The notes under the pieces: model-generated | Told to the model about the DNA's origin: nothing | The model's database searches: none | The model's input: only the letters and a program-made list of their open reading frames with translations | Translations under genes and position numbers: made by a program | Shown here: positions 1 through 64,000 of the stretch, piece after piece | Layout of the letters: each line of letters opens with the position of its first letter | Position numbering within the stretch: the first letter of the stretch is position 1 | NCBI RefSeq assembly: GCF_040938485.1 | Contig: NW_027271579.1 | Coordinates: 558,001-622,000 of the forward strand | Direction: 5' to 3' | Length of the DNA stretch: 64,000 nucleotides | Origin: Diadema antillarum | Lineage: Eukaryota

Positions 1-2017
1 CTTCAGTCACTATGGAACCATCCTTTTTTTGCCACCAGTTGTTCAGCTCTGATTCTCCTCTGTATGGGTGGTATTCACAAAAGAGTTTTTTCACCAGCAG
101 TGTATCCTTTTACCTGTGCGTTTTAAAATCTAATTTGTTACATTTCACTTTCTGTCCTCTTTTTTTTTGTCTCAACAACTGCTGGTACCATTTCAGTCAA
201 AGGATATTCAATGAATGTATGTCTTGTAAACCATTCAAGGCAACATACTGCATGTAATTCTTTATTCAATTTGTCAATAAAAGCATTGGTACACGTTAAA
301 AAAGAAGACAGCTACCCCCCGCCCCCCCCCCCCCCCAAATCAAAAATCCAAACAAGAAACGGAACAAAAAGTCTCCAACTCATGTAGCTCAAGAAATACA
401 GTACATGTATTGTATAATTGCCATTATGCAAGCCAATACATAGCAAATATAGTCATAATATACACAGGGTATCAAGGTGAGGAATGATTGTTGTCTTCCG
501 AAACAAGATGTCTTGAAGAAAGAATGTCACCCTGGAATATGCAGTCCCGGGACTGTCTGATTGATAGCTTTAAAAGAGCATTACTACCATTCCAGTGATA
601 GTTAAAAGAATCTTGCATGTGAGACACATAACTATGCAAAGACCACCCTCGTCTCTGCCTTGCTTTGTTCCTATGTAATAGATACGAAAGTGTAATTCCA
701 CTTCATATTCAAATCAAATCAGTCTGGGATGACAGCGACAAATCAAGCAGGAATGTTAAGGTGTTTTTCCAAACTCAAATATAGAATACTGTAAGCAAGC
801 TAAATGGAAATTCTGCTTCATATTAAATTATATTTGAATGACAGAGACAGAACAAACAGAAGATGGTAAAGAGTTTCTCCAAACTCAAGCATATAACAGG
901 CAAGTTGAGGTGACTCTATCAATGCCTAATAAGTCTGCCGTTGACCTGTACTCAGACCTTCAGAAAATTTCCTTTTTTTGAAGTGCAGTCAAAGTATCAT
1001 TTATACATGCGCTTGTATCCTTCATATCCTCGACATACTGTCTTAATCTAATTTGCATGTTTCATTGTAACTGATGTCAGTATTTGACAAGAACTATACT
1101 TTAAACCTCCATAACTTTCTTTCATTGTATGTCCAAGTAGATGAAATCTCTACCATTTGGTTTTACTTCAGTTACTACGGGCAACTGTGAACACAGAATG
1201 GCATACTGGTAATTTTGCCCTTGAACCTGTGGTTTCACTAGGGGTACTAACCCATTGTGACAATGGTATCACCTCCACACACAGTGCATTGCATTTCCTT
1301 GACAGTCAATACTTTTTCTTTTCTTTTCTTTTTTTCATCTCAGAATAACAGCAAGGTGCAGGAATGTTCTAGACAATTTTAATATGTCCTGTGATGATGT
1401 AAGTACACTCCATCATTGTATTGTCGGTCTGTCCTAGACTGACCCTGTGCAAGGTGAACTTAACCTCTACTGAGACAAGTTAGCAATCCACATAATGAAT
1501 TGTAAAGGTGTGTTGGTAGAATATTTCATACTGTGTGCTCAATAAAATACTGATAATCAGATAAGTAATGAAAATAAAATGTCATCATTACACTCTTTTA
1601 AGTATATATAAGGTTTCTAAACAAAGTTAGAAGGGTCACTGACTTATTTGTGTACTGATTATTGCTAGTTATTTTCAATAGATCATTTAAACATTGGATT
1701 TTTGTTGATGAGATGAAGAAATGCCCATTCAGACTTCATGCACTGGTATTAGATTTCGAACCATTTGATGAACCATTTAACTGTACTATCCACTCACCTG
1801 TGCAGTATACTGTTAATTGTTCAGCAATTTTTCAAATGCTTGAACATGGCAAATCACCCCGTAAAATCACTTGTTTCATCTTGCCTTCCAGACGGGCAAG
1901 CTTATACTGAAGCCACCTCGGAGTGGACCGACGCAGAACAGGGTGCCTCTGCTACGATGGCCCAACGACTTGGACTCGAGGGTGGCCGATCATACAGCTC
2001 ACCAGCACAATCAGTGA
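1..2017 (+). CDS. CNEP1R1: CTD nuclear envelope phosphatase 1 regulatory subunit 1 (TMEM188/Spo7 homolog), 3' part; exons <1-101, 1344-1398, 1892-2017
   Basis: The spliced translation [65 protein letters not shown]...HNQ* matches recalled human [58 protein letters not shown]. All junctions are GT-AG with compatible phases (2, then 0). Stop TGA is at 2015-2017. Confidence 0.95.
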
Positions 2018-3194
2018 CCCCTGCACCTTGCCCTAGTGACCTCCCCATCCCCATCTCAATGTCAGGCCCCCCTGCGGTGATGCCATAGGGGCTGGCAGAA
2101 TATGTTTGCGACTGAGTGCAGAATTCTGTGCTGTTTGGTAGATGCTGCTCTGCTCAAAGCTTGCATCCTGAGAGAAAGTTGTCTGGAAGTGGCCTCTTTC
2201 CACAGGACTGTAGAGTCATGGAAGAGTCAGCAGTATCAAGTACATGAGGGACATTCCTGATGTCTTAAAAACTGTGGTTCACTGGTAATGATAAATACAA
2301 TCATGCAATTCTATTTGTGCTGTCTTTGAGACATCTTGCTGATTCCAAATGTGTTGTAAAAGTTGCTGACAGGACCTGGAATATTGGTTAATGGCTCACA
2401 CAGTATACATTATAAAAAAATAATGCATGCTGATGACAAATATATTCCATCAATCTAATGATCACATTCAAACTATCTATAGGTGGTGTGGATATGATAT
2501 TGGATGGCTCAGTGTAAGGTTTATAGTGAATGAGAGGAAAGGTGGGTTTATGTAGATATTGTCATCTTTGTGTTTTGAAACCATTTAGCTGCACCATGTG
2601 ATGACATTATGAGTACAGGGTAGAAAGTGAAAGTGAAATGTTGATACAGCTCTGATGGAAGTTAGAAGGAATGACCCTAATGCAAATGACTCCAGTTCCT
2701 TTACCTTTTTTATCCTCCTGAAAAACCCACCTAACAATTTGCATACCATTACCAGATTACTTTTGACATCAGAGACAATGCGCAGTGTATGATCTGTGAA
2801 TAAAGATGTAAAGTGTATATGTGAATACGTAGCAGCAAAAACTTTATCTTGCAAATGAGTATACCTGCTACTGTATCCATTCCAGATAAATACTCATCTT
2901 TTTAACAGGAGAGATGAATTTTATTATTTCGATTTTATCAGATGTTCTCCTATTTTCATGAACAATCGTGCATAGGCAAGTGTGGGAAATCGACAATAAA
3001 ATTATTTGTCAACTGTTACCCCCCAAAGTGTTCTTATTTGATGAGCTTCGGAGTTGGCAGGTATAAATGAGTCATGAAGATCTAGTGTGTGCAGGCATAT
3101 TACAGGAACCAACCTTAATGCAAGGATTTAGGGGCACCCACTGTAAGAATATGTGGCAAAGTATGTAGAACAAAGAAGCATCTATGGTTCTGTA

Positions 3195-3382
3195 CAGTGG
3201 ACTCCCGTTATAATGAAGCCCTCGGGACTGGCAGTTTTCTTTCGTTATATCGAAATTTCGTTAGAATCGAACAAATAAAGAATGAAAACAAAAATAGAGC
3301 AAATGATATTGTGGTCTGAATTTTTACTTCGTTATAACCGCAATTTCTTTATAACCATGTTTGTTATAACGGGAGTACACTG
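3195..3382. mobile_element. Tc1/mariner-pogo-type MITE
   Basis: TIRs cagtggactcccgttataa ... ttataacgggagtacactg, flanked by TA on both sides. Confidence 0.85.
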
Positions 3383-4214
3383 TATTTGCAATGAGGCAGT
3401 TTTCACACAAATCTCTAGTTTATTCCAGTGCCTCCAATGACGATGCTGCAAGTCAAAATTTTGGTTGTCGTTCCAGCTGTTATCAAAAACAAACATATAC
3501 AATAATTCCCCTTTCCCTGCCACACATCTGTGCCTCATGGTTACCCAAGTCTCACATTTGCAAAAGATGTAGTATATTGATTTTTTTTTATTGCCACTGG
3601 TCACTAGGCAACAAGTTACTTTGAGTCCTGCCATTAACCAGATTTACCAGCATCAGACCGGAGTGACCAGCAATGACATGGCAAGCATTAGAAGACTTTC
3701 ATATGCCCAGGTACTTAACTTGCCAAGCTTGGCCATCAGCATTCAGAAATCCATCCAAAATTGACCTAGCTGTAAAGTTAGCCAGCCCATGCTGGTGCAG
3801 CACTGTGCCTCAGTCTTACAGGAATGCCATGGTGACACAGTAAGGATGGGGGAAGTGGGGAAGGGGAGATAAGTTGATCTCTAACTCCGTTCATGGACAA
3901 TCACTTTCTAGACACCTGTGCCAGTAGGTGGAAAAAGTACTCCAGCATGTACATCAGTTGGCAAACAAAGCAGCGAAAGGGTTAAAGGAAATACACAGTA
4001 GCAATGTGAACTGTGTGTACAGAAGTTTCAGAAACAGAGGTGCTATATCATATTTAATTTGTAGTTCTTCTTCTTTTCTTCACTCCCCCATGTGCACAAT
4101 AGACCATTTTTCTTTCAGTTCTGTTTTTGGGCTATTAAGTACACATATACAATGTACAAACACTGTAAATATGAATAGATTGAGTTGAAGTAAAAAAAAA
4201 AAGAAGAAATATCA

Positions 4215-4408
4215 GGGGCCCGTTTCTTAAAGAAAGATTGTAAGATTGATAAAAAAAAGTTACACTTAATCTGCCTGCTATGAAATCTGTGCATTAAATC
4301 AAGCATAGGTATCTTTGTTACACAGACTTATGATCAGGATTGATTTGCCAAGTTACGCTCAATAAATCGAGCGTAAGATCAGTCGTGACTCTTTATGAAA
4401 TAGGCCCT
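4215..4408. mobile_element. MITE, Harbinger-like ends
   Basis: Imperfect TIRs ggggcccgtttcttaaag ... ctttatgaaataggccct. Confidence 0.6.
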
Positions 4409-6881
4409 TATGTGCTTGTCTTTGAAGGTTTAAGGAAGAACCATAGAGAGATTGTGACAGTCCTAAGTGGTAGATACAGCTTGTGATAATAGGTAATAAT
4501 TGAAGTCACCTCTGTAACAGACACCAAGTTAATACATGTGCCTGGAAACTTTTTACTCGATCCAAAGCCCCTGTCCAGTTGATGGCATGTAGCAATCAAG
4601 GTACAATGGAATCTTTTTTTAACAAGGTCAGATACAATGTATAACAAAACCTTCCAAAACAAGTTGATTTTGCAGGTCCCAATTCTTTGTATTTCTTTGT
4701 TTTTGTAGCCTGATATAGTGAGAGACCCGATATGTACATGTACCAAGGTAATTGTCATGAATTTTGGTCCTTGTTATAACAAGGTATCCCTGTTGAGTGC
4801 TCAAAATATTGATGCTCATGTTTGTGTAGTCTTAATTGCTGACTGAAATGTTCACACACTATTGGTTGTGTGAAGTAACATGTTGTATAAATTGAAGCAA
4901 AAATGTTGCAGCTGCAGGTTGTTTGTGGTGAAAGCCAATGCAATACTTGTAGCATGGGTGAATATATGGCCAGAAATTACCAATGCAGTGCACACCATAC
5001 TTAGTCGACAGTACTGGTATTGATGACAGAAAAGCATTATTGCTGTTTTGTTTTTGAAGGTTTTTTTTAAAATCATTCTAGATTTCAACTTATCAATCTT
5101 TTCCCCTGCATCTGGTGATTTCCCAAACTGTATACAGGCCTTAAAGTTCTTGGTCATCTCTGAAGAGTATACATATACAGTACAATGTACAGTGATTCAC
5201 TCAGTGTTAAATGCATGCAGGCTGTGAGACTATTCCTTTAACAGCAGTCCTTTCTTGCCATCTGATGTTCTGCAGTCTATTAAGGCTGTGTGCCCCTCGT
5301 TCAGGAAAATGAAAATCCATCAGCATGTCAGAATGTGTTCTGTGGAAATGTAATCACTGCGTGATTAGTCATAAGAAGGTATCCACTGGATTGTGAAGTA
5401 TATACTTAAAAAAAAAAAATCATGTATTCTCATATTATGGTCTCATTCTTGCAATGAACATGGGAATATCATGTGATAATTTAGTATCTTTATAGGTTTT
5501 CTTCCAATCTTAACACTTAAAATGAGCTTTCAAGGAATTTTCCAATAGTCTTTGTATGTGTATTTCACGTAGCAAGTGTATATGATCATAGGTTGTAAAG
5601 TGTACTCATATATGGATGGATATAAAGTATGCGTTGCCTGAGTTGTAGGTGCATGAGCCAAAAATCTCCTAACTCGAACCACCCCCCCCCCAAAAAAAAA
5701 AAAAAAAAAACTAAAAAAAATCTTGATTTTCCTCCATACATTCACATACAAGATTTCAGCGGAGTTGAAAATGTAGAGTCCTTTTCACATGAAATATAGG
5801 CGAATTTAATTGATAGAGTCAGTGTGGCTGTGGTCTTCTCGTAATTCACAACACGAACTTACACCACACTATCATGGGGTTCATACAACTCCAATATGCT
5901 CTCCTTGTTTTCTGCACATGTACACATCTTTTTTCCCCCACCCAGTGTAACAAGTCAATAATTAGATAGGATTGGAAGTCAAAGTGAGTTTTTGTGAGGG
6001 TGTTTCATCCTGAGCCATGATGTAAATGAGTGATGTTCATAGATAAAAGTCAGTGTCACAACTGGAGCAAAGTCAATATCTGCATGATTCCTGCATGTGT
6101 GATCCTGTGATTACAATAGTGAAAACAACAAAGTTAAGATGACTGTGGTGATTGCTGGTGGGTAACTGGCTAGTTGTGCATGTCATAACTGGACATCAGC
6201 TAGTGAAACGGCAATGATCTGCAATTGAAATGTGCTGACAGCACCGCCTGTGATTCAGCAATACAGGAGTTTTGTAATGCACAATTAAAACAAGAAAGTC
6301 TGCCTGGTCCTTCCCAGCAACTACCAATGGTTGTGCAAATTAGTTGAGTTGAGGAATATCACAGAAGATCAACAGCTACATGTATAGAAAACAGGTTGGG
6401 AAATCACAAATTACTCAGATCACGCAAAAGAACGACGACAGAGCTCCTATACAATAGCCACCTGGAATAAAGTTTACAAGTGTATTATCAATATACAGTA
6501 TTACAGGTATCATGCTTTGAAGGGTTTGAAAATACTAGTAAATAAAAATGCTAGCGCTTCACTCGTATTACATATAAAATGAAGTTTTTGGAATTTGAAG
6601 GTTTACATATTTTAATGAATTAGAAATATTGGTTACAACCTCATATGCAAATTGGGGATGGTGATGTCATCTCATTAGTGTTCCATTGACCTTTATGCAA
6701 ATCTTCATGAATTCACTTTCACTGTCAAAATTTATACCAATTGGATTATGTTCCACTCTTCACATGATAGTGATATGCTAACACAGCAAAATGACTTCTG
6801 AGGGGGAAAGTTGTTAGATTACATTGTATTTGAATAAAAAGTTGCAATATTTTTTTGGTGAAAACAGATGGTGGAGCTGTG

Positions 6882-7019
6882 NNNNNNNNNNNNNNNNNNN
6901 NNNNNNNNNNNNNNNNNNNNNNNNNNNNNNNNNNNNNNNNNNNNNNNNNNNNNNNNNNNNNNNNNNNNNNNNNNNNNNNNNNNNNNNNNNNNNNNNNNNN
7001 NNNNNNNNNNNNNNNNNNN
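6882..7019. other. Assembly gap (138 N)
   Basis: Run of N. Confidence 1.
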
Positions 7020-9206
7020 GTATATTAAGTCATAATCCATCATGCCATCAACAGTTATTAATACTGTACAAAAGAACACAAGAAGCAAAATATATTTCAT
7101 TTCTCTTCCTCTGATTGTACAAATTCCTGAAGACAGTGTGCTGAATAAGGCACATGTTAACATTTGTTATATATCATTCTGAATACAAAATAAAATTCAG
7201 AACGTCTATGTTCATGAATTTACACTTTACATGTAAAAAGGAAGTACTCATGGATATATATTGCCATTTTTATAAATATTTACAGATATAAAACATGAAG
7301 GCAGTTATGGTTTGCCCACACAGAAAAACTGAAGACAGACAGCAGAGCAAGGAAGTATAATTCTGCACCATGTACAAGTTAGCTGTATACAGTAAAATCA
7401 CATGAATGTACGTGTATTTAAACAGGGTAAAGATTTCATCAAAGTAGAAACTAGTGTGAGAAAAAGTATCTAAGAGTTTCACAAGATTTCACAAACAGTG
7501 ACATAAGCTGCAACCCACTGCAAAACAGAGTATCTGTATCCTACAAACCTGGTCACAAATCATTGTAAAATTTAATTTTGACATGATATAGACTTACTTG
7601 TAGTTATAAGTGAGGTACTTCAAAACTGTCCCATTTGATGTCTCTGCATGACAAAATGTCTACCATTCTGTTAATTTGATTTTATGGCTTGGGTACAGAA
7701 ATTATTTTGAACATGGTTTAACACTTTTGATAAAATGAGTATAATCTTGGTCGGTAGGTAAAATGAGGAGTGTTTGAGAATACAGTGTACTCTTAATCTC
7801 TTGTGGCGATACCTGCACTACAACTTTTACTATCCTCTGAACAAAAGTCCATTTCACACTTAATCACTTTCATTTCATCCATTTTGATTTCTTCTACCTT
7901 TTCCAGGATACTACTATGCTTGACAACATGAATGTATACATTTTGTTTTAGCTTAGAAGATAATCATGTGAAGTACTCTTTATACACACATGGATTTCAT
8001 GAATAGTCAACTCTGTAGAAATCAAGTCCCAAGTGGAGAAAGGAAGATACATATTTAACTAGCTAAACTATAGCTAGGTTATTTGCTTGATGAAGAGAGA
8101 GAGACAGAGAGAGGAAAAAAGACTGAACTTGCTTGACTTATTCAAGTTATTGTGTACACCACAAATCATTATTTTAGAATACACTGTAGCAGAAGCTTTC
8201 ATATAAATAATCACACATGCAAAGGCCTTGTCCGTTTGTAAATGAATACATAAACACAGCTGCATAGATCTGGCAATGTTTACTCTACCTCTCAGAGGTA
8301 AGAACAAGAAAAGCACCCAATCCATTATGGGAAAAAATATCACATTTGCTTTTTTCCATATGTTGAGGACTAATTCTACATAATTGATCCAAACTACCCA
8401 AACAAACCAAAGAAATTAAATGAAAACTACGCAATAACAAGAGGTAGATAAAATCAAATAAATCTGAAGATGGCTTCAAACATAAGATAGTTATACAGAT
8501 TATAATTGATAAGATTTGATTGCAAAGGTTGCAAAGGGAGTCCTCAATGACCTCCTGACAACTTGATAACTTGTCTCTGTTCAGCGATGATACAGCTCTT
8601 TGATTAGACAGTAAAACAGCACTATCTGTTGAAGGTTATCTCATTGCCTGAGGAGACTGTCCCTGGGATGTAATGAGTATGGATTACAATTACTACCGCA
8701 GCCATTCTTGAGCACTGGTTACATCTCATGTGTTCTCTACTTAAAGTTCCTCTAGTCTGTATTTTACAACATTCTGTGATGATCTGATGATAATGAACAT
8801 GTGAATCCTGATCATTATTCAGTCTGTCTCCTGGACTGTGATAAAGACTCATGGTAGGTGATTAGGCCTACATCATTAACTTGAACAACTCTTCAAAAAT
8901 GCTAGTTGCACATCAGAAATCTGCCCTGGCAACATATACCTCCAGTTGTAGATTTCCCCTCCTAAAAAAGGGAAATAAGGGTCACTGAAATGCCTTTTTA
9001 TGACACCTCTTGATTTACCACGATGGAACTATGCCATCAAGATGAAATGTATTCATAATGCTACGGTTGAAACTTAAGCAGTGTAGACATTAGCCAACAA
9101 AGCATTGGCATCTTCACCACTGGATGATCTGAAATGGTTGACTTTGGGTGCATGATTACCGAAGTTTGGTAAATGGAAGCACGTGCATCAAAGCTGGCTA
9201 CATTCC

Positions 9207-12132
9207 TCAGTCTATGAAGTTCTTGGACACCAGGAGAACCACTCCTACCAGAATACACACCAGGCCGGCGATCGCTGCCCACTTGTTGCACTGGACAGGA
9301 CGACACTGGGACAGCAGGGCATCGTCAGCCTGTACATTGGCAGATTCATGATGATAGGAAGTAATGTTGCCTGATTTTTGGACCAGTTTTGTTTTAGTTG
9401 TCCCTACATGTATTTTCTTTTAGTTACAGAGTATCAAGAACATGAATTGGAGGTTCAGTCTTGCTTATGTCTACTGGGAATTCTCCTGCATGTCACTTTG
9501 TTTGACATTCTAATGTGTTGTTTTTTGTGTAAAAATAGTAGTGCATCACTACTGAAGTGTGACTATGGGCCATGTATGCTATTGTTGTATCTGTTTTATA
9601 TACAGTGTAATAGAAATAATAAATCAAAGAATGCTAATGTTACAGCATACTGTGAAGTACTGAGTATACATACTATACAGTGTTTAGATCAGGAGAAAGT
9701 GTTCTAGTTACAATAATTTAATAAAAAAAGGATGCTGAACTTCATTCAATTAAGAATATACAAAAAAAAAAATGTATGACAAAATACATCTGCCCCTGCA
9801 CTACTGTTTTAAAGACAAGAAGAACAACTTATTCAGAAAGTTGAATTGTTTTCAGTCAAAAAAGAATGACATTAAAAAAATCTTACTTTGCAATTCATGG
9901 GTGTGGTTAGTAAACACACCCCAAAGTCATGTCTTTATCTAAAACATTATTGTTAAAGTATATATTAAATATATATATATATATATATATATGAAAAAAA
10001 AAATATATATATGATTACTCACTGAATCCAATCTCTTTTCTGCCTTGTCATTGATATCATCGACATCAACAGTATCACGATTGCTGACAGTTGGCATGTG
10101 TTTAAGCCCAAGCACTCTCTGAACTTTGGGTGTACTTCTCTGTCGTACACGTAGGCTCCTTCTCAGCAGCCCAGGAGTCTCAATGGAAACTTGACTTCTT
10201 GTTAGCACTGTGGAATTTCTGGTGGTTGATGCTTCAGAATCACTGTCTTGACTGGTCAGTCGGTCACTGCGGCTTCCTTCAACAGTCTTGCTGTCTGAAT
10301 GCTGGTGCGATTGTCTCTTCTTAAAGTCCTCAAGGATGTCTGCACAGGAGACCAAGTTCTCCTCTGGCTCCCACGTATCCTCTTGTGGGCCAAATCCTTT
10401 CCAACGGATTCGATACTCGGTCTGCCCATTCCTCTTCTGCCTTGATCTAAGAATTTCTTGAACCTGTATGCAACAAATTATGATGTACTGAATTCAAAAG
10501 ACATCATGACATATGATTGGTGAATTATGTATGACCTAGTTAGGAAGCATTTGATTTTGCTACCATAATTTTTAGTAATCAGGGCAATTATCCCCAAGGA
10601 CAATATTACATCCAGGTTAAATACTGGTTAGTGTAAGGTTAGAGTAAAGATTAGGGCAAGATTTAGGGTTAGAGTTAGGATTAGGTTCAGGATTAGGATT
10701 AGGGTTAGAACCGTTAGGGTCAGGGGAAGGGACTGGGGTAACTGTCCAGGGGGTAATTGCCCTAGACTGTAATTTTCATCTTCACACACCAATGCATTTT
10801 ATTTTTCCATACTTTTGTATGATAAATCTTTCTAATTCTGAAGAGTTAAAAGGGAGTAGGATGCTACAAGAAAACAGGTGGAAATTTCTTTAAATACTGG
10901 TCTAGTTTATTGGGCAAGTATTTTGCTTTTCATTATTTGGCTATATACATGTACATTGTAGGCTGCCTTTACGTATATTTGCCAACATTTTGAAAGAGAA
11001 TGAAAAAAAAATGAAGATGACCAAGAATGATATAGATCTATTAAATTAGGGTAAACGACAGAGAAACTCACTATGATTATAATACTTCAGTCTTATAATG
11101 GTTAGGATTAGAGTAACCGCAGCAGCGACCCCAATACGTACCGTAATTATGTTACAGCGCCCAGCGCCGGGGTTAAGATTAGAGTTGCCTTGGATGTTCA
11201 CTACACACAGAATAAATTGGTCTGTGACACAACATTGATTATTGGTGTGTTGCGACATTGATCGGCCAGTTAGTCCTAAACAGAGTGATGCATGGTGATG
11301 TACAAGAATATAGCTGTTGCCAGAAATCTATCTCACTCCTTAGGTGGAAATATTGTTTGAAAAGTATGAAATGTCGACTGATGGGTAGGTACGACAGTAT
11401 ATACTACGTAAGTGTTCTTTTTGTCACATTGTTTGTGCTTGATCTTTTTCATCCTCTATAGTTCAACCCTTTTCAGTTTGGGGTATACATATCCTTTTTT
11501 GTGAGGCATTCCCATCATTTTTCTTTACACCACAAACAAGATAACATATCGCAATTGAGAGATTGGTTGCCCTGTGATTACATCAGCTAAAGAAGTAATT
11601 AGTCTTACTCTTACCATGCCTTTTTGTGTACAATCACTCTCGCTCTCTCTCCTAGCCCATGGAGACTTCCATCATGTACACTGCACTGCCACCTGCTCAC
11701 TGCACAAAAATTTGATCGCCTGATTCTTTAAGTTTTACAACAAAAACCCGAGCCCATATTCTTCAAAATCTACACACATCACCCACGACGACAGAACATA
11801 CATTTGTGGTACAGTATATACTGGGTGCTAAAGCAAGCAAAGATAACTGGTAGTTAAAATAGTATCTGAGGCGAGGGCACGAGCGCGGCGAGGGCGGGGC
11901 GGGGAGACACCTGTTCGCTCTTCATCTACCAACAGGTGCAGGTGCGCCGGTGCGGGTATACACAACATAATGCTATACAATTGAACAGTATATATCCGAC
12001 ATAACCGTAGTGCCAATGTCACAAAACATCGCCAGTTTATTTTACTCTAAGAACAGCTTGCCGATTCTGGTCATAAGACCCAAATGTCAGAGAAGTGGTT
12101 GTAAATTATCTCACCTCAAAGATGTCACCCAT
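9207..12132 (-). CDS. Chromodomain protein with C-terminal transmembrane anchor, 193 aa; exons 12132-12115, 10463-10023, 9329-9207
   Basis: Exon 1 is ATG GGT GAC ATC TTT GAG|gtgaga. Exon 2 (tacag|, 441 bp) begins VQEILRSRQKRNGQTEYRIRWKGFGPQEDTWEPEENLVSCADILEDFKK, a chromodomain, and ends LDS|gtgagt. Exon 3 (tacag|) is ADDALLSQCRPVQCNKWAAIAGLVCILVGVVLLVSKNFID*. All junctions are phase 0. Confidence 0.88.
10581..10763. mobile_element. MITE with internal degenerate TTAGGG-like repeats
   Basis: TIRs agggcaattatcccc ... ggggtaattgccct enclosing ttaggg/ttagga/ttagag repeats. Confidence 0.65.
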
Positions 12133-13912
12133 AATCTTTCACTCAAGCTTGCACCAGTTAATGGCAGTTATCGAGAGGAAATAACGATGCTTCCACAGCG
12201 CAGCGCAACCTTTTGGATCAACGCGCTTCCCGCTTCTAAGTAACAACCTCGGTTCCAGGTTTTCATGCGTGCAATCATAACAGATTTTCGCCCTGACTTT
12301 CTATCAGCCACGTACACATTATGACTGTTTGGTCTGTAGGGATCAAAATTTTCTACTGTTTAGAAGGAAATCTTTCATCCTAGAGATCCTTCCATGTTTC
12401 TTGTGGATGCATTGAAAATAAATTGCTCCAAGCAATGGCAATAAAGCATATCATTTTTATATATTTAATACCCAACAACTTAAAAAAAAATTAACTCTGT
12501 TTGATATGACTGGAGGTACTATACAGAAATTTCTGTCTTGATGAGAAATACGATTATCCTTGCAACACACCTTCAGTATATTAAGATGATTGGACTATAC
12601 GAACGTTACATGATCAGACACGAAGGAATCATAGAGTCCACTTTTCATGTAACCTCCTCCCCCCAAAAAAGTACCTTAATGTTTTGTTTTGTTTTGTTTT
12701 TTCATTTTCCAGTTAGCTGTATTCAGGCAGCACAATAGAAATGCCTTAACAGCCTTGGTCTCGTCCTTTGTCGTGAAGGCTGGGTAACGTGACCTCGTGA
12801 TGACCCAACCCGTAACAACCCAAACCCTGATGGACATCTAAAAATTTTTCATTTCACTTTGTATATATACAGACTCCAATACACAATTTATCGCTTATGA
12901 TAAAGTGAACATCTCTTTTATACTGTGACTGGTATAATAAGCAAATAGATGGGTTTACCAGCTATACCTAAGAGATCACAAACAATATGTTTCTTTATTC
13001 GGTCAGACCTCTAGCAAACAATCTGTGTAGGTTGAAAGATTGTGGCGTTCCCCAAGGCAGTCTACTGTGGTCTCTGTTGTTCATTACGTACATAATGACA
13101 TAAATATGCCCCCAATGTTTTAGCTTTTCAGACAACTAAATCATTGTTTTTGTTTTGTTTTGTGTGTTTTTTTTTTGCATCCGAGATCCTCACACCTTTG
13201 TGGATGCCCTAGATTTATAACTTAAAGAACATCTCCACTGAATGAGGTCAACGTCATAAGTTCGACACCCACCAGTCGTACAGCCCATCCACGAGTCATA
13301 CAGCCTATGACACTAGACAAATAATAACAAAAAACAAATTCCAATGAATATTCTGCATAGGCTACTCTATTCTATTCCCTTTTGTATATTTGCATGTTTG
13401 TATATTTGGAGACTGTTAAGATGATATTTATGCCTGAGAGCATAACAATTTAATTACCGTATTTGAATCTTGAATCTACTCGTATTTTATCTTATTCATT
13501 CATTTATTTGTTTATTACACGTGTGTCCCCTGTATACTCGTGTTTTAGCTTATCTATTTATTCGTTAATTTATTTATTACACGTGTGTCTCCCTGTATAC
13601 TCGTGTTTTAGCTAATCTATTTATTCGTTAATTTATTCATTACACGTGTGTCTCACTGATCTCTTCTCTCCAGATAGAGAGGATGGGTTTGTCTGTGGAA
13701 GTGAGTGACTAGCAAAGCAGTGGGAGGTGGGACAGAGCTTCCCACCTTACACCTGTACCATACTAGTACCTCCTGCTGGTGCTCTGGCAGTACCAAGGAG
13801 GTACTAGGCAAGCTTGCCTAGTACTTTTAGTACCTCCTTGGCAGTACTTAGTGGAGAGAACATATCGCAGTTGATTTTACACACAAACAGATCCAAACAA
13901 TTTAGAGCGACA
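12133..13912. promoter_or_regulatory. Divergent (head-to-head) promoter region between the chromodomain-TM gene and TMEM67
   Basis: The start codons at 12132 (-) and 13913 (+) are 1.8 kb apart. There is a local CpG-rich patch with an E2F-like TTCCCGC at 12227-12233. Confidence 0.6.
13512..13655. repeat. Tandem repeat, about 62-bp unit x2.3, each unit containing CACGTG
   Basis: ttattacacgtgtgtc unit starts at 13512, 13574 and 13637. Confidence 0.85.
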
Positions 13913-48474
<34,562 letters not shown>

Positions 48475-48558
48475 TTTCTGTTGGAATTTCAATCTTTTGT
48501 ATTTTGAGACTACCTTACCCTGCATTGTGCTCTGTGAAATCAGGCTTCTTGCCACAGC

Positions 48559-48726
48559 AAAATGTGCAGCCCAGGCCACAGGGTGACTGCAAGCCAAGCA
48601 AGCAATCAATTTATTTTAATGATTGTATTCATGTACTTAAAGTGAAAATGTGCAGCCCAGGCCACAGGGTGTCTGCAAGTCAAGCAATCAACTTTCGTAA
48701 TGATTGTATTCATGTACTTAAAAGTG
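48559..48726. repeat. Tandem duplication (about 86 bp x2) in the TMEM67 3' UTR
   Basis: aaaatgtgcagcccaggccacagggtg...gattgtattcatgtacttaaa at 48559 and 48645. Confidence 0.9.
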
Positions 48727-48995
48727 AATTCACCTTGATTGTGTACAGACTTAAAAATTATGCCTTTGTTTGAATTGTACATATGTTATGTAATCTATTG
48801 GACAGAAGCTGGAGGAAGTTCTCTTTGTTGTTGGTGTGTTGTTGTTCTTGCTGTTTTGTTGTTCTTGTTGTTTCATGTTTGTCAGTTCATAATTGAATGA
48901 TGCATTGTGTGTTATTTGTGTTGATTTCCACCAAGAATAGGATGTGTGCCAGCCATCATGGTCATCTATGATTATTAAAATCCTGCAATCAGCTA

Positions 48996-49204
48996 CTGTA
49001 AATGTGGAAATTTTTGCGGTGTTGACGATTTTGCGCATTTTGCGCAACCCAAAGCTAGTGCAAAAATAGAAGTACACGAATATTTTTGCTCGCCATATGT
49101 TCCAGTAGTTGATGTCTTGATTCCGTGGAATTAAAAACATGCAAAACTCTTCTTACCCCGCCAATCGCGAAAAATTAGTCGCGCGAAAATATCCACTTTT
49201 ACAG
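48996..49204. mobile_element. TA-TSD MITE, same subfamily as 43864-44057
   Basis: ta|ctgtaaatgtggaaattttt ... aaaatatccacttttacag|ta; shares the internal gatgtcttgattccgtggaattaaaa. Confidence 0.88.
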
Positions 49205-49948
49205 TAAATGAGAAAAATATTGTAATTCAAGTTGGGTGCTCTAACACTTTGTAAGAGCAAGTGTCCTTGTCACATTCTTCCATAAATCTTTGCCACTTAC
49301 CTAAATGTGACAACAAATGCACGTAGATAATGCACATAGAAATGTACAGCTGATAATCCTGTGTGTTTATTGACATGAAAGATATGAGTTTGTCTAGAAT
49401 GAGACATCTGCTGCCAATTCAAGCAGCATACATTGTAGACTGATGTAACTGTGATTATAATGACTCTCAAGATTCATGAAATTTTGTTAGTTTGTAGTCT
49501 AGCTTTTACTGGATATGGGCCAACATAATCATGATAATGCAAATTGTGCAGCATCAGAACCTAGCAGTTGTTGCTTGTGGCTACTTCAACTACTGTCATA
49601 CCTGCCAACTTTTGATGAAGAAGATTAGGGATCCATTGCACAAATGTTACCTTTGATTACACAGTACCCTCGTACATGCGTGGGATGGGTTTGGGAGAGG
49701 AGTGTCGCCTCTCCCATGATAGGGACTTTTTTTTTTTTGTGGAGAGGTTAGGAGGGGCCATTCTCTGCATGTTTTCTTTTCATATTCTGTCACACACAAA
49801 CAAGCAAAACCAGCTAAGCGATTGTATAGGTGAACATTTAAAACAAAAGCCTTCTGACCTCAGCAGCTAGCAGTTCTATAGCTGGCTGCTAGAGCTAGCC
49901 AAACCTCAGGCAGTAGCACGCTTAGCTTTCTTAAACAATCCACTCGAG

Positions 49949-50146
49949 TTATTCAGAGTGATGGAGTGTGTCTGAAGCAAGTAATTCCATGCATCTGATC
50001 ATGAGGCTACCTAACATGCGAGTGGACAAGGAGGCATGAAATTTAGTTTTGTTTTTATTGACAAGGCTGGATATTCTCTCACAGTCAGCATTGCTGTGAT
50101 ATGTAATGATCAGAATTTTTTCAACTTTGCACAAGGATGGGTACAT
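49949..50146 (-). mobile_element. Decayed hAT transposase C-terminal dimerization region
   Basis: HSNADCERISSLVNKNKTKFHASLS resembles the hATC motif; a possible hAT end catacctgccaac lies at 49597. Confidence 0.7.
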
Positions 50147-50531
50147 GGGCTTGCCATTTGGCAGGTGATGTCAGCTTTTGTTAGAATGCCACACCTGGTC
50201 AATTCTCAAATCAGTTTAAAGAATGAAGAATGTCCAAATATATTTGCAAAACAGTATGATACTTTATCACATCATTTAGAAAGGCAAGATGTTGCAGCTA
50301 TATGTAAAATGTAATAACAGCAGAAAACATAGGAAGCCGTATGAATGGACTAATGGATGGGTAGATGTATGGTCAATCTGAGAAGTTAATGCATCTGGTG
50401 ATATATCATGGGGAAGCATTAAAAAATGTACATGTATAAAACGAAATCAACATATAGCCCTACACACATGGTGTGAGAAGTGTTTCTGTTCTTCTAATCT
50501 ACACCCCTGATGTCACTGTAAATCATAAGTG

Positions 50532-51245
50532 TTACTTCAACTGGAAGAACATGACAGTGCCATCTATTCCACATGTAAATGCCACTTCTACGGGTAGCTC
50601 CAGGTTGGGTAAAATGTCTACAGCCATATTGTGTGGCACTAACAAAGTGTTGCCATCCTCGAGAACAAATAAAGAGGTGAACTTTCCATCTTTATAGCCA
50701 ATAGCAATCAGCCCACTTTTGATTTCTTTCCTCAGTGAACTCCACTTTTTTTGAAAGTTTTGCACAATCTTCCACGACCAGTGCGGAGATGGTGACATCA
50801 CCTTATGCATTTATTGGTCTCTTTGCAGTCTCTTCCCATAGAACTTGTACGTCTTCCTTGGTTTCTTGGCTTCCCAAGGTCAACATCCTCCTCTTGTATG
50901 CTGGAGTTTCCAGTATTAAACTCCCAAACCTCCGAGGTTGTTCCATGTACTGACAGCCTCCTCTTTTTTGGACTCCTCCTAGCCTCCTCAACACTGAGTA
51001 CGTCAGACCTCATATGTTTTTTTTTCCACAGCATCCATGTTGATATCAAAGTTTACTACTTTAGTCAACACCTTTGATTGGTCCGTCAATCGCATCGTTC
51101 CTTAATCTTCTCTCTTTACCACCCCAGTGATGATGGCAAGCTTGTTGACTGATAATGCCTTGAGATGGTTGGCTAGGGCTGGCATTTCTGTGGTGTTGTT
51201 CGCATAGCAGGTGGTCGCTTTGTCTGTCTTTTCTTTAATTATCAT
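50532..51245 (-). pseudogene. Decayed coding sequence of unknown (probably TE or viral) origin
   Basis: Consecutive protein-like segments in shifting frames, interrupted by stops (…KALSVNKLAIITGVVKRED*…; …KEIKSGLIAIGYKDGKFTSLFVLEDG…GIDGTVMFFQLK*). Confidence 0.5.
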
Positions 51246-51566
51246 CGAGACTAGGAAATTCTTTCCTCAAAATTTTCAAGGACCATACATTTCACTGTTG
51301 AGTTTGTGGTTCCAGCTTTAGCCGTGGTTCAAGTGGTGTTTGAAAAATTGTAATTATAATGGAAGTAAAAGAGTTGTGTTGATGTCTGTAAAACAACAGG
51401 TAGCAAAAGCTTGGTCTTTGGAAGACTCTCAGTTACACTCATCTTTCAAATAGAAATTATAATGTTGGGTTAAACAGAAAAACTTTATGCCTCTCAGTTA
51501 GGTTAAAATTATAGACCTGTAAAGTTTGGTCTTATTTGGATTGGTCTCTTCTTTTATCAGATACCT

Positions 51567-51859
51567 NNNNNNNNNNNNNNNNNNNNNNNNNNNNNNNNNN
51601 NNNNNNNNNNNNNNNNNNNNNNNNNNNNNNNNNNNNNNNNNNNNNNNNNNNNNNNNNNNNNNNNNNNNNNNNNNNNNNNNNNNNNNNNNNNNNNNNNNNN
51701 NNNNNNNNNNNNNNNNNNNNNNNNNNNNNNNNNNNNNNNNNNNNNNNNNNNNNNNNNNNNNNNNNNNNNNNNNNNNNNNNNNNNNNNNNNNNNNNNNNNN
51801 NNNNNNNNNNNNNNNNNNNNNNNNNNNNNNNNNNNNNNNNNNNNNNNNNNNNNNNNNNN
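51567..51859. other. Assembly gap (293 N)
   Basis: Run of N. Confidence 1.
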
Positions 51860-52641
51860 AGAAAATAGAATAACACTAGGACAATGCAATACCAAAATTA
51901 CAGGCACAAAAGAAGAAGAAAAAACAGTACATGTGATTCAGTGATACAATAATCAATAACTGACTGTGTGCTCCTCCAGAAAAAAAAAAAATTATAACTG
52001 ATTAAACTGATGAATTTTGAGAAGGATTTTGAGAAGCATTAGGACTAACCTTATGAAATTTTGCCAATAAGCGAGAAGTACGGGCAATCTGAACGCAGTT
52101 TCAACTGTGAATAGTACAATATCAAACTTATCTTGTTAGGAACATGTCACAAAATATTCATAACAAATCTAAGTACAGCTCCTGATGCTTTGATTTAGAC
52201 AGGGATAGTATGTTTGTCTAATTTGTAATATAGCAAATCCTACCAAATCAGACAGGAAGTTTGAAATATTGTGTATAAACCTGTCTTTGTATGGAATTTA
52301 TGCTCGGGCATGCACTAGTTGTAACATTACCAGTCAACCAATGGAATGGTCAGGTCAGAACCAGTCAACTTTGCTGTAGTTTGCGGGGTCTTGAAAAGCC
52401 CCATCTAGCTCTCCCTGACCTCTTTATATGTTTTTACAGAGAATCCGATAGACCTGAAATTTTGTAAACCTGGAATTAAATACTGCGCTAACGCAGACCC
52501 TGCTTGTTTCCACAAAAAGCGTGTAATCGGTTAGTATCCGATTCTGCACCTGTATGTACTTGTGACCAGACGTCTGGAAAGTTGGCTTAGTGCATTGTGG
52601 GTAAATAGACATCCATCATGGCGGCTGGTTTGATTAGCTAG

Positions 52642-53049
52642 TTAATGCACTAGATTTGCTTTCATCTCTTCCCGACGATCGGCAGCAGCATCAACTAAGC
52701 ATGGCGGTTGTGTGAGATGACGATCTCCCAGGAATTGATGAAGTTCAAAATACTGTGGGCATGCCCTAAGGAGAGTATCTTTTCCAGCCCCTGATCGGTT
52801 TCTCTTTTCTGCCTCGTAATATTTACTTTTCAGTGATTTCATTTTATTGATGACAGATCCTTTCACGATTTTGAATGCTTTATTGCCCAGTTCGGCTGGA
52901 AAGTTCTCAAGCATTCCGTTTGTGATTTTGTCGTGAGCAAATGCGTTCCTTTTCATCTGGCCATCTAAGATTTTTTTAATCACCATTTCCCCCCATACTT
53001 TGATTAGGTGTACCATGTCATTAGTCAAGTGAATCTAAACATCTGCCAT
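52642..53049 (-). pseudogene. Myb/SANT-like (trihelix, MSANTD-type) DNA-binding ORF, as in PIF/Harbinger ORF1; in-frame stop after MADV
   Basis: LIKVWGE..I..ILDG..RN...KMKSLKSKY...NRSGAG...PQYFELHQFLGDR..TQPPCLVD. The ATG at 53049 is followed in frame by TAG at codon 5. Confidence 0.75.
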
Positions 53050-56000
53050 TTTGAGAACCGCAGATGAAATTCAACGCACTTCTAACTGAGGGGGTTGGTG
53101 CAATATACTAGTATAGCTAACCCACACAATAGTCATTTTGAAATAAATGCTTTTGAAAGTTTAAAAAAATCCATTAAATCAGGTTAGTGACTCGAGAAGG
53201 CCAATTGTTTGTAACACGAACCTTTACATACTCAAGATTGAATAGTTTCTTGTAGAAATGTACTAATTAATATTTTGGTGGATTAAAGAGGATATTTAAA
53301 ATCACATTTCAAATATGTGGCTGAGCACTTTATTGCAGCCAAATCCATTATATACAAATATTCTTTATTCTGTGAAAACTCACAAAATATCAATGCCTCT
53401 TTGCTTAAAATGGAAAAGTAATGTAAGATTTTGGTTTCCCTCCTTTGTGAAGTGAAATTAAAACAATATATACTTTTTTCTACCTGTCTCTAATGTGTAA
53501 TCTGTGGGAACTTATGAAGACATACATTGTACTTTGCATATATTTCAAACAAGCACAGAATCAATCATACCCTTAAAGACATCTTGAAATACAGAGATTT
53601 TGATTCAACAATTCAAGTTTTAAAAAGACAAAGCATTCACTGTCATAATAGTCACATACAGAATCGTAATTTTGTCATGGGGGGGGGGGGGGGTGTTATG
53701 TCTCATCGGGGACTGTACATCTTCCGTGTACCTGAAAGCATGGAAAGGGTCCCTCCTTCAGCATCATGCATGTAATGCGCTTTAGCATTAATAGTATCTA
53801 AATCATTAAAAAAAATGAGTAAAAGGGTATCAGTATTATTCCAGAGGTTATGATGTCCTTTGACAAAGGGAGTAAAATACCATTAAGTACACATTAAAGC
53901 CTTGCTAATAGGGTAGATTGTTTTTTGTTTTTGTTTTTTTGTTTCGGGTATCAAAATCACCACTAGTACTCCACAATCCTTTTTTGTATGAGGATGCATT
54001 TAAAGAAAAAAGTGTTGTATGAGGATGATGTGCAGGCCTCAGTGAATACCCCGCCTCCATAATCATTGTTAAATGCAACAGTGTGAAACTATGCAGGAAA
54101 GTTCATATTACAAAATGAATGACTAACTCTTAATTACAAAAATTTCATAAAAAGAACAATTCCAAAATGTGGAATTACAAAAAAAAAAATTAATTTATAA
54201 ATCTCTTTAGAAGTCTGAACACTTATAAATTGCCTATATTTGTATGAACCATACATGCTGGAATACAATGTGCTGAATAAGACCAAAATAGATGGCTGGA
54301 AACTGACAATGTACCTACCCAGTTGGTATGTATCGTACATTTTACCCATATGTATGTTTTCAGACCACACATGGATCATAAAGATCATTTAGAAACAATA
54401 AACTTGTAAATATATCAGAGCCATTACGGTGACAATATCATACATGAGAAACTGATCCGAAAAATCTATGCTTTCAATAGTTTAAACATGAAATCAACCA
54501 AGAATTGGCTAAGGAAGGAGCCGATAGATCAAGTAGGATAGAACTACTGTAAGAAGATTGAAAACCGGTTAAAAGGTATAAATTAACGATCTTATCTGTC
54601 ATGTGGAGCTACTCCTGGTGGGCAAGTACTCGTCATGAGCAGCGGCAGAAGAAAGAGGATGAGATCGCCCGCGCACAGACCTATATAGGGGAGTGTGTGA
54701 GGGGTTTCCCTGTCGTTGCCGGGGCAATGGGAGGTTCAAAGAAAATTTTAGCTACCGGGGGCAATTCTAATCGGCATTAGAATGGCAATTATCATATCGA
54801 TAGGTAAGTACAGCGAAATGAAGGAGATAGTTTCATCAATCACAAAACTCCAAATCAACAAGCATGTGAAAAATAACTCTGAAATTTGTAACAGCAAAGT
54901 CATTTTTCGCTCCAACATGGAAATTTCTTAGTGTATGATAAATGCTCGGGTTAAACTTAAGATTCATGAAGAGGAAAAAGCAAACTGTGTTCAAACATAC
55001 TGCTATCTCTACATATTTACCAATGTGAATGTTTTTAGATCACACTTGGATCAGGAAAAATATTTAGGAGCATATGGTAGATACTATAAACCATCTTAAT
55101 ACATGACAAAATCAAACATGGAAAAAAGAATACACTGACTACTTTCTATACGTTTCGCCATTCATTTGACTCTCACATGATTTCATAGAAGCTTTCCTTT
55201 TGAAGCAATCTTTTGAAACCAAACATGAAAAATAACTCTGAAATTTGTAACAGAATACAGCAAAGTCATTTTTTCTTGTCTAACAATAACATGGAGAGTT
55301 GTTAATAAAAATGCATGAAAAATGCTAAGTTTAAAGGGTTTATTCAGTAGTAGAATAAAGGGTGCTATTGACTCAAAATCAAATTTCAATTTCAAACAAA
55401 AGCAACCACCATCAGAATTGATGCTTTAAATATGCTTTGATTGCTTTCAATATTTAATTGTTTAAATTGAGAAACTGCAGAGGTATCCACAATGTGGAAC
55501 CAGGGAGGTGTTACAGAGATGGAGTGGCAACTCTTCGTAATTCATGCAAACACATGTTTGGGTTCAAGGTGTTACAATGGGATGTCTAGCATTCCTCTAC
55601 GCTTTGAAGTCATGCTCGGCACCACTCGAGTTGCAAGACGAAGTTTAGAGATGAAGAATGCATTTTACCTTTCGTTGAATTACAAGCTTTATTTCACCGT
55701 AAAATTTTAAATGAAATACTGGAATTGATTTAGAATAGTTTAGGAAAGAATTCAATATTATAAACATGTATTTCTAGTTTCTTCGTAATGCGCAAATCGA
55801 AGTGAAATGAAAATTAGGCCCTCTAAAAAACCTAATATCTTTCTATAATGCGCACATTTCCGCATGTTAGTTTTCTATCTTTTAATCTGGGATATTTTGA
55901 TCTTTCAAGTAAAGTACTCCGCTAAAGCGTGTTCCAGCGTGCTTTTAAACTATTTGCTGTTAAAATTGTCAATTTTACACTGCATTATGATTCGCTGCTC

Positions 56001-57309
56001 CAATTCAAGGTAAACAAATTCATTGTTGCCATCACATTGAAAGAGAGAGCGAATTGCAGTAGGTGCAAGTATTTCTAGATGTGAGAGCGCTAGTCGTGAT
56101 TATTGATGCTCTCTTTTGTCAAAGCACATGGGTAATACCTGTAGTTGAACGCATAACTTCTCGGCGTTGCCGCGCATGACTTCAAAGGAGAGCAGTAGTT
56201 GTCTCTCCTTCTCTAGCAACTAGCAACTAGTGGAACTATGAATTTTGTACGACAGCATTATCATCATGTTTTTTTTCTCAGATTTGAAAAATAACCTTTG
56301 AAAGTTTGAATGTATTAATATAAAGGTAACATCCTTTCCAGGATGTCTAACATGTAAGTATATAGTGTCTCTGTCATATAAGAAACTACTTGGAAGCACT
56401 GCTGTATTGACAGAGGTGGGGATTGTCCTGGAAATTTGAAATAAATGAATCAATTTTAAAAATGTTTTTTCAAAATCCATTTTCTACTGTCAACAGCTAA
56501 TCTGAAATATGGTCGTAAAAGCATAGCAGAATTGCATTTTATTCAAAATAGATACAGTTACGAATAGATTAATGGCAATTTCAAATCCCTTCCACTACTG
56601 ATCTAACCTTGTGAAATTCACTATTAAAGAGACATGGCACATGTCCAAATATCCAGCATTTTTTTAAACCCATATGAACGTTTTGTTAACCCATGTGAAC
56701 ATTTTTAGATCACATGTAGATCAGGGGGAAAAAAAAAATCATTTAGAGACAATACAGTTATTACTGTAATAGTTAAGTCATTTCAATGATAAAATCACAC
56801 ATAACAAATGAAGATCTACATTTGCAATATGTTTGACAAATCATTTAACTACTAATTAATTTCAAGGAAGCTTTCCTTCTGAAGCAAAATGTCAGTATGA
56901 GTAAAGTGCCAACCCACTAATGAAACTTTAAGGTGTTGGTGCAGACTATGAATGTTGGTTAATTTTCTTATTGGTCATAAGGCACAATGCTAAAATGCTC
57001 CTAAAACCAATGACTGTTGTATTTCCTGTTGTAGTCTAATGTTCAACAAAAATAAAAAACTGGCAAAAATGTTGTGGTCAATAAACCTAGCATGAAAATA
57101 GTGTGTACCCCAACGTACAAACATTACTTATTAAATGCTTTACATTTCAATAATGCTCATCTCATCTCCACTTTCATAACTTTCAGAAGAGTACGGGCTA
57201 TATGATGAATCAGAATCACTCATTTATTCATTCAATGTCCATAAAAATGAACTTTTAGAAAGTAAAATGCATGTACAATGTATTATTTCTCTTTCGATGT
57301 TCCAGTTCC

Positions 57310-57623
57310 AGTTTAAATCCAGTGTAAATCAAATAAACCATGCATGGATGCTAATATGGCTTCTTCATGTGGCAAGCCAAGTCGTTCTCCATGATGGTAG
57401 TTCTGAAGATTTGTATAGGTGATGCAAGATTTGCACAGCCAAACAACAAATCACTTCCCTCTTACTGATACTTTGAATACCGGTGGAGTGCCATGTGGTC
57501 TGTGGTCAGATCCCAAGCTGCCGATCGCACAGAACTACCGCTTTGCACCTCTTCAGCAGCTCTTTTAAGAACATCTTCTCCGGCATTCCTTCCGCTCTTT
57601 CTTTTTATGTATTTCCATGGCTT
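57310..57623 (-). mobile_element. Decayed pogo/Tigger-type transposase N-terminus (HTH_psq + CENP-B-type HTH)
   Basis: PWKYIKRKSGRNAGEDVLKRAAEEVQSGSSVRSAAWDLTTDHMALHRY...QIFRTTIMENDLACHMKK, with internal stops. Confidence 0.7.
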
Positions 57624-59951
57624 TTTGGTATCTTAGAAAGAAAAAAAAATTAAAATGGCACGACATGTACATCTAAGCATGTAATTCATGTATTATTATC
57701 TTTTATTCCTTGTTGACTTAAATGTTTAAAAAATTTGTACAATAATTCACATTGGGATAAGGGATGAGCCAGGCATAGGGTTAAGCTGAGCCATGGCTCA
57801 ATATGCCCCAATCAAAAGGTTCATCCAACCCAATGCACACTATTTTGAAAACTTCACCCAGGATTCTATTTTACTGTTCAATGTGGCTCAAAGGTTTTTA
57901 CACAAAAACCCATGATAATCAATATCATCAATTCATAAGAAGCAATTTTAATAGATCCAAGATGAGAAGGTATAACCATTCTATGTATATCTACAAAACT
58001 ATGAAATAGCAGAAAACTGTGAAAACTAAGAAAATAATGATAATTTCATAGCCTTCTCCCCCCATGTCACAGAGGCAGTTCCAGCGATGTAGTGTGATGT
58101 ACTTTCCATAGGGTGCAAAACAGCTTTCAATTGTTGTGGTTTCCTAGCAACAAGGGGTAGCTCAACTTACTCACCAGCTCATCCTACCTGACTTCCCCCT
58201 GCTGCTCTTACAAAATACTCAGTACCTGATACAATACAAAGGACATCTTTATAGCCAGTTTCCAACTGTGGCAATATTTAGTCATGGTTCGAACACTGTT
58301 TTTTTACAGCTAATTTTTACCTCTAGTAATATATTTTAATCATATACCACCATAATGCCATGGCAGTTTTGTGGGAATCAAAAGTTTGTTTTCCCCTCCT
58401 GGTATGCATTGGCTTAGATTGCCATTATAGGAAACAATCGGCAGGTGTGTGCATTTTATGCTTTGTCAACAAGACTCCAATAAGTGTTGTGATATTGAAA
58501 AATCAGTAAGGAGGCTGGTACTCTTCACTGGAACAAAGTTGTACCACCAAGTACTTACTTTGAGTAGACATGCCACAATCAAATGTCCTTTTTTGTGTGT
58601 ACCAACATATAATATTTGGCAAGTGTTAAGTGTAACACTTTGGTGATATGTCACCCACCATGTAGATTTCCATTGAGGATGTGTTTTTCCCACATCAAAA
58701 GGGACTTACTTCTTGAATGTACTTATAATATGATGCGATAATTTTTGTTAGTCCAAACGATGATCAGAACAAATCCCATGACCATGTACATTCTTCTCCA
58801 GTGAAGTCTCCAAATGGGGAGAACCTTGATGTGTACTGACAATCGTGTGTTTGTTGCTATTGAGATTAGAGTCAGTGTTTTTTTGTTTAATTAAATCAAA
58901 GAGTGCATCTATATGTGACAACTTGATGAGTGCTGTATTTGTGTTACCTATGTAATCATTCAATGAGACTGGGATTTGAAAGTGCCTCATGACTCAAGGG
59001 AAGAGTACATTTCATTTGAATTTGTTGAATTTTCAGACGACTATGAAAACAAGCAAAACTACAAATGCATCATTCTGTTTCAGTATGATTTATTCATCAG
59101 AATACATGGTGGTAGAGCAGAATGACAAAAAAAAAAAAGAAATGGAAAAGTTTTACATGATATTTATAAAGTACATCATTTACAATGGCAAAACATATCA
59201 GAGTGTATGTACGCACATCACAAAATAATTGCAAGGTATATCTACTGCAATGCTGAATCTACTAATGCTCTGTTGCAATTCTGACTTGTGCGACAAAAAA
59301 TGCCGGGAGGAGCAGAAATATTTGCTTCTCCCCAGCATTCCAACAGGCCTTCATGACAGATCACTGGTGAGAAGGGCAAGAAAATGATACTGCAGTCTTT
59401 CAAAATTCACACAAAATCATACTTGCACAAATTCATATTATAATTGATTGCACAACCAAACATCTATGCTTTTGACCACAGCCTAGTCATCACAGTGGAG
59501 AATTCTCTGCATGTCTGACTTAATTTTTTGAGAACTGGTTGCTATGGAAATATTTACTGATGAACCCATTTCTAGGAGAACTTGCCAGTATTTTCAATTG
59601 TTCTGGCACTGATTTTCTATGGGGTGGGGAAGTGTGAGAAGTTTCCCTTGTTATAGCAACATTCATGGCATCCATTATGACACCACAACACTAGATATAT
59701 TGCTTCCATATTGCACTAGAGGTGGTTGTGGCAAATTGATTTTTGTTCATCTTCCCTCTAAAACTTCCTTCCTCCCATCCACTGGGCAGCCTGGCAGTGA
59801 TTGACTTAAACCCAACATTGAACCCACACATGAACTTTCTGACACGTTGTGAGGTGCTGCACCTAATACACAGTTAAAATATTTGCATACGTAGCCACAA
59901 ACAAATCTCAATCTTAGCCAATGGAATCCAAAATTACTGTCACATTATCAA

Positions 59952-60255
59952 TTAGACTGTCCCAGTTGCCTTTGACACTTTGAGAAGCCTTGTCAGAGAA
60001 TCTTCAATAATTGCTTCCATTTCCATAAGATAACCTGAATTAAAAATCAATTAATCATCTATAATATGAATTGCTAGAGTGACATCTGTCTCAATACATT
60101 TCAGATCAAGCAGAGGAAAAATGTGCAGCACAGGGACACCCCATTAATTAGATTGCAGGGACTGCAGATTTTACCATGTAACTTATTTACTGGTACCTTG
60201 TTGTAAACGTAATATAAAAGACCAGCTAAATAAAGTAGTGGAAAATCATCTCTCT
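59952..60255 (-). CDS. Unidentified protein-coding gene, last two exons (60255-60175, 60034-59952); upstream exons not resolved
   Basis: tacag|AG R D D F P L L Y L A G L L Y Y V Y N K V P V N K L H G|gtaaaa joins in phase to ttcag|GT Y L M E M E A I I E D S L T R L L K V S K A T G T V*. The peptide has helical, protein-like composition but I do not recognise the family. Confidence 0.55.
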
Positions 60256-63200
60256 CTGTAATATACGAACAAAGAAATCCATATATTGCTTTTCTTTCCA
60301 CATTGTGTCAACAGTGTTCTCTAAAAAGATAGGAATACAGAAATTTACCCAAATATCTCACACATATCATTTGTTGAGATAGCATAAAAAAAACCCAACA
60401 CTAATCAACAATCAGTCCAACCAAAACACAGAATAGAACACTAATGCTAAAATACCAGCAACATTAGTGACAACAAGTCTCACATCACGCTTTCAGGTTA
60501 TTTCTTTTCTGTCATAAACAGTGACTTAATAACACAGAAGTCTATTTTTTGGCTGAGAATCAGAAAGGCTTTCTCACAGTTTGGGGGTGTAGAGTTATTG
60601 GTATCGAGTTGCAGAGCTTGATCTCCTTTACATTATGGTGTCAACTTGAAGTCATTTTCATTTTCAGTAAAATGTTAAAAAAGAAAACCACGAGGGCACT
60701 ATTTTACCCTATATTTAGAACAATGCTTATAAATCTACCGACTTTTGAGTAAATATTTATCTTATGAAAATGGATTGTTTCATTCTTATTTATGCTCAAA
60801 TCTTATTTTCAAGCATAGAAATTATTTAATGATCAGAATTTAGCTTGTTTGTTGATGTGTGTGTCTTTCTGTCAATGTGAGTGTTTGAGTATCCATTCAA
60901 ACATGTCCTTTGTTCCTAAACTTCTTGGACACATTCAAACAAATTTACAAGACCTTTGACAGACAACTGAACAAACGTAAAGAAAAGAAACACTTCGTAT
61001 CTTGAAGTGGTTGGAAAGCACCAGAAGAAGAGACAGGGAAAATAAAAGGAAGAAATGAAAAAAAAAAAATACAATCTTCATTTCAGGAGCAAGAAGCTGA
61101 TTAATTTGAACTTGTGCAGCGTTTGGAACAAATTTCATAGAGGTGAAAATTGGTGGAAATTCTAGGAGGCCTGTAGACAAGTGCCACCACAGTATATGCT
61201 TGCAGAGATATACTGCTTCCTTGTAAATTCATATATACAAAACACATATTATATATGAACATCTGATAAAACAATGCCAACTGTAAATATTCTTGCCGAG
61301 CCCAAATGCGTCCATTCTGCATCTGCATGCCATACACACCTTTTTCATGGCAGGCTAAAAATGATCGGTAAACACTATTGCATTGATGGGTAATGTAATT
61401 AATTCTATGGTGTCAACAGTGTACTCTGTATTAATTTTCACACGTGATGAAAACAGCATACACACAGAAAATCTCCTTGCTGCTGGAATATTTCACTTTT
61501 AAGATGCCTTCTTAAAATGATGACAAATAATATACAGCTGGCAAAATACATTGATTGAGATTGTAACTGGAGACACAGGCAAACAACATGGGAACAGAAA
61601 TTTCTTTAAACACTGTACAAAAGAGCTGTAGGTTTTCAAACTGTGCCAAAGCCAAAGAGATTTGGGTTAATACATGTGACCCACAAAAGCAAAATGTTTG
61701 ATACATTCTGCATACACCTGCTCACTTACCAACAACAGTAATCTTTCAGACAGACATACAAAATTTATTCACATAGCACCAAGTATATTTTTGAAGTTCA
61801 GTAACTTTTTTTTAAAAATTTCTTCCACTCTGAAGAATTTCAGTGTCAGTCTGAAAAGGAAAAGAATAATTGATTCATTGCTATATACAGCAGGCTCATC
61901 AAACCTGACCAATACACAGAAGCAAGATATGCCACTGGGAACTAGCAGCCGTATGTCGAATTACCAACTGTACTGTGGGAAAAGGTAGATTTTGCAAGAT
62001 TATAGAGTCTCCATTACACAAAGATTGCAATTATTGTCAACAGGGTTTCTGTGCCAGTAGGAAAGAAAAAATCAGCTAAACAAACAAACAAACCCACACA
62101 AAAAACAATGTATTAACAGGAAAAAAAAAAAAAACATCCACAAAACACAGTGTGTAAAGATGTGGAGGGCCATACATGGTTTGAACCCAGTACCCCGATC
62201 CCTACCCAATGCACCTCAGCACTCCCCTAGAATATGTTTTCTAACATCAAACAGAAGGTACAACCATTCTTTCAAAGGCTGCGCACCAATCTATTGTGTA
62301 CAGCTGTACAATCTGTGTATATCTGCACTGTGGTCACAAAATGACATGATGCCAGGATATCTTCATTTGGGATCATTCTTAAATTTCTAACATTCATCAT
62401 GAGCTACCATAGAGTGCATTATGTTGACCAATGTTTCTTGTGATACCTACTTCTTCCATTCCTTTTTTTTTAACGCTTTCATTTCTTCAAACAAAATTTG
62501 AATATGAATTATGTATTTCTTTTACTTCAGTTTTTAGTTCCAGTTCAATTGATGTTCCATTCGTCCACAAAAACTATAACAAAATACAAAGTCTACACTT
62601 CAAAAGTATTTCATCATATTGTAGAAAATAAATGATAAAAGTACCACCAGGACCAAGCTGTAAAGAGGATCTTGCTCTAATATACCCAAACAATACCAAT
62701 CAAGATAAAGACTGGCAAGATGAGGACATACACCAGTAGACACTTTACATCAATATGACCACATCACTCTCCCACCACCACCGACATCCCACTCCTCCTA
62801 TCATTAATTTGGCAGCAGACTTTACCTACCAGTGAATCTCTCCTTCACAAACAAGCAGGCTTTCAATTGGTCATTGTTTCAACATAGAGATGGAAGCTAC
62901 AACAGCAACAACAACGAAAATTCCCTAATGCCAAAACTGGCCAGTGGATCTACAAACTTAGATGTCTAACTGGATCCAACTATGTGTAGTGCCAAAGTGA
63001 ATCTGGACATGACAGAAATATATACTCACTACATGTCTTGCCAATATCTCTTTTGCAGCACTATCAATATTTCAATCAATAAAATCTTTGCTAGCTTTGA
63101 TGTATATCACATCTTTTAACGTATTGTTTAAATCATACATTTCTGTATCTAGTTATTGTAGAGTATCACTAACAGTTGTCCAGATGGACAGGTAAACTTA

Positions 63201-64000
63201 ATGATATTTTTAGCATCCAAGTAGCTACCAGTATGAATATCTTGTCCAAGCAGCTTTCTGGATTAGTTCACATAAAGCTAGTATCAGCTGCTTCCTTTTC
63301 TTTTTATTTTTATTTTCCCACTGTGAATAAAATGACTGGTTTGCTTGCTGCTTAAGAAAGCAATCTGGAATATCTGACACTACTTCAATTAATCATCCTT
63401 TTCTGTCTTTCTTTTTCAGCCTTTAGAGCCTGTACCCTACATTTTGTATATGTCCTGTAAACACTCACTTACTGATGAGTCCTAATTGTGGCATCGACTT
63501 ATTGCATGCAATGGAGGGGAGAATCTTGTGGGAAAGGTATTAGGAGAAAGTGAAAGCAAATGAGTGGGAAAAAAACGGGGGGGGGGGGGGGGGGGGAGCT
63601 CTCATTAAAACTAGAATGAAGAGACAAACCTAGAAGTCAGATTTGCATCTAAGTTTTCAGTTTATGAATTTGAGCATTGCTGATGAGTATCAAGGACGGT
63701 GGTATCTAAGTCCATTGTCCCAATAGTTACCTGTATATAACTGTGAGGGATATCTAGGCCTAACTTGATTTTCATAATCATTTAATGAGTCATAAATCAT
63801 AACCGTGAACAAATAGTGGCAAATTTACAACTCATCACAATCACACAAGTACTTCCTCTGATATACTTCAAAGTACAGGAAACCAATGTTTTTTTGTACC
63901 TTCTAACGTTGCTGCACTTTTAACATGAAAATACTCTGTCACAATGTATACATGTATATTCATTAAATAACTGATGAAAGAAAAACAGAAATAGTACATT

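What the first reader, a model, noticed from the sequence alone, without database searches (positions are those of the whole stretch)
9207..12132. Tail-anchored chromodomain protein: candidate direct heterochromatin-to-nuclear-membrane tether
Seen in sequence: three phase-0 exons give a 193-aa protein. It has an N-terminal chromodomain (MGDIFEVQEIL...YRIRWKGFG..EDTWEPEENL), a basic Ser/Thr-rich linker, and one hydrophobic helix WAAIAGLVCILVGVVLLV (9281-9228) followed by only SKNFID*. No signal peptide is present. Established knowledge: the F/W/F positions match the three-residue aromatic cage used by HP1/CDYL/Polycomb chromodomains to read methyl-lysine. HP1 carries a chromoshadow domain, CDYL a crotonase domain and MPP8 ankyrin repeats; none of them has a TM tail. 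Small single-pass proteins with a nucleoplasmic N-terminus (emerin, LAP2beta) reach the inner nuclear membrane. C. elegans CEC-4 anchors H3K9me chromatin at the periphery, and LBR does so via HP1. Inference: this protein could fuse reader and membrane anchor in one polypeptide. I do not recognise it as a named family.
Basis: partly seen in the sequence, partly recalled or inferred. Interest (0 to 1): 0.88.

Follow-up and report, generated by a model that had tools for sequence, protein, structure and literature searches.

The report
Membrane-anchored chromodomain protein, conserved family
This sea-urchin gene really does encode a small protein that joins a histone-methyl-lysine reader (chromodomain) to a single membrane anchor at its very end; the same design occurs in sea cucumbers, amphioxus, ticks and a bug, nobody seems to have described it, and it is a good candidate for a one-piece tether between silent chromatin and the nuclear membrane.

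Summary
The three phase-0 exons (12132-12115, 10463-10023, 9329-9207, minus strand) give a 193-aa protein. It is letter for letter RefSeq XP_071503649.1 of Diadema antillarum, named only "uncharacterized protein".

What was tested:
- Residues 5-56 are a Pfam Chromo domain (E 1.7e-16). The closest solved structures are CDY1, CDYL and CDYL2.
- The aromatic cage (F/Y, W, F/Y) is intact in all 12 family members checked.
- Residues 170-188 form a strongly hydrophobic helix (GRAVY 2.9), five to six residues from the C-terminus.
- dN/dS against D. setosum is 0.15. The membrane-anchor exon has 5 synonymous changes and 1 replacement.
- The same layout (chromodomain, disordered linker, C-terminal anchor) occurs in Strongylocentrotus, Lytechinus, Holothuria, three Branchiostoma species and Ixodes ticks, with intron 1 at the same place. 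A three-chromodomain version occurs in the bug Cimex.
- Spliced mRNA contigs join the chromodomain exon to the anchor exon in Holothuria (4 runs), Ixodes and Cimex.

What was not tested:
- No junction-spanning reads could be obtained for Diadema.
- Location at the inner nuclear membrane and histone binding are inference only.

No paper on this architecture was found. The scan has no other record of it on other DNA.

Verdict: a real, unnamed, conserved protein family. The tether role is plausible but unproven.

The parts
12115..12132 (-). Exon 1 coding part: MGDIFE. It holds the first aromatic-cage residue, F5. Donor GT at 12114-12113.
   Evidence: The same 6-9 codon first exon, ending ..(F/Y)E, occurs in S. 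purpuratus, Holothuria and Ixodes and B. belcheri.
10464..12114 (-). Intron 1, phase 0. It contains a degenerate TTAGGG-like tandem repeat at 10626-10710.
10314..10463 (-). Main part of the chromodomain (residues 7-56), including cage residues W27 and F30 and the invariant DTWEPEENL.
   Evidence: Pfam PF00385 at E 1.7e-16. PDB phmmer: CDY1 6v41 at E 4.8e-16, CDYL 2dnt at 6.5e-16. AF2 pLDDT about 90 over residues 11-40. Foldseek: CDY1-H3K9me3 at 50% identity, rmsd 1.1 A.
10023..10313 (-). Rest of exon 2: C-terminal helix of the chromodomain, then a disordered Ser/Thr-rich linker (residues 57-153).
   Evidence: AF2 pLDDT below 50 for residues 66-116 and 123-164. Composition.
10092..10151 (-). 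Linker motif conserved among echinoids (residues 111-130): RxRQRxTPKVQRVLGxKxMP, with an invariant TPK.
   Evidence: Invariant columns in alignment A1. Present in Diadema, Strongylocentrotus, Lytechinus and an unnamed ENA contig. AF2 places a short strand at residues 119-121, at low confidence.
9330..10022 (-). Intron 2, phase 0, donor GTGAGT. A (TA)n microsatellite lies at 9953-9992.
9207..9329 (-). Exon 3: residues 154-193 plus the stop codon TGA at 9209-9207.
   Evidence: 5 synonymous and 1 replacement change against D. setosum.
9228..9281 (-). C-terminal transmembrane (tail-anchor) helix WAAIAGLVCILVGVVLLV (residues 170-187), followed by SKNFID.
   Evidence: GRAVY 2.86. AF2 helix 169-192 at pLDDT about 73. 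Orthologs carry an equivalent hydrophobic tail.

Best explanation
This is a genuine, conserved protein-coding gene for a small tail-anchored (type II) membrane protein. About 170 residues face the cytoplasm or nucleoplasm. They consist of a CDY/HP1-class chromodomain with an intact methyl-lysine cage, followed by a roughly 100-residue disordered Ser/Thr-rich linker. Then come one hydrophobic helix and a 5-6-residue luminal stub. Shown here: the gene model, purifying selection, the domain identity and fold, the hydrophobic tail, conservation of the architecture and of the first intron across phyla, and real splicing of the chromodomain exon to the anchor exon in relatives. Inferred: the protein is inserted post-translationally into the ER by the GET/TRC40 route, as emerin is. 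Its roughly 19 kDa exposed part is small enough to slide past nuclear pores. At the inner nuclear membrane it is retained because the chromodomain binds H3K9me2/3 and/or H3K27me3 nucleosomes. It would thereby pin methylated chromatin to the nuclear envelope. That would make it a one-polypeptide counterpart of C. elegans CEC-4, or of the LBR-HP1 pair. The confidence of 0.5 is for the whole statement including the tether role. The gene and its architecture alone stand at about 0.95.
For: Gene and architecture: the exact model is, and it is identical to RefSeq XP_071503649.1. dN/dS is 0.146, and the anchor exon has 5 synonymous to 1 replacement change. The locus is collinear with D. setosum, between TMEM67/Meckelin and TMEM18, and TMEM18 is also the neighbour in S. 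purpuratus.

Reader domain: Pfam Chromo is the only domain in all 11 scanned members. The nearest solved structures are CDY1, CDYL and CDYL2, followed by Chp1, MPP8 and HP1; many of these were crystallised with H3K9me3 or H3K27me3 peptides. The cage residues F/Y, W, F/Y are present in all 12 members checked.

Anchor: transmembrane GRAVY is 2.0-3.4 and the tails are 2-31 residues. The upstream flank is net positive in 11 of 12 members; Holothuria is the exception at -2. The echinoderm tails are neutral or acidic.

Conservation: the same layout is found in Strongylocentrotus, Lytechinus (two species), Holothuria, three Branchiostoma species and Ixodes ticks. Intron 1 lies at the identical position and phase in the five lineages checked.

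Transcripts: spliced contigs run from the chromodomain exon to the anchor exon in Holothuria (four runs), Ixodes and Cimex.

Chromatin link: an AT-hook-like RGRPR sits in the linker of two amphioxus lineages.

Route to the inner membrane: emerin is a tail-anchored protein with a roughly 25 kD exposed domain. It enters via TRC40/GET, slides past the pore and is retained by binding, whereas domains above 60 kD fail to accumulate (PMC3810338).

Precedent: CEC-4 is a chromodomain protein at the inner nuclear membrane that binds H3K9me directly (PMC4783997).
Against: No localisation or binding data exist for any member. No junction-spanning read was obtained in Diadema: the only two runs served gave contigs lying inside exon 2. 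A tail anchor by itself gives ER-wide distribution. Amphioxus tails end in KK or RK, a feature also seen in mitochondrial or peroxisomal tail anchors. Chromodomains can also bind non-histone partners. The linker is not conserved between phyla. Common descent of the echinoderm, amphioxus and tick genes is compatible with the data but not demonstrated: the tree is unresolved and the AU test only fails to reject one clade. At least one amphioxus isoform lacks the anchor (P0183).
Confidence: 0.5

Rival explanations
1. It is a tail-anchored protein of the general ER or another organelle (mitochondrial outer membrane, peroxisome). Its chromodomain reads methyl-lysine, or simply binds a peptide, on a non-histone cytoplasmic partner. 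It would have no role at the nuclear envelope.
For: Tail anchors by default populate the ER. The amphioxus tails end in KK or RK. Solved chromodomain complexes include non-histone ligands: MPP8 with DNMT3A K47me2, CBX7 with a SETDB1 peptide. No nuclear-envelope motif such as LEM was found; Pfam finds only Chromo.
Against: The domain is closest to the ARKS-motif histone readers CDY1, CDYL, CDYL2, MPP8 and HP1. The cage and the DTWEPE..NL core are invariant across phyla. The exposed domain is small enough to reach the inner membrane by diffusion, where an abundant ligand would trap it. Two amphioxus lineages carry an AT-hook-like DNA-binding motif. Echinoderm anchors are highly hydrophobic with neutral or acidic tails. 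By established knowledge of tail-anchor sorting, that favours the ER and nuclear envelope over mitochondria.
Confidence: 0.2
2. It is a stage-specific membrane-to-chromatin adaptor rather than an interphase tether. It would recruit ER or nuclear-envelope membrane to methylated chromatin at mitotic exit. Alternatively it would act only in germ cells or early cleavage, with linker phosphorylation switching it on and off.
For: The linker is Ser/Thr-rich, with an invariant TPK in echinoids and several [ST]Px[KR] sites in amphioxus. CEC-4 and lamina proteins leave chromatin in mitosis (PMC4783997). Sea-urchin cleavage demands rapid envelope reassembly (general knowledge).
Against: No expression or phosphorylation data are available. 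The proline-directed sites are few in echinoids. This is a refinement of the main reading more than an alternative to it.
Confidence: 0.15
3. It is a membrane-parked regulator. The anchor keeps the chromodomain out of the nucleoplasm until proteolysis or alternative splicing releases a soluble reader.
For: Amphioxus annotation includes a 208-aa isoform without the anchor (P0183). The long disordered linker could hold a cleavage site.
Against: No cleavage motif was identified. Holothuria, Ixodes and Cimex transcript contigs all carry the anchor exon. The anchor is under purifying selection. A small tail-anchored protein is not excluded from the inner nuclear membrane anyway.
Confidence: 0.07
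4. The anchor exon is not the real partner of exon 2 in Diadema, and the model is an annotation artefact copied between RefSeq builds.
For: No junction-spanning read was obtained for Diadema. All echinoid models are automatic predictions.
Against: Exon 3 has 5 synonymous and 1 replacement change between two Diadema species. The same terminal exon, with an anchor of conserved pattern (KWA..GL.C...LL), is present in Strongylocentrotus and Lytechinus. The Holothuria ortholog has the same three-exon structure, and its junctions are seen in four independent transcript assemblies.
Confidence: 0.04

Closest known systems
CEC-4 (C. elegans perinuclear H3K9me anchor)
   Same: One polypeptide combines an HP1-like chromodomain with a C-terminal part that places it at the inner nuclear membrane. 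It needs no HP1 adaptor and anchors H3K9-methylated chromatin (PMC4783997; PMC7111258; bioRxiv 10.1101/788356).
   Different: The papers I could read describe CEC-4's C-terminal part as a large disordered domain of unknown function needed for inner-membrane localisation, and call the protein 'membrane-associated'. They describe no transmembrane helix. Here the anchor is an unambiguous hydrophobic tail. The CEC-4 sequence could not be fetched, so homology was not tested. The reviews state there is no obvious CEC-4 homolog in mammals.
CDY / CDYL / CDYL2 chromodomain family
   Same: Closest chromodomain by sequence (E 5e-16 to 2e-14) and by fold (50% identity, rmsd 1.1 A to CDY1 bound to H3K9me3). 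The chromodomain is N-terminal. Databases name the members after this family.
   Different: There is no C-terminal enoyl-CoA hydratase/crotonase-like domain (Pfam finds only Chromo in 11 of 11 members). The proteins are much shorter (149-337 aa) and end in a membrane anchor. The automatic names are therefore misleading.
LBR with HP1 (vertebrate heterochromatin tether)
   Same: An integral inner-nuclear-membrane protein linked to H3K9-methylated chromatin (PMC9839372; PMC5617974, listed).
   Different: LBR has a Tudor domain and eight membrane spans, and reads H3K9me only through the separate HP1 adaptor. Here reader and anchor are fused, with a single span.
Emerin / LAP2beta class of tail-anchored inner-nuclear-membrane proteins
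   Same: A small nucleoplasmic N-terminal domain, one C-terminal transmembrane helix and a tiny luminal tail. The expected route is TRC40/GET insertion followed by diffusion and retention (PMC3810338).
   Different: Those proteins reach chromatin through a LEM domain and BAF or lamins. No LEM domain is present here. The proposed retention ligand is a histone mark.
PRR14
   Same: [quoted passage not shown]
   Different: PRR14 is not a membrane protein. It binds lamin A/C and uses HP1 as an adaptor.

Membership tests
Chromo domain (Pfam PF00385) | Profile match above the curated gathering score | tested here: met
   60.3 bits against a cut-off of 25.1, E 1.7e-16, residues 5-56 covering profile positions 1-53 of 53. 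All 11 members match.
Chromo domain (Pfam PF00385) | Three-stranded sheet packed against a C-terminal helix | tested here: met
   AF2 strands at 4-15, 21-27 and 36-39, helix at 40-63, pLDDT about 90. TM-score normalised to the target is 0.82-0.93 against CDY1, MPP8 and Chp1 chromodomains.
Methyl-lysine-reading chromodomains (HP1/CDY/Pc type) | Three-residue aromatic cage at the (Y/F)xVE and WKG(Y/F) positions | tested here: met
   F5, W27 and F30 in the window protein; F/Y, W, F/Y in all 12 members. Positions were assigned by alignment to CDY1 and CDYL. The role of these positions is established knowledge, not tested here.
Methyl-lysine-reading chromodomains (HP1/CDY/Pc type) | Binding of H3K9me or H3K27me peptides | not testable with these tools
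   Needs peptide arrays, ITC or pulldowns.
CDY / CDYL / CDYL2 | C-terminal enoyl-CoA hydratase/crotonase-like domain | tested here: not met
   No ECH hit in any of the 11 members at E <= 0.01. The protein ends 5-6 residues after the membrane helix.
HP1 / CBX1,3,5 | Chromoshadow domain (PF01393) | tested here: not met
   No hit.
Tail-anchored (type II, C-terminally anchored) membrane proteins | A single hydrophobic helix within about 30-40 residues of the C-terminus and no N-terminal signal sequence | tested here: met
   Best 18-residue window is 171-188 at GRAVY 2.86, followed by a 5-residue tail. There is no other hydrophobic segment, and the N-terminus MGDIFEVQEILRSR is polar. AF2 predicts a helix at 169-192. 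A dedicated predictor such as DeepTMHMM was not available.
Tail-anchored (type II, C-terminally anchored) membrane proteins | Post-translational, GET/TRC40-dependent insertion with the N-terminus on the cytoplasmic or nucleoplasmic side | not testable with these tools
   The net positive flank upstream of the helix in most members agrees with the expected topology.
CEC-4-type perinuclear anchors | Nuclear-rim localisation independent of lamin, and loss of peripheral heterochromatin on ablation | not testable with these tools
   Requires imaging and genetics.
CEC-4-type perinuclear anchors | Sequence homology to CEC-4 outside the chromodomain | not tested
   The CEC-4 sequence could not be obtained.
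LEM-domain inner-nuclear-membrane proteins | LEM domain | tested here: not met
   No Pfam hit other than Chromo above threshold.

The most novel reading that the evidence does not exclude
An old, so far unnamed bilaterian family of tail-anchored chromodomain proteins acts as a direct, single-polypeptide tether between H3K9me/H3K27me chromatin and the inner nuclear membrane. It is present in echinoderms, cephalochordates, ticks and probably hemipterans, and no vertebrate member was found in these limited searches. It would give the CEC-4 principle (reader fused to envelope anchor) a clear membrane mechanism and a wide phylogenetic footing, including invertebrate deuterostomes.
Probability: 0.35. 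Interest if true: 0.85.

Novelty: new variant of a known kind. Interest (0 to 1): 0.72.

Why it matters
How silent chromatin is held at the nuclear edge is still only partly understood. Three H3K9me-based tethers are generally cited: LBR, PRR14 and CEC-4. Only CEC-4 reads the mark itself. It is described as having no obvious mammalian homolog, and the function of its C-terminal domain is described as unknown.

A chromodomain joined directly to a transmembrane anchor is the simplest conceivable tether. This work shows that such a protein exists, is under selection and recurs across phyla. That makes the idea directly testable in sea-urchin embryos, where mRNA injection, morpholinos and imaging are routine. 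It also corrects misleading database names (CDYL2-like, testis-specific CDY-like) for a set of proteins that lack the defining CDY enzyme-like domain.

Tried and rejected
1. RNA evidence in Diadema. The whole 3.4-kb stretch found no RNA run. Exon 2 alone found two small runs of unknown kind. Their contigs lie inside exon 2 or on the intron-1 repeat and show no joints, so the junctions remain untested in this species.

2. A search restricted to the linker and anchor (residues 95-193) found only the D. setosum protein. The tail is too short and divergent for word-based search.

3. The exhaustive representative search was swamped by multi-chromodomain proteins in its top 150 hits. Only P0001, P0002 and P0003 carried the linker motif.

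4. The ESM Atlas returned only generic chromodomain clusters, with scores of 0.66 or below.

5. The chromodomain tree has 59 usable columns and is unresolved. The tail-anchored members are scattered, needing 5-6 label changes. The AU test on 239 rows did not finish. On 66 rows it does not reject a single clade (p 0.557). This permits common origin but does not show it.

6. Motif readings for TPKVQRVLG were considered and dropped as not fitting: the PxVxL chromoshadow ligand (the +2 residue is R), an ARKS histone mimic, and RVxF. Only a minimal proline-directed TPK site fits.

7. A transposon (chromovirus) origin was rejected, because of conserved synteny with TMEM18, an HP1/CDY-type cage, and purifying selection.

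8. A crotonase exon downstream was considered. No long minus-strand ORF of that kind lies between the stop codon and TMEM18, but short exons were not scanned with a profile.

9. The unnamed echinoid-like contig behind P0002 could not be read because the sample file is too large. The original CEC-4 paper is not held.

10. Earlier scan notes held nothing relevant beyond this same stretch.
Full report
**1. Observation**

On the minus strand three exons join in phase 0.
- Exon 1 is 12132-12115 and reads MGDIFE, with donor GTGAGA.
- Exon 2 is 10463-10023, 147 codons, with acceptor CATACAG and donor GTGAGT.
- Exon 3 is 9329-9207, 40 codons plus TGA, with acceptor TGTACAG.

The product has 193 residues. 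It is identical to RefSeq XP_071503649.1, "uncharacterized protein [Diadema antillarum]". The hydrophobic stretch is coded at 9281-9228, as stated.

**2. Is it a real gene?**

The D. setosum locus (L002) is collinear with the window over more than 20 kb at 82-94% identity. TMEM67/Meckelin lies divergently upstream and TMEM18 convergently downstream. In S. purpuratus the ortholog also lies next to TMEM18.

Between the two Diadema species the coding sequence has 18 synonymous and 10 replacement changes, giving dN/dS 0.146. The last exon alone has 5 synonymous changes and 1 replacement, which sits at the exon boundary. Exon 2 with its short flanks is 93.8% identical and exon 3 about 95% (6 differences in 123 bases), against 82-86% for the introns. 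So the anchor exon is translated in this frame.

Direct RNA support in Diadema could not be obtained. Two small runs hold exon-2 contigs only, with no joints.

**3. The parts**

Chromodomain:
- Residues 5-56 match Pfam Chromo at E 1.7e-16, 60 bits against a cut-off of 25.
- The nearest solved chains are CDY1 (E 4.8e-16), CDYL and CDYL2. Chp1, MPP8, HP1 and the Polycomb CBX proteins follow.
- The AlphaFold model has pLDDT about 90 over the domain.
- It superposes on CDY1 bound to H3K9me3 at rmsd 1.1 A and 50% identity. It also superposes on CDYL2-H3K27me3 and MPP8-H3K9me3.
- The cage positions are F5, W27 and F30.

Linker:
- Residues 66-164 are predicted disordered.
- They are 24% Ser/Thr and close to neutral overall.
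- The exception is a basic motif, RxRQRxTPKVQRVLGxKxMP, at residues 111-130. It is invariant among echinoids.

Anchor:
- Residues 169-192 are a predicted helix.
- The best 18-residue window has GRAVY 2.86 and five residues follow it.
- There is no other hydrophobic segment and no N-terminal signal sequence.
- Pfam finds no further domain: no chromoshadow, crotonase, ankyrin or LEM.

**4. Relatives**

Members found, with their automatic database names:
- S. purpuratus (149 aa), L. variegatus (152 aa) and L. pictus (158 aa), all named "chromodomain Y-like protein 2".
- Holothuria leucospilota (166 aa), named "Testis-specific chromodomain protein Y 2".
- Branchiostoma floridae, B. belcheri and B. 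lanceolatum (260-337 aa), named "CDYL2", "CDY2-like" or "CDYL".
- Ixodes scapularis, I. persulcatus and I. pacificus, plus a second Ixodes-like sequence known only from transcript contigs of unnamed source (185-194 aa).

All of these have an N-terminal chromodomain with the cage intact, a low-complexity linker, and a hydrophobic helix 2-31 residues from the end.

Gene structure is shared too.
- The first intron splits the domain at the same point and phase (..FE|VE..) in Diadema, Strongylocentrotus, Holothuria, Branchiostoma and Ixodes.
- Echinoids and the holothurian share the whole three-exon structure.
- This intron may be old in chromodomain genes generally, so it is consistent with common descent rather than proof of it.

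Transcript contigs show the spliced mRNA running from the chromodomain exon to the anchor exon.
- Holothuria: four runs, with exons 4 kb and 6.4 kb apart in the genome.
- Ixodes: five exons over 25 kb.

The bug Cimex lectularius has a three-chromodomain protein that also ends in a hydrophobic tail. The tail is coded by a separate last exon 14.6 kb downstream, and a spliced contig confirms the join. A similar Lygus entry may instead be intron read-through.

A chromodomain tree with 59 columns is unresolved. A single clade of the tail-anchored members is not rejected (p-AU 0.557), but it is not shown either.

**5. Mechanism**

Shown: a methyl-lysine-reader-type chromodomain and a C-terminal membrane anchor are made as one small protein, under selection, in several phyla.

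Established knowledge, from the emerin review PMC3810338:
- Tail-anchored proteins with such hydrophobic helices enter the ER post-translationally through TRC40/GET.
- Membrane proteins with small exposed domains (emerin's is about 25 kD) slide past the pore, whereas those above 60 kD do not.
- They accumulate at the inner membrane if something retains them there.

Inference:
- The exposed part here is only about 14-34 kDa.
- A CDY/HP1-type chromodomain would find its ligand, H3K9me2/3 and/or H3K27me3, only on the nucleoplasmic side.
- So the protein should concentrate at the inner nuclear membrane and hold methylated chromatin there.
- The roughly 100-residue flexible linker would give a reach of some tens of nanometres.

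Two further observations fit a chromatin-facing, possibly phospho-regulated linker. B. belcheri and B. lanceolatum carry an AT-hook-like RGRPR, and proline-directed sites are scattered through the linkers.

I put the tether reading at about 0.5. An interphase tether and a mitotic-exit or stage-specific adaptor are variants of it. The main rival is an ER or organelle role with a non-histone ligand, at about 0.2.

**6. Comparison with what is known**

It works like CEC-4, which has reader and envelope localisation in one chain, and like the LBR-HP1 pair. It is built like emerin or LAP2beta, with a tail anchor.

It is not a member of the CDY family, because it has no crotonase-like domain. It is not an HP1, because it has no chromoshadow domain. 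It is not a LEM protein.

Homology to CEC-4 beyond the chromodomain was not tested because the sequence was out of reach.

Six full-text searches found no description of a chromodomain protein with a transmembrane tail.

**7. Verdict**

The structural interpretation is supported and extended to a cross-phylum family. The functional interpretation is plausible and untested.

Novelty: a new variant of a known kind, namely a histone-mark reader or heterochromatin tether in a new fused architecture. It is present in databases only under automatic and partly misleading names. Interest is 0.72.

**Limits**
- The run of N near 6880-7020 was left untouched.

Noticed in passing
window 10626-10710 (intron 1): A degenerate telomere-like tandem repeat with TTAGGG/TTAGGA/TTAGAG units, about 8 copies of a 6-mer. 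Many unrelated contigs in the two runs match it, so it is a dispersed repeat.
   Followed up: partly
window 9953-9992: A (TA)n microsatellite starts about 30 bases after the exon 2 donor. A TA-rich simple repeat lies at the same place in D. setosum (seen as the YIYIYI read-through).
   Followed up: no
window 1065-3193 and 1874-2014 (+): A TMEM18 (PF09771) gene lies convergent with the chromodomain gene. The same neighbour is present in D. setosum and S. purpuratus.
   Followed up: partly
window about 13845-21440 (+): By collinearity with D. setosum, TMEM67/Meckelin (PF09773) is transcribed divergently, with about 2 kb between the two start codons. A shared bidirectional promoter is possible.
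   Followed up: no
window about 6880-7020: A run of N (gap or masked) lies downstream of the gene.
   Followed up: no
L013:6001-23572 and L014 (Cimex lectularius): The three-chromodomain protein XP_014255481.1 ends in a hydrophobic tail. The tail is coded by a last exon 14.6 kb downstream, across a Neuralized gene on the other strand. A spliced transcript contig confirms the join. A two-chromodomain Lygus hesperus entry (A0A0A9X9T1) has a similar end that may be read-through.
   Followed up: partly
P0189, P0196, P0200 (Branchiostoma), residue about 104: An AT-hook-like (G)RGRPR motif sits in the linker of the B. belcheri-type and B. lanceolatum proteins. The B. floridae-type sequence P0175 has TPKRTPRK there instead.
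   Followed up: no
P0183 (B. floridae, 208 aa): An annotated isoform carries the same chromodomain but has no membrane anchor, so a soluble form may coexist in amphioxus.
   Followed up: no
window 10107-10115 (residues 119-121): AlphaFold puts a three-residue strand on KVQ inside the conserved echinoid motif, at pLDDT about 50. Whether it docks into the chromodomain's own peptide groove (auto-inhibition) could not be examined.
   Followed up: no
window 12999-13094 (+): A short translated match (59% over 32 aa) to an ORF in intron 1 of the S. purpuratus ortholog (L001:12683-12973, minus strand). It is probably a shared transposon fragment.
   Followed up: no
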